Assembly (NCBI GenBank): GCA_046045965.1
Contig: JBJOKS010000024.1
Coordinates: forward strand, 1 to 64,000
DNA: 64,000 nt
Direction of reading: 5' to 3'
Origin: Cyanobacteriota bacterium
GTDB taxonomy: Bacteria > Cyanobacteriota > Cyanobacteriia > Cyanobacteriales > Nostocaceae
The notes under the pieces are model-generated. The model saw nothing but the letters and a program-made list of their open reading frames with translations. It was not told the DNA's origin and made no database searches. This document shows, one piece after another, positions 1 through 64,000 of this stretch (position 1 is its first letter; each line of letters starts with the position of its first letter). The translations under genes and the position numbers were made by a program.

Positions 1-1241
1 TGAGAATACAATGGCAATCTGAAAAAGATATTATCACCAAAATTCAATCTATCAAAGAAGAAATTGACAAGGTTAACTTAGAAATTCAACAAGCAGAAAG
101 AAACTATGATCTTAACCGCGCTGCTGAATTGAAATATGGGAAATTAACAGATTTACATCGACAATTAGAAGCCGTAGAAAGCGAACTTGCTAACGCCCAA
201 GGAACAGGAAAATCTCTATTACGGGAAGAAGTCACCGAAGCTGATATTGCCGAAATTATTTCTAAATGGACAGGCATTCCCATCAGTAAATTAGTTGAAT
301 CTGAAAAAGAAAAATTGCTGCATTTAGAAGATGAATTACATCATCGAGTAATTGGACAAAGTGAAGCTGTCACTGCTGTAGCTGATGCAATTCAACGTTC
401 TCGCGCTGGACTAGCTGATCCTAACCGTCCCATTGCTAGTTTTGTTTTCCTTGGTCCAACAGGGGTAGGTAAAACCGAATTAGCCAAAGCTTTAGCTGCT
501 TATATGTTTGATACAGAAGAAGCTTTGGTGCGAATTGATATGTCAGAATACATGGAGAAACATACAGTTTCTCGGTTAATTGGTGCGCCTCCAGGTTATG
601 TTGGTTATGAAGAAGGTGGACAATTAACCGAAGCTATTCGTCGTCGTCCTTACGCGGTAATTTTATTCGACGAAATTGAAAAAGCACACCCGGACGTATT
701 TAATATTTTCCTGCAAATTCTTGATGATGGTCGCGTTACCGACTCCCAAGGAAGAACGGTAGACTTTAAGAATACCATTATCATCATGACCAGTAATATC
801 GGTTCTCAATATATTCTTGATGTCGCTGGTGATGATTCACGGTATGATGAAATGCGTCATCGAGTTATGGAAACTATGCGGAATAGTTTTCGTCCTGAGT
901 TCTTGAACCGCATTGATGAAATTATCATTTTCCACAGTTTACAAAAATCAGAACTGCGGGAAATTGTCCAGTTACAAGTAGAAAGACTCAGACAAAGATT
1001 AAGTGATAAAAAAATGTCTCTACGACTTGCTGCTGCTGCCCTTGACTTTTTAGCAGAAGTAGGTTATGACCCTGTATTTGGTGCTAGACCATTAAAAAGA
1101 GCTATTCAGCGGGAGTTAGAAACTCAAATTGCTAAGGCTATTTTACGTGGTGAATTTAACGATGGTGATACAATTTTTGTCGATGTCCAAAACGAACGTC
1201 TGGCTTTTAGTCGTTTACCTGTGGAAGTGTTTAGCAGTTAA
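1..1241 (+). CDS. clpB: ATP-dependent chaperone ClpB, 3' part (5' end lies outside the window)
   Basis: Frame is open from base 3 ([11 protein letters not shown]...NRAAELKYG, ClpB middle domain). NBD2 Walker [33 protein letters not shown] and GARPLKR are present. The track's start at 129 is an edge artefact. Confidence 0.96.
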
Positions 1242-1302
1242 TTCAACTGCATAATTAAATTGAGGAACCTAGTTTTTAAAAACTTTTAACGACTAGGAAT
1301 TT

Positions 1303-1335
1303 AGATCCCCGACTTCTTAAAGGAGTTGGGGTTCT
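1303..1335. repeat. REP-like palindrome, ATCCCCGACTTCT family; may also act as the clpB terminator
   Basis: AGATCCCCGACTTCTT-AA-AGGAGTTGGGGTTCT. An inverted copy lies at 1621-1653 and a diverged relative at 44823-44851. Confidence 0.75.
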
Positions 1336-1369
1336 GAGTAAGAAGAATCAAAAAATAGGAGTGTTATCT

Positions 1370-1597
1370 ATGTCTTTAGAACAGGTTGACAGTTTTTATG
1401 AAATGTTGAATTTAGAACCCGATGTTTATGATCTATACTATAAAAATTGCCGTCAACCCGGAGTTTTTGATAGTTGTCACTGGGATCCAAAAAAAATAGT
1501 TAACTTTGCTGCTACTTTTGGCTTTATTTTTACGGAAGCTGAATTACAGGAATTATGGTTTGCAAGTGAACCTGTGAGATTAATTCGTAGGACTTGA
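1370..1597 (+). CDS. Nif11-like leader peptide family small protein
   Basis: MSLEQVDSFYEML...KIVNFAATFGFIFTEAELQE matches the Nif11 leader pattern (MS.EQ...F ... IV..A...G..FT..EL). AGGAG at 1357-1361 favours the ATG at 1370. Confidence 0.7.
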   Translation: MSLEQVDSFYEMLNLEPDVYDLYYKNCRQPGVFDSCHWDPKKIVNFAATFGFIFTEAELQELWFASEPVRLIRRT

Positions 1598-1620
1598 TCA
1601 GTAGCTCTAATATCGAGAAC

Positions 1621-1653
1621 ATAACCCCGAATTCCTTGAGAAGTCGGGGATAT
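1621..1653. repeat. REP-like palindrome, inverted copy of 1303-1335
   Basis: ATAACCCCGAATTCCTTGAGAAGTCGGGGATAT; its reverse complement begins ATATCCCCGACTTCT. Confidence 0.75.
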
Positions 1654-1661
1654 TTTTATAT

Positions 1662-1680
1662 ATTAATCTTTTCTTAACCA
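1662..1680 (+). promoter_or_regulatory. Candidate cyanobacterial Pho box (SphR site)
   Basis: ATTAATCT-TTT-CTTAACCA: two PyTTAAPyPy(T/A)-like units at 11-bp period, upstream of a phosphatase-like gene. Confidence 0.5.
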
Positions 1681-1917
1681 ATTGCCCTACTTTTTCTTAA
1701 AACTAAAGTTATAAATTTTTAAAACTCAAAGAAAATTAATACCAATTAATGATGTTGATGTAGTTAATGGTTGAACTTGTCCAAGTACCAATTTGCCAAA
1801 ACTTCATCGACATTCTGGAAAAACTAATACAGGGTAAAACCTGCGGTATCTCTAGTAATTGCATTGTCAAAAATGCGAAAAAAACAAGTTTAAAAATCTG
1901 AACAGGAGAATTTATTT

Positions 1918-4900
1918 ATGTCAGTAGCAGCAGGAAATACAGCCTTAGTAAATTTATCCGTTAGCAGTAACGCTGGGATCGAAGCAGGTACAACAATAAT
2001 CACCGTTACCGCTACAGCTTCTAGTGCAGTTTATGGCGATCAAACTGTGAGCTTAGGAGTATCAGGAACAGGTATCACCACCAGCGATTATTACCTCAGC
2101 AATAGCACAATTACTATTCTCGACGGACAAACATCTGGTTCTGTTTCCTTCATTGTTGCTGATGATGCGATCGCGGAAGGAACAGAAACAGCAATCTTAA
2201 CTCTCTCCAGTCCCTCAGCAGGTATTTCTTTAGGTAATACAACAATTCAAAACATTACAATTACTAACAACAATTCCAGCGTTTTAACAAAAATTGGTGG
2301 AGCAACCAGTGTTAATGGTGCAGAAATACCCGCCTTTGATCCAGGAAGCGATCGCCTGTTTGTAGTTGCTGGTAATACTGTTGAATTTTATAGTTTAAAC
2401 AATACAGGCACTCTCGCCTTAGCTGGTAGTTTAACACCGGGATTTACAGCACCTGCTGGTACAGAAATAATTCCCAACAGTGTGGCAGTGAATAACGGCA
2501 TTGTGGCCGTAGCCTATGCAATTCGTAATACAACAACTGGCGCTCAACAGACCGGACAAGTGGGCTTTTTTAATGCGGCTGATGGTTCCTTCTTAAACGC
2601 TGTAGAAGTGGGCTATTTGCCAGATATGCTCATTTTTACCCCCGATGGGACAAAAGTGTTAACAGCCAACGAAGGAGAACCCAACAGCTACGGACAAGCC
2701 AATTCCTTTGATCCAGAAGGGTCGATCAGCATTATTAACCTAGCCAATGGAATTGCTAATGCTACAGTCCAAACCGCAGATTTTACAGAGTTTAATAGTC
2801 AAATTGATGACCTGAGAGCAGCGGGTGTTCGCATTTTTGGACCAGGTGCAACCGTCGCTCAAGACCTGGAACCGGAATATATTGCCTTTTCGGGAGATGG
2901 GACACAAGCTTATGTCACCTTGCAAGAAAACAACGCGATCGCGATCGTAGACATTGCCACAGCAACTGTCACCGACATCCAACCCCTGGGACTGAAGAAC
3001 CATAACCAACCCACCGTTACCGGGCTAGAAACCTACGAATTCACCAATTTACCAACCTTGGGGATCACCGCTGCCGGACAGGAAATACCCCTGGGTGGCT
3101 TCTCCGGTTTGACCTTCGATGGTTATGCTGCTAACGGTAATCTAAAATTTATCACCCACACAGATCGCGGTCCCAACGGCGAACCAACGGGAATTAACCG
3201 CCCCTTCCTGTTACCCGACTTTACCCCAGAAATTATCCGCTTTGAACTGAACCGCGCCAGCGGACAACTCACCATTACTGAACGAATTCAGCTCCAGGAT
3301 ACCACAGGCAATTTGCTCTCTGGTCTGCCCAATACATCAATTAGCAACAATGCTAACCAGCCCTTTAACGATGAAGTGCCGGTTGATCTTCAAGGTAATA
3401 TTCTATCCCGCGATCCTCTTGGTGCTGACCTAGAAGGCATTGTAGTCGCTCCTGATGGGACATTCTGGATGGTAGATGAATACCGTCCGGCTATCTATCA
3501 CTTCAATAGTAGTGGTGTGTTAATTGACCGCTTTGTGCCAGTGGGAACGGCAGCAGCAGCCGGACAACCCGTTGGTACTTTCGGTACAGAAGTGCTACCA
3601 GAAGTGCTGGGTCAACGTCGCCAAAACCGGGGTTTTGAAGGAGTTGCTTTCCAGGATGGTAAGGTTTACGCCTTTGTTCAAAGTCCACTCCGCAACCCGG
3701 ACACCCTCAGCAACGGCACACTTAACGGTTTGCAGAATATTCGCATTGTCGAGTTTGACCCGACAACCCAGACCACGCGCCAATTCCTCTACATCCTAGA
3801 CAACCCTCCTGCGGTCAGTGCCAGTGATAGCCGTGCTGATAAAATTGGGGATGCAGTGGCAATTGGTAATGGGGAATTCTTGGTCATAGAACGGGATGAT
3901 GATGCCATCGACAGTGACCCCCTAGAGCAGATCCAAAAGAGAATATACCGCTTCAGTTTGGCGGATGCTACGGATATCTCTAACCTGCCTAACCTGATCA
4001 ATGGTAGGACCCTGGACCAGATGACTTTGGCAGAACTGCAAGCGGCTGGGGTGAGGCCAATTAACAAAACACTCCATGTAGACTTGGCAACCGCTGGCTA
4101 CAACACGGTTGAGAAGGTAGAAGGGTTAACTATTATTGATCGCAATACCCTGGCGGTGATCAATGACAACGACTTCACCGTTGCTGGTATCACTATTGAT
4201 CCAATAACTGGTACATTTACCCCAGACCCCAATGCTGAACAACCTGTATTGGGGTTAATTACACTGCAAAACAACGGCTTGGATACCAGCGATCGCGATA
4301 GCCAGATTAATATTCAAAACCGGCCTGTGTTTGGGCTATATCAACCAGATGCGATCGCCAGCTACACGGTTAACGGTCAAACTTACTACATTACCGCTAA
4401 CGAAGGTGATGCCCGTGACTATACAGGATTTAATGAAGAAATTCGCGTTGGTCAACCCGGATATGTCTTAGATCCAACTGTTTTTCCTAATGCCGCAACC
4501 TTGAGGCAAAATACTAACCTGGGACGGTTAATAGTTACAACTGCCACAGGAGACACCGACGCAGATGGAGACTTTGATCGCATTGAGGCATTTGGGGCGC
4601 GTTCCTTCTCGATCTGGAATGCAGAGGGTACTCAGGTCTTTGATAGTGGTGATCAATTTGAACAAATCACCGCAGCAATTATACCGACCTTATTTAACTC
4701 CGAGGGCACAGCAGCCAGCTTTGACAACCGCAGCGATAACAAGGGTCCTGAACCCGAAGGCGTTGTAGTCGGTGTTATCAATAACCGTACTTATGCCTTT
4801 ATCGGTCTAGAACGGATAGGGGATGTCATCGTCTATGATGTTACCAATCCTTCCCAACCCCAATTTGTACAATACATTAATATCCCCGAAGATGTTGCCG

Positions 4901-5829
4901 CTGAAGGGTTGACTTTTATCTCCGCAGCAGACAGTCCCACAGGTAAACCCCTATTAGTTATCGCCAACGAAGTCAGCAGAACGGTTGCAGTATTTGAAGT
5001 TAACCCACCAGTTCTGAATACCATTCCAGGTACACCAGGATCAGACACACTCAATGGAACAGCTGCTGATGATCTGATTCAAGGTTTAAATGGTAACGAC
5101 CGTCTCAATGGTAGAGCAGGTAATGATAGCCTAGAGGGGAGAGCAGGTAACGATACTCTCAATGGTGGTACGGGTACAGATACCCTCATTGGTGGTAATG
5201 GTAATGACATTTACTTTGTCAATGACAGCGGTGATGTGGTGATTGAAAATGTAGATGAAGGCATAGATACAGTCTTTTCTACTGTCAGCTTTACCCTAGT
5301 GAACGTTGAACATCTCCAACTCACAGGGACTGGGAATATCGACGGGATAGGTAATAGCAGCAATAACAACATTTTCGGCAATAGTGGAAATAACAGCCTT
5401 GTTGGTAGCGATGGTAACGACATTATTAATGCCAGACAAGGTAATGATATCTTAGATGGAGGAGTAGGTAACGATATTCTCAATGCTGGTACTGGTGCAG
5501 ATACTCTAACTGGTGGTGTCGGTAATGATATCCTTTTCTTAGGTGTAGATGCAGCAACTGATGTTGTGAATTATGCCTTGGGTGATGGTGTCGATAGGGT
5601 TTTTCAGTTTGTCCGTGGTGCGTCAGGGGATATCCTCAATTTTTCTGGTATCACTGATATTGATGTTGTTACATTGGGCGCTAATACTCAATTTAGACTC
5701 AGCGATGGGATTGATGGTAATAATGATTTTGGCAAAGGTCAGTTATTAGTCACTTTATCTGGTAGGTCTGGTTTTACCAGTGCTGATGTGAATGTGAACA
5801 TTTTTGGAGCTAATTTCTTATTCAGTTAA
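1918..5829 (+). CDS. Large secreted protein: Calx-beta-like, choice-of-anchor I (atypical alkaline-phosphatase-associated) with nested phytase-like esterase domain, then RTX Ca-binding repeats
   Basis: Choice-of-anchor I motifs VGYLPDM, TANEGEP, QDLEPEYI, GLYQPDAI, DNRSDNKGPEPEG, GLERIG. Phytase-like motifs GGFSGL, TDRGPN, DLEG, DEYRP, NRGFEG, EKVEGL, NDNDF. GGxGxD nonapeptides. RBS AGGAG. Confidence 0.85.
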   Translation: MSVAAGNTALVNLSVSSNAGIEAGTTIITVTATASSAVYGDQTVSLGVSGTGITTSDYYLSNSTITILDGQTSGSVSFIVADDAIAEGTETAILTLSSPSAGISLGNTTIQNITITNNNSSVLTKIGGATSVNGAEIPAFDPGSDRLFVVAGNTVEFYSLNNTGTLALAGSLTPGFTAPAGTEIIPNSVAVNNGIVAVAYAIRNTTTGAQQTGQVGFFNAADGSFLNAVEVGYLPDMLIFTPDGTKVLTANEGEPNSYGQANSFDPEGSISIINLANGIANATVQTADFTEFNSQIDDLRAAGVRIFGPGATVAQDLEPEYIAFSGDGTQAYVTLQENNAIAIVDIATATVTDIQPLGLKNHNQPTVTGLETYEFTNLPTLGITAAGQEIPLGGFSGLTFDGYAANGNLKFITHTDRGPNGEPTGINRPFLLPDFTPEIIRFELNRASGQLTITERIQLQDTTGNLLSGLPNTSISNNANQPFNDEVPVDLQGNILSRDPLGADLEGIVVAPDGTFWMVDEYRPAIYHFNSSGVLIDRFVPVGTAAAAGQPVGTFGTEVLPEVLGQRRQNRGFEGVAFQDGKVYAFVQSPLRNPDTLSNGTLNGLQNIRIVEFDPTTQTTRQFLYILDNPPAVSASDSRADKIGDAVAIGNGEFLVIERDDDAIDSDPLEQIQKRIYRFSLADATDISNLPNLINGRTLDQMTLAELQAAGVRPINKTLHVDLATAGYNTVEKVEGLTIIDRNTLAVINDNDFTVAGITIDPITGTFTPDPNAEQPVLGLITLQNNGLDTSDRDSQINIQNRPVFGLYQPDAIASYTVNGQTYYITANEGDARDYTGFNEEIRVGQPGYVLDPTVFPNAATLRQNTNLGRLIVTTATGDTDADGDFDRIEAFGARSFSIWNAEGTQVFDSGDQFEQITAAIIPTLFNSEGTAASFDNRSDNKGPEPEGVVVGVINNRTYAFIGLERIGDVIVYDVTNPSQPQFVQYINIPEDVAAEGLTFISAADSPTGKPLLVIANEVSRTVAVFEVNPPVLNTIPGTPGSDTLNGTAADDLIQGLNGNDRLNGRAGNDSLEGRAGNDTLNGGTGTDTLIGGNGNDIYFVNDSGDVVIENVDEGIDTVFSTVSFTLVNVEHLQLTGTGNIDGIGNSSNNNIFGNSGNNSLVGSDGNDIINARQGNDILDGGVGNDILNAGTGADTLTGGVGNDILFLGVDAATDVVNYALGDGVDRVFQFVRGASGDILNFSGITDIDVVTLGANTQFRLSDGIDGNNDFGKGQLLVTLSGRSGFTSADVNVNIFGANFLFS

Positions 5830-5840
5830 CCGGAAATGCT

Positions 5841-5876
5841 AGGGAAAAGGATAGACCTTGACCTTTTCCCTTTTAT
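5841..5876 (+). terminator. Intrinsic terminator
   Basis: AGGGAAAAGG...CCTTTTCCCT stem followed by T residues, just after the stop codon. Confidence 0.65.
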
Positions 5877-5921
5877 CTAAATAGGACTCTAACCACAAGT
5901 CACAAAAGAATGAACCACTTT

Positions 5922-5947
5922 CACCGAAGGTGTTCCCGCAGGGGTAG
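5922..5947. repeat. Short dispersed repeat (SDR-like) nested in an AAGGACAC-type tandem repeat
   Basis: Reverse complement is CTACCCCTGCGGGAA-CACCTTCGGTG; the same core CTACCCTGCGGGA plus a hairpin occurs at 44691-44717. Confidence 0.55.
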
Positions 5948-6002
5948 GACACAAAGGACAAGAAAGGAAAGAGAGTTTGAGAGATATTTTGCGTAAGTCC
6001 TG

Positions 6003-6578
6003 CTAAAATAAACTGTTTTCCTGTTGCAAAAACTCCTCTTCCTCTGGAGTCGAGATCCTTCCCAAGATATGGTTACGATGAGGAAAGCGCCCAAAACGGG
6101 AAATGATTTTCAGATGCTCAAAAGCATACTCAATTGCACTAATACTATCAGGATCATGACTAAGTTGCTGAAATAGCTTGACGCATTGACGCTGATCAGC
6201 TAAATCTTCACTGTGTTCAAAGGGTAAGTAAATAAACCAGCGTTGCACAGGCAATAATCCCCGATCATAGCCTTGTGCAATGGCTTGTTGTGCTGCTGAG
6301 AGTGCTTCCCAGTCTGTTGCAAAGGCTTCCGGCGTATTACGAAACATATTTCGGGGAAATTGATCTAGCAGCAAAATCAAAGCGAGACAGGTTTCCGGGG
6401 CGTTCATCCAATCATCTAAGTATCCTGTTGCGGCTTTTTGGTAATATTCAAGAAAATTACCGCGTATTTCCCGGTCAAACTCTGGTTCTTTGCTAAACCA
6501 TATTTGTCGGGGTTTACCGTAACTTGGTTGATCAGGATGACCAAACCAAAATTCCAAAATAGTTTTTGCCTGTGACAT
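6003..6578 (-). CDS. DUF924 family protein
   Basis: ILEFWFG, LLLDQFPRNMFR, FIYLPFEHSE, RFGRFPHRN. Confidence 0.92.
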   Translation of the reverse strand: MSQAKTILEFWFGHPDQPSYGKPRQIWFSKEPEFDREIRGNFLEYYQKAATGYLDDWMNAPETCLALILLLDQFPRNMFRNTPEAFATDWEALSAAQQAIAQGYDRGLLPVQRWFIYLPFEHSEDLADQRQCVKLFQQLSHDPDSISAIEYAFEHLKIISRFGRFPHRNHILGRISTPEEEEFLQQENSLF

Positions 6579-6583
6579 TACTG

Positions 6584-7141
6584 TTATTGACTATTACAAA
6601 GCACTTGTCGCATTTTACGCATATTTTCTGGTAACTCCAAGTTCATTGCTTGTTGAATAAAAATTGAGGGGATAGGAATATTCGGTGTTGCTTGCACTGT
6701 ATAGGTTAACAATGTACCCTTTCCCATGTCTTTAAGTTCTAAGTTGGCATGGAAATCTTCAAATGTCCCTTTTTCCATGCGAAATTGTATTTGCTGTCCC
6801 AAGACTTCGACAACGTTGAGATAAATTTCTACTTGGGCTGTAAAAAATAAAAAAGATTTTTGTGCTGTTTGATACAGAAATTTGACATCCCCTTTGGACA
6901 TGATCTCGCTTTTGGTGATATCAGGGAAATATTGCACCCAACGGGAGTAGTCTGTTATCTGCTGCCACACATAAGAACGTACCAAGGGTAAATACATCCA
7001 AGCGGTGACAGAACCACCCCAGATAGTATGCGATCGCGTTTGCAGCAAAATTTCACCCTGGATCAACAGCTTTTCCTTATCTTGACTCCATAACATATCT
7101 GAACCTTTAATAGTTAAGTCTGAGATATCAAACGCAGACAT
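6584..7141 (-). CDS. SRPBCC (polyketide cyclase/dehydrase-like) family protein
   Basis: VWQQITDYSRWVQYFPDI and START-like fold pattern. Start placed at the ATG of MSAFDIS; the track's GTG at 7156 is also possible. Confidence 0.8.
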   Translation of the reverse strand: MSAFDISDLTIKGSDMLWSQDKEKLLIQGEILLQTRSHTIWGGSVTAWMYLPLVRSYVWQQITDYSRWVQYFPDITKSEIMSKGDVKFLYQTAQKSFLFFTAQVEIYLNVVEVLGQQIQFRMEKGTFEDFHANLELKDMGKGTLLTYTVQATPNIPIPSIFIQQAMNLELPENMRKMRQVLCNSQ

Positions 7142-7424
7142 ATTTATTCTGACCACTCCTCACATCATCTAACAAACAAAGGTTGGAAATTGCAAACCAT
7201 CAGATTTTATAGATTTCAAACCGCACTCAATTTTAATTACAGCCCACTTTGTTAATTTTCTGGACATGATTCAATTTAGGTTGAGGGGAGCTATACTACA
7301 ATGGCAGAAATAGGATTTAAATCCCAAGTTGCAATTTTTTTAAACTTCGTTTAGCATTTTAGCCATATTTATGTCTAATTTTGAGTTTAACTGTAAATTT
7401 AGCTGAAATTCAAAGGAACATCGG

Positions 7425-7619
7425 GTGAATCAATCTTCTTTAAATCGCAAGTTAACCCAATTCTTGGGCATCTTTCTCGGTATGGGAATCGCCTTATTCA
7501 TACTCAGAGGTTTGGGTATTCTCACTTTTATTCCCGGTGGTGTAATCTGGCTATTGTTATTGGCAGCGATCGCACTAGGCATTTTCAGTCGCTTGCAAAG
7601 GAAATGGTGGCGTTTTTAA
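7425..7619 (+). CDS. Small two-TM membrane protein, hypothetical
   Basis: Two hydrophobic segments around LRGLGILTFIPGG; AAGGA upstream of the GTG. Confidence 0.65.
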   Translation: MNQSSLNRKLTQFLGIFLGMGIALFILRGLGILTFIPGGVIWLLLLAAIALGIFSRLQRKWWRF

Positions 7620-7728
7620 GATCCGTCCACAGAAATAAGCACAGAAATCTAAATTGATCTCAAAATATATATATTCAATATCAACAATCTCAACTAACTG
7701 AACTAATTATTTATTAGGGCGCACAGCA

Positions 7729-7893
7729 ATGAAAAAATATATATGTACTGTCTGTGGCTATGTATATGAACCAGAAGCAGGCGATCCTGATGGTGGTATA
7801 GAACCAGGAACAGCCTTTGATGATATCCCAGAAGATTGGGTGTGTCCAGTTTGCGGTGCAGCAAAAGCAGATTTTGAACTATATGAGGAGTGA
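7729..7893 (+). CDS. Rubredoxin, 54 aa (absent from the ORF track)
   Basis: Manual translation: [54 protein letters not shown], with two CxxC(G) motifs. Confidence 0.97.
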
Positions 7894-7942
7894 AGCTAAC
7901 AGCTAACCTAGTAAAGTAGGTATTATTGAGATTATTTTAAAA

Positions 7943-9175
7943 TTGTTACCCTTGCAAATTGTAGTTATTGGTGGTGGGGCGGCGGGATTTTTTGGCGCGA
8001 TCGCCTGTGCTGAAGCTAACCCCCAAGCCCAAGTTACTTTAATTGAAGCCAGTCGTAAACCACTAGCAAAAGTTCTCATTTCTGGTGGGGGACGCTGTAA
8101 CGTCACTCATGCTTGTTTTAATCCTGAAGAGTTAGTGCAGAATTACCCCAGAGGTGGTAAAGCTTTACGGGGTGCTTTTACTCGTTTCCAACCTCTTGAC
8201 ACCATAGCTTGGTTTGCTGCTCATGGTGTAAATTTGAAAACTGAAGCTGATGGGCGGATGTTTCCCATTACAGATCGTTCCGAAACCATTGTTGAATGTT
8301 TGATAAAAGCAGCTTTTAATGCTGGGTTAGAACTGAGTATTGGTACGCCTGTAATTTCTGTGAACCGACAAAACGAGGGTTTTGAAATTATTTTCAAGTC
8401 GGGAGAAACTCAATATTGCGATAGCTTGCTTTTAGCTACAGGTAGCAGCTTAATCGGTTATAAAATCGCTAGAGAATTAGGTCATCACATCGAAGCACCT
8501 GTTCCCTCTTTATTTACTTTCAATATTGCTGATCCAAAATTGCAAGCATTAGCAGGAATTAGTGTTAATCCTGTCAATCTACGGTTATCAGTGGCAGGTA
8601 AAACCCCAGTACAACAAATAGGACCATTGTTAATCACCCATTGGGGTATAAGTGGACCTGCGGTACTGAAACTTTCCGCTTGGGGTGCGAGGATACTCCA
8701 TGAAAACCGCTATCAATGTAGATTATACATTAATTGGTTGCCCAATTTGCCACAAGACGAAGTTAGACAAAGGCTTTTAGCGGTAAAACAGGAATGGGGC
8801 AAAAAAGCGATCGCCCTCCATCGCGGAGTAGACTTACCCCACAGGCTTTGGCAGTATCTGATTGACCGTATCAATATTACTACGGAAGACCGTTGGGCAG
8901 AAATATCCAACAAAACCTTAAATCAGTTAGTTCAAGAAATCTCTCAGGGAGAATACTTAATTAGTGGCAAAGGAGTCTTTAAAGAAGAATTTGTTACCTG
9001 TGGTGGGGTTAGCCTTAAGGAGGTTAACTTTAAAACTATGGAAAGTAAATTAGTTCCTGGCTTGTACTTTGCCGGTGAAATCTTGGATATTGATGGAATT
9101 ACTGGGGGTTTTAACTTCCAAAGTGCTTGGACAACAGCCTATTTAGCTGGAAACAGTATGGGATGTAGTGATTAA
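7943..9175 (+). CDS. HI0933/YhiN family NAD(P)/FAD-dependent oxidoreductase
   Basis: GGGAAG, KVLISGGGRCNVT, LITHWGISGP, VTCGGV, GLYFAGEILDIDGITGGFNFQSA. Confidence 0.93.
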   Translation: MLPLQIVVIGGGAAGFFGAIACAEANPQAQVTLIEASRKPLAKVLISGGGRCNVTHACFNPEELVQNYPRGGKALRGAFTRFQPLDTIAWFAAHGVNLKTEADGRMFPITDRSETIVECLIKAAFNAGLELSIGTPVISVNRQNEGFEIIFKSGETQYCDSLLLATGSSLIGYKIARELGHHIEAPVPSLFTFNIADPKLQALAGISVNPVNLRLSVAGKTPVQQIGPLLITHWGISGPAVLKLSAWGARILHENRYQCRLYINWLPNLPQDEVRQRLLAVKQEWGKKAIALHRGVDLPHRLWQYLIDRINITTEDRWAEISNKTLNQLVQEISQGEYLISGKGVFKEEFVTCGGVSLKEVNFKTMESKLVPGLYFAGEILDIDGITGGFNFQSAWTTAYLAGNSMGCSD

Positions 9176-9248
9176 AACGGAGTTTCAGGAGCTACAAAAA
9201 ACGCGTATATATCTCAATGTATTGTTCCTGATTCTCTTGTTTTTGTGA

Positions 9249-9968
9249 CTATTCATTCAATATTGGATTTTCTGATTGTATAGTTGGTTTTTCTAGCTTT
9301 ATTTCATCAGCTTCAAGATGTGAATAAAGTAACAAATTAATTTGTTCCCAAGCCAATGTGGAAAAATAAGTAAACCAAAAATTAATTCCCAAGAATTTAA
9401 AGGTATCTTCCAAATTGATTAATTTATTATTAAATATTGTATCGTCCAACACATCTAAAAATACAGACAATGCGAAACATCCAATTGCTGCCAATAAAAT
9501 AATAAACTGAGATTTTGCTATTAAAGAAAGGTATTTAATTAATATCCTCACTGCAATTATTATATAAGTCATATAAATACAGTAGTCTGCAAACCCAAAA
9601 TATTCATCCAAAGTCTCATGTAGCATGAATAGATCATCAATCATTAACAAAAAAGTTAAAATTCCAGACCATAAAAATAAAGCAGCATATTTACGGAAAG
9701 GTTTAATCTTGTTCAGGATTAAGTAAGTTCCAAAACAAATTGTTGCGCTTGCACAAAACATCAAGGCTCCGATGTTTGAGAATAAGCCTACATAACCCGG
9801 TAATTTAGCTACAGCCAATGGATCAGCAATAAATGAATAAACTGGTAAATCAGTAATTGAAATACCAATTTTGATCACGACAGCCAATGGTGTGAGAGTA
9901 GCTAAAACTACTAAAATTAAGATTCTGATTTGCTGCTGAAAATTAGGTATACCGTTGATTTTTTTCAT
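9249..9968 (-). CDS. Multi-TM membrane protein, hypothetical, downstream of the EPS cluster
   Basis: About seven hydrophobic helices; DDLFMLHE and EDTFKFLG motifs. Start placed at MKKING; the track extends to 10052. Confidence 0.7.
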   Translation of the reverse strand: MKKINGIPNFQQQIRILILVVLATLTPLAVVIKIGISITDLPVYSFIADPLAVAKLPGYVGLFSNIGALMFCASATICFGTYLILNKIKPFRKYAALFLWSGILTFLLMIDDLFMLHETLDEYFGFADYCIYMTYIIIAVRILIKYLSLIAKSQFIILLAAIGCFALSVFLDVLDDTIFNNKLINLEDTFKFLGINFWFTYFSTLAWEQINLLLYSHLEADEIKLEKPTIQSENPILNE

Positions 9969-10425
9969 TGCTTTGATGTAATTAAATGCTAAAAATGTAT
10001 AAAAAACTCTGGTGAAATCTGCACAACAGCTTACCACACGTGACTTTTGCATCCTCCTGTTTGGATTTTCTGTATATCTGGTATTTTAAGTATTTTAAGT
10101 ATTAATTGTATTGATTGATACTACTGTTCAATAAAAATACTTTGGATGTCAAAAATGATTCAGTTTTTTAACCATTTTTCATCATTTTTTAAATTGGAGT
10201 TAACCTTAAGTTAAATAAAATAAACTAACAGAGGTCAATGAGTAATTATTAGATTTGTAATAAAACTTTACATACAGCAGCTTATACCTATCCTCAGTCA
10301 TGAGGAAAACTCTTTTGGTGCAAAGCTTTGTGATTAAAATTAGTACCGCATTTACAGCAGGAGTCAGAAGTCAAACTCAGTTGTAGCTTCAGTTTCATTT
10401 TTCATTACACATCTTTATAAATGAA

Positions 10426-10455
10426 TGCAGAGACGCTACATACAACGTCTCTACA
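10426..10455. repeat. REP-like palindrome, GTAGAGACG...CGTCTCTAC family
   Basis: TGCAGAGACG-CTACATACAA-CGTCTCTACA. Partial copy near 46770-46784 and degenerate in-frame copy at 23457-23484. Confidence 0.7.
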
Positions 10456-10473
10456 AGAATTTTGGGGTCTCCT

Positions 10474-10785
10474 TTATTTCTGGATGAGTTTTTTCAACGT
10501 TCTCCCATATTTTTTCCACATTCTCATTTTATTGATGAAAAAAGGATGACCCGATGGTAATTTAGGCATTAAATCTTCACGCGCTACATATCTTCCATCA
10601 CCAGCATCATAGTTGAATTGAGATGCCTCAACAATTTTTTGTTTCCACTCTTCCCCAGATATTTCCCAATTACTCTTGTCACTAGATTGAGATTCATGAA
10701 TAAAACTACTACTACCTTTTTTTCTGGCTTGGAGGCGTACACTAATACGTTTTTGCATTTGCTGAGGTGAACGGTATTGATAATT
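10474..10785 (-). pseudogene. 3' remnant of a glycosyltransferase-like gene
   Basis: Reading upstream of the track ATG gives ...NYQYRSPQQMQKRISVR, resembling the H/N-YQYRSP-x-Q motif found late in GT2-like (Glyco_tranf_2_4/GT92-type) proteins. An in-frame stop occurs about 20 codons above and there is no catalytic N-terminus. Confidence 0.55.
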
Positions 10786-10822
10786 GTCAAAATGTAGGTG
10801 TATGAAAACAAAATACTAAAGA

Positions 10823-12241
10823 TTAAACTTTACGCTGACGAGATCGCACCAATGACCATAATTCTACTATGATTTTCCTTACATTTGCATTTATAGACAA
10901 CAGTAAAGCATAGCTAATAGCTAAAATGAGAAAATTAGTTAAAGTTGGGAACCAAATACTAGCAAACAATGGTGGAATAGCCGCTAAAAATATCCAGAAA
11001 ACATTCCAGTAATTAGGAGAACCATAAACTTTAGTAAATGATCTGTGAATTAAGAAATAGCCCGGTAATGCTATGATTTCAGCTGCTCCATATCCCCAAA
11101 GTCCCAACAAGGGTATCATAATCAAACAACTTAACCAAAGCACTCCAATATATCCAATATGAAAAACTGCAACTTCCCGATTGTATCCGGCTGCATAAAG
11201 TGTAGAGCTATGCAAATCGAAAATCGAGCCTACAGATGCAGCCAAGGCAAGGATAGGAAATATTTGTGCACTGAGGAGCCATTTATTACCAAACAACGTG
11301 GGAATTAGCCAAGTACCACAACAGGAGAAAGATGCACAAACTATTCCCATCAACAGAGCTTGATAAGCCATTCCCTTACTAATTGTACGTCGTGTAGCTC
11401 CTGGATCATCAATTAATTTTGCCATAACACTTAATGACATTCTGTTGATCACAGATCGTAAAAGAGAAAGCTGTTGCAGCATTCTGGTAGCGATATTGGC
11501 AATTCCCGCTGCTTCAATTCCAGCTAATCTACTAACAAATAAAGGTATAGTCAGAGATTTTAAACTAAAAACCCAGTTAGAAAAATAAAATATTGAACCA
11601 TATTGAATCGCAGGTTTTAAAAACTGCCAATTCCAAACCAAGCGCCAACCAATTGGATAATAGTAAAATGATAAGACTGCAAAAACAAGAAATTGCAATA
11701 TCGTACCAGCAATAGGACCCCAATAACCCCTGTTCATCAACACCAAAGCTATTGATAATAAATAGTTTGCACTTTGAGCGATCGCATCAATCAAACCAAC
11801 TTGCTTAAAATTTAATTCACGCTCCTGCATACTTGCAGGTACACTACCAATCATATCTAACCAAACTGCTGGTACTAACCACTGCAATAGTTCACCAACA
11901 GTATCCTGTCCTGTAGACCAACTAAATATAGGAGTCGCTAACCACAATATGCAGCAGAAAAGAATACCTACAGTATTGTAAAAGCAGAGAATTTGCTGCA
12001 CTCCATCCTCTGATAAATCAGGTTGTCTGACTATATAAGCTCCTAGACCCATTCTCCCTGACCACTTCAAGAAATAAAAAATTCCTAACGATGTGGTAAC
12101 AATTCCGTAATCTTTTGGTCCTAGTATTCTGGCAACAAATAATGCACTTACTAACGATAAACCTGATGCTAGTAATTGTTGAATAGTTAAGTAGATACTA
12201 CCTTGAATGACCTTTTTTTTAAGGTTGTTAGAAGAATCCAT
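10823..12241 (-). CDS. wzx: Wzx oligosaccharide flippase
   Basis: ARILGPKDYG, about 12 TM helices, ERELNFK; lies in an EPS cluster. Confidence 0.88.
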   Translation of the reverse strand: MDSSNNLKKKVIQGSIYLTIQQLLASGLSLVSALFVARILGPKDYGIVTTSLGIFYFLKWSGRMGLGAYIVRQPDLSEDGVQQILCFYNTVGILFCCILWLATPIFSWSTGQDTVGELLQWLVPAVWLDMIGSVPASMQERELNFKQVGLIDAIAQSANYLLSIALVLMNRGYWGPIAGTILQFLVFAVLSFYYYPIGWRLVWNWQFLKPAIQYGSIFYFSNWVFSLKSLTIPLFVSRLAGIEAAGIANIATRMLQQLSLLRSVINRMSLSVMAKLIDDPGATRRTISKGMAYQALLMGIVCASFSCCGTWLIPTLFGNKWLLSAQIFPILALAASVGSIFDLHSSTLYAAGYNREVAVFHIGYIGVLWLSCLIMIPLLGLWGYGAAEIIALPGYFLIHRSFTKVYGSPNYWNVFWIFLAAIPPLFASIWFPTLTNFLILAISYALLLSINANVRKIIVELWSLVRSRQRKV

Positions 12242-12339
12242 TAGTTTGGCTAATTATTGACAAAATTAACTTTTAAAAATTAGACAATACCCGTAAATTT
12301 TTACTGAATAAGCTCATCAATAAAAATTAACTATTATTA

Positions 12340-13302
12340 CTATCCTGAAAAATTCACAAAACTACTCTTAAGGCTATACATTAAATCCCGAATTTTTTTG
12401 TATCCATTAATTCCCAAAAATCTTACTAACATAATTGCCAGGTTAAAACGCAGATATTCCGGTGAGAACTTTAACTGCGGATAGTAGTTAAGTCCTTGAT
12501 TGAAGTAATACCTTGCCTGTTGATAATCACCACTGGGGGATTGTAATATTTTCCAAGCTATACGCAGGTTAGCAAACCCGTAACTACGGTTTTTTATATG
12601 CTGTTTATCCTGGGGCAGATCAGCAAAAGATTTTTCAAAAATAATATGATAATTTTTTTCCATTACCTGCCAATTTTTAGACCGATTATTTGGGTGGTCG
12701 CGATAATATACTAAAGGTTCTTTAATAACTTGGAATTTATATTTATAAGCAATGCGTAACCACATATCCCAATCTTGGGCATAAGCAAGAATCGGATCAA
12801 AACTTCCTACATTCTCAAAGCAAATTCGACGAGTCATAGGATTACTACCACACTCCATGATATTGTGTTCTAATATTTGTTCCCAAACGTATTCTTCTGG
12901 ATAATTTTCGCGAACTTTACTGCGAATTTTCCCTTGATCATCAATTGAACCGACCCAGCTATAAACCAAACCCACATCTGGGTTAGCATCCAAAATATGC
13001 ACCTGTTTTTCTAATTTCCCTGCATCCCATAAATCATCAGCATCTAGAAAAGCAATATATTCTCCTTGAGCATGAGCAATCCCGGTATTACGAGCAACGG
13101 CAGGACCTTGATTAGCTTGGGAAATGAATTTAAACCGCGCATCTTTAATTTTATTAGCCCACTGTTCAATGTGATCAGAACTACCATCATTGACAACAAT
13201 TAATTCAAAATCACTAAAAGTTTGTTGGAAAACACTATCTACTGTGATCGGAAGATAAGACATTGCATTGTAGGCAGGAATAATTACTGAAACTTTTGGC
13301 AT
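12340..13302 (-). CDS. Glycosyltransferase family 2
   Basis: VSVIIPAYN, VNDGSSD, ARNTG, AFLDADD, QDWDMW. Confidence 0.93.
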   Translation of the reverse strand: MPKVSVIIPAYNAMSYLPITVDSVFQQTFSDFELIVVNDGSSDHIEQWANKIKDARFKFISQANQGPAVARNTGIAHAQGEYIAFLDADDLWDAGKLEKQVHILDANPDVGLVYSWVGSIDDQGKIRSKVRENYPEEYVWEQILEHNIMECGSNPMTRRICFENVGSFDPILAYAQDWDMWLRIAYKYKFQVIKEPLVYYRDHPNNRSKNWQVMEKNYHIIFEKSFADLPQDKQHIKNRSYGFANLRIAWKILQSPSGDYQQARYYFNQGLNYYPQLKFSPEYLRFNLAIMLVRFLGINGYKKIRDLMYSLKSSFVNFSG

Positions 13303-13336
13303 AAATCGAAGCTCCTCTTGTGATTTAATTAATAAA

Positions 13337-14473
13337 TTAAATTTTATTGATAGTTTCTATCATTTTTTGAGCAACTACTTGCCAATTTAGTTGATTTTTT
13401 ACTTTCTCCATAGCATGAATTGACATCTTTTCTAAAACATCTTGATGAGACAATAAATAGATCATTTGACTAGCTAGTTGATCCACAGTAGGTTGAGGAA
13501 TAACCAATCCATTAATTTCGTGTTCAATAATTTCTGGCATTCCATCTTGTTCAGAGACAATACAAGGTACTCCATAATTCATAGATTCGATCAGAAATAG
13601 TGGTAAAGGCTCACAACGTGCTGGTGAAACAACTATGTCTGTTTTCAGAAACAAATCTTGCATTTCTGTAGAGGAAGAAATGTACCCTCGATTGTCAATA
13701 CCATCCTCATTGATGGATAAATTTTGTCCGACTATGACTAATTTTGCTTCAGGAATAACTTGTTTAACTTGTTTGAAAGCTGCTAATAGCAAGTCACCAC
13801 CTTTGCGTTCAAAATCAGAACCATTAAACAGAATTTGTTTACTACCAAACTGTTTATCTCCTGGAAAGGGTTCTAAAAAGTTACCCGAAGGATATACAAC
13901 TGTGATTTTATCAGGATTAATTCCATAATCTGCCATTAGAGAAGACTTGACCTTCTTATTTGTAGTAAAAATATGACTAGCATTGTCATAACTGCGACAT
14001 TCACATTCTTTCCACTTTTGAAAATCTTCGTCAGTTGTAAAAGGAGCCCAAGGAGTCCAATTATCCCTTGCTAATGCCATTGTATAATCTAAGTAAATTA
14101 CATAAGGAATGTCAAATTTATCCCAAAAGGGAGTAAACATTCCGTAAATATGAAATACTAAATCTGGCGTGTAGCTTAAATTTCTAATTTTCTGTTCTAT
14201 TTTTTGTGATCTGCTGATAAAAGTTTGATGTTTTTTCAAAATGCTACTAGCATTTTTTATGGGTAAAAAAGGAAATTTAATCAAAATTGATTTAGCAATT
14301 TTTTTAAGAAACTTTGAGTTAATTATTTCTTCTGTCCAAATGTAATCTAGTGAATTATCGAATGAATTCATTTTTTGAAATAAAAATTTATTTCTATCAA
14401 TCATAAATTTATCACCAGTAACTACCATTTTTTTAACTTGCATAAGTTTCACCTCTTTAACATTATTTTTCAC
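13337..14473 (-). CDS. Glycosyltransferase family 4
   Basis: FERKGG, EPLPLFLIESMNYGVPC (E-x7-E motif). Exact start uncertain. Confidence 0.88.
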   Translation of the reverse strand: MKNNVKEVKLMQVKKMVVTGDKFMIDRNKFLFQKMNSFDNSLDYIWTEEIINSKFLKKIAKSILIKFPFLPIKNASSILKKHQTFISRSQKIEQKIRNLSYTPDLVFHIYGMFTPFWDKFDIPYVIYLDYTMALARDNWTPWAPFTTDEDFQKWKECECRSYDNASHIFTTNKKVKSSLMADYGINPDKITVVYPSGNFLEPFPGDKQFGSKQILFNGSDFERKGGDLLLAAFKQVKQVIPEAKLVIVGQNLSINEDGIDNRGYISSSTEMQDLFLKTDIVVSPARCEPLPLFLIESMNYGVPCIVSEQDGMPEIIEHEINGLVIPQPTVDQLASQMIYLLSHQDVLEKMSIHAMEKVKNQLNWQVVAQKMIETINKI

Positions 14474-14496
14474 GAAAAATTTATTAAATAAATAAT

Positions 14497-15948
14497 TTAG
14501 GAATTATTTACATCTTCCATTTCTGTCTGTTGCTGCCAATCCCAACCTAAAATAGCCAAAATAGTTGACCAATAGAAAAATAAAGTTGTGTGACTCCAGA
14601 TATTTTCCGTAATCATGCCAAAAGTGAGTGCTGCGAAAACACCAATCATAGATAAACAAAGATTTCTGTGAGAACTGCCTTTGGGTGAGGAAAGCAGCAA
14701 TTGAAAGCAGCGGAAAAAATTGGCTAACAGAAAAATTATATAAGTAATAAAACCAATAATTCCTCCCTCAACTAATGCTCTTACATAGTCATTATGAGCA
14801 TAATTATGAAAATAACTAAGTACAGATGTTGTTGCCAACCCATATCCTAAAATTGGAGATTCTTGCCAAACTTGTAATAGAGAAGTCCATTGAGCCAACC
14901 GCCAATTAAAACTGTTACCGTCTGACTGAGACAGCAAAATTGAACGAGATATATCCATATCTGGATTTAGCAAGGGTGTTTCAGCGATAGATGCAAGTCT
15001 TTCTCTGCCAAACTCTGTACTTCCATATAAACCAATGATTACTACGAAAAGAATGACTCCACCCAATATTGTTAAAGGTGTTAATCGCGGAGTAATGAGA
15101 ACCACAATAAATATAAATGTCATTGCTAAAGCAATCAGAGCTTTGGTACTCACTATGAAAAAAACAAGTCCCCCTATCAATACCAGCCAAAGACCGCGTT
15201 GTTTTGACTGTGTAAGTCGCCAACAAGTTAAACCCATGAACAGTAATAAAAAAGTGGCGAACGTATTTGGATGTCCAAAAGTGCCGTTAATACGGGAAAG
15301 TGATTCAGGGGAAACAAACTCATCAGGAGCAGATGAATAAATGAGAAAAGAAGGAAGTAAAGAAGAGGGAAGAGTTAGCTGAAGTATGGCTGTTGAAAAG
15401 GGAATTATTAGACTCAAAAATAAGGTCTTGATAAAATTTTCAGGATGAATTGTATCTTTTAACTGCATTACCAGGAGATAAACCATAACCCAGGAAAACA
15501 TACGAACCCACTCACGAATAGCGTTTGGCAACTCGGAAGCGCCAATTCCTAAACCTCCCAGGGGCAAGAGCACGACCCACATTCCCTGTACTGCTACCCA
15601 TCCAGCAAAGAACAACCAGAAAGCATCTATTTTGATAGAACGACCTACTAATAAAGAATAGGTTAAATACATTAAAATCAACGCATTTAATCCAATAGCA
15701 AAAGCAGCTGGTATTTGTTGAGCCGAGAAGACATCCAAAGAACTACGTATAATCAACAAACCCAAGACCGCCTGCTCAAATTTAGCAAAAAACCAAATAG
15801 GTACAGCTACAGCTACTAAAGCTATGACTAGTAATAAGGGACGAATACCAGCAAGCAAGCCTACAGCTAGACCCACAAATATACCTAACAACCCAACCCA
15901 GAGTGCTAGATGGAAAGAATAACTTGAGCCTTTCCCAAACATATTCAT
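14497..15948 (-). CDS. wzy: Wzy polymerase / O-antigen ligase family membrane protein
   Basis: RINGTFGHPN, PILGYG, AHNDY...EGGIIG; many TM helices. Confidence 0.85.
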   Translation of the reverse strand: MNMFGKGSSYSFHLALWVGLLGIFVGLAVGLLAGIRPLLLVIALVAVAVPIWFFAKFEQAVLGLLIIRSSLDVFSAQQIPAAFAIGLNALILMYLTYSLLVGRSIKIDAFWLFFAGWVAVQGMWVVLLPLGGLGIGASELPNAIREWVRMFSWVMVYLLVMQLKDTIHPENFIKTLFLSLIIPFSTAILQLTLPSSLLPSFLIYSSAPDEFVSPESLSRINGTFGHPNTFATFLLLFMGLTCWRLTQSKQRGLWLVLIGGLVFFIVSTKALIALAMTFIFIVVLITPRLTPLTILGGVILFVVIIGLYGSTEFGRERLASIAETPLLNPDMDISRSILLSQSDGNSFNWRLAQWTSLLQVWQESPILGYGLATTSVLSYFHNYAHNDYVRALVEGGIIGFITYIIFLLANFFRCFQLLLSSPKGSSHRNLCLSMIGVFAALTFGMITENIWSHTTLFFYWSTILAILGWDWQQQTEMEDVNNS

Positions 15949-18122
15949 TTAGACCTCAAACCGTTGGTGGTATTTTCCTTGCTGCTTCCTAGTGAGGCAA
16001 GTCGCTGGAACTGCTTTGACAATATAGGTTTATTAGCATTTATGGGATACCGATAATGCTTTTGGCTTGCATCTTTAATATCATTTACAACTAATCCCAA
16101 AATATTTATGCCATTTTTTGCTAATTCTGAGACTGTTCTTTGCAGAATTTCTTTGATACTAACTCTTGGACGCGCAATTATGAGAACAGCATCACTTAAT
16201 TTACCGAGTGTATAAGCATCCGCAGAAACATTGACAGGTGCGGTATCTATAATTATGGTTTCATATTTTAACCTTGCTTCTGCAATCAAATATCTCATGG
16301 TGTCTGATTCCAGCAACAGGGAAGAATGACCACGTAATTCGCCACTGGTTAAGACTGAGAGATTCTCTATATCTGTGGGTTGCACCATATCCAGCAAGGA
16401 TTTTCTTTCGGTGATACCATCAGTAATCCCAGGCTTTAATGGTAAATTAAAGAGGCTGTGTTGACATGGTTGAGTTAGGTCTGCATCAATGATTAATGTG
16501 CGTCGATACAACATGGCTGAAACAGCAGCTAAATGAGCTACTACCACGGACTTTCCCTCTCCCGCTAAGGCACTAGTTACTAGAATAGTTTTTACTTGAT
16601 CAGAACTGCGGAAGTCGATGTTTTTCAATAACATCCGATAAGGTTCAACCAAGCCCACATCATCAAGAAATGTTTCTGCTGCTTCCAGACTCAGCCCAAT
16701 CAGGGGCAGACTTGGTAAAGCTCCCAGAACTGGCAGTTGTAGAAGTTTTTCTGCTTCCGAACCATCATGTAATGTTTTATCCAAAAGTTCCAACAGCAGT
16801 ATTATGCTGATGGCTAAAATGCTGCCAAATACAGTAGCAATTACTAATATGGCCAGTGGCTTTGGCGCTGTGGGTTTGGTTGGTATTTTTGCTTCGTCGA
16901 TCATCCTGAGATTGCTAACTTTTTGGGCTTCAGCAACCCGTGCTTCTTCTAGTTTGGTTTGCAATAATTTGAGGGATACTGCTGCTTCTTCTCTTTCGCG
17001 GGTGAGTACGGTTAGTGACTGCTGTTTAATTGGTAGTTCTGCTAACCTAGCTTGAAGATTGGTTTTTATAGATTGGAGGATGTTAAGCTGATTGGCAACT
17101 GCCAAACTTTCAATTTCATTGGTAATTAGCTCAGAGAAAAGAGTTTGACTGAGTTGATCCGCCGCAACTTTGCTAGGAGAAATGGTGGCATTACCATCTG
17201 AGATCCGATTAAGTTCCTGAGTGTACAAGCCACGGATAGCATCCCGTTCTTTCACTAAAGAAATCACTGTGGGATGATCATCGGTAAAGCGCACACGCAT
17301 GGCTAGAAGTTGTGTCTCCAATTCTGATAATCTAGCCTTGAGCTTTTTTAGTTGCTCATCTTGACCACTACGAACAGAACTATAGGCTTTATTAGAGTTT
17401 TCAGCAGTGGTAATTTGCCGCAAAGATTTATCGCGCGATCGCGTTGCTTGTAATTGCGTCAAGAGAGTACGTTCTTGTGCTTCTAAATTCTCTAAACTAT
17501 CGACTAAACTTTTAATTTGGTCAGCCATAGCAACAACACCACTTTGTTGCCTATATTTATTTTCTGCAAATTCTGCTTTTTCGAGCTTTTTACGCGCTAT
17601 TGGTACTTCTTTTTCCAAAAATTCCCGTACTTTTCTGGCTTCAGAGCTAATCACGTGGATATTTTCTTCAATCAGTGCTTGAACAACAGAATTAAGAAGT
17701 TTAGCTGTGAGATTTGGATCTTGGTTTTGATAGCTCAGTTCCAGAATATTTGTAGCTGGGACAATTTTTACCTTCAAAGCTTTCTTGAGTTCTTTGGTGG
17801 TAGGTGCATTGGCAATTGCCGCACTATTAGATGGGGGAAAAACCTTAGCTAATGCTTTTGAGGTAACAGTTTCTGATTTGACTAATTCAGCTTGGTCTGC
17901 TAATGGATTACCTTTACCTGGAGGTGCTTGTTTCAAATCCCTTTCCAATTCAGAAATATTTACCCTTTTGTCATCCAGCATGATTCTGGCTGAGGTTTCA
18001 TATACATTGGGGGTAACTTTGAGATAAGCAATAGCGGAAGCGATGACAGCAGTAAATGTAACCACTGCTGGCCAACAACGTCGCTTCCAGACTGCTGGTA
18101 AGGATGAAATAGCTGTCTCCAT
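15945..18122 (-). CDS. wzc: Wzc/GumC polysaccharide co-polymerase with BY-kinase domain
   Basis: Two TM helices flank a coiled-coil region; YTDDHP-like FTDDHP; Walker A ALAGEGKS, A' IIDAD, B IIIDTAP. Overlaps the wzy start (ATGA). Confidence 0.9.
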   Translation of the reverse strand: METAISSLPAVWKRRCWPAVVTFTAVIASAIAYLKVTPNVYETSARIMLDDKRVNISELERDLKQAPPGKGNPLADQAELVKSETVTSKALAKVFPPSNSAAIANAPTTKELKKALKVKIVPATNILELSYQNQDPNLTAKLLNSVVQALIEENIHVISSEARKVREFLEKEVPIARKKLEKAEFAENKYRQQSGVVAMADQIKSLVDSLENLEAQERTLLTQLQATRSRDKSLRQITTAENSNKAYSSVRSGQDEQLKKLKARLSELETQLLAMRVRFTDDHPTVISLVKERDAIRGLYTQELNRISDGNATISPSKVAADQLSQTLFSELITNEIESLAVANQLNILQSIKTNLQARLAELPIKQQSLTVLTREREEAAVSLKLLQTKLEEARVAEAQKVSNLRMIDEAKIPTKPTAPKPLAILVIATVFGSILAISIILLLELLDKTLHDGSEAEKLLQLPVLGALPSLPLIGLSLEAAETFLDDVGLVEPYRMLLKNIDFRSSDQVKTILVTSALAGEGKSVVVAHLAAVSAMLYRRTLIIDADLTQPCQHSLFNLPLKPGITDGITERKSLLDMVQPTDIENLSVLTSGELRGHSSLLLESDTMRYLIAEARLKYETIIIDTAPVNVSADAYTLGKLSDAVLIIARPRVSIKEILQRTVSELAKNGINILGLVVNDIKDASQKHYRYPINANKPILSKQFQRLASLGSSKENTTNGLRSK

Positions 18123-18149
18123 TTAGATATAACCTTTTAGATATAACCT
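18122..18149. repeat. 14-bp perfect tandem duplication over the wzc translation-initiation region
   Basis: (TTTAGATATAACCT)x2. Confidence 0.85.
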
Positions 18150-18216
18150 TGTTTTTTGAAATGGCTGGTAACTTCTTTTTTCCATTCTCTAGTTGCCAAG
18201 CAACAAACTTTTCGAT

Positions 18217-19410
18217 CTAATCCCCACCGCTAACTTTACTAAGTTTACTTTCACTATGTGTAGATATATCTACTGAGCCTGATGAGTTCAAAACGTTTCT
18301 ATATACTAGCAAAGTTTCAGTAGCAATTTTTTCCCAGTTATATTGTTCTTGCACATACCTTTGTGCATTTTTAGCCATGATCGCTAGTTCATGGGGGTGA
18401 TTAATAGACCATTCTAGGGAACGAATACATGAGTCTATATTTCCAACTTCAAATAGCAGCCCTTTACCACCTTGATTTACTAATTCTCGGTGGGGTAGAA
18501 TGTTGCTTCCCAAAACAGGTATACCTTCTCGCATTGCCTCTAGCATTACTAACGGCATTCCCTCTACATCAGAAGGCAGAACAAACAATCCTGCTCCCCG
18601 CATAATTTCCCACAAACGAGCTCCATTTAGTTCACCGACAAATAGGATATCTCGATTGCTAGCAACTTTGTTTAATAGTTTGGCGCTGAATGATCGAGTA
18701 TCACTAACACCTCCAGCCAAAACCAGTTTCCATCCAGGTGGTTTCAAGTCACAGAAGGCTTCAACTAACAAATCAGGACGCTTTTCTGGTACAAGTCTGC
18801 CCAAAAAGAAAATATATTGATTTTGCTTGAGACCTAACCGGGAACCATAGGTAAAGTTGGGATCTGATTCGCCATAACTAGCTGGAGCATTAGGGATGCA
18901 AACTGTCTGACGACCATAAGTTTTTTCAAAGTAAGTTTGCAGTGTTTCCGATACCACAATTAGCTCGTGTGCGAACTTTACTGCTGCCTTTTCTCCCATT
19001 TGAATCAGGCGAGTAGAAAAATTGCCCCACTTAGCACGTTGCCAGTCTAAACCATGACAGGTAACGACTATTTTGGTAGATTTATGAATTCTCGGTAAAC
19101 AAGTAAACAGAGATGGGCCTAAAGCATGGAAATGGACAATATCATACTCTTTGCCAGTAGCAGCGATCGCTCCTAGCATTGAGTTGATGAAGGCATCTAT
19201 TCCTCGTACATTTACACTGGGTAAGGATATGACTCGAACGCCCTGATAATCATACCTCTTAAACAATGAACCATTGGTATAGGATGAGCGAGCGAATAAA
19301 TCTACAGTGTGACCTTGTGCAACCATCCAAGGATAAAGTTCCGCACAATGATGTTCAATGCCGCCTTGCTTAGGAGGTAGACCTTTGGCACCAATTACAG
19401 CTATTTTCAT
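18217..19410 (-). CDS. Glycosyltransferase family 4
   Basis: MKIAVIG..GLP...GGIE, GRLVPEK, EGMPLVMLEAM. Confidence 0.92.
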   Translation of the reverse strand: MKIAVIGAKGLPPKQGGIEHHCAELYPWMVAQGHTVDLFARSSYTNGSLFKRYDYQGVRVISLPSVNVRGIDAFINSMLGAIAATGKEYDIVHFHALGPSLFTCLPRIHKSTKIVVTCHGLDWQRAKWGNFSTRLIQMGEKAAVKFAHELIVVSETLQTYFEKTYGRQTVCIPNAPASYGESDPNFTYGSRLGLKQNQYIFFLGRLVPEKRPDLLVEAFCDLKPPGWKLVLAGGVSDTRSFSAKLLNKVASNRDILFVGELNGARLWEIMRGAGLFVLPSDVEGMPLVMLEAMREGIPVLGSNILPHRELVNQGGKGLLFEVGNIDSCIRSLEWSINHPHELAIMAKNAQRYVQEQYNWEKIATETLLVYRNVLNSSGSVDISTHSESKLSKVSGGD

Positions 19411-19490
19411 AGTTACCTGGTTGTTATTTTAAATAAGAGATATCTTCAAACTTCTGGATCAAATAGCCTATTAGGCTCTGATAAAAGTGT

Positions 19491-20705
19491 TTAGGTGACA
19501 GCCGAGAAAACTCGTCGTTCCCAACGATTTAACATAGCGTTGTATACATCTTTAATTACAGTATTGGCTGCGTAAGGCTGGGCAGTTCTCACACAAGACT
19601 CAATGGCATAAATTTCTGGATGTAAGAGTACATGATCTATAGCTTTTGCTATGCATATTGGTGTACGTTCTTCACATACAATGCCGCTGTCAGGTGCTAA
19701 TAATTTTGGGGTTTCACCACTTTTGGTTGTCACAACTGGTGTTCCACTAGCAAGAGTCTCCAGAACTACCAAAGGTAAACCTTCGTATGCGCTGGAGAGA
19801 ACAAATACACTGCTAATGCGATGTAAATTGGCCAGATATTGAATTGGAATTGCACCTAGCATGGTTACCTGAGCAGACAGCCCTAATCGCGCAATTTCTG
19901 TATTTACTTGGCTTGTCAACTCACCGTCACCTGCAATCAGTAAATGAGTATGGGATTGATTCACTTTTGCGTAAGCTTGTATTAGTAAGATTGGATCTTT
20001 TTGCGGATGTAATCTTCCAGCAAAAAGGATAAAACGTGTGTCTTCATGCAGCCCCAACTTGAGTGCTAATTCCCTCCTCTGGTGTTGCTTTTCTCCTTGA
20101 CTTAATGGATAGAAAATATCGCTATCAAAAGTATTTTTGATATATTCAATGCGATCGCCCAACTGGGGATAACGCTGTTTATAAAATTGGGCTGCATCGT
20201 TGTTGCAGGAAAGAATTTGTTGAAACTGACCCAGTAATAAACTTTCTAATGCAAAATAGGCAGCAGGAAATTTTTGCCATAAAATGGCTTGTTTATCACT
20301 TGCAGTTTTGATCTGAGCATGAATGTCGTTATGAATAAATAAAGTTTTCTCTCCCTGCCAGTTCCAAGTGGCCAGGCTTGGTTCTATGCGATGAAAGTGC
20401 ATAAAGTCGGAAGCAAAACAACTACCTAATAGGGCAGATGTGTATTTTACTGTAGTCGGTATCAGTTTTCTGACGTTATCATTTTCCAGCGTAAATAGGG
20501 GTAGAAAACTAATTGCTCTACCTGCTAATTCTGCTTCTTGCCATTTCTTAACTGGTTGATGGGGATCGCTGCCTGTACCTACTAGTCTGATTTCAAATTC
20601 GGTGGGAGCATATTTAATAAATGTATGAATAATTGTCTGAATTCCGCCAATACTCGTCTTCCAAGGATTGAATTGATAAAATATTGTTAGAGTCGGTTTT
20701 TGCAT
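19491..20705 (-). CDS. Glycosyltransferase family 4, first gene of the EPS cluster
   Basis: GGIQT, AGRLHPQKD, EGLPLVVLE. Confidence 0.92.
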   Translation of the reverse strand: MQKPTLTIFYQFNPWKTSIGGIQTIIHTFIKYAPTEFEIRLVGTGSDPHQPVKKWQEAELAGRAISFLPLFTLENDNVRKLIPTTVKYTSALLGSCFASDFMHFHRIEPSLATWNWQGEKTLFIHNDIHAQIKTASDKQAILWQKFPAAYFALESLLLGQFQQILSCNNDAAQFYKQRYPQLGDRIEYIKNTFDSDIFYPLSQGEKQHQRRELALKLGLHEDTRFILFAGRLHPQKDPILLIQAYAKVNQSHTHLLIAGDGELTSQVNTEIARLGLSAQVTMLGAIPIQYLANLHRISSVFVLSSAYEGLPLVVLETLASGTPVVTTKSGETPKLLAPDSGIVCEERTPICIAKAIDHVLLHPEIYAIESCVRTAQPYAANTVIKDVYNAMLNRWERRVFSAVT

Positions 20706-21170
20706 ATTGAGTTGTATTATTTAGAGGTTTAGACAATGATTATGTAAAAACTCGCATCAGTTTTTATTTATGTTGATCATGGGTGAATATGCACCCCACT
20801 ATAAAAATCGGATTTTTTTCTGGAGGGCAGAAATTTGAAACCTTTGCTGACACATTTTTGTGATTACAAAATACAAAATTTGTCAAGCCTATAGTTCTAA
20901 TTTCTATCTAAAGTAGTAATAACATATATTGCACAGTTAATACTATATAGAAGTTAAATTTTTGACAAACTTCACAATTTTGTGGCTCAAGCTACAAAAA
21001 TTCATTAAGTGTTTTTACACAAACTCTATATTTTACCTGTTATTTACACTTATGACGTAAGCCATATCAACGTATTTTCCTCATACTATTCTGCTCCTAA
21101 AACTTTAACCAAAAAAGATCGGTTTAGGGCATGATGATTGTCAGAAACCTAAGATTCTCAAAATTAAATT

Positions 21171-22223
21171 ATGCTATTCAGTGAAATTGTTAGTAAATTA
21201 AACGACAATATTAAAGCTCACAGTCTCACCCCTAACCCAGAATTAAACCCAGAAATTACCGGAGTTGCAGCTATAGATGAAGCTAGAAGCGGTACTATTA
21301 GCTATGTGGAAGGGGGGAAATTTGCCTCTTTAATCAATTCTACTGAGGCTAGTGCTTTAATTTTACCTCTGGATGAAAAATTGCATCAGCAAGCCACAGA
21401 AAGGGGTATTGCTTGGTTAGCAACCCCAGAACCACGGTTATTATTTGCTCAAGCGATCGCTCTTTTTTATCAACCTTATCAACCTACCCCAGAAATTCAT
21501 CCTAGTGCCGTAATTCACCCCACCGCCAAAATCGGTAATAATGTTTACATTGGCGCTCATGTGGTCATTTCTCAAGGTGCAGAAATTGGCAATGGTGTAA
21601 TTATTCACCCCAATGTCGTTATTTATCCAGAAGTGAAAATAGGCGATCGCACCACTTTACACGCTAATTGTACCATCCATGAACGCAGTATCATCGGTGC
21701 AGACTGCGTAATTCATAGCGGTGCTGTCATCGGTGCAGAAGGTTTTGGTTTTGTTCCTACCCGCACAGGTTGGTTAAAAATGGAACAATCAGGTTATACA
21801 GTTTTAGAAGATGGGGTAGAAATTGGTTGTAACAGTGCAGTTGACCGTCCCGCAGTCGGAGAAACACGCATTGGCAAAAATACAAAAATTGACAACTTAG
21901 TACAAATTGGTCACGGTTGCCAAATTGGCTCAGGTTGTGCTATTGCTGGTCAAGCTGGGATGGCCGGAGGTGTGAAAGTAGGAAACCGAGTCATTTTAGC
22001 CGGACAAAGCGGAATAGCGAATCAGGTAACAATTGGAGATGGTGCGATCGCATCTGCTCAAGCAGGTATTCACAGCAATGTTGCACCAGGGGAAATTCTC
22101 TCTGGTTCTCCTGCCATACCACACAAATTATATCTGAAAGTATCTGCTATTTATAGTCGCTTACCAGATATATATCAATCTCTCAAACAATTGCAACGTC
22201 AACTAAGTCAAAAGTCAGATTAA
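21171..22223 (+). CDS. lpxD: UDP-3-O-acylglucosamine N-acyltransferase
   Basis: Hexapeptide repeats, GAEGFGF, TKIDNLVQIGH. Confidence 0.96.
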   Translation: MLFSEIVSKLNDNIKAHSLTPNPELNPEITGVAAIDEARSGTISYVEGGKFASLINSTEASALILPLDEKLHQQATERGIAWLATPEPRLLFAQAIALFYQPYQPTPEIHPSAVIHPTAKIGNNVYIGAHVVISQGAEIGNGVIIHPNVVIYPEVKIGDRTTLHANCTIHERSIIGADCVIHSGAVIGAEGFGFVPTRTGWLKMEQSGYTVLEDGVEIGCNSAVDRPAVGETRIGKNTKIDNLVQIGHGCQIGSGCAIAGQAGMAGGVKVGNRVILAGQSGIANQVTIGDGAIASAQAGIHSNVAPGEILSGSPAIPHKLYLKVSAIYSRLPDIYQSLKQLQRQLSQKSD

Positions 22224-22237
22224 TTTGATTATGTGTG

Positions 22238-22258
22238 GGACAGGCATCTTGCCTGTTC
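22238..22258. repeat. REP-like palindrome / terminator
   Basis: GGACAGGCA-TCT-TGCCTGTTC; a relative, GTGGAGTGGGCATCTTGTCCGC, lies at 51459-51480. Confidence 0.6.
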
Positions 22259-22394
22259 TAATTTAACACAATTTTGCCTGTTTAACACAATTTTGTGATG
22301 GTTGTGAACAATGAAATTCAAAATCTAGTAACCATTGCTAATTTAATGGTTGAGAAAATTACAGATTTTAATAATTGGTAATTATTCAATAATT

Positions 22395-22907
22395 CTAGCT
22401 ATTGATCCAATCTTCACCCCCTGTTAATTGAGCCAGATAATCATCTATAACATCTGGTAATTCCCGATTTGTATAGTTATAGGTCATTCCTAATAACTCC
22501 GTTGCATTTAATATTAATTGGGCTTTATTTAACATTTGGGAAATTTGTTTTCGTTTTAAAGTACCATGCAAAACCTCTAAACTTGCATCTGCTATTGCAG
22601 GGTTCAGTTCATCTTCTAGGTAAATTTGCCATTCATCTTCATTAACATAATGGGATTTTTTATTATCTTTGAGATTCACATCTTGAATTTCTAAGATAGC
22701 ATTACGAATAGAAGCAGCCCAAGAATTTGTTAATCGCTGTTCTACTTGATTTTTAATTAAATGTATGAGCAGAATCTTTAAAAAAGATTTAATCTGCCGC
22801 AAAATAGCCTTTTTACTCATTCCTTCTAATTCATCAACTATAGCCAAAGCATCGGTGTAACGTCCTTCCATAATGCTATTTCTGAGGTCGATTAATTCCT
22901 GTGTCAT
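22395..22907 (-). CDS. DUF29 family protein
   Basis: ELEGMSKK...LLIHLIK...SWAASI pattern. Confidence 0.8.
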   Translation of the reverse strand: MTQELIDLRNSIMEGRYTDALAIVDELEGMSKKAILRQIKSFLKILLIHLIKNQVEQRLTNSWAASIRNAILEIQDVNLKDNKKSHYVNEDEWQIYLEDELNPAIADASLEVLHGTLKRKQISQMLNKAQLILNATELLGMTYNYTNRELPDVIDDYLAQLTGGEDWINS

Positions 22908-23060
22908 CTGTATTCACCTCAAACTATAAATAAGAGAATATTTATTCAGCCAGTGCATAATTGTATTTTATAGTTAAATTTGTTCATTTGTCTAACTTGA
23001 ATCAGCAGGTTTTGATATATTCTGGAGATACAGCCATCAAAAGCGCGGAGACTGAAAATT

Positions 23061-24488
23061 GTGAAGTTACATAAACCAATATTAGTGGGAGGACTAGGTT
23101 TGTCCTTTTCCCTGTGGATGTTAGACACCTGGCATGATTCAATAGTACAGGTGGGAGAGTTTGGTCTGTTGAGTGCTTTAGCGGTCGGTGGGGGTTTGTG
23201 GTTATTGCAGAAAAACCGCCCCAGTGAACAGCTAAATGATATAGTTGTAGATAGAACATCTGTAGAAAGTGCAATAAATAAAACCGCAGTTGTAATTAAC
23301 CAACTTGCACAAGAAGCAGTTAACCACCCAACCTTATCAAACCTACGCGAACAACTTACTAACTTACGTTTAGAGTTAGATAGACGAGAAATTCAAATTG
23401 CTGTTACAGGTGGAAAGTCTGTAGGTAAAAGTACAATTATTCAAACTCTCAAGAATGTAGAAACTGTATCTACAAACTCTCTACATTTTTCAGAAACAGC
23501 ACCTTTATTTACAGGATTGAGTGAAAATTCCGATGCAGTCATATTATCAGAACTGCAAAAATCTGATTTTGTTTTATTTCTCACCAACGGAGATTTAACA
23601 GATTCAGAATTTCAAGTTTTGCAACAATTAAAAGCCGTAAAACAATCAGTATTGCTGGTTTTCAACAAACAAGATCAGTATATAACAGATGAACGTGCGA
23701 CAATTTTGCAATCCTTGAAACAAAGAATTTCTGGTAATGTAATTGCAACTTCAGCTTCTCCCTTACCTGTGAAAGTCAGAAAACATGAAGCTGATGGTTC
23801 TGTCAAAGAATGGATGGAACAACCAGCACCAGATATTCAAGAATTAACTGCACAATTAACCGAAGTTTTAGCACAACAGAAACAGAAACTAGTTTGTACA
23901 ACAACAATTCGGAAAGTGCTGTTACTGAAAACTGAAGCGAAAAATTGTTTAAATAGCATCAGACGCGATCGCTCAACTCCCATCATAGAACAAAATCAGT
24001 GGATTGCTGCTGCTGCTGCTTTTGCTAACCCAATTCCCGCTTTAGATATATTAGCAACTGCGGCCATTAATGCTCAAATGGTAATGGATTTAGGTAACAT
24101 TTATCAACAAAAAATTTCCTTAGAACAGGCGCAACAAGTAGCCGGAACTATGGGAAGCTTAATGTTGAAATTAGGATTAGTAGAATTATCTACTAGAGCA
24201 GTTACAGGAATTCTCAAAACTAATGCTGTCACCTTTGTTGCTGGGGGAGTAGTTGAAGGTGTGAGTGCTGCTTATTTAACTAGAATTGCTGGTTTAAGTT
24301 TAGTTGAATATTTTGAACAGCAAGAAATAGCATTAGAAACAGGAAATGCTTTAAACCTGGAAAAATTACGCCAAGTTCTACAAACAGTATTCCAGCAGAA
24401 TCAAAAAATGGCTGTTTTGGAAGCTTTTGTTAAACAAAGTGTCAAGCGTTTGTTACCAGAAGCAAAACCAGTTGAAGTTGTTGCATAG
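23061..24488 (+). CDS. YcjF/DUF697 family protein with degenerate GTPase domain
   Basis: N-terminal TM helices, G1-like GGKSVGKS, G4-like NKQD, ANPIPALD. Confidence 0.82.
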   Translation: MKLHKPILVGGLGLSFSLWMLDTWHDSIVQVGEFGLLSALAVGGGLWLLQKNRPSEQLNDIVVDRTSVESAINKTAVVINQLAQEAVNHPTLSNLREQLTNLRLELDRREIQIAVTGGKSVGKSTIIQTLKNVETVSTNSLHFSETAPLFTGLSENSDAVILSELQKSDFVLFLTNGDLTDSEFQVLQQLKAVKQSVLLVFNKQDQYITDERATILQSLKQRISGNVIATSASPLPVKVRKHEADGSVKEWMEQPAPDIQELTAQLTEVLAQQKQKLVCTTTIRKVLLLKTEAKNCLNSIRRDRSTPIIEQNQWIAAAAAFANPIPALDILATAAINAQMVMDLGNIYQQKISLEQAQQVAGTMGSLMLKLGLVELSTRAVTGILKTNAVTFVAGGVVEGVSAAYLTRIAGLSLVEYFEQQEIALETGNALNLEKLRQVLQTVFQQNQKMAVLEAFVKQSVKRLLPEAKPVEVVA

Positions 24489-24512
24489 TTCTGCACCAAA
24501 TCAGAAATTGAC

Positions 24513-24558
24513 AACCCGCTTTCACCGGAGTAATTCCCAAATAAAAGGCGGGTTTTAT
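24513..24558 (+). terminator. Stem-loop terminator
   Basis: AACCCGCTTT...AAGGCGGGTT followed by TTTATTT. Confidence 0.6.
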
Positions 24559-24667
24559 TTGTCAATAAAAATAACTTTAAGGCAATTTTGAACAGATTAA
24601 TAAAAGTGTAGCAGTTATTCTCATAATATCTCTGATATTCTCAGATGTTTACACTATTTGCAAACTC

Positions 24668-24874
24668 ATGACACCTCAAGAATTTTTGGATAATTTAGCT
24701 ACTGCTACTACAGATTCAGAAAAACTCGTAGTTTTTGCGCGATACTTAGATACAACCGCATTAGATCACGCAACCACCCCCAGATGGAAAAGTTTAGCTT
24801 ACAGTATGGAAATTCAATTTGCACTCAATAATTTAGCTTTTCATTTAGAAGCACTTGCTGAAAAAGCTAATTAA
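24668..24874 (+). CDS. Hypothetical protein, 68 aa
   Basis: Stand-alone ORF with protein-like helical composition; no motif recognised. Confidence 0.6.
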   Translation: MTPQEFLDNLATATTDSEKLVVFARYLDTTALDHATTPRWKSLAYSMEIQFALNNLAFHLEALAEKAN

Positions 24875-24995
24875 TGATTTAAAATCATACTTAATAGGTA
24901 TATTTTTCAAATACCTATCAAGTAATTAAATTTTCTCCCTATATTTTTAGATGAACTCTCGTAAATACCTGATTTATCATTGATAATATTATTAA

Positions 24996-25529
24996 CTAAA
25001 GTTGACGATAAACAGCAAATAAAGAATCATTATATTTATGTTCAACTTCAAGATTTGTAAACGCCCAAGCAAATTGATAGGGTTTTTGATATTCTCCTAA
25101 AATATTGATCCGGTTAACAACACCAGGAATTTTGGGTAGACGTTGGGATTCTAAAGGTACATCACAAACAAATAAACCTCTAGCTTTGTATGTTGTACCT
25201 GTTATATTTAAGCTATGATTAATTATGATTGCTACATAGTATTTATCATCAGCAGAATGCAGGACTTTAACTAGGTTATCATGGGTAATCCCAAGTAAAT
25301 GATCTGGTAATTGTAAACCTGCGCTGGTGTCTAAGGGTAGGTTTTGAGTTTTTACCCAAGTGAGAATTTCTTGATGTTTGTTTAATGCTGCTCGTCTTTG
25401 GAAAAAATATTTGATTTCGGCAAATAATTTAATGATTGGGTATATTAGTTGTAGTGCGATTAATATCAAGGTCATGAATATTCTTTGGATTTTAAGCATT
25501 TTTTTACACCTGGTTGTTATAATTGACAT
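24996..25529 (-). CDS. Hypothetical protein with N-terminal TM helix
   Basis: 177-codon ORF in AT-rich DNA, divergent from abiEi. Start may be 25500. Confidence 0.6.
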   Translation of the reverse strand: MSIITTRCKKMLKIQRIFMTLILIALQLIYPIIKLFAEIKYFFQRRAALNKHQEILTWVKTQNLPLDTSAGLQLPDHLLGITHDNLVKVLHSADDKYYVAIIINHSLNITGTTYKARGLFVCDVPLESQRLPKIPGVVNRINILGEYQKPYQFAWAFTNLEVEHKYNDSLFAVYRQL

Positions 25530-25567
25530 TATAAGACATTTTAATTAAAGAATACTTGTAATATACT

Positions 25568-26707
25568 ATGCAGCCTAAACATCCTTGGTTACAAAAATGT
25601 ATACAAAAGTTGGAAGAATTACCTCAAATAGAGACAACAATAACTATAGAACCATTTTTAGAAAACACTCTAGCGGATGGGTTGTTAACAATATATACAC
25701 CTCACAACCAAGTTAAATATTTAGTTGAAATTAAAGCACCCATCACTTTAGACACAGTTGATGCAAATATTAATTATATCAATCATCTGAATAAAAAAAT
25801 TAGCAATGATCAGAGAACAATACTAATTACAGACACACTTTCTGATACGGTTGTAGATTTATTACTAGAAAACAATATAGAATTTATTGACACTACAGGT
25901 AATATTTACCTTAACAATCCATCACTATATATTTTAGTTAGAAGTAGTTCAACACAAAGCAAAAAATTACTATCTGCTCCTAAAATTACTACCAGCACCC
26001 TAAAAGTTGCTTATGCTCTACTTCAAGATCCAAGTATTTTACAATATCATAATTTAGAACAAATCGTAAACGTTGCAGTTGTAGATTCTACGACTGTGAA
26101 ACTCAGTCTTTTAGAAATAATAGCGAATGTTGCGGGAGTTGATGCTAAAACTGTAAAACGCAGTTTAGAAACTTTGTATCAACTGAATTATTTACAGCGT
26201 CAACGCAGTGGAACATATCGAATTGAAAATTACACAAAGCTCTTAGAAAGATGGGAAATGGGGTATATAGAAAATTTGCGTCCAGAACTTTTGATAGGTA
26301 CATTTAGTCCCAGAGAAAATATAAATATAGATTTTAACGACATAACTCACCAAATACTAAAAATAGCCCAAAATCAAAAAATTATAATTGGAGGAGAATT
26401 AGGCGCTGCAATTGTCACAGGTTATTTAAAACCAATCAGCATGACTATTCACATTCCCGAAGAAGATAATTATCGTGTGATAACAACCATGTTGCATCTC
26501 AAACCAGACCCCAGGGGTAATATTATCATTTTGAAGCAATTTGGTAATAAAAATCAGCCTAAATATCACTCATCTGAACCTGTAGCAGACCCGTTACTTA
26601 TTCATGCAGAATTGTCTTTAAATCCAGATACAAGACTCAAAGAAACAGCTAAACGTTTGTATGAAAAATATATTATTGTCAGACAAGAAATTGCGGAAAT
26701 AGTATAA
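25568..26707 (+). CDS. Type IV toxin-antitoxin antitoxin, AbiEi-like (AbiEi_2)
   Basis: FIDTTGNIYL, central HTH, LLERW, GGELGA, ADPLLIHAEL...D.R..ETA. Lies 2 bp upstream of a nucleotidyltransferase gene. Confidence 0.8.
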   Translation: MQPKHPWLQKCIQKLEELPQIETTITIEPFLENTLADGLLTIYTPHNQVKYLVEIKAPITLDTVDANINYINHLNKKISNDQRTILITDTLSDTVVDLLLENNIEFIDTTGNIYLNNPSLYILVRSSSTQSKKLLSAPKITTSTLKVAYALLQDPSILQYHNLEQIVNVAVVDSTTVKLSLLEIIANVAGVDAKTVKRSLETLYQLNYLQRQRSGTYRIENYTKLLERWEMGYIENLRPELLIGTFSPRENINIDFNDITHQILKIAQNQKIIIGGELGAAIVTGYLKPISMTIHIPEEDNYRVITTMLHLKPDPRGNIIILKQFGNKNQPKYHSSEPVADPLLIHAELSLNPDTRLKETAKRLYEKYIIVRQEIAEIV

Positions 26708-26709
26708 AC

Positions 26710-27552
26710 ATGAAAAACTCATATCCTCAAATTGACACAGAAACTAAAAAATTCCTCATTGATTTTAAATCTATCATTGATTCCTTAAAAGTTCCTATGC
26801 TGTTGATAGGCGCTCAAGCAAGAATATTAATATTTGATAGTCAATATAAAGTTCAAGGTCGTGCAACTAAAGATTGGGATGTAGCAGTAAAATTAGATAA
26901 TTGGGATAAATATAATCTGCTGATAACCAAAATGACAACTGGAAATAATCCTCTATTTAAGAAAACCAGAGTCATTCACAAGTTTATTCATATTGAAACC
27001 GGACTAGAAGTTGATGTTATTCCTTTTGGTGATATTAGTAAACCAAAACAGGAAATTAACTGGCCTGATGGTAATCAAATGAGCATTTTAGGTTTAGAAG
27101 AAGCTTTTGCAAATACCGAGATTATAATAATTGACAACGTAGAAATTCGGTTAGCTGATATTGATGCTTTTATAGCTTTGAAACTACTTGCGTGGAATGA
27201 TAGAAAAGAAAATAAAGATTTAAAAGATATTATTGCAGTCTTGCTAAAGTCTCCTAATGAAGAAGATGAACAGCGTGTTTATGATGAATTTATTGATGAG
27301 ATTTTAGAAGGAAGATTTGAAGTAGATGAAGCGGCTATTATTTTTATAGGTAGAAATATTAAAAATAAATTTAAAAGTGAAACTTTTAACAAAGTCAAAG
27401 AAATTGTATATATAATATTGGAACTTAAAGATAAATATATTTCCGAATGTATGCCTAAAACTTTAGATGCTCAAGAATGGGATGAAACTTTTGATAAAAT
27501 AGTGAAACGATTTGAAGCATTGCAATATGGGTTCACTAATTTTTCTGAATGA
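26710..27552 (+). CDS. AbiEii/AbiGii-like nucleotidyltransferase toxin
   Basis: LIGAQAR, RATKDWDV, VDVIPFG, ALKLLAWNDR..KDLKD. Confidence 0.85.
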   Translation: MKNSYPQIDTETKKFLIDFKSIIDSLKVPMLLIGAQARILIFDSQYKVQGRATKDWDVAVKLDNWDKYNLLITKMTTGNNPLFKKTRVIHKFIHIETGLEVDVIPFGDISKPKQEINWPDGNQMSILGLEEAFANTEIIIIDNVEIRLADIDAFIALKLLAWNDRKENKDLKDIIAVLLKSPNEEDEQRVYDEFIDEILEGRFEVDEAAIIFIGRNIKNKFKSETFNKVKEIVYIILELKDKYISECMPKTLDAQEWDETFDKIVKRFEALQYGFTNFSE

Positions 27553-27667
27553 ATGATTGATTATAGTAGGTTACACTTTTTTAAGTTATTAATTGATTTA
27601 TAAGAAAATCTCACTCACGCAAAGAAGCAAAGGCGCAAAGATTCAAATCTTGCACTACGCAACTAAA

Positions 27668-27785
27668 CCGCCTACGATTGAAATCGCAGGCTAATAGCCA
27701 AAGTCCACTAAAGTTGACTGAACAGCAATCTTTAGTCTACTAAAGTAGACTTGAGCTATGAGACAGGGAATTAATTCCCTGGCGG
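27668..27785. mobile_element. ~120-bp multi-hairpin non-autonomous element (REPIN/MITE-like)
   Basis: CCGCC...GGCGG termini. Hairpins: CCTACGATT/AATCGCAGG, AGTCCACT/AGTTGACT, AGTCTACT/AGTAGACT, CAGGGAATTAATTCCCTG. Confidence 0.65.
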
Positions 27786-27874
27786 ATTATGATGTTCCAT
27801 ACATCAAATTTGATTTACAATGTAGTTCAATATAACTGCATTAGTCAAATTTTTCCATCATACTTAGTTTATTA

Positions 27875-29062
27875 ATGACTATTAAACCCTCTATCTTCTC
27901 CTTTTTCTCCGGTTCAGGATTCCTAGACTTAGGCTTTGAAACCACAGGCTATAACATCGCTTACGTTAACGAAATCTTCCCGCCTTTCATGTCCGCATAT
28001 CGCTATTCACGGGAACTTCTTAAACTCCCACAACCGGAATATGGATATCATCAAGGTGAAGCCGCAGACGTAAGCAAATTAACAGAAGGCACACCTGCAC
28101 AACGCCTCAATGAATTAGTCAAAGATTCCCGTAAATCAAATAATATAATTGGCTTTATTGGTGGTCCACCTTGTCCCGATTTTTCTGTCGGTGGAAAAAA
28201 TAAAGGACATTTAGGCGATAATGGTAAACTATCAGCCTCTTATATTGACTTGATTTGTCAAAACTTACCCGATTTCTTTTTATTCGAGAATGTCAAGGGT
28301 TTATGGAGAACTACAAAACACCGGTTATTTTATGAATCATTCAAAATAAAATTACAACAAGCAGGTTATATTTTAACAGAACGGTTAATTAATTCTATTG
28401 AATATGGCGTACCTCAAGATAGAGATAGAATTATTTTAATAGGCTTTAAAAATGATTTTCTCAAAGATATAGGAATAAAAGTTAGTAACTATGAGGTACT
28501 TCCTCAAGATGCTTTCCCTTGGAATAATTGTATTTTGTATCCTCAAGAAAAAGTTTTTGCCTACCCTTGGCGTAAAAGTGACCCCTTTAAGGAAAATTCT
28601 ATATTTCCTTGTCCTGATGGTATTCCTGAAGAACTAACTGTTGAATACTGGTTTAGAAAAAATAATGTTCTGAACCATCCCAATGCTGAAGATTATTTTC
28701 AACCAAGGGCAGGTATCGTAAAATTTACTGTTGTTGATGAAGGCGATGATTCTAAAAAATCTTATAAGCGTCTTCACAGATGGCGTTATTCTCCTACCGC
28801 TTGTTATGGCAATAATGAAGTACATTTACATCCCTACAAGATTAGGAGAATTTCCGTTGCGGAAGCGTTAGCTATACAATCTGTGCCTGAAAATTTTGTA
28901 CTTCCAGAGAATATGTCACTCACCAATAAGTTTAAAACTATTGGTAATGGTGTGCCATACTTAGCAGCAAAAGCATTATCTCAAAATATTCTTGACTTCT
29001 TGACAAAGAGAGTTCTGTTTTATGAAAAGGAAATAAAACAGCAATTATCCTTACCATTATAA
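27875..29062 (+). CDS. DNA (cytosine-5) methyltransferase of a type II R-M system
   Basis: Motif I FSGSG, IV GGPPCPDFS, VI ENVKG, VIII QDRDR, X IGNGVP. Confidence 0.95.
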   Translation: MTIKPSIFSFFSGSGFLDLGFETTGYNIAYVNEIFPPFMSAYRYSRELLKLPQPEYGYHQGEAADVSKLTEGTPAQRLNELVKDSRKSNNIIGFIGGPPCPDFSVGGKNKGHLGDNGKLSASYIDLICQNLPDFFLFENVKGLWRTTKHRLFYESFKIKLQQAGYILTERLINSIEYGVPQDRDRIILIGFKNDFLKDIGIKVSNYEVLPQDAFPWNNCILYPQEKVFAYPWRKSDPFKENSIFPCPDGIPEELTVEYWFRKNNVLNHPNAEDYFQPRAGIVKFTVVDEGDDSKKSYKRLHRWRYSPTACYGNNEVHLHPYKIRRISVAEALAIQSVPENFVLPENMSLTNKFKTIGNGVPYLAAKALSQNILDFLTKRVLFYEKEIKQQLSLPL

Positions 29063-29087
29063 ATATGTGAGACAATGTGATAAATAT

Positions 29088-29963
29088 TTATTTCTGAATA
29101 GCTTCTATAACTAATGATAGTAAGTCTGCTTTTCTAGCATATAAATAGGTAGCATCAACTAGGTTAAAATTTTCTTCTAGAGCAACACCATGAGGTGCTA
29201 TTGCAGAACTAAATATAGTCTCATCCGCAGGGGTTAAATCACTGACAACCATGTAATATTTCCAGCTTTGGTTTAATATATAACTCATTGCTTTAATCAT
29301 AGCTGCTTCAAATAAAGGCTGATAGCGACGATCTGGACGGTTTGAAGTTTTTAGAGAAACTGCTGCTTTAATATCTTCTATATGTAATTTTCCTTTTAAA
29401 AATTTATATAGACATAAACTATCTGGATCTTTCGCTTGTTCCTGTAAAAGTAAATTGACTAATTCTGAATATGGAGAATTTTCAAGAACTATAATAATAT
29501 AGTCTGGGCTTGGCATAAAAATTTTATCTTTAAATGGTTCTATTTTTGCCAAGGCATTATTTATATCAAAAAAATCCTCTTGATCAAAAAGATTTAAAAA
29601 ACTGGAATATACTTCCTGTGATCCTTCTATTTGAAACTTTGAATTTGGAATAGCGAATGCAGCTATACATTTCCTGGTTTGTATACTAATGTCAACTACT
29701 ATTTCAGATAACAAAGTAGTTGCCATATACTCATTCCATGCTCCTACAGCCTTGTTTAGAGCGCCTACTTCGGGATTTTTTGAATACTTCTTTCTAAAAG
29801 CCTGGATTATTTCATTTTTTATCCAGTCTAAAATTTCACTAACCGATAAGTTTTGTGCTAGTTTTATCACGATCTCAGAAGATAAATTTCTGTATATAAC
29901 GCTACTATTGATGCGAAATTTACCACTCGGTGTTTCTGTAAACCATTCAGTATTATTGAGCAT
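29088..29963 (-). CDS. Cfr10I/Bse634I-family type II restriction endonuclease (RCCGGY-like specificity predicted)
   Basis: SPDY catalytic PD and SLKTSNRPDRRYQPLFE (K-x3-R-x-D-R-x5-E CCGG-family motif). 291 aa; convergent with the C5-MTase. Confidence 0.85.
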   Translation of the reverse strand: MLNNTEWFTETPSGKFRINSSVIYRNLSSEIVIKLAQNLSVSEILDWIKNEIIQAFRKKYSKNPEVGALNKAVGAWNEYMATTLLSEIVVDISIQTRKCIAAFAIPNSKFQIEGSQEVYSSFLNLFDQEDFFDINNALAKIEPFKDKIFMPSPDYIIIVLENSPYSELVNLLLQEQAKDPDSLCLYKFLKGKLHIEDIKAAVSLKTSNRPDRRYQPLFEAAMIKAMSYILNQSWKYYMVVSDLTPADETIFSSAIAPHGVALEENFNLVDATYLYARKADLLSLVIEAIQK

Positions 29964-30207
29964 GGTCTTCTATTATTGTGTCAGGCTATGTCAGATGAAA
30001 ATTACTGATAATCACATCTCATTTTCCTAACTTAAATATCCCAATGTCAAGTCTAATACTGAAATATATTGAAATTACTTAAAATTTTGCATACTACATT
30101 AAGTTCAACCCTGTTTTCAGGATAAACTCATAATATATATGATTTAATAGATAAGAAATGTTTTATTTTTTCATAAACTTTAATAATCTTACTGGTAAAA
30201 TATAAAG

Positions 30208-30888
30208 ATGGCAGCAGACTATCCAAACATTGATATTGCGCCATTTATCGACCATTCCCTGCTCTTACCAACTACCACTCCAGAGCAGATTGAACAATGG
30301 TGTGATGAAGCATACAGATTTAACTTTGCAACGGTTTGTGTGCATCCCTGCTATGTCAAGCAAGCTGTTGAACTCCTCCACAACAAAAACCCCAAGGTCT
30401 GTACTGTTATTGGTTTTCCCACTGGTGGGACGACTGCAAGCGTTAAGTTATACGAAGCTCAAGAAGCATTGGAAAATGGTGCTTCAGAGTTAGATGTAAT
30501 GATTAACTTAGGTTGGTTAAAAGCTGGAAAAACAGAAGAAGTTCACCGGGAAATTGCTACAATTTGTGAAGCAGCTGGGCAATGTGTCAAGGTGATTTTA
30601 GAAACTAGTTTACTCACTGATGCGGAAAAAAAACTCGCAGCCGAACTAGCGATGGATGCGGGTGCTGCATTCTTAAAAACCAGTACAGGTTGGAATGGTG
30701 GCGCAACTGTGGCGGATGTGAGCTTATTAAAAGAAATAGCACGGGAAAGGGTGGGAATCAAAGCATCAGGAGGGATACGCACCCACAATGAAGCCTTAGA
30801 TTTAATCATGGCTGGTGCTACTAGGTTAGGAACATCGCGCGGTATAGAATTGCTCCGTCAACGCAATAACCCGGAAAAACCTGAATAG
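30208..30888 (+). CDS. deoC: Deoxyribose-phosphate aldolase
   Basis: [40 protein letters not shown]. Confidence 0.96.
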
Positions 30889-30977
30889 TCATTTGTCATT
30901 TGTTTGGTGTCAGTTGTTTTGTCACTGACCATTGACTAAATAACTGATGACTAATAACTAATGACTAATAACTAATG
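30886..30977. repeat. STRR heptamer arrays in inverted arrangement
   Basis: TAGTCAT/TTGTCAT units followed by ATGACTA/ATAACTA units. Confidence 0.75.
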
Positions 30978-31892
30978 AGTAGAACTTACAAAGCAACTGG
31001 CATTAATCTTAAAACCCAACCCTTGGGAGAGTCAGACAAGATAGTGACAATTTTAACTCATGAATTCGGTTTGATTCGGGCGATCGCTCCTGGAGCGCGT
31101 AAACATAACTCCAGCTTGGGTGGTAGAAGCGGAATGTTTGTAGTTAATGAATTACTCATTTCCCAAGGCCGATCCTCACAGCCAGCTACACCAACCCTCT
31201 ATAGAATTACTCAAGCTGAAACTATAAGAACTTATCCAGGTCTAACTAAAGACTTAGGAAAATTAGCTGCTAGTCAATATTTAGCGGAAATAGTCCTATG
31301 TCAAGCTTTAAGCGAACATCCCCAAGAAGAACTTTATGAGTTACTCAATGAACATCTTCAGCGTTTAGAAGCCTTACCCAAAAGTCACGGACATGGTGTG
31401 GTCGCACATTTGGCGCAAGGAGTGTTTCACCTTTTAGCTTTAGCAGGACTAACCCCACAAGTCCAACTTTGTTGCTTAACCCAGCGTCCCCTAACTCCAG
31501 ACCTCACAAACCCCAACTGGCAAGTAGGGTTTAGCATTCATACGGGGGGAACCATTTGCTTACAAGCGTGGGAACAGTTAAAAAAAGCAAGGGAAAAACA
31601 AAAAAAGGCAGAAAATTCTGCCGACAACAATACCCCAAAAACAGCCTATCAAACAGTTTTCCATCACCAAGACCTCCCAAAAATTTCCCATCGTCTTGGT
31701 GCAAAAGAATTGGTGATGCTCCAACATTTGTCCCAACCAGGGATAATGCAAATAGATGCAGCCTCAGATGATGGCTGGTTATCTGTTGAGCAGATTTTGC
31801 GCCAGTACACCCAGTACCACCTTGGTCGCCCTATTCGCTCTGCTACATTGATTGATTCTTATTTTGCCCCCAACCATGATGCAATCGTCTGA
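30975..31892 (+). CDS. recO: DNA repair protein RecO
   Basis: [25 protein letters not shown], characteristic of the RecO OB-fold N-terminus. Confidence 0.92.
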
Positions 31893-33513
31893 TTTGGATA
31901 GAAAAAACCAGCCTTTATCACCTAGCCAAGCTAAAAATAATAGGGTCTCAGAAACTAAAACACAGAATCATTTAAGTTCTGTTTCCCCTCTGAAGCCTAG
32001 TCAAATTAATCACCCCGAAATGTCTCTCCAAGATGTTTCCGATGAGAAAAATAGGACCAGGGAAATTCCCTCAACTGATATGCCTCAAAAATCAGAACCA
32101 CATTCTGAAATCTCTGTAAAAATTAATGAGACAAATGGCAAAGGTAATCCTACTCAGGAGAGTTTACAAGTAGAAACAGAAACATCACAATTAAATGGTT
32201 CTGGTTCAGGTGGGAAAACCATATCAGCTGATGTGGGAAAACCAGGGTTTTTTCCTGTCTTAAAAAATCCGAATTTCCTAGCTCTTTGGGGTGGTCAGGT
32301 TTTTTGTCAACTCGCTGATAAAGTATATCTGGTATTAATGATTGCTCTGATTAACAGCGAATTTCAACAGAGTGATCAAAGCATCAGTGGTTGGGTATCG
32401 GCATTAATGATGACTTTTACCATTCCAGCAGTGCTGTTTGGTTCGGTGGCTGGTGTGTTTGTAGATCGCTGGTCAAAAAAAGCTGTGCTGGTGGCATCGA
32501 ATATTTGGCGCGGTATTCTAGTTTTAGCAATTCCTTTGTTACTTTGGTTAACCCATGATTGGCAACCTGTGGGAGTTTTGCCGGTGGGTTTTCTGATGAT
32601 TTTGGCGGTGACTTTTTTAGTTTCCACATTGACACAGTTTTTTGCACCAGCGGAACAGTCAGCTATTCCTTTGGTGGTAGAAGAAAAACATTTACTTTCC
32701 GCTAATTCCCTGTACACAACTACGATGATGGCATCCCTAATTATTGGTTTTGCTGTCGGAGAACCAGTTCTAGTATTAGCCGATGGAATTTGGGCAAAAT
32801 TTGGCGGTACTGGGGGACTGGGGAAAGAAATTTTGGTAGGTGGTAGTTATGCGATCGCTGGCATTATTTTATTACTACTCAAAACAAACGAAAAACCCCA
32901 CCCCCCAGAAACAGAATTCCCTCACGTTTTTTCTGACCTCCGCGACGGTTTACGTTACCTCCAAGAAAATCATCGCGTCCGTAATGCTTTATTACAACTC
33001 GTGATCTTATTTTCTGTCTTTGCAGCTTTAACTGTTCTTGCAGTTCGCATGGCAGAAGTTATCCCCAATTTGAAAGCATCCCAATTTGGCTTTTTACTCG
33101 CATCCGGGGGTGTTGGTATCGCTGTTGGAGCAACAATTCTCGGTCAATTTGGTCAACGTTTTTCCTATCGGCAACTTAGCTTTTGGGGTTGTCTGGGTAT
33201 GGCAGCATCTTTAATTGGTCTTTCCATCTTCACAACTCAGCTATGGCCAGTGCTGCTGTTTTTAAGTTTATTAGGTGTATTTGGGGCTTTGGTGGGTATC
33301 CCTATGCAAACCGCTATCCAAACAGAAACACCCCCAGAAATGCGCGGTAAAGTATTTGGACTGCAAAATAATGTGATTAATATTGCCCTCTCCCTACCAC
33401 TGGCATTAGCAGGTGTAGCTGAAACCTTTCTTGGTTTACATTTAGTTTTTTTGGGATTGGCTGTTATGGTCTTTTTGGGAGGTATATTAACCTGGTATAA
33501 TTCCCGTGGCTAG
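31876..33513 (+). CDS. MFS transporter (H+ antiporter-3-like) with disordered N-terminal extension
   Basis: [36 protein letters not shown] at 31876 overlaps the recO 3' end. Confidence 0.88.
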
Positions 33514-33852
33514 TTATCAGGTTTGAGCTTATTAATCAGTTAATAAAACAATTGGTTTTTGTGCTAAAATTAATCCAGCTAAAATTCAGAAAATACTTGC
33601 CGATTATCACCAAACATGAGACTGATTAATTTGTAATCTTGTTGGTTAATTCACAACTAACAACAACTTACAAACAGCATAAATAAAACCATAACTTTAG
33701 TAAATTAATGGGGTATTATCTAGGCTTGATCATCAGGACATGGTAATTATCAATGGTGAAAAAAATCAGCAAGTATAACGGAATAAAAACAGCTAAGTTA
33801 AGTATAAAAACCAAATAATTTAAACCCGTTTTTCTTCACATCTAATTAAAGA

Positions 33853-35001
33853 ATGCGTATAGCCTGGATTGGAAAAAAATCACCTTTTTGCGGTAATGTC
33901 ACCTACAGTCGAGAAATAACCAACGGATTATTAGACAGGGGACATGATGTCAGTTTTCTCCACTTTGCTCAAGAGGAATCTGAACCAAATAACTGGCCTA
34001 ATTTTAAAGAAGTTTCCTTACCTTTTATTTATAAATCCCAAGTTTACACGCTTCCCGCTTTCAATGCCACTAAGGTTTTGAAAGATGCACTGCGAGAAAT
34101 TAAACCGGATGTAGTTCACGCTTCTTTGACTTTATCAACGCTGGATTTTGTTTTACCAGAAATTTGTCAAGAATTAAATTTGCCCCTAATTGCTACTTTC
34201 CACACTCCCTTTGCTGGGAAAGGAGCAAAATTAATCTCTGGTACGCAACTTTTGGCTTATCAGTTATATGCACCTTTTTTAGATCACTATGATCGCGTAA
34301 TTGTCTTTTCCCAAATTCAAAGAGAATTATTAGCGAAAATGGGAGTTAGGGAAGAAAAAATAGCCGTCATTCCTAACGGTGTTGATACTGTTAAATATTC
34401 CCCTGGTGTTTCTGATATCAAAAAAGAATTTAATGCAGAACGTTTGTTTGTTTATCAAGGTCGTCTTGCTCCCGAAAAAAATGTAGAATCTCTATTACGG
34501 GCTTGGAAACAATCAGAAATGAACGTTAATAGCAAGCTGTTGATAGTTGGTGATGGTCCGTTGAGAGCATCTTTAGAACCTTTTTATGGGTCTGAATCTG
34601 GTATTATCTGGTTAGGTTTTGTCGCTAGTGAAGAACGCCGCATAGAAATTTTACGGGGAGCAGATGTATTTATTTTACCTTCTTTAGTAGAGGGTTTATC
34701 GCTGTCGTTATTAGAAGCTATGTCTTGCGGTTTAGCTTGTTTAGCTACTGATGTCGGTGCAGATGGGGAAGTATTGGAACAAGGTGCTGGTGTAGTTATT
34801 AGCACCAGGTCTGTGCGATCGCAACTCAAAACCCTTTTACCTCTGTTTCAAGATCATCCAGAGTTAACTACCCTGTTAGGACAAAAAGCAAGAAAACGAG
34901 TTTTAGAACGCTATACTATAAATGATAATATTACTCGGTTGGAAGAACTTTATACTCAAGTTTTAGCACAGCGGCCTGTAACATTAGGTTGGGGTGTTTA
35001 A
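33853..35001 (+). CDS. dgdA: GT4 glycosyltransferase, probable digalactosyldiacylglycerol synthase
   Basis: MRIAWIGKKSPFCGNVTY N-terminus as I recall for cyanobacterial DgdA; EGLSLSLLEAM. Confidence 0.72.
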   Translation: MRIAWIGKKSPFCGNVTYSREITNGLLDRGHDVSFLHFAQEESEPNNWPNFKEVSLPFIYKSQVYTLPAFNATKVLKDALREIKPDVVHASLTLSTLDFVLPEICQELNLPLIATFHTPFAGKGAKLISGTQLLAYQLYAPFLDHYDRVIVFSQIQRELLAKMGVREEKIAVIPNGVDTVKYSPGVSDIKKEFNAERLFVYQGRLAPEKNVESLLRAWKQSEMNVNSKLLIVGDGPLRASLEPFYGSESGIIWLGFVASEERRIEILRGADVFILPSLVEGLSLSLLEAMSCGLACLATDVGADGEVLEQGAGVVISTRSVRSQLKTLLPLFQDHPELTTLLGQKARKRVLERYTINDNITRLEELYTQVLAQRPVTLGWGV

Positions 35002-35018
35002 GTTATAGGAGATATATC

Positions 35019-35054
35019 GTAGGTTGGGTTAAGCAACAGCATCACCCAACCTAC
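35019..35054. repeat. GTAG-type REP-like palindrome (left of Uma2)
   Basis: GTAGGTTGGGTT-AAGCAACAGCATC-ACCCAACCTAC. Confidence 0.8.
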
Positions 35055-35065
35055 ATTAATAAATT

Positions 35066-35788
35066 TTAAATTGTCTCAGGATCAATATTTAATTCTCTCA
35101 ATTTTGCAGCTAAACGCGCTGATTTTTGAGCTTCTGCTTTTCTTGCTTCTGCTTCTTTTTCTGCTCTTTTAGCTTCTAGTTCTGCGCTTTCTTCAGGTGT
35201 AGGAACTAAATTTCCTTCTGCTGTGAAATACCGCAATAAACCATCATGAATTCCTAAATATAAACCTAACTGATGACTCCAAAGATGTCCTTTTTCATTT
35301 GCTGTCAAAGGTTGATATTCTCCATCTAATAAATGAAAACCTGCAAATTCTAAAGTATAAGGATCAAACCAAAAATAATCCGGTGTACGGAAAGTATTTT
35401 GATAAAGTTCTTTTTTAAATTCTTTATCTGTATTTGCTGTAGTTGGTGAGAGAATTTCTAAAATGAAATTGGGATATTTACCATCTTCTTCCCAAACTAC
35501 CCAACTTTTACGGGTTTTGCGTTCAGTTCCTGAGACAACAAAGAAATCTGGACCACGGAAATATTCTGATTTTTTCTGATTGGGACTATAGTAAATAGTC
35601 AGATTTCCAGCAGCATAGAAATCATTTCTACCTTTCCACAACCATTCCAGACATTTGAAAAGTAGGATTATTTGTCTGAGATGCAGTTCTGTTTCCACGG
35701 GAGGTTCATCACTATATAAATCACCAGGGGGAAAAATCACATCTTGGGAGATGTTTTCCTGTATTTCTTTTTCTTGTGCAATGATCAT
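35066..35788 (-). CDS. Uma2 (DUF820) family PD-(D/E)XK endonuclease-like protein
   Basis: SDEPP.ET.LH, GPDFFVV, ILEILSPTT, YFWFDP; C-terminal coiled coil. Confidence 0.9.
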   Translation of the reverse strand: MIIAQEKEIQENISQDVIFPPGDLYSDEPPVETELHLRQIILLFKCLEWLWKGRNDFYAAGNLTIYYSPNQKKSEYFRGPDFFVVSGTERKTRKSWVVWEEDGKYPNFILEILSPTTANTDKEFKKELYQNTFRTPDYFWFDPYTLEFAGFHLLDGEYQPLTANEKGHLWSHQLGLYLGIHDGLLRYFTAEGNLVPTPEESAELEAKRAEKEAEARKAEAQKSARLAAKLRELNIDPETI

Positions 35789-35841
35789 AATTTTGATATA
35801 GCATCAAGTTGTAATTGTTTGATTATAACATTTATTTGCAT

Positions 35842-36099
35842 TTGTCTGAATCAGGATGTCCAGGATTTAAGGATGTTCAGGATTAATACCAAAAAAATAA
35901 CCAGGTTTTAATCATCAGATTATGTTGATTTTTATCTGACTTGACTAAATTTTAAAATATCTAAATTATGTTTTTTGATTTATAACAAAAATTAAGTTTG
36001 ATTTAATTATGATAATTTCAAAAATTAACTCCTCAAAATAATTAACTGAAAAAACACATCCTGAACATCCTTAAATCCTGGATATCCTGATGCTGACAA
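35842..36099. mobile_element. MITE-like element with 42-bp inverted arms built from 9-bp AGGAT-containing units
   Basis: Left arm TTGTCTGAATCAGGATGTCCAGGATTTAAGGATGTTCAGGAT (35842-35883). The right arm (36058-36099) is its reverse complement with 3 mismatches. The interior is AT-rich and non-coding. Confidence 0.8.
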
Positions 36100-36104
36100 T
36101 AAAA

Positions 36105-36136
36105 GTTGGGTTGCGCTGTTGCTTAACCCAACCTAC
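36105..36136. repeat. GTAG-type REP-like palindrome, inverted copy of 35019-35054
   Basis: Its reverse complement begins GTAGGTTGGGTTAAGCAACAGC, 22 bp identical to 35019-35040. Confidence 0.8.
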
Positions 36137-36139
36137 TTT

Positions 36140-37372
36140 CTATCTTCCGTTAGGACGCTGAATAATTGTTTCTACAACCCGACGTTTTGCTTGCGGATCA
36201 ACACCTACTAAACGTACATACTCACCACTATATTCACCTAAACAAGATTCCAAAGTTGAGATCGCATCAGACTCACCATCTATCTGTAAATTACCGCAAC
36301 TTTGCCATGAACCTGTACGAAAACGTCTTTCATCAACGTGTTCTATTCCAATCTTATAACCTTGGGATAAAATCTGGCGAATTTGTGATTGTGTCTCTAA
36401 ACTTAAATGACTTTTATTTGTAGTTTGGCTAATTTCAGGTTGACTAATTGGAGTTTCCAAAACCGGAGATTTAGATTGATAACCCCTACCCCGATTCAGT
36501 CTATTATATTCATCAACTAAATGAGAAGTTTCCACCCGTTTTTGTTCACCCACCATAAAATTACCAGCTTCAATTAAATGGGATAAACTGAAATCAGGCT
36601 TTTTAAATTCTGGTGGTGCTTCTGCACTATTTACCACCCGCATAGATATTTTTTCAAACCCTACTTTATAAATAAATTCGCGGATTTGTTCATCATAAAT
36701 TCGAGAACGCACAGCACTAAAAAAGTCAACCGATTGATGAGCAAAAGTATCTACAAACTGTTCAATTTCCCGTTGTGAAAGTCCATCTTCAGCAAAAATT
36801 CCCCCCACAATTCCTACCTTATCATCGCGGTTGGGGTCCCAGTAAAATTTCTCCATTCTTCCATCTCTAATTAATGGTGCGTAAAGAGTAGAAAAATCAT
36901 TACCTGTAACAATTATTGGTACACGACGAATAGGGTTTGAATCATAACTTCCTGGTAATTGTACATCAGTGGGATTATCAGCAATATTCATCAATGTTGC
37001 ATTTACCAATTGGGTATTAACTGTATATTGAGTTCCTTCGTCAAAGCGTCCCGCACCAGCATCCAAATCATTAATCATCAGGACGCACATTTTACCGCGC
37101 ACTTTCACTAATTCTGCTGTTTCACGATAACGGAGACGAATTAACCGCGCTGGATCTCCCGCATCTGGACTTTCTAATTCTCCTCCAGATATCAGCGTTG
37201 TCTCTATCCCCATTTTTTCAAACGCTAACTCACATTGAAAAGATTTACCCTCTCCTTTGCGTCCATGAATACCTAAAATTAAGGGAACTCGGATACCAGG
37301 AATATTTAAAAAGTTCTTGGTGATGTGAACAGCAAGTTTATCAAGAAACCGAGGGGAGATGTAGTAACCCAT
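36140..37372 (-). CDS. rca: Rubisco activase (AAA+ domain plus C-terminal RbcS-like domain)
   Basis: GIHGRKGEGKS, INDLDAGAGR, VTGNDFSTLYAPLIRDGRMEK; C-terminal EHVDERRFRTGSW...GEYVRLVGVD small-subunit-like domain. Confidence 0.96.
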   Translation of the reverse strand: MGYYISPRFLDKLAVHITKNFLNIPGIRVPLILGIHGRKGEGKSFQCELAFEKMGIETTLISGGELESPDAGDPARLIRLRYRETAELVKVRGKMCVLMINDLDAGAGRFDEGTQYTVNTQLVNATLMNIADNPTDVQLPGSYDSNPIRRVPIIVTGNDFSTLYAPLIRDGRMEKFYWDPNRDDKVGIVGGIFAEDGLSQREIEQFVDTFAHQSVDFFSAVRSRIYDEQIREFIYKVGFEKISMRVVNSAEAPPEFKKPDFSLSHLIEAGNFMVGEQKRVETSHLVDEYNRLNRGRGYQSKSPVLETPISQPEISQTTNKSHLSLETQSQIRQILSQGYKIGIEHVDERRFRTGSWQSCGNLQIDGESDAISTLESCLGEYSGEYVRLVGVDPQAKRRVVETIIQRPNGR

Positions 37373-37569
37373 AAATTTATCACTATTTATCGCTATGTTT
37401 GACCTATTAAGATTATGTTAATTTTTTTTGGTGACAATGTGATATTTTTTTGATTTTCCGTTCCAGATGCAGAAAACAGGGCGAATACCCTATAATATAT
37501 TTACTTTATTATGCAATCTCAATAATTTTCGCTCTCATCTAGTAGAAAATCAATCTACAGAATCAGAAA

Positions 37570-38013
37570 ATGACTACCATCATTGACATCAAGCAATTAT
37601 ATGAATGCAATTACCTGGAATGGTTAGAGGAGACTATTAAATGTCTCCAGTCTCAGCAATTATCAGATATTGACTATGAAAATTTAATAGCAGAGTTAGA
37701 AGAGTTGGCCAAGAACGAAAAAAGAAGAGTAAGAAGTCTGCTGGAACAGATTATTAGACATTTATTGCTTTATCAATATTGGGATTTAGAAAAATCTAGA
37801 AATGCCAATCATTGGGCAGCAGAAATTATTAGTTTTCGTAATCAAATAAATGAAGATTTAACTGCTAATTTACGCAATCATTTGGATGAGAATTTTAGCT
37901 TAATTTATAGTAATGCTTTAGATTATGTCAAAGCTAAAACAAATCTCACTACTTTACCTGAATTATGTCCTTATACATTAGTTCAAGTTTTGGATAAAAA
38001 CTGGTTGCCTTAA
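37570..38013 (+). CDS. DUF29 family protein
   Basis: LYE..YLEWL, DYENLIAELEEL, HLLLYQYW, PELCPYT. Confidence 0.9.
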   Translation: MTTIIDIKQLYECNYLEWLEETIKCLQSQQLSDIDYENLIAELEELAKNEKRRVRSLLEQIIRHLLLYQYWDLEKSRNANHWAAEIISFRNQINEDLTANLRNHLDENFSLIYSNALDYVKAKTNLTTLPELCPYTLVQVLDKNWLP

Positions 38014-38777
38014 TTTTCCACCACCGTCCATCCCAAACTCGTAGACTGTTTATAAACCTTCTTCAAGGTATTCACATCTCTAGTAGAAATAGTGGGAGGT
38101 TTACGAACTTGAGCAAAATAAAGTGCATCAGTTTGTAATGAACTATGACCCCAAATTCCTAAAGCGTGGCCGAGTTCATGACGTGCTGCTGCTTGTAAAT
38201 ATTCCCCTGTTTGACTAGGACTTAACAGAATAGTAAACCGGTGAAATAAGATATTGTTCTGATGCTTTTGATTGTATAATTCGTAGGTTGTTAATGCAGA
38301 ACGCGCACGAGGAATTTTACTACCAGGTTCAATTTGTAAAGGTGGAGATTTTCGGAGAATTGTAATATCTGCCATTTCTGAATTTTCAACTACCTGCAAA
38401 GGTAAATAAATATTCCATTCCTGTACAGTTTGTAAAACATTATTAACCCATACTTGCGATTGTTTTTCACTTATTCCCGTGGGTGTTTCTATCTTCACTT
38501 TGACTGGAAAACTTGACCAAATTAAATAACCAACTTTAGTAGGTTTAATGTTATCGAAATAATCTCCACTGTTGGTTTTATCCTGCCACTTTTCCAAAGT
38601 AGGTGGTAATGGATGGGGTTTTTGTTGATAGGAATTCTGGGTAATAGCGTTAGTTTGGAAATTAGTTAAAATAACTAACAGTCCTGTACTTATGAATAAA
38701 GTCAGAACTGTTAATAATCTCCGCCAAAATAATTTATTTTGGATTTTATATATTGGCTTTTGGGTGATGTTCCCCAT
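38010..38777 (-). CDS. Secreted zinc metallopeptidase (matrixin-like)
   Basis: HELGHALGIWGH zinc motif; N-terminal hydrophobic segment. Confidence 0.85.
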   Translation of the reverse strand: MGNITQKPIYKIQNKLFWRRLLTVLTLFISTGLLVILTNFQTNAITQNSYQQKPHPLPPTLEKWQDKTNSGDYFDNIKPTKVGYLIWSSFPVKVKIETPTGISEKQSQVWVNNVLQTVQEWNIYLPLQVVENSEMADITILRKSPPLQIEPGSKIPRARSALTTYELYNQKHQNNILFHRFTILLSPSQTGEYLQAAARHELGHALGIWGHSSLQTDALYFAQVRKPPTISTRDVNTLKKVYKQSTSLGWTVVEN

Positions 38778-38783
38778 TTTTAC

Positions 38784-39017
38784 TTATTTAGGTAGCCAAT
38801 TAGCACTTAAAACCACTGTTAAACCGAGGAAAATTACTACTAGCGCCCAAGTAACACGATTTAATGTGTTTTCTGCGCTTTTGGTGCTGCTAAAAAGTTG
38901 AGCTTGTCCACCAATAGCACCGATACCATCACCTTTAGGGCTATGTAATAAAACCAGTACAATTAAACCTAAAGCCGAGAACGCCCAAATTCCTTGTACG
39001 ATGCTAGTAACTGTCAT
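38784..39017 (-). CDS. secG: Preprotein translocase subunit SecG
   Basis: LVLLHSPKGDGIGAIGGQAQLFSS...LNRVTW. Confidence 0.95.
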   Translation of the reverse strand: MTVTSIVQGIWAFSALGLIVLVLLHSPKGDGIGAIGGQAQLFSSTKSAENTLNRVTWALVVIFLGLTVVLSANWLPK

Positions 39018-39140
39018 ACGCTATTAAAAATTCCTAAAGATGTGACTGAATATAATTTAAAGTAGCACGCCGATTAAAAATTTGTTAATCCCAATTTTAT
39101 CTAAAGCTGTACAGAATCATCAAATCCATGAATTCATCTC

Positions 39141-39175
39141 TATTTATCTGCGTTCATCTGCGTTCATCTGCGTTT
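39141..39175. repeat. 10-bp tandem repeat
   Basis: (ATCTGCGTTC)x~3. Confidence 0.8.
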
Positions 39176-39196
39176 AATTTATATTTAGATATTATT

Positions 39197-39332
39197 TGCA
39201 GCGAAGAAAATATGGCTTACGCCACGCTGCGCTATCGCTACTACACAAACAAATTTCACCTGCGTGGACTTGATAAAAAAAACCTGCGAAGGCAGGTTTC
39301 GTCTGTGTAGCCGCGATTTATCATCGCTGGAA
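39197..39332. mobile_element. Nested short elements: multi-hairpin repeat carrying an SDR-like insert
   Basis: CTACACAAAC (39241) pairs with GTCTGTGTAG (39301); AAACCTGC-GAAG-GCAGGTTT hairpin; GC-rich insert ATGGCTTACGCCACGCTGCGCTATCGC at 39212-39238. Confidence 0.6.
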
Positions 39333-39339
39333 GGTTGTT

Positions 39340-40938
39340 TTACAACCCTGCTTGTACAGGAGTACGAGTCAGTTGTAAATCATATTCTGCGGCTTGGAGG
39401 AGCGATCGCCCTGTCATTTCTGGAGGCTGGGGTAGCTGTAAAATATCCAGAATAGTGGGAGCAATATCGGCTAATTTGCCATCATTCCGCAAATCCACAT
39501 TTGTACCATATCCAGGTATTTTGACTTTTTCCCCTTCTACCAAGATGAAGGGAACAGGGTTAGTGGTATGCGCCGTCCAAGGATTACCGTCATCATCTAG
39601 CATATACTCAGCATTGCCGTGATCAGCAGTAATAATTGCCGTCCCCCCAGCTTTGCCAATACTATCTATCAGACGACCTAAACAGCGATCCACAGTTTCA
39701 ATTGCGGTGACAGTAGCTTCTACCAGTCCTGTATGCCCTACCATGTCAGGGTTAGCATAATTCATCACCACAAGAGAGTAGATGCCCTTTTCAATTGCAG
39801 CGATCGCTACATCCGTCACTGCTTTTGCTGACATTGCCGGTTCTTTGTCATAGGTGGCCACCATCGGACTACTGACCAGTTCCCGGTCTTCTCCCTCACA
39901 AGGTTCTTCCAGTCCCCCATTAAAGAAATAGGTGACATGAGCATATTTTTCGGTTTCCGCAGTCCGAAACTGTTTGAGACCATGATTTGCAATAACTTCA
40001 CCCAGAATATTCGTCAAGTTCTGGGGAGTAAAGGCCACAGATACAGGTAATTCTGGGTCATATTGGGTAAACGTCACGAAAGACAGCGGTGTAATTTGTT
40101 GTCTTTCAAAACCCTGAAAATCAGAACTAACAAAAGCTTGAGTTAATTGTCTGGCGCGGTCGGGACGGAAATTGAAAAATATCACCCCATCTCCAGGTGC
40201 AACTGCGCCAGGAGCAATTCTAACAGGATCAATAAACTCGTCGGTTACGCCTTCAGAATAGGATGTTTGCAAGACCTCTAAGGCCGTGAGTCCATTACCA
40301 GATCCATCCTGTGCCATCACATCGTAGGCGCGTTGGACTCGATCCCAACGGCGATCGCGATCCATTGCATAATAACGACCGCTAACAGTGACTATCTGCC
40401 CTATTTCCACGCGGTCTATATAGTCTTGCAAATGCTGGATGGCTTTAATGCCATCGCTTGGTGGTGTGTCACGCCCGTCTGTAATAGCGTGAATACATAC
40501 TTGTGAAAGTTGCTGTGACTTGGCTAAGTCAAGTAGTCCAAATAGATGGGTAAGATGCGAATGTACCCCCCCGTCAGAACAAAGCCCGACTAGATGTAAC
40601 TTGCCATTTCGAGAGCGAACTTCCTGGCAAATTTTGACAAGTGCTGGGTTAGCGGCTAGAGAACCGTCTTCAACCGCATCCGAGATGCGTACCAGTTCTT
40701 GGGGAACCACACGCCCAGCGCCAATATTCAAATGACCAACTTCCGAGTTGCCCATTTGACCTTCTGGCAACCCTACGGCTTTTCCTGATGTGCGGATGAG
40801 GGTGTGGGGATAAGCTGCCCATAAACTGTCCATGATTGGAGTTTTAGCAGCCGCGATCGCGTTTCCTCGCTTGTCCTCACAGTAGCCCCATCCATCTAAA
40901 ATGACTAGCACCACAGGAGCAACAGGTGCTTTGGTCAT
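39340..40938 (-). CDS. gpmI: 2,3-bisphosphoglycerate-independent phosphoglycerate mutase
   Basis: LVILDGWG, GQMGNSEVGH, AETEKYAHVT, NPDMVGHTG, TADHGN, TAHTTNPVP. Confidence 0.97.
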   Translation of the reverse strand: MTKAPVAPVVLVILDGWGYCEDKRGNAIAAAKTPIMDSLWAAYPHTLIRTSGKAVGLPEGQMGNSEVGHLNIGAGRVVPQELVRISDAVEDGSLAANPALVKICQEVRSRNGKLHLVGLCSDGGVHSHLTHLFGLLDLAKSQQLSQVCIHAITDGRDTPPSDGIKAIQHLQDYIDRVEIGQIVTVSGRYYAMDRDRRWDRVQRAYDVMAQDGSGNGLTALEVLQTSYSEGVTDEFIDPVRIAPGAVAPGDGVIFFNFRPDRARQLTQAFVSSDFQGFERQQITPLSFVTFTQYDPELPVSVAFTPQNLTNILGEVIANHGLKQFRTAETEKYAHVTYFFNGGLEEPCEGEDRELVSSPMVATYDKEPAMSAKAVTDVAIAAIEKGIYSLVVMNYANPDMVGHTGLVEATVTAIETVDRCLGRLIDSIGKAGGTAIITADHGNAEYMLDDDGNPWTAHTTNPVPFILVEGEKVKIPGYGTNVDLRNDGKLADIAPTILDILQLPQPPEMTGRSLLQAAEYDLQLTRTPVQAGL

Positions 40939-41068
40939 AGTAAAATTGCCCTTTACTTTTTGTAATAACCGAATGATACCACTACTAACCGCTAGTTGAA
41001 GAAAGAAGTTGGAGAATATAGGAGTTACAGGAGTTCAGAATAACCAAACAAAAATTTAATCTATCAAA

Positions 41069-41110
41069 ATCCTGTAAATCCTTAAATCCTGGATATCCTG
41101 ATGCTGACAA
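41069..41110. repeat. Solo right-type arm of the 42-bp nonamer element
   Basis: ATCCTGTAAATCCTTAAATCCTGGATATCCTGATGCTGACAA, near-identical to 36058-36099. Confidence 0.85.
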
Positions 41111-41269
41111 AAATTACCATTATTTATTAACTAATATCAAAATGTGTGTTTTTTTACGTCTTATAGGGTGATTTCATTGAAAGCTGGGTAAAATAATAAA
41201 TATAGATAGGTCATGACCAACCTATAGAGAAATATCTAGAAAAAACAAAATATCAGGAGGTCAACAGTT

Positions 41270-44200
41270 ATGATAAATACAACTGTTGTCTTTATTGACT
41301 CCTCTGTCACCGACTATGAAACCCTACAGATCGGAGTTGTGAAGGGTGTAGAAACAAGCATCCTTAACCCAAATCAAAACGGTATCCAACAAATTACCCA
41401 GGTTTTACAACAGCATCCCCAGGTTAACACCATTCACATCGTTTCACATGGTTCTCCCGGATGTTTATATTTAGGCAATAGTAAACTTAATTTAGAAAAT
41501 TTACAGGTTTATAAACCACTTATTGCCCATTGGAACGTTAAAAATATTATTCTCTATGGTTGTAATCTAGCTGCTGGTGATGCTGGTTCAGAATTTATTG
41601 CCAAATTACATCAAATCACAAAAGCGAAAATTGCCGCTTCAACCCAAAAGGTAGGAAATACAGCTTTAGGAGGAAATTGGGAATTACAGAACTTCCACGC
41701 TGCGGGAGATCAAACCCTCGCTTTTCATGCTGAAACTCTAGCAGCCTATCAAGGATTATTTGTACCTACATTAGTGGGACAATGGGATGCTCTAAGTTAT
41801 GCAAATGCTGTGACAGTTGCGGGTAATTACGCCTATGCTGTGGGAGATAAACTGGAAATAATTGATATTAGTAACTCCAGTAACCCGGTTGTTAAAAGCA
41901 GTTATGATATTACTAACGGTCAGAGTATACAAGTAGTTGGTAACTACGCTTATATAGCTGATGGAGACTCAGGACTGCAAATTATAGACATCAGTAACCC
42001 CATTGCCCCCATCTTCATAGCGAATTATGATACATCAGGCTTCGCTAATCGTGTGCAAGTAGTTAATAACTATGCTTATGTAGCTGACGATAGTTCAGGA
42101 CTGCAAATTATAGATATCACAAATCCGATTTCTCCCACTCTCAAGGGGTATTATGAAACATCAGGACGAGCTTACAGTGTACAGATAGTAGGCAGTTACG
42201 CTTATGTTGCTAATTATTATTACGGACTGGAAATTATCAACATTAGCAACCCTGCAAACCCCATCCTCAAAGGTAGTTATAGCACAGACGGCTATACTTA
42301 TGGTGTGCAAGTAGTAGGTAGCTACGCTTATCTAGCTAAATCATCAGGATTGGAAATCATCAACATTAGCAACCCCGCAAACCCAACCTTTAAAGGTTAT
42401 TACAATGATTCATCGGGTGATGCTTATAGTTTACAAGTAGTAGGTAGCTACGCTTATCTAACTAATTATTATACCGGACTGCAAATCATCAACATCAGTA
42501 ACCCTGCTTTACCTACTTTTAAGGGCAGTTATAATACATCAGGCCATCCTGTCGGTGTACAAATAGTAGGCAGTTATGCTTATGTAGCTGATGGAGATTC
42601 AGGATTACAAATCATCAACATTAGTACCCCCACTTCCCCTACCCTCATAGGAAATTATGATCCATCAGGCAATGCTAAGGGTGTGCAAGCATTAGGCAAT
42701 TACGCTTATGTAGCAGAGGGAGATAAAGGACTGCAAATTATAGACATCAGCAACCCTAGCAACCTCATCAAGGTCGGGAATTATGATACTTCAGGGATTG
42801 CCTCCTCTGTACAAGTAGTTGGTAACTACGCTTATGTAGCTGATGGAGAATCAGGACTAGAAATAATTGACATTAGTAACCCTACAAATCCTACTTTCAT
42901 AGGTAATTATGTTAGATCCCACTATAGTGGTTTTCAAACGGGTGGAGTGCAAGTAGTAGGTGACTATGCTTATGCTGCTAATGGCTTGTTAGGACTGGAA
43001 ATTATTGACATCAGCAACCCTGCTTACCCCTATCAAATAGGATCTTGTAATACCTTTGCATTAGCCAGGTCTGTACAAGTAGTTGGTAACTATGCCTATG
43101 TAGCTAATGACCTACGCGGATTGAAAATTATAGATATCACTAACCCCTCTTCTCCCATCAGCAAAGGTAATTATCAGACTTCTGGCTATGCTTATGGTGT
43201 GAATGTAGTAGGTAACTACGCTTATGTCGCTACTGGTGATGGGCTGGAAATTATCAACATTAGTAACCCATCTGCCCCAACTCTCAAGGGTATTTATGAT
43301 ACATCAGGTTTCGCTAATGCCGTGCAAGTAATAGGCAAATACGCTTATGTCGCTGATGGAGATTCAGGATTACAAATCATCAATGTTAGTAACCCTGCTG
43401 CCCCCGTACTCATGGCAAATTATGATACAGCAGGTTTTGCTAATAGTGTGAATGTATTAGGCAACTATGCTTATGTGGCTGATGATTCAGGTGGCTTAAA
43501 GATTATTGATGTCAGTCAGTATGTCAATCTTCCACAAAACGTCATCATAGGCACAGCCGCTAACAATACCCTCAATGGTACAGCCAACGCAGATAGGATT
43601 GAAGGCTTAGATGGTGCTGATAAACTCTACGGTTTAGCCGACAATGATGATTTATACGGTGGTAATGGTAATGATACCCTGGATGGTGGTACAGGTACAG
43701 ATACCATGACTGGTGGTGCTGGTAATGATTCCTACTATGTGGATAATGTAGGAGACAGCATCACAGAAAACCTTAATGAAGGAACTGATACTGTTTTCAG
43801 CACTATCACCTATACATTAGGCAATAACCTAGAAAACCTCACATTAAAAGGTACATCTGCCATTAATGGTACTGGTAACGACCTGGCTAATAAGATTACA
43901 GGAAATAGTGCCGCTAATACTCTCACTAGTGCTAATGGTAATGATACCCTCAATGGTGGTTTAGGTACAGATACCATGACGGGTGGTGCTGGTAATGATT
44001 CCTACTATGTGGACAATCTAGGAGATAGTATCACCGAAGCTGCTAGTGCGGGAACGGATACAGTTTTCAGCACTCTTAGTTACACCTTGGGAAATAACCT
44101 AGAAAACCTCACCTTACAAGGAACTTCAGCCATTAATGCTACTGGTAATAGTTTAAATAATACTCTCACAGGTAATGCCGCAGCTAATATTCTCACAGGT

Positions 44201-44569
44201 TACGCAGGTGTAGATACCATTAATGCTAATGCTGGTGCTGATACTTTGATAGGTGGACTTGGTAACGATAAACTCAACTTGGGTTTAAATGATGCGGTTG
44301 TAGATATCGTTAAATATACCTCTGGAGATGGTGCAGATACTATTACTCAGTTTGTGCGTGGTGTAGGTGGTGATCAAATCCAGTTTACAGGTATTACCAA
44401 TATAGATGTATTCACATCAGGCACAAGTACACAACTGCGAGTTAGTGATGGGATCACGGGAAATAGTTTTGGTACAGGTACGTTATTAGCTACTGTATCA
44501 GGAGTAACTGGTTTTATTGCGGCGGATGTGAATGTTAATCTGTTTGGTGCTAATTTCTTTTTTAGTTAA
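41270..44569 (+). CDS. Secreted surface protein: DUF4347, 14 LVIVD repeats, RTX repeats
   Basis: [27 protein letters not shown] (DUF4347); 14 YAY...GL(Q/E)IIDISNP units of about 42 aa; GGxGxD repeats with a 270-bp internal duplication; RBS AGGAGG. Confidence 0.9.
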
Positions 44570-44616
44570 TTAGCTTACGAACTTATATAGATATAATTCA
44601 GCCCAAATGATTTATT

Positions 44617-44819
44617 TTGTCTGAATCAGGATATCCAGGATTAAAGGATTGACAGGATGTGATTTTTAAATTTCTGTTTTTCCTTTGCGTCTACCCTGCG
44701 GGATCTCCTGACGGAGATTGCGTGATATATTATCTTATCTTTAAATTCTGATAAGAACAGAAAATTACACAATAACAATCCTGAAAATCCTCAAATCTTG
44801 GACATCCTGATTCAGACAA
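44617..44819. mobile_element. Second MITE-like element with 42-bp nonamer inverted arms, containing an SDR-like insert
   Basis: Arms at 44617-44658 and 44778-44819 match the 35842/36058 arms. The interior differs and contains CTACCCTGCGGGA-TCTCC-TGAC-GGAGA (44691-44717). Confidence 0.8.
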
Positions 44820-44822
44820 AAA

Positions 44823-44851
44823 AATCCCCAACTTATTAATAGTTGAGGATT
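44823..44851. terminator. Palindrome between convergent genes, likely bidirectional terminator
   Basis: AATCCCCAACT-TATTAAT-AGTTGAGGATT. Confidence 0.55.
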
Positions 44852-44878
44852 GCTAAGTATTAGTTTTTAAAAACCAAC

Positions 44879-46573
44879 CTACTTCTTCTTTGCTGTCGCT
44901 TTTGCTGCTTTCGCGGCTTTCTTCGCGGCTTTCTCTGCTTCTATTGCTGCCAACTTAGCTTGTTCTTTCTCTTCCTCAATTTTACTCAAATAGTAATGAT
45001 AATCTCCCAAATAAACCCGAAATTCTCCATCCCGAATTTCCACGATTTTGTTAGCTATTTGAGAGATAAAATAACGGTCATGGGAAACTACAATGGCTGT
45101 ACCATCATAATTTTGTAACGCCTCTTCCATCATTTCCTTAGCAGGAATATCTAAGTGATTGGTAGGCTCATCTAAAATGATTAAATTCGCTGGACGCAAC
45201 AGCATTTTTGCTAATGCTAAACGAGCTTTTTCTCCTCCGCTTAACGCCCCAACTTTCTTAAATACTGTGTCACCAGTAAATAAAAATCGTCCTAAAAGTG
45301 TGCGGACTTCTTCGTTTGTCCAGTCGGGAACTTCATCATGAATTGTTTCCATGACGGTTTTGTTTAAGTCCAAAGCTTCTGCTTGGTTCTGCTCAAAGTA
45401 ACCAGGGATAACATTATGATCTCCCAGTTTCACAGTTCCTTCTGTTGCTGGTTCTACACCCATAATCATTTTTAACAGTGTAGATTTTCCTGCACCGTTG
45501 GGACCTAAAAAGGCGATTCTATCACCTCTTTCAATCAGCAAATTAGCACCTAAAAAGAGAATTTTATCTCCATAAACATGAGTTAAATCTTTAATTTCCA
45601 CTACTTCCCGGCCGCTGCGAGGTGCGGGAGGGAAACGAAAATGCAGTGTTCTTACTCCGGCAATTGGTGCTTCGATTCTTTCAATTTTATCTAATTGCTT
45701 TTCTCTGCTTTTCGCTTGGGTACTACGGGTGGCACTAGCACGGAATTTATCTACAAACGCCTGTTGCTTTTCTAATTCTTTTTGTTGGCGTTCAAAAGCG
45801 TTAAGTTGTGCAGATTGATTTTCCGCTTTTTGTTGTAAGTAAGAAGAGTAATTACCAAGGTATGTACTAGAAACACCACGTTCAGTTTCTACAATTTGTG
45901 TGCAGAGACGATCAAGAAATTCCCGGTCATGGGAAACTATCACCATTGGGGTAATTAATCCTCTCAGATAATTTTCTAACCACTCAATGGTTTCTAAGTC
46001 TAAGTGGTTTGTCGGTTCGTCCAGAAGTAACAAATCTGGCTTTTGTAGCAAGATTTTACCTAAACTCATCCGCATTTGCCAACCACCAGAAAAGGCACTC
46101 ACCAGGCGATCGCCATCTTCTACTTGAAAGCCCATCTCTGGTAAAATCTTACCAATGCGAGCATCTAAGCCATATCCGTCTAAAGCTTCAAACTGACGTT
46201 GTAATTTATCTAACTTGTTGATCAGTTTATCTAATTCCTCTGGTGTAGCGGTTTCCATATCCCGCTGTACCTCATGCAAAGCTAATTGTACTGCATTAGC
46301 TTCTTTAAAAACTGTCCAAAATTCTTCATTAACGGTGCGGGTTGGATCTACTTCAAACTCTTGGTTCAGGTAGGCTATGTGCAGGCTGTTAGGGCGGATA
46401 ATTTGCCCGGAAGTGGGTTCCATTTCCCCAGAGATGATTTTCAGTTGGGTGGACTTTCCCGCACCGTTAACGCCGACTAAGCCAATGCGATCGCCTGGTT
46501 TAACTTCCCAGTTGATATCTTTGAGAACTTCGCCTGTAGGATAAATTTTACTGATATGTTCAAGTCTCAACAT
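44879..46573 (-). CDS. ABC-F family ATP-binding protein (ribosome-associated, YheS/Uup-like)
   Basis: Two NBDs (GVNGAGKST, FSGGW, LDEPTNHLD; GPNGAGKST, LSGGEK); no TM domain. Confidence 0.93.
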   Translation of the reverse strand: MLRLEHISKIYPTGEVLKDINWEVKPGDRIGLVGVNGAGKSTQLKIISGEMEPTSGQIIRPNSLHIAYLNQEFEVDPTRTVNEEFWTVFKEANAVQLALHEVQRDMETATPEELDKLINKLDKLQRQFEALDGYGLDARIGKILPEMGFQVEDGDRLVSAFSGGWQMRMSLGKILLQKPDLLLLDEPTNHLDLETIEWLENYLRGLITPMVIVSHDREFLDRLCTQIVETERGVSSTYLGNYSSYLQQKAENQSAQLNAFERQQKELEKQQAFVDKFRASATRSTQAKSREKQLDKIERIEAPIAGVRTLHFRFPPAPRSGREVVEIKDLTHVYGDKILFLGANLLIERGDRIAFLGPNGAGKSTLLKMIMGVEPATEGTVKLGDHNVIPGYFEQNQAEALDLNKTVMETIHDEVPDWTNEEVRTLLGRFLFTGDTVFKKVGALSGGEKARLALAKMLLRPANLIILDEPTNHLDIPAKEMMEEALQNYDGTAIVVSHDRYFISQIANKIVEIRDGEFRVYLGDYHYYLSKIEEEKEQAKLAAIEAEKAAKKAAKAAKATAKKK

Positions 46574-47173
46574 GAAGTCTGTCTCAGGTAGGGGATAGGT
46601 ATTTAGGGAGGAACAGCTAACGCCATCTCCTATCTTAACAAAATTTAACTACATATTTACATAAAATAATGGTGCAGGGTGTAGACGAACAAGAAGAGGG
46701 CAAGAGGCTGCAAGGTATTTAACAGTAAGCTCCTGTCACTGCCTTCTCATTCCTGTACAGCCGTTTCGGTGCAACGTCTCTACTCCTGAATTCTTTCTTG
46801 ATAAAACATCGCAACTCTAAAAACTCTTCAAGTATAAAGTTTAAATTTAAATGTTTAGCACAAATTAAGCTAGATTTTGAGCTATTTTTAGAGCATATTT
46901 ATTAACACTATTGCCAACCAAAAAATCCAGAAAACTACCAAATTTGTGAACAAGTCGGGGATATTTTTGTTCATGAATGATTTAGGCTTTCTGTGTACAG
47001 ATAGTCTTTTCGCTGACGGCTGTTAGCTGATAGCTGTTAACTTTGTGTCCATTAACAATAATTAACATCAAAAACGAATAGAATACACCTGTATTGTGTC
47101 TAACCAGGTTGACATTTTGCCATCCTTTAAAGAATCATCTTAGGGAACCCGGATAGTCTATTGAGGGTAAACT

Positions 47174-49393
47174 ATGCACACAGTTATTCTAGTCCTGGTT
47201 GAAGTGTTGATTGTGATGGGAATGTCACGGCTAGTAGGATTGGCATTTAAATCAATTAAGCAACCACTGGTCATTGGTGAGATTTTCGCTGGTATCATGT
47301 TGGGACCATCATTATTTGGTTTAATTGCTCCCCATGCAGCAGCTACCCTGTTTCCACCAGAAACTGTTCCTTTCCTGAATGTTTTATCTCAGGTAGGACT
47401 AATATTTTTCATGTTTTTAATTGGGTTAGAGCTAAATCCGAAATATCTCAGCGGTAACTTACAAGCAGCAATTCTGACTTCTAATATCAGCATTATTGTT
47501 CCTTTTTCTCTGGCAACAATTTTATCTTTGCTGCTTTATCCTCTAGTTTCTAATGTCAATGTCTCTTTTACTGCATTCGCCTTATTTTTGGGTGCAGCAA
47601 TGTCAATTACAGCCTTTCCTGTATTAGCGCGAATTATCACTGAAAATAATTTACAGGGAACACGTTTAGGGACATTAGCTTTAACTTGCGCCGCCGTTGA
47701 TGATGTCACAGCATGGTGCATTTTAGCAGTAGCGATCGCTGTTGCTCGTCATGGTAGCATCGATCAAAAAGCTATCCTCACCATTTTTGAAAGCCTCATC
47801 TACATTGGTTTTATGTTCACCGTCGGGCGTTGGTTTCTCAAACGCCTCATTACCCATTATCGCCGCACTGGACGGTTAAGCCAATTTGTTCTGGCCTTGA
47901 TTTATATGGGAGTTATGGCTTCTGCTCTCATTACTGAATTTATCGGTATTCACCTAATTTTCGGCGCATTTTTATTAGGCGCAGTTATGCCCAAAAATGC
48001 AGAATTAGTCAGAGAAATAGCAGTCAAAACTGAAGATTTTGTCTTAATTTTCCTGTTACCTGTGTTTTTTGCCCACAGTGGTTTAAGGACACAAATTGGT
48101 TTACTCAACCGTCCTGAATTATGGCTATTGTGTGCATTAGTTTTAGGAGTAGCGATCGCAGGTAAGTATTTTGGTACTTATGTCGCAGCCCGTCTCAGTG
48201 GCATTAACAAACGCGAAGCTTCCGCGCTCGGTTGGTTAATGAATACTCGTGGTTTAACAGAATTAATTGTTTTGAATATTGGTTTAGAGTTGGGTGTAAT
48301 TTCACCTTTGCTATTTACGATGCTGGTAGTTATGGCCTTGGTGACAACATTTATGACCTCACCATTACTAGAATGGACATATCCGAAACGTTTAATCAAA
48401 TTAGATACAGTAGAATCAAAACCTGAACAGGAAACAGAGACAGATACAGATACAGATACAGATACAGAGGTGATAGAAGGTATTGAATCTTTCGTTACCT
48501 CCTACCGCATTTTAGTCCCCGTAGCTAACCCCAGCACTCAAAAAGGTTTGCTACATCTAGCAGTAGCCATAGCTCTCAACTATCGACAACCTGCTGTTAT
48601 CAATCCTCTTAGCTTAATTGAATTAGAAGAAAACTACGGTTTTGAAAGTACCCCAACAGAAGCTAACCGATTAATAGCCGAGCGTCGTCAACAACTAGAA
48701 GAATTAATTGATACCTTAGAACCGCCAATTATTCGCTCTTATATCCATCCTATTGTCCGCATATCCAGCAATGTCGCTAGAGAAACAGCCCAAATTGCCC
48801 AAATTGAACAACCAGACTTAATTCTCGTGGGATGGCATCGTCCAGCTTTTAGTAATAATCGCTTAGGTGGCAGAGTTGGGCAAATTCTCACCACCGCACC
48901 AGTAGATGTGGCTGTATTTGTAGATAGAGGAGGCGATCGCCTAGAAAGTTTGCTAGTTCCTTACTCCGCAAATATTCATGATGATTTAGCTCTGATCCTC
49001 GCCCTGCGACTACTCATCAACCGTGATACTTGTATGTTGCAGATTTTACAAGTTTTAACAGGAAATCACAACCAAGATGAATTAAGTTATGAACTAGACA
49101 GGATGATTGATCAACTACCAATTAGTGTACGCGATCGCATAGAAATCAAAATTGTAGCCGCTCCAGAACCCATGCAAGCCGTAGTTGCAGCCTCAGAAAA
49201 TGTTGACTTAACTATTGCTGGTACTAGTCGCGTTTGGGGTATTGAAAGACAAACTCTAGGACGATACACAGATGAACTAGCTATTCAATGTCGTTCTTCT
49301 CTACTCATCACCCGTCGTTACAGTCAAGTTACCTCTCATCTCAGTTCTCTGCTAACCGAAGTTCACCACCAAGAAATAATTCATAATTCGTAA
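47174..49393 (+). CDS. CPA2 cation:proton antiporter with C-terminal USP-like domains
   Basis: QPLVIGEI.AGI.LGPS, SITAFPVLARI, AAVDD, MNTRGLTEL, ILVPVANP. Confidence 0.92.
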   Translation: MHTVILVLVEVLIVMGMSRLVGLAFKSIKQPLVIGEIFAGIMLGPSLFGLIAPHAAATLFPPETVPFLNVLSQVGLIFFMFLIGLELNPKYLSGNLQAAILTSNISIIVPFSLATILSLLLYPLVSNVNVSFTAFALFLGAAMSITAFPVLARIITENNLQGTRLGTLALTCAAVDDVTAWCILAVAIAVARHGSIDQKAILTIFESLIYIGFMFTVGRWFLKRLITHYRRTGRLSQFVLALIYMGVMASALITEFIGIHLIFGAFLLGAVMPKNAELVREIAVKTEDFVLIFLLPVFFAHSGLRTQIGLLNRPELWLLCALVLGVAIAGKYFGTYVAARLSGINKREASALGWLMNTRGLTELIVLNIGLELGVISPLLFTMLVVMALVTTFMTSPLLEWTYPKRLIKLDTVESKPEQETETDTDTDTDTEVIEGIESFVTSYRILVPVANPSTQKGLLHLAVAIALNYRQPAVINPLSLIELEENYGFESTPTEANRLIAERRQQLEELIDTLEPPIIRSYIHPIVRISSNVARETAQIAQIEQPDLILVGWHRPAFSNNRLGGRVGQILTTAPVDVAVFVDRGGDRLESLLVPYSANIHDDLALILALRLLINRDTCMLQILQVLTGNHNQDELSYELDRMIDQLPISVRDRIEIKIVAAPEPMQAVVAASENVDLTIAGTSRVWGIERQTLGRYTDELAIQCRSSLLITRRYSQVTSHLSSLLTEVHHQEIIHNS
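48433..48467 (+). repeat. In-frame hexamer microsatellite
   Basis: ACAGAG-(ACAGAT)x4-ACAGA, encoding TETDTDTDTDTE. Confidence 0.85.
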
Positions 49394-49416
49394 TTCCTAA
49401 TTAGCAATCATCAATC

Positions 49417-49926
49417 ATGAACAACTTCAACTTCAAATCTTTAGCAATTTCTGGAGTTGCGATCGCATCAGTTCTCATTTTATTCAGAAATGTCACCGCT
49501 TATGGTGAAAATCATCTCCGTTCTACCAATCTCATTCATAACCGTTATCATCTCACCCTAACCCAAAAATTACCAAACTGTGAAAAAGCCAACACATTAA
49601 TTTTCAATATTCAACAATCTGGTATTTATCTCAACGCCTCTTTATTCCCAGTAAACACCAATACAGATACAAAAAAACAGCTTACTCTCACAGGTATTTT
49701 ACAAAATCAACAACTAGAATTATCGGGAAAAATTGACAGTTCAATCTTCTGTCAAACTCCCTCTGTCCAAAATAGTCAACTTCAACCAATTACAATTCAA
49801 ATGTCACAATTGAATCAAGAAAATATTCCCGGTCAAATAAAAATTAACACCATTCCCACAACTTTAAAATTTACCGCTTTACCCCAAACAAACCAAAAAG
49901 CAACACCCCAATCACAAAGCCATTAA
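49417..49926 (+). CDS. Hypothetical exported/membrane-anchored protein
   Basis: N-terminal hydrophobic helix; IQQSGIYLNA; co-oriented with the antiporter. Confidence 0.7.
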   Translation: MNNFNFKSLAISGVAIASVLILFRNVTAYGENHLRSTNLIHNRYHLTLTQKLPNCEKANTLIFNIQQSGIYLNASLFPVNTNTDTKKQLTLTGILQNQQLELSGKIDSSIFCQTPSVQNSQLQPITIQMSQLNQENIPGQIKINTIPTTLKFTALPQTNQKATPQSQSH

Positions 49927-49929
49927 AAC

Positions 49930-50679
49930 ATGAAAAATCAACTTATAACCAGGAAAATTTACCTTTCAAATCTTTTGAGATTTAGCTTATTTGGCTTATG
50001 TTCCGCAATTTCTCTCAATACTTGCATTAGTCTTGCAGTTAGCAAATTAGCAACACTAAATAAATGGCAGCTTAACCCCAAATCGCAGCAACTAGAAATC
50101 ACTCTATCCTCAAATACAAAACCTGAATATTTCTACCTTAATCAACCCCCGCGCTTAGTTGTAGATTTACCTAACACCCAATTAGGCAAAGTTGACACTC
50201 AAAAAAGCTATTCTGGAACAATCCAGAAAATTCGCGTTTCCCAATTTAGCCCTCACATCACCCGCATCGTCATTGATTTAAAACCAGGAACCTTTGTCGA
50301 TGTCAACCAGGTAAAACTTCAACCCAGTTCCCCAAAAAATCCCACGCGCTGGGTTTTACGCCCTATATTTTCCCATAATAGCACCTCTTCAACCAATCAG
50401 CCATCCCCAGACCCTTTGATGACTCTGCCACCACCAGCCACCAATTTACCCTCCAACCAACAACCTTTTGTAATTGCACCACCCCTTAATTCTCAAAACC
50501 CTTCTCAACCATCCAACTTGATGATTATCCCAGATAATTCTCCCAATTCTTCAGAGAATCTCAATATCATTACAGTCCCTAATTCTTTACCCACTGTTCC
50601 TAATTCCCAGAATTCTACCAATCAAATTCTTAATATTCCTATAATTGAATTTGGTCAACCATTACCCATCACTAAATAA
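49930..50679 (+). CDS. AMIN domain protein with Pro/Asn-rich tail
   Basis: Signal-like N-terminus; PPRLVVDLP...IRVSQF....RIVIDL. Confidence 0.85.
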   Translation: MKNQLITRKIYLSNLLRFSLFGLCSAISLNTCISLAVSKLATLNKWQLNPKSQQLEITLSSNTKPEYFYLNQPPRLVVDLPNTQLGKVDTQKSYSGTIQKIRVSQFSPHITRIVIDLKPGTFVDVNQVKLQPSSPKNPTRWVLRPIFSHNSTSSTNQPSPDPLMTLPPPATNLPSNQQPFVIAPPLNSQNPSQPSNLMIIPDNSPNSSENLNIITVPNSLPTVPNSQNSTNQILNIPIIEFGQPLPITK

Positions 50680-50747
50680 AAAGTCAACAGTCAACAGTCA
50701 AAATTGGAAATAGGGAATATTCATCTTTCTTCTACCTCCTGATTACT

Positions 50748-50772
50748 GTACGGGCGAACGGCCGTTCGCCCC
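50748..50772. repeat. GC-rich palindrome inserted in CTCCTGA heptamers
   Basis: GTAC-GGGCGAACG-GC-CGTTCGCCC flanked by CTCCTGA units. Confidence 0.7.
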
Positions 50773-50797
50773 TCCTGACTCCTAAATTCTTACATTT

Positions 50798-51340
50798 TTA
50801 GAATCTTTCTGTCTCCTGATTTGGTGCAACTGCTCCCGGTTGAGACAAGAAGAAATTTTGAGCAGATTCATTCTGATATATACACCTAATATCTGGATTT
50901 TCACTGTCTAAATTACCCGTAAAGCCAAAAGTATTCAGGCGATTTTTACATTCCCTCACCTGATCTGATGTGACAAGTTTTTTGTTTTCTAAAATTGCCC
51001 AGTTATTTTGACGGATCACACATCCAGGACGAATATTCGGCTGGGCAACATAGACATTAAACGGATTAAGAGTTACAAACAATCTCGCATCCATCACCAT
51101 CGCGCTGGCTCCATACTGCACGCAAATTTCAGGGTTTGGGGCTTTAGTATCAATAAACTCACGGGAAGCCACATTGGATGGGCTTAATGTGCTTGTAGAA
51201 CTAAAAGCAATACCAATCCCAATTCCCAAAATCAACACCCCTCCCAAAATTGCAATAGTAGTGAAGTTAAATAAAGGGGATTGGAAAACAGAGGGTTTAG
51301 GAGTAGTAGCAGCTGATCTACCAGTAGATTTACGTCTCAT
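50798..51340 (-). CDS. DUF3172 family cyanobacterial membrane protein
   Basis: TM helix, then NVASREFID..APNPEICVQYGASA..D.RLFVTLNPF. Confidence 0.8.
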   Translation of the reverse strand: MRRKSTGRSAATTPKPSVFQSPLFNFTTIAILGGVLILGIGIGIAFSSTSTLSPSNVASREFIDTKAPNPEICVQYGASAMVMDARLFVTLNPFNVYVAQPNIRPGCVIRQNNWAILENKKLVTSDQVRECKNRLNTFGFTGNLDSENPDIRCIYQNESAQNFFLSQPGAVAPNQETERF

Positions 51341-51550
51341 TTTTGCTTGTTCACCTTCATGCCAACTTGAGAGGGAGTAGTTTGTTTTCTCCCTACTTCA
51401 GTATGACGATTATTAAGGAAAATTGTCCCATATTTTCCATCTAATTCTTATAACTCTTGTGGAGTGGGCATCTTGTCCGCATAAATAATGTAATACTAAG
51501 TGAATACTCTAAAAAACCGAAATAAACGCTTACTTTATAACTCTGACTAA

Positions 51551-52009
51551 ATGACCCAGCCTTCTAATATTCGTCAACTGTTAACTGATGCCAAGCTAGG
51601 ACTACTACCATATCTAGACAACCGTATCAATGAGATAGCCAACTCCTGGCAGCAACTAGAAAATCTGTGCTTAGAGCCTTATGATATTGAATTGGGAGAA
51701 TGCAACACCATAGCCGCAAACGAACCCAGACCTCTAATTACTCAGTCAGTTTCCCTCAGATGCTATATCACAGGTAGCACCAAAGATAAATTAGAACTCT
51801 TACTTTTAGCTTCTGAATTACAAAATTCCCTAGACGCAACCATATTTGAATGGAGTAACCGTGAGTGGTATCAATTCGAGAAACCATTGAGGCGGCCAGT
51901 AACACAAATTACAGGTGGTTTAGATTACGAACTGCGAGAAAATCCTGAACACTCTTGCCGTCTGGCTATTTATCGAGAATTTGATTTAATCTACACTATC
52001 AGCTTTTGA
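51551..52009 (+). CDS. Orphan hypothetical protein, 152 aa
   Basis: Stand-alone ORF between DUF3172 and ndhN; no family recognised. Confidence 0.65.
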   Translation: MTQPSNIRQLLTDAKLGLLPYLDNRINEIANSWQQLENLCLEPYDIELGECNTIAANEPRPLITQSVSLRCYITGSTKDKLELLLLASELQNSLDATIFEWSNREWYQFEKPLRRPVTQITGGLDYELRENPEHSCRLAIYREFDLIYTISF

Positions 52010-52072
52010 AGCCCCTACAATCAGAGTCAGCAGTCAGTCAGAAAAAACTGACAACTGACAACTGACTAGTGA

Positions 52073-52549
52073 CTAACTAGCTAACAGAGTTTTTTCTAGA
52101 GGAGTCCAGCGGAAATAGCGATCGCCACCTCGTTCAATTACCACCTTGACCCGTGGTTCTAACTTCGGCAAATTCGCTAAATACTCCACTTCCTGATCAG
52201 AAAGAATATATCCCTCAATAATCCACAACAGTAGACCCTTAGACTTGGGTGGTAGCTGTTCCAGATGAGAACTGATCATAGGTGGTAAATAATACACCTC
52301 ACCCACCGCAGCACCGCTACCAGTGCTTTTTTTACCCAGATGAGGAGGTCTTACACCATGAACTCTTGTCAGATAGGCAGCAACATCTCCTAGTCCTCTA
52401 GCTGTAATGTGAAGGTTGGTGTAGCCAGCAGCCCGTAATCGACGGCGATACCGACCTTCATAGCCTCCCTCCAAAGGAACATATACACCCAGAGCGCCAA
52501 ATTTCTCCAAATCCCGGATTAAACCGTTGCCAGTGGTAATTAGTGCCAT
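52073..52549 (-). CDS. ndhN: NAD(P)H-quinone oxidoreductase subunit N
   Basis: MALITTG..LIRDLEK.GALGVYVPLEGGYEGRYRRRLR, HGVRPPHLGK. Confidence 0.96.
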   Translation of the reverse strand: MALITTGNGLIRDLEKFGALGVYVPLEGGYEGRYRRRLRAAGYTNLHITARGLGDVAAYLTRVHGVRPPHLGKKSTGSGAAVGEVYYLPPMISSHLEQLPPKSKGLLLWIIEGYILSDQEVEYLANLPKLEPRVKVVIERGGDRYFRWTPLEKTLLAS

Positions 52550-52713
52550 AGATTTTCGTCTTATTCCACTTAGATATCTCTATTATTCACCTTTTGATGG
52601 TAGATTAAGTTGGATTAAGGCACAGAATTTTAGCAAAACTCGGCATTGAACGCAGGTAAGTTGCTAATTTTCCACGTTTTTATCCTCCCAGGAAAATCTG
52701 CCCATTAAACTAC

Positions 52714-52742
52714 TAGACAAAAACAAATTAATGATTTATATT
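52714..52742 (+). promoter_or_regulatory. Candidate sigma70-type promoter of the ribosomal-protein operon
   Basis: TAGACA-N17-TATATT. Confidence 0.5.
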
Positions 52743-52747
52743 ATTAG

Positions 52748-53470
52748 ATTGTGACCAAACAGTAAAATTAGGTAGCTCTCTAAATTTAGCAATCTCAACC
52801 AGTCAGAGCATCAAAATTTGATGAATTGGAATTTTCAAAAGAATAATCTGGTAAAAATGCACAAGAGACTGCTAAACTAAAAAAGCTTTCAGGTCAAAAT
52901 TAGAAGCTAATGGCTATTAACCCAAAGCCAAATTAAAGCTTCCTGCCACCGTTCACTCCCGCAGCCCCTAAAAAAAGGCAAAACCTCAAACATCAAGTTT
53001 AAGGTATTTATGAAGTAGAACCTGAAGAGTAAGTTTCAGGAAACGGATACTGAGTGGTAATGTCCACTTAAGTCCTACTACAACCGGAGAGTGCCAGAGC
53101 AATCGCTTGGACGAAAGCATTGCTGCACAAAGAGCAAAGCAATAACGTCTTGATTGATTTCCGAAGTAACGCCTTTTGATCACAAAGGTAATTATTACTG
53201 TTTAGCGCATTTGGCTAGAGCTGGAAAAGTTGTCGAGAGAGAACCGTTGTCATGCTCCCGTTAAAGCAAGAAGTAAAGTCTAGACTTGTCTAGGTTTTAT
53301 ATAGCAGTGAAAAAATAAACGGATTAACCAAAAAGTAGGGAAACAGTTTGTTGCGTCATTAAGAATTTGCACTGTCTAACGCCAGTCCAAATTTGGGAGG
53401 AAATTCCCGCCCAAAACGACGCAGACAAAGCTTGTCCCCAGTCCGATTCCAAGGTCAGCAACTAGATAAG
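52748..53470 (+). ncRNA. Candidate long structured leader RNA upstream of rplC
   Basis: Many nested complementary segments (see findings); no convincing ORF. Confidence 0.45.
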
Positions 53471-53484
53471 GAGAACCAGTTACT

Positions 53485-54123
53485 GTGTCTGTAGGTATTC
53501 TCGGCACCAAGCTGGGCATGACCCAAATCTTTGACGATGCAGGAAGAGCTATTCCTGTCACCGTCATTCAAGCCGGGCCATGCACTGTTACACAAGTTAA
53601 AACAAAACCGACCGACGGTTACTCTGCCATCCAAGTTGGTTATGGCGAAGTTAAACCCAAGGCGTTAAATAGACCACTGCTAGGACACTTAGCAAAATCA
53701 TCCGCCCCAGCATTGCGGCACTTGAACGAATATCGCACCGATGCTTCAGGTGATTATGCTTTAGGTCAAGAAATTAAGGCAGATATTTTTAGTGCAGGTC
53801 AAATTGTCGATGTAATCGGTACAAGTATCGGTCGTGGTTTTGCAGGCAACCAGAAGCGTAACAACTTCGGTCGCGGTCCCATGTCTCATGGTTCCAAAAA
53901 CCACAGAGCGCCCGGTTCCATCGGTGCTGGTACAACCCCTGGTCGTGTTTATCCCGGAAAACGGATGGCAGGACGCTTGGGAGGTACTCGTGTCACAATT
54001 CGCAAACTAACCATAGTGCGAGTAGATGCAGAACGCAACCTCATATTAGTTAAGGGTGCTATTCCTGGTAAACCAGGTGCATTAGTGAATGTTGTACCCA
54101 CAAATAAAGTTGGTAGTAAATAG
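53485..54123 (+). CDS. rplC: 50S ribosomal protein L3
   Basis: [39 protein letters not shown] start with AAGGAG. Confidence 0.98.
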
Positions 54124-54178
54124 TTTTAGTTGTTTAGCTGTCAGCGTCAACTGACAACTGACCACTGACAAAGGACAC
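54124..54178. repeat. STRR heptamers
   Basis: TGTCAG followed by ACTGACA/ACTGACC units. Confidence 0.7.
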
Positions 54179-54182
54179 AAAA

Positions 54183-54815
54183 ATGGTTGAGAGTGTAGTT
54201 AAGAATTGGCAAGGAGACCAAGTTGGCCAGACCAGCTTTGAGTTGCGAGTTGCCAGAGAAGAAACAGCGGCGCATATAGTACACCGCGCCCTTGTCAGAC
54301 AAATGACCAATTCTCGCCAAGGTACAGCCAGCACCAAAACCCGTTCTGAAGTACGTGGTGGTGGTCGCAAACCTTGGAGACAAAAAGGCACAGGACGCGC
54401 TCGTGCAGGTTCTATTCGTTCACCCCTATGGCGTGGTGGTGGTGTAATCTTTGGACCAAAACCCAGAGACTTCAACATCAAGCTCAACCGTAAAGAGCGA
54501 CGTTTAGCACTGCGGACAGCCTTCGTCAGTCGCGTAGAAGATTTAATAGTTGTAGAAGAATTTAGCAACGAACTACAACGCCCCAAAACCAAGGAAATGG
54601 TAGCAGCATTAGCCCGTTGGGGAGCAGCACCAGAACAAAAATCCTTGTTAATTTTGGCTGAAATGGCAGAAAACGTAATTTTGTCAGGCCGCAATATCGA
54701 GAATTTAAAAGTAATTGCAGCTGATCAATTAAATGTTTACGATTTACTGCACGCTGACAAAATCGTTGTCACACCATCAGCGTTAGAAAAAATTCAGGAG
54801 GTCTACAGTGCCTAA
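54183..54815 (+). CDS. rplD: 50S ribosomal protein L4
   Basis: [33 protein letters not shown]. Confidence 0.98.
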
Positions 54816-55122
54816 CTTTGACCCCCGTAACCTAGCCGACTTAGTGCGTCGTCCAATTCTCACCGAAAAGGCGACAATCATGATGGAGCAAAACAAATAC
54901 ACATTTGAAGTAACTCCCAAATCGACAAAGCCAGAAATTAGAGCAGCAATTGAAGACTTGTTTCAAGTCAAAGTTGTCAAAGTCAATACCTCCTTACCAC
55001 CACGCAAAAAGCGCCGAGTTGGTAAGTTTATCGGCTTTAAGCCCCAATACAAGCGAGCTGTTGTCACCATCGCCACTGGGGATGCAGAAAAAATCAGACA
55101 AGTTCTCTTCCCAGATGTTTAA
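54808..55122 (+). CDS. rplW: 50S ribosomal protein L23
   Basis: [26 protein letters not shown]. Confidence 0.97.
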
Positions 55123-55250
55123 GAATTTTAGATTTTAGAATTGATGAATTTATATTGGGCTGGTAAAAACTCGCCAAGAAACAATTAAAAATCACCAATC
55201 GAAATCAATAAAATTCTCAATTTTCCATCGAAAATCCGAAATTCAAAATT
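55123..55250. repeat. STRR inverted arrays
   Basis: TTTTAGA units, then AAAATCC/AAAATTC-like units. Confidence 0.65.
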
Positions 55251-55254
55251 ACTT

Positions 55255-56118
55255 ATGGGTACTCGTTCTTATCGCCCTTATACCCCCAGTACTCGCCAAG
55301 TTACAATCTCCGACTTTGCGGAAATCACAAAAACTGAGCCAGAAAAATCACTGACTGAATCAGTACATCGTCCCAAAGGTCGGAATAATCAAGGGCGGAT
55401 AACCAGCCGTCGTCGGGGAGGCGGACACAAGCAACTTTACCGGATTATCGACTTTAAGAGAGATAAACGGGATATTGCCGCTACAGTTACAGCAATTGAA
55501 TACGATCCTAACCGGAATGCGCGAATCGCCCTGGTTGTATATGAAGATGGCGAAAAACGCTATATTTTACATCCCAATGGCTTGAAAGTAGGCGCAACAA
55601 TTATTGCTGGCGTTGAAGCTCCTTTTGAAGATGGTAACGCCTTACCTCTGTCTAAGATTCCTTTGGGTACTAATGTTCACAACGTGGAAATGACTCCAGG
55701 TAAAGGCGGTCAAATTGTCCGTGCAGCCGGAGCAACAGCCCAAGTTGTGGCTAAAGAAGGTAATTATGTAACTCTTAAGTTACCTTCTGGTGAAGTTCGC
55801 ATGATTCGCCGTGAATGTTACGCCACCATTGGACAAGTAGGCAACACTGACGCAAGAAACCTAAGTGCTGGTAAAGCCGGACGGAATCGCTGGAAGGGTC
55901 GTCGTCCCAAGGTCAGAGGTAGCGTCATGAACCCCGTTGATCACCCACATGGTGGTGGTGAAGGTAGAGCGCCCATCGGTAGATCGGGACCTGTGACACC
56001 TTGGGGTAAACCAACTTTGGGTGCTAAAACCCGCAAGCGCAAAAAAGCAAGCACTAAATTAATTGTCCGTCGCCGTCGTAAATCTTCTAAACGCGGTCGC
56101 GGTGGTCGTCAGTCTTAG
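55255..56118 (+). CDS. rplB: 50S ribosomal protein L2
   Basis: [24 protein letters not shown]. Confidence 0.98.
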
Positions 56119-56256
56119 AATTTTAGATTTTAAATTTTGGATTTTAGATTCGGTCTCCTTGTAGGCATCCAAAATTCGAGAAGTCTGAGCAAGAAACCTA
56201 ATTATCCAAAATCCGAAATTCTCAATCCAAAATCAAAAATCCAAAATCCAAAATTA
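56115..56256. repeat. STRR inverted arrays
   Basis: (TTTTAGA/TTTTGGA)n, then (TCCAAAA)n. Confidence 0.8.
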
Positions 56257-56260
56257 AACT

Positions 56261-56539
56261 ATGGGTCGTTCTCTAAAAAAAGGTCCTTTCGTTGCTGATC
56301 ACTTACTCAGTAAGATCGAAAAACTGAACGCTAAAAACGAAAAGCAAGTTATCAAAACTTGGTCAAGAGCCTCGACAATTTTACCCATGATGGTAGGCCA
56401 TACCATAGCTGTTCACAATGGAAAACAGCACGTTCCAGTTTTTGTGAACGAGCAGATGGTAGGACATAAATTGGGAGAATTTGCCCCAACCAGAACCTAC
56501 AGAGGTCATGGGAAAAGTGACAAAAAATCGGGGAGATAG
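56261..56539 (+). CDS. rpsS: 30S ribosomal protein S19
   Basis: [26 protein letters not shown]. Confidence 0.98.
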
Positions 56540-56599
56540 TCATTAGTCATTAGTCATTAGTCATGAGCTAAGAACAAATGACCAATGACAAATGACCAA
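56537..56599. repeat. STRR inverted arrays
   Basis: (TAGTCAT)x4, then AATGACC/AATGACA units. Confidence 0.85.
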
Positions 56600-56612
56600 A
56601 ACGGAGAAAATT

Positions 56613-56975
56613 ATGGCAACTGATACTACAGAAGTTAAAGCGATCGCTCGTTATATCCGCATTTCTCCCTACAAAGTGCGTCGTGTACTTGACCAAATCC
56701 GGGGACGGTCATATCGGGAAGCACTCATAATCCTGGAATTCATGCCTTACCGAGCTTGTGAACCAGTATTAAAGGTGTTAAGAAGTGCCGCCGCTAATGC
56801 TGAACATAACGCCGGCTTAGAAAGGGCGGAACTAATCATTACTCAAGCTTATGCTGACCAAGGTCCAGTTCTAAAACGGTTCCAACCCAGAGCGCAGGGA
56901 CGAGCTTACCAAATTCGCAAGCCGACGTGTCATATAACTGTCGCTGTCGGTGCTGGTGCTACTGCTGCTAAATAA
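56613..56975 (+). CDS. rplV: 50S ribosomal protein L22
   Basis: [26 protein letters not shown] at 56603 favours ATG 56613; the track start lies inside an STRR. Confidence 0.97.
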
Positions 56976-57030
56976 GCAAAATACAGACACAACTAATTGC
57001 GTACAGTAAGAAATTTTAGAGGAAGCATTT

Positions 57031-57786
57031 GTGGGACAGAAAATTCATCCAGTCGGTTTCCGTCTGGGTATTACACAAGAACATCAATCCCGTTGGTTTG
57101 CGGTTCCTGATCGTTATCCAGAACTGCTACAGGAAGATCACAAACTCCGTAAATACATAGAACAAAAACTGGGTAAATCCGCTCAAAACAATGCCGGTAT
57201 TTCCGAAATCCGGATTGAGCGCAAAGCTGACCAAATCGACCTAGAAGTAAGGACAGCCAGACCAGGTGTTGTAGTAGGTCGGGGTGGACAAGGTATAGAA
57301 TCGCTGCGTACCGGACTCCAAGAAATGCTGGGCAGCAACCGCCAAATTCGCATTAACGTAGTTGAAGTTCAACGAGTTGATGCTGATGCCTACTTGATTG
57401 CGGAATACATTGCTCAACAACTAGAACGCCGTGTTTCCTTCCGTCGTGTAGTTCGCCAAGCTATTCAACGCGCCCAAAGAGCAGGAGTTCAAGGGATTAA
57501 GGTTCAAGTCGGTGGTCGGCTCAACGGTGCGGAAATTGCCCGGACAGAGTGGACACGTGAAGGCAGAGTACCTTTACATACCTTACGGGCTGATATTGAC
57601 TATTCTTGCTGCACAGCGCAAACAGTTTACGGCATTTTGGGCATCAAGGTTTGGGTATTTAAGGGAGAAATTATTCCTGGACAGGAAGAAACTCCAGCCC
57701 AACCAACAACAAGGGATCGCGAACCCCGTCGCCGTCAACAACAACGCCGCCGCCAGCAATTTGAAGATCGCTCAAATGAAGCGTAA
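57031..57786 (+). CDS. rpsC: 30S ribosomal protein S3
   Basis: [36 protein letters not shown]. Confidence 0.98.
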
Positions 57787-57787
57787 T

Positions 57788-57887
57788 AGGTGACAGGTGA
57801 CAGGTGACAGGTGACAGGAAAAAGCCAATTACCGATTACCAATCACCGATTACCAATTACCAATCACCGATTACCAATTACCAATTA
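57788..57887. repeat. STRR arrays
   Basis: (GGTGACA)x4, then TTACCAA/TCACCGA units with a 21-bp higher-order repeat. Confidence 0.85.
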
Positions 57888-57894
57888 GCAAACC

Positions 57895-58320
57895 ATGTTA
57901 AGCCCTAGAAGAACGAAATTCCGCAAACAGCAACGCGGACGCATGGAAGGTCTGGCAACCCGTGGCAGCACCCTCAATTTTGGCGATTTTGCCCTACAGG
58001 CACAAGAACCAGCGTGGATTACCTCCCGGCAAATAGAAGCTTCCCGACGAGCCATGACTCGTTATATTCGCCGGGGTGGTAAAATCTGGATTCGGATATT
58101 CCCTGATAAACCTGTCACCATGCGTCCCGCAGAAACCCGGATGGGTTCTGGTAAAGGTAATCCAGAATTTTGGGTAGCTGTCGTCAAACCAGGACGGATT
58201 TTATTTGAAATCGCTGGTGTTTCCGAAGAAATAGCCCGTGAAGCTATGCGATTGGCTGCTTATAAGTTGCCCATTAAAACCAAGTTTATTGTGCGCTCTC
58301 AACCACAGGAGCAGGAGTAG
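57895..58320 (+). CDS. rplP: 50S ribosomal protein L16
   Basis: [18 protein letters not shown]. Confidence 0.98.
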
Positions 58321-58323
58321 GTC

Positions 58324-58551
58324 ATGCCTCTTCCCAAGATTTCAGAAGCCAGAGAATTAAGTGATGAAAAGCTGTCTGAGGAAATAGTCGCTGTTAAAAG
58401 ACAACTATTTCAGCTGCGCTTGCAAAAAGCCACTAGACAGCTAGAAAAACCCCATCAGTTCAGACACGCCCGTCATCGTCTCGCCCAACTGCTGACAGTA
58501 GAAGGAGAACGCCAACGGGCCGCAAGTCAATCGACTCAGGAAGAAAAGTAG
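58324..58551 (+). CDS. rpmC: 50S ribosomal protein L29
   Basis: LFQLRLQKATRQLEKPH; operon position. Confidence 0.96.
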   Translation: MPLPKISEARELSDEKLSEEIVAVKRQLFQLRLQKATRQLEKPHQFRHARHRLAQLLTVEGERQRAASQSTQEEK

Positions 58552-58557
58552 GAGATT

Positions 58558-58809
58558 ATGGCAGTCAAGGAACGAGTTGGCTTGGTAGTGAGCGATAAAA
58601 TGCAAAAAACAGTGGTAGTCGCTGTGGAAAACCGCGCTCCTCACCCCAAGTACGGCAAAATCGTAGTTCGAACCCGGCGCTATAAGGCTCACGATGAAGA
58701 TAATCACTGCAAAGTGGGCGATCGCGTGCGTATTCAGGAAACTCGACCCCTGAGCAAAACCAAGCGTTGGCAAGTTACAGAAGTTCTCAACGCTAAAGCT
58801 ACAACATAA
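58558..58809 (+). CDS. rpsQ: 30S ribosomal protein S17
   Basis: [29 protein letters not shown]. Confidence 0.98.
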
Positions 58810-58852
58810 ATAGTTGTTATCAAATTAACAACTCTATCCGGGAGACTAAGTT

Positions 58853-59221
58853 GTGATTCAACCCCAAACTTATCTGAATGTCGCAGATAATAGCGGTGCC
58901 AAAAAACTAATGTGTATCCGCGTATTAGGTGCAGGTAATCGCCGCTACGGTGGTGTAGGCGATAAAATTATCGCTGTTGTTAAAGAGTCAAATCCCAACA
59001 TGGCTGTAAAAAAGTCTGATGTTGTGGAAGCTGTAATTGTCCGCACCAGGAAAAGTATTAATCGTGACAGTGGCATGAGCATTCGTTTTGATGATAATGC
59101 CGCAGTCATCATCAACAAAGATGGTAATCCCAGAGGTACACGGGTGTTTGGACCTGTAGCACGGGAATTACGCGATAAAAACTTTACCAAAATAGTTTCT
59201 CTCGCGCCGGAGGTGCTGTAA
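58853..59221 (+). CDS. rplN: 50S ribosomal protein L14
   Basis: [27 protein letters not shown]. Confidence 0.98.
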
Positions 59222-59568
59222 TGGCAAAGCCACAACCGAAAGTTTTCCATAAAATGCACGTCAAAACAGGCGACACTGTACAAGTGATAGCTGGTAAAGA
59301 CAAGGGTAAAGTTGGTGAAGTAATTAAAGCATTACCACAACTGAGCAAAGTCCTTGTCAAAGGTGTGAATATGAAAACAAAGCACGTTAAACCTCAGCAA
59401 GAAGGGGAGTCTGGGCAGATAGTTACCCAAGAGTATCCCATTCATAGCTCTAACGTCATGCTCTATTCCACCAAGCAAAACGTCGCTAGTCGAGTCTGCT
59501 ACACTTTCACCGCTGAAGGCAAGAAAGTGAGAATGCTCAAAAAAACAGGCGAGATACTCAACAATTAA
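59221..59568 (+). CDS. rplX: 50S ribosomal protein L24
   Basis: [25 protein letters not shown] overlap with rplN. Confidence 0.98.
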
Positions 59569-59636
59569 AAATTAAAAATTAAAAATTAAAAATTAACATT
59601 TCCACTTTTTAATTTTTAATTCTGAATTTTTAATTG
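59564..59636. repeat. STRR inverted arrays
   Basis: (TTAAAAA)x4, then (TTTTTAA)n. Confidence 0.85.
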
Positions 59637-59684
59637 GAGCAAAGCGACCCTGACCAAGCCCAGGGATAATAAGGACAAATTACT

Positions 59685-60233
59685 ATGGCGACAACCAGAC
59701 TCAAAAATTTATACCAAGAGACAATTGTCCCCAAACTAACCCAACAGTTTCAATACACCAACGTACATCAAGTACCTAAATTGGTGAAAATTACTGTTAA
59801 CAGGGGTTTGGGAGAAGCTGCTCAAAATGCTAAAGCATTAGAAGCATCTTTAAACGAAATTGCAGTGATCACTGGTCAAAAACCAGTAGTGACAAGGGCA
59901 AAAAAAGCGATCGCTGGCTTTAAAATTCGTCAAGGTATGCCTGTTGGCATTATGGTGACTCTCAGGGGCGAACGGATGTACGCCTTTCTCGACCGACTGG
60001 TTAGCCTAGCATTACCTAGAATCCGCGACTTTCGCGGTATTAGCCCCAAAAGCTTTGACGGACGGGGTAACTATACTCTAGGTGTAAGAGAACAGCTAAT
60101 TTTTCCAGAAGTCGAGTACGACAGCATCGATCAAATCCGTGGTCTAGATATTTCTATCATCACCACAGCGAAAAACGACGAAGAAGGGCGTGCTTTACTC
60201 AAAGAAATGGGAATGCCCTTTCGCGATCAATAA
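59685..60233 (+). CDS. rplE: 50S ribosomal protein L5
   Basis: [30 protein letters not shown]. Confidence 0.98.
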
Positions 60234-60253
60234 GTTCATCTAAAGAGGGAACG

Positions 60254-60655
60254 ATGGCGGCTAACGACACAATTGCAGATATGCTGACGCGCATCCGCAA
60301 TGCTAACCTGGCAAGGCATCAAACTACACTAGTGCCAGCCACAAAAATGACTCGTAGTATTGCCAAAGTACTACAGCAAGAAGGCTTTATTGCTGAAATT
60401 GCGGAATCAGGAGAAGGGATAAAGCGTAACCTAGTAATTTCATTGAAATACAAAGGTAAAAATCGTCAACCCCTAATCACAGCCTTGAAGCGAGTGAGTA
60501 AACCAGGTCTGCGCGTTTACTCCAATAGAAAAGAATTACCCAGAGTATTAGGTGGTATCGGTATCGCCGTTATTTCTACATCCAGTGGGATTATGACTGA
60601 CCGCGAAGCGCGTCGTCAGAACTTGGGTGGTGAAGTGCTTTGCTACGTTTGGTAG
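60254..60655 (+). CDS. rpsH: 30S ribosomal protein S8
   Basis: [30 protein letters not shown]. Confidence 0.98.
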
Positions 60656-60744
60656 TCGTCAATAGTCAACAGTCAGTTCCACCTAAAACTGACAACTGAC
60701 AACTGACAACTGACAACTGACAACTGACAAAGGACAAAGGACAA
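60656..60744. repeat. STRR arrays
   Basis: AGTCAAC units, then (ACTGACA)x6 and AAGGACA units. Confidence 0.85.
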
Positions 60745-60753
60745 AATTAAGTC

Positions 60754-61302
60754 ATGTCTCGTATTGGTAAACGTCCAATTACTGTTCCCGCCAAAGTACA
60801 AGTGGCGATTGATGGCACAAAGGTAGTAGTCAAAGGTCCTAAAGGAGAACTTTCTCGCGAACTACCTGCTCATGTCATCGTTTCTCAAGAAGGGGAAACA
60901 TTGCTGGTAACTCGTCGGGATGAAACCCGTACATCAAGGCAAATGCACGGTTTAAGCCGTACCTTGGTTGCCAACATGGTCGAAGGAGTTTCCCAGGGTT
61001 TTCAACGTCGCTTGGAAATTCAAGGGGTAGGTTATCGCGCCCAAGTTCAAGGACGTAACCTAGTGTTGAACATCGGTTATAGCCATCAGGTACAAATTGA
61101 GCCACCAGAGGGAATTCAGTTTGCTGTAGAAAATAACACTAATGTTATCGTTAGTGGCTATGACAAGGAAATTGTAGGTAACACAGCAGCTAAAATCCGT
61201 GCCGTTCGTCCACCAGAACCATACAAAGGTAAAGGCATTCGCTATGCCGGTGAAGTGGTCAGACGCAAAGCTGGTAAGACTGGTAAGGGTGGTAAGAAGT
61301 AA
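60754..61302 (+). CDS. rplF: 50S ribosomal protein L6
   Basis: [22 protein letters not shown]. Confidence 0.98.
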
Positions 61303-61304
61303 AC

Positions 61305-61667
61305 ATGAAACTTACTCGTAGAGAATCAAAACAGCGTCGTCATCGGCGCGTGCGTGGTAAAGTCAGCGGTTCCCCAGAACGCCCACGCCTAGCTGTATTT
61401 CGCTCCAATGAGCATATTTATGCTCAATTGATTGATGATACACAGCATCAAACCATCGTAGCTGCATCAACCGTAGAACCAGAGTTGAAATCTAACTTAG
61501 CTTCTGGAGCTAACTGTGATGCCTCAGCGCAAGTTGGTAAGTTAATAGCAATGCGTTCATTAGAAAAAGGCATCACCAAAGTCGTTTTTGATCGCGGTGG
61601 CAACCTCTATCATGGTCGCATCAAAGCACTAGCTGAAGCAGCACGCGAAGCTGGTTTAGATTTCTAA
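61305..61667 (+). CDS. rplR: 50S ribosomal protein L18
   Basis: [22 protein letters not shown]. Confidence 0.98.
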
Positions 61668-61671
61668 AGTC

Positions 61672-61740
61672 ATCTGTCAGGGAACAGGGAACAGTAATAA
61701 CTGACAACTGATAACTGACAACTGACAACTGACAACTAAC
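61672..61740. repeat. STRR arrays
   Basis: CAGGGAA x2, then (ACTGACA/ACTGATA)x5. Confidence 0.8.
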
Positions 61741-61758
61741 GTTGAGAGAGCATTGATT

Positions 61759-62283
61759 ATGGCAACGGGTCGTCGTAAAGCAAACAAAGCAAAAAAAGAA
61801 GAAACCAACTGGCAAGAGCGGGTAATTCAAATCCGCCGTGTTAGTAAGGTGGTAAAAGGTGGTAAAAAACTCAGCTTCCGGGCAATTGTAGTCGTTGGTA
61901 ACGAACGCGGCCAAGTTGGTGTGGGAGTGGGTAAAGCTTCTGATGTCATTGGTGCTGTGAAAAAAGGTGTCGCCGATGGTAAAAAACATCTGATTGACAT
62001 TCCTATTACCAAATCTAATTCTATCCCCCATCCCATTGATGGTATCGGTGGAGGAGCTAAGGTCATGATGCGTCCAGCAGCACCTGGTACAGGGGTAATC
62101 GCCGGTGGTGCAGTACGGACTGTCTTAGAGTTGGCTGGAGTACGTAACGTTCTCGCCAAACAATTAGGCTCTAATAATCCTCTGAATAATGCTAGAGCCG
62201 CTGTTAATGCTCTATCTACACTGCGGACATTTGCAGAAGTCGCTGAAGATCGGGGCATTGCCATCGAGAATCTCTATATTTAG
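61759..62283 (+). CDS. rpsE: 30S ribosomal protein S5
   Basis: [25 protein letters not shown] at 61759. Confidence 0.98.
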
Positions 62284-62365
62284 TAACGCTTTGCTCTTGG
62301 ATTTTGATCGAAAATCCACAAGCAACACGAGATTATCAATCCCAAATCTAAAATCCCAAATCAAA

Positions 62366-62812
62366 ATGAGACTCAACGATGTTAAGCCCCAAAAAGGCTC
62401 AAAAAAACGCCGTAAACGTGTAGGTAGAGGTATTTCTGCCGGTCAAGGCGCTAGTGCAGGTCTGGGTATGCGGGGTCAAAAATCTCGCTCTGGTAGCAGC
62501 ACCAGACCAGGATTTGAAGGTGGTCAACAGCCATTGTACCGCCGTATACCCAAGCTCAAGGGCTTCCCCGTCGTTAATCGTAAAAATTACACTACGATAA
62601 ATGTAGAGAAGTTGGCCTCCCTTCCTGCTGATTCAGAAGTAACTTTGGCTTCTTTAAAAGAAGCTGGTATTCTTACATCTGTTAACGGACCCTTGAAAAT
62701 ATTAGGCAATGGGGAATTGGGTGTTGCGCTCAAAGTGCAAGCAGCAGCTTTCACAGGCCAAGCTCGTAGCAAAATTGAGGCTGCTGGCGGGAGTTGTCAA
62801 GTCTTAGACTGA
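62366..62812 (+). CDS. rplO: 50S ribosomal protein L15
   Basis: MRLNDVKP...[20 protein letters not shown]. True start is ATG 62366; the track's extension from 62189 is spurious. Confidence 0.97.
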
Positions 62813-62881
62813 GCCAGGACGGAGCATTCCCAGCTAGTCAACTCGCTTCCAGCGCCTGGTTCACTATAAAGGTAGCACTCT

Positions 62882-64000
62882 ATGATCAGTCGAGACAAAG
62901 CCCCAACGGCTCAAGAAACTTTTATGCAGATGGCGCAAGCAGCTGGACTCAGAGGTAGGCTGCTTGTTACGGTCGGTATTTTAATTTTGGTTCGCCTGGG
63001 CATCTTTTTACCAGTACCAGGAATTAATCGCGAGAGATTTGCAGAAGCTATATCCGGCAATAATTCCATCTTCGGTTTATTGGATATATTTTCGGGACGG
63101 GGACTCTCTACTTTGGGCGTATTCGCCTTGGGGATTTTACCATTTATTAATGCGTCCATTATCATCCAATTGCTGACCGCTGCTCTCCCATCTTTAGAAA
63201 ATTTACAGAAAAATGAAGGTGAAGCAGGTCGGCGGAAAATATCGCAAATTACCCGCTATGTGACTGTCGGTTGGGCGATAGTTCAAAGTGTGGCTTTTTC
63301 GGCATTATTCCTACAACAATTTGCCTTGAATCCAGGACCTATCTTTGTAGCAGAAACGGCGATCGCTCTCACTGCTGGTTCTATGTTCGTCATGTGGGCA
63401 TCAGAACTGATTACAGAAAGAGGTATTGGTAATGGCGCATCTTTGTTGATTTTTGTCAATATTGTCGCTTCTCTACCCAAATCCTTGGGCGATACTATCG
63501 ACTTGGTGCAAGTTGGTGGAAGAGAAATAGTCGGTCGTGTCATCGTACTCTTACTGGTTTTCCTCGCTACCATTATTGGTATTGTGTTTGTTCAGGAAGG
63601 AACCCGCCGTATTCCTATTATTTCGGCACGTCGTCAAGTTGGTCGCCGCGTTTTGGCAGAACAGCGTAGTTTTCTACCATTGCGCCTGAATCAAGGCGGT
63701 GTGATGCCTATTATTTTCGCCGCTGCTATTCTCAGTTTGCCACTGCTGATTGCCAACTTCACTAAAAATACTGAATTGGCCAATATAGTTAACACTTACC
63801 TTAGTCCTAGTGGTTCTAGTTCTTGGGTTTATGCTCTGGTATACATGGTTTCCATTATCTTCTTTAGCTACTTCTATTCTTCGTTGATTCTCAACCCCGT
63901 AGATGTGGCACAAAACTTGAAGAAAATGGGTTCTAGTATTCCCAGTATTCGCCCCGGTAAAGCCACCAGTGAGTATATTGAGCGTGTCAGCAACAGACTG
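62882..64000 (+). CDS. secY: Preprotein translocase SecY (runs off the window; absent from the track)
   Basis: MISRDKAPTAQETF..., FALGILPFINASII, ITERGIGNGASLLIF, NQGGVMPIIFA; open to the edge. Confidence 0.98.
   Translation, partial: MISRDKAPTAQETFMQMAQAAGLRGRLLVTVGILILVRLGIFLPVPGINRERFAEAISGNNSIFGLLDIFSGRGLSTLGVFALGILPFINASIIIQLLTAALPSLENLQKNEGEAGRRKISQITRYVTVGWAIVQSVAFSALFLQQFALNPGPIFVAETAIALTAGSMFVMWASELITERGIGNGASLLIFVNIVASLPKSLGDTIDLVQVGGREIVGRVIVLLLVFLATIIGIVFVQEGTRRIPIISARRQVGRRVLAEQRSFLPLRLNQGGVMPIIFAAAILSLPLLIANFTKNTELANIVNTYLSPSGSSSWVYALVYMVSIIFFSYFYSSLILNPVDVAQNLKKMGSSIPSIRPGKATSEYIERVSNRL

What the first reader, a model, noticed from the sequence alone, without database searches (positions are those of the whole stretch)
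52714..53484. ~730-nt densely structured leader RNA ahead of the rplC operon
Seen: the ndhN-rplC gap is about 935 bp. A TAGACA-N17-TATATT promoter candidate (52714-52742) is followed by nested, multi-branch complementarity rather than scattered hairpins. Domain 1: TGACC/GGTCA (52752/52892) encloses TTTAGCAATCTC/GAGACTGCTAAA (52785/52865), ACCAG/CTGGT and CATCAA/TTGATG. Next come GAAGCT/AGCTTC (52903/52937) and ACCTCAAAC/GTTTAAGGT (52983-53005). Domain 2: GTAG/CTAC closes CCTGAA/TTCAGG and TGAGTGG/CCACTTA (53015-53081). Domain 3: CGGAGA/TTTCCG encloses CAATCG/TGATTG, GGACG/CGTCT and TTGCT/AGCAA (53085-53163). Domain 4: TTTGTTGCGTC/GACGCAGACAAA (53347/53418) encloses TTTGGG/CCCAAA, about 30 nt before the RBS. 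Known: r-protein operons often carry autoregulatory leaders, but these are usually much shorter, and cyanobacterial rplC operons lack rpsJ. Inference: an undescribed large cis-regulatory RNA or co-transcribed ncRNA.
Basis: partly seen in the sequence, partly recalled or inferred. Interest (0 to 1): 0.72.

Follow-up and report, generated by a model that had tools for sequence, protein, structure and literature searches.

The report
Cyanobacterial ribosomal leader with S8 site
The long untranslated leader in front of the main ribosomal-protein operon of cyanobacteria contains a small conserved hairpin that copies the ribosomal-RNA docking site of protein S8, so S8 probably throttles its own 20-gene operon from the very front.

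Summary
The promoter and a ~736-nt 5' leader are real. All 15 listed arm pairs are present, the promoter is conserved across cyanobacteria, and Nostoc PCC 7120 has a mapped 688-nt leader on one rplC-to-adk transcript that includes rpsH. It is not one conserved 730-nt fold. Leader length runs from about 190 to over 700 nt. The universal part is a 31-nt hairpin (53045-53075), found in 174 of 183 plus 17 of 20 loci, with compensatory changes. Its loop reproduces the uS8 site of 16S rRNA helix 21, permuted as in the E. coli spc operator. Best reading: an S8-sensing autoregulatory leader. Binding is inferred from mimicry, and the output (attenuation or processing versus translation) is unresolved. 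A 2026 screen reported a conserved structure upstream of cyanobacterial rplC without naming a ligand in its main text.

The parts
52073..52549 (-). ndhN, divergent neighbour
   Evidence: Pfam NdhN; synteny in most loci
52714..52742 (+). sigma-70-type promoter of the rplC operon
   Evidence: conservation starts here
52748..52756 (+). inferred transcription start (52748-52749) and conserved 5' end
   Evidence: PCC 7120 TSS lies 200 nt from the ndhN start, here 199
52752..52896 (+). domain 1, Nostocaceae-specific nested helices
   Evidence: outer helix 91% paired; inner helices 73-78% with compensatory changes
52954..52960 (+). conserved anti-Shine-Dalgarno-like tract (Nostocaceae), candidate switch strand
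   Evidence: 86% paired with the SD, no covariation
52983..53005 (+). conserved hairpin
   Evidence: 90% paired
53015..53081 (+). three-way junction: basal helix, side hairpin 53020-53041, S8 hairpin
   Evidence: z -3.44; 85-89% paired
53045..53075 (+). universal core: uS8-binding-site mimic of 16S rRNA helix 21, circularly permuted
   Evidence: site definition in PMC4176348
   Evidence: 92-99% paired; z -3.20 for the first
53172..53200 (+). hairpin followed by a U-rich stretch, candidate pause or weak terminator
   Evidence: 81% paired, five compensatory pairs; not called a terminator in this genome
53204..53307 (+). remnant of the right end of an IS607-family tnpB element, ending in CAG
53347..53429 (+). 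domain 4; inner hairpin 53363-53395 conserved, outer stems weakly
   Evidence: 80% paired with 11 compensatory pairs; outer 47-73%
53468..53473 (+). Shine-Dalgarno sequence of rplC
53485..54123 (+). rplC (uL3), first gene of the fused S10-spc operon
60254..60655 (+). rpsH (uS8), proposed ligand, in the same operon
   Evidence: co-transcribed in PCC 7120

Best explanation
This is the 5' leader of the fused S10-spc ribosomal-protein operon, acting as a uS8 sensor. Shown: transcription starts at a conserved promoter, and the leader always carries a hairpin whose internal loop copies the S8 site of 16S helix 21, on top of a basal helix whose 5' strand differs between lineages. Inferred: free S8, in excess when rRNA synthesis lags, binds this hairpin on the nascent RNA. 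The other Nostocaceae domains are lineage-specific scaffold, and the IS607 remnant is a tolerated passenger. My odds: S8 binds about 0.85; regulation at transcript level about 0.55.
For: The loop carries the helix-21 residues named in PMC4176348 (A595, A596, G597, U641, A642, C643, U644, A640) and matches 3 of 3 cyanobacterial 16S helices read here. Among the 174 strict matches position 641 is U (169) or A (5), and cyanobacterial 16S has A there. The strand order equals that of the E. coli spc operator, A+80-(A+81-U+11). Strict motif in 174 of 183 loci, looser variants in 5 more, and 17 of 20 further loci, while the bare pattern occurs only 0-8 times per genome. The stem covaries: 96.1% paired, 89 double changes against 24 shuffled, 0/500. 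rpsH lies on the same transcript. No paired S8-like site at rplE or in the 20-nt rplE-rpsH spacer here. In Synechocystis the leader (ncl0380) rises while the operon falls after UV. The site is 133-599 nt from the start codon, too far for simple occlusion. Terminator-like hairpins downstream in 41 of 50 non-Nostocaceae leaders against 23 expected.
Against: No binding or reporter data exist. No + strand terminator is called in this genome, and the enrichment in Nostocaceae is weak (22 of 40 against 15). The excess elsewhere may only reflect more hairpins. No conserved link from the S8 hairpin to a terminator or the RBS passed multiple testing (best z -3.3 of 1466). An all-against-all covariation scan of 72 leaders found nothing above my null. 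The UV result could equally be leader stability. Three genomes of family f44 lack the motif.
Confidence: 0.55

Rival explanations
1. S8 binds the same hairpin but represses translation of rplC through long-range refolding, for example the tract at 52954-52960 pairing with the Shine-Dalgarno sequence, with coupling and mRNA decay spreading the effect.
For: The E. coli S8 operator is translational. The tract is conserved in Nostocaceae, 86% complementary to the SD, and part of the consensus fold; it has an alternative partner just 3' of the S8 hairpin in this clade.
Against: No covariation in that pairing. Forcing it costs 2.5-12.3 kcal/mol in 10 of 10 leaders, and both states leave the S8 hairpin intact. 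No SD pairing signal outside Nostocaceae.
Confidence: 0.25
2. The S8 site does not regulate the operon in cis; the stable leader RNA acts as a sponge or hand-over site for newly made S8.
For: The leader is seen as a separate sRNA in Synechocystis (ncl0380; nc26), and the site is far from any control signal.
Against: The site's fixed place ahead of the operon encoding S8 fits cis-autoregulation, the usual role of such mimics.
Confidence: 0.08
3. One reading: one large ~730-nt structured RNA, possibly sensing L4 or L3.
For: Several Nostocaceae helices are conserved; L4 controls the E. coli S10 leader.
Against: Length varies from 192 to over 700 nt; an IS remnant sits inside it; no Rfam leader family matches; the one universal motif is S8-like.
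Confidence: 0.09
4. Neutral spacer with chance hairpins.
For: Long intergenic regions of this genome fold better than shuffles on average; the all-pairs scan was negative.
Against: Phylum-wide motif at one locus with compensatory changes; mapped long leaders.
Confidence: 0.03

Closest known systems
E. coli spc operon S8 operator at the rplE start
   Same: Helix-21-like internal loop, same strand order, and rpsH within the controlled operon.
   Different: Lies in a 5' leader ahead of rplC, 133-599 nt from any start codon, not over a start codon; the known operator is described for Gammaproteobacteria; no such site at rplE here.
16S rRNA helix 21 (primary uS8 site)
   Same: Same loop residues and flanking pairs.
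   Different: Circularly permuted; mostly U at 641 where cyanobacterial 16S has A.
Conserved RNA structure upstream of rplC in PMC12873609 (NAR 2026)
   Same: Same locus, present in most cyanobacteria, high covariance; probably this hairpin (inference).
   Different: Main text names no ligand or mimicry; its figure S12.2 could not be read.
E. coli S10 leader (uL4 attenuator)
   Same: Long structured leader in front of the L3-L4 genes, possibly acting on transcription.
   Different: Different motif and proposed ligand; no rpsJ in the operon; no Rfam match.
IS607-family tnpB element right end
   Same: About 79-81% identical to the last tnpB codons and right end of intact copies, same terminal CAG.
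   Different: Only about 104 nt remain; no tnpA or tnpB at this site.

Membership tests
uS8-binding mRNA operator (spc type) | Internal loop with A595-(A596-U644), (G597-C643)-U641 and A642 inside a helix | tested here: met
   Sequence and pairing match; the triples themselves are not observed
uS8-binding mRNA operator (spc type) | rpsH encoded on the same transcript | tested here: met
   PCC 7120 TU02826
uS8-binding mRNA operator (spc type) | Overlaps the rplE initiation region | tested here: not met
   Site is upstream of rplC; none at rplE. So it works like the spc operator but is not a member of it
uS8-binding mRNA operator (spc type) | S8 binds and represses | not testable with these tools
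   The S8 here keeps the VY, STS and GGE motifs aligned with solved S8 proteins; binding untested
Described Rfam leader families (S10, L4 and others) | Covariance-model match | tested here: not met
   0 hits at E<=5 in the window stretch; only a tRNA in 11 other loci at gathering threshold
Transcription attenuator | Intrinsic terminator or mapped 3' end in the leader | tested here: inconclusive
   None called in this genome; 41 of 50 against 23 elsewhere; ncl0380 behaviour
Large unitary structured ncRNA | Conserved size and multi-domain fold with significant covariation | tested here: not met
IS607 remnant | Homology to the end of elements with IS607 transposase and TnpB | tested here: met
   NF033518 above cut-off upstream of tnpB in L221; guided_TnpB above cut-off in 2 of 2 copies; ends align

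The most novel reading that the evidence does not exclude
Most oxygenic cyanobacteria control their whole fused S10-spc operon by an S8-triggered attenuation or cleavage step in a 5' leader, acting at a distance of hundreds of bases. This would be a new output for S8, gained after the lineage of family f44 split off, with the released leader persisting as an S8-binding small RNA.
Probability: 0.3. Interest if true: 0.75.

Novelty: new variant of a known kind. Interest (0 to 1): 0.58.

Why it matters
A 2024 review says S8 control outside gamma-proteobacteria is unknown, and a 2026 preprint says ribosomal-protein feedback is unstudied in cyanobacteria. A 2014 paper guessed the S8 target lay in the rpl5-rps8 spacer. 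This gives a precise 31-nt site, a ligand and single-base tests for the largest ribosomal operon of a whole phylum, and assigns a likely function to a structure that a genome screen listed without one.

Tried and rejected
Rfam scans: nothing. All-pairs covariation on 72 of 99 Nostocaceae leaders: no pair above a home-made null, which also missed a known S8-stem pair (E about 128), so it has little power. Pairing of the 5' end with early rplC codons: suggested by folding, rejected by permutation, 91 of 300. Long-range 5'-end pairing with 53175-53185: 46% paired, rejected. The 65-aa minus-strand ORF: interrupted by stops in several of the 14 rows shown, so not a gene. Shared 10-11-mers with rRNA: chance level by my estimate. 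RNA runs: only contigs were available. Those of X1 and X2 (two studies) cover most of the leader with 0-1 differences per contig, IS remnant included. Contigs cannot show start, strand or level, DNA may be present, one X1 contig begins at 52650 upstream of the promoter, and the depth drop at rplC in X1 is absent in X2, so none of this is used. A 31-position covariance model found 7 of 16 other loci and missed L090, L091, L093 and L196. The sRNA catalogue supplements of PMC4734099 had no hit; PMC2662882, cited as prior detection, has no rplC or rpl3 in its main text. 16S and rpsJ were not found in this 92%-complete assembly, so 16S came from relatives.

Full report
Observation. The 935-bp gap lies between ndhN and rplC. 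The 771-nt stretch folds better than 20 of 20 shuffles (z -2.81). The first 500 nt of 8 Nostocaceae leaders give z -3.4 to -5.7; 22 long intergenic controls of this genome average -1.66, two of them being as low. Rfam has no match.

Promoter and transcript. Similarity to relatives begins at the promoter. The same hexamers and a conserved 5' end recur across oxygenic cyanobacteria. I gathered 200 loci; one lacked rplC and duplicates were removed, leaving 183. Leaders measured from this promoter are 499-1286 nt (median 684, n=101) in the loci I grouped as Nostocaceae and 192-703 nt (median 348, n=71) elsewhere. Supplement rows of PMC10287535 give, for Nostoc PCC 7120, one unit rplC...rpsH...adk1 with a mapped start and a 688-nt 5' UTR, falling on nitrogen step-down. 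That start is 200 nt from the ndhN start codon; the predicted one here is 199 nt away, though this distance varies among relatives. PMC3925133 (passages) gives 337 nt for Synechocystis.

What is conserved. On 72 of 99 Nostocaceae leaders (near-duplicates removed) the consensus keeps the outer helix of domain 1, the hairpin at 52983, the domain-2 junction and an inner domain-4 hairpin. This alignment is sequence-based, so percentages for variable helices are lower bounds. An all-pairs covariation scan on it found nothing significant. Outside Nostocaceae I saw no common counterpart of these domains by inspection (output partly cut).

The universal core. One hairpin, 53045-53075, is shared. A strict pattern finds it in 174 of 183 loci; the pattern fixes the loop letters, so the count and not their invariance is the result. 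Five more loci carry looser variants, three from other classes of the phylum with rpsJ directly upstream lack it, and one sits at a contig end. In 20 further loci 17 match, two weakly, and the three genomes of family f44 have a short leader of about 70 nt without it. The bare pattern occurs 0-8 times per genome in 44 genomes. In 63 hand-picked diverse copies the stem is 96.1% paired with 89 double changes against 24 in shuffles (0 of 500); slid controls reach at most 51%. Kinship inflates such counts.

The core mimics the S8 site. PMC4176348 (passages) defines the helix-21 site by A595-(A596-U644), (G597-C643)-U641 and A642. Here G53046-U53051 read as 639-644 and A53070-C53074 as 595-599; the numbering of the flanking pairs is recalled. 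Three cyanobacterial 16S genes show the same two strands in the opposite order, with A at 641; the leader has U in 169 and A in 5 of 174. The leader's strand order is that of the E. coli spc operator. rpsH is in the operon and keeps the RNA-contact motifs in alignment with solved S8 proteins. Three loose pattern matches elsewhere in the operon do not fold as the site, and none lies at the rplE start. The rplE-rpsH spacer, proposed as target in PMC3925133, is 20 nt here and lacks the motif.

Context of the hairpin. Outside Nostocaceae the bases just 3' of the hairpin are species-specifically complementary to the 5' end (z -6.3 in 64 leaders; nine other offsets null) or to the bases just upstream (z -5.4, best of 1466 window pairs in 49 leaders). 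In 68 Nostocaceae leaders the 5'-end pairing is absent (z +1.1) and the 53015/53081 helix takes its place. So the hairpin sits on a basal helix, with variable inserts around it.

Mechanism. S8 binding is inferred from mimicry. The site lies 133-599 nt from the start codon, so direct occlusion is unlikely. For a transcript-level output: PMC10989929 and its preprint (passages) report that ncl0380, the rpl3 5' UTR, rises while the operon falls after UV; terminator-like hairpins follow the site in 41 of 50 non-Nostocaceae leaders against 23 expected. Against it: only 22 of 40 against 15 in Nostocaceae, and none in this genome. For a translational output: a conserved anti-SD-like tract at 52954-52960, without covariation and energetically disfavoured. 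I put transcript-level control at 0.55 and translational control at 0.25.

The insertion. 53204-53307 is missing in the two closest relatives aligned and matches many dispersed copies in 5 of 5 genomes. These copies are the ends of tnpB elements, some with an IS607 transposase, and all 13 displayed end in the same CAG. That this end encodes the TnpB guide-RNA scaffold is recalled, not tested.

Prior knowledge. PMC12873609 (abstract, sections 9 and 26, passages; supplement unreadable) reports a high-covariance structure upstream of rplC in most cyanobacteria and names no ligand in the main text; the unseen figure S12.2 bears on novelty. PMC7247131 and PMC3616713 (passages) showed no cyanobacterial S8 leader. 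PMC10931766 (passages) calls S8 control in other species unknown. PMC13640635, PMC2662882, PMC10939160, PMC6693541 and PMC5341163 were seen as passages, and PMC4734099 as a supplement search. Ten library searches turned up no assignment of S8 to this leader; most subscription papers are not covered. An unchecked note of this scan, seen after I had stated this reading, proposes an S8-like site before rplC in CPR bacteria.

Verdict. A real, long, partly described ribosomal-protein leader. The new content is the S8-site mimic in a new position and the modular anatomy. New variant of a known kind; interest 0.58.

Noticed in passing
window 53204-53307; G000:C4:207835-209001: The IS607 right-end remnant is co-oriented with a highly used leader, and an intact related tnpB (365 aa) lies elsewhere in the genome; the remnant could be transcribed as a guide-RNA-like scaffold followed by leader sequence.
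   Followed up: partly
L024, L029, L015, L122, L142: Other Nostocaceae leaders are 80-340 nt longer than close kin; G034 (L024) has a match to the same IS end inside its leader, suggesting repeated insertions here.
   Followed up: no
L019, L026, L040, L150 (side hairpin before the core): In many Nostocaceae the 5' strand of the side hairpin resembles the 5' strand of the S8 loop and could pair with the core's 3' strand as an alternative fold.
   Followed up: no
L224-L226 (family f44): Promoter and 5' end are present but the leader is about 70 nt and lacks the S8 motif; rpsJ lies elsewhere in G345.
   Followed up: partly
L090, L091, L092, L093 (family f20): Small-genome cyanobacteria keep a variant loop (A at 641, sometimes C at 595) and a different 5' leader motif.
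   Followed up: partly
window 59492-59558: A helix-21-order near-match inside rplX; does not fold as the site.
   Followed up: partly
G000:C2:189516 and C3:104837: Control intergenic regions with strong folding (z -7.1 and -3.9).
   Followed up: no
window 52550-52713: The ndhN-side part of the spacer folds with z -3.09 on the + strand.
   Followed up: no
G363:C1:3028565-3033214; G331:C1:2027370: A second partial rplC copy in G363 and only a partial match in G331.
   Followed up: no
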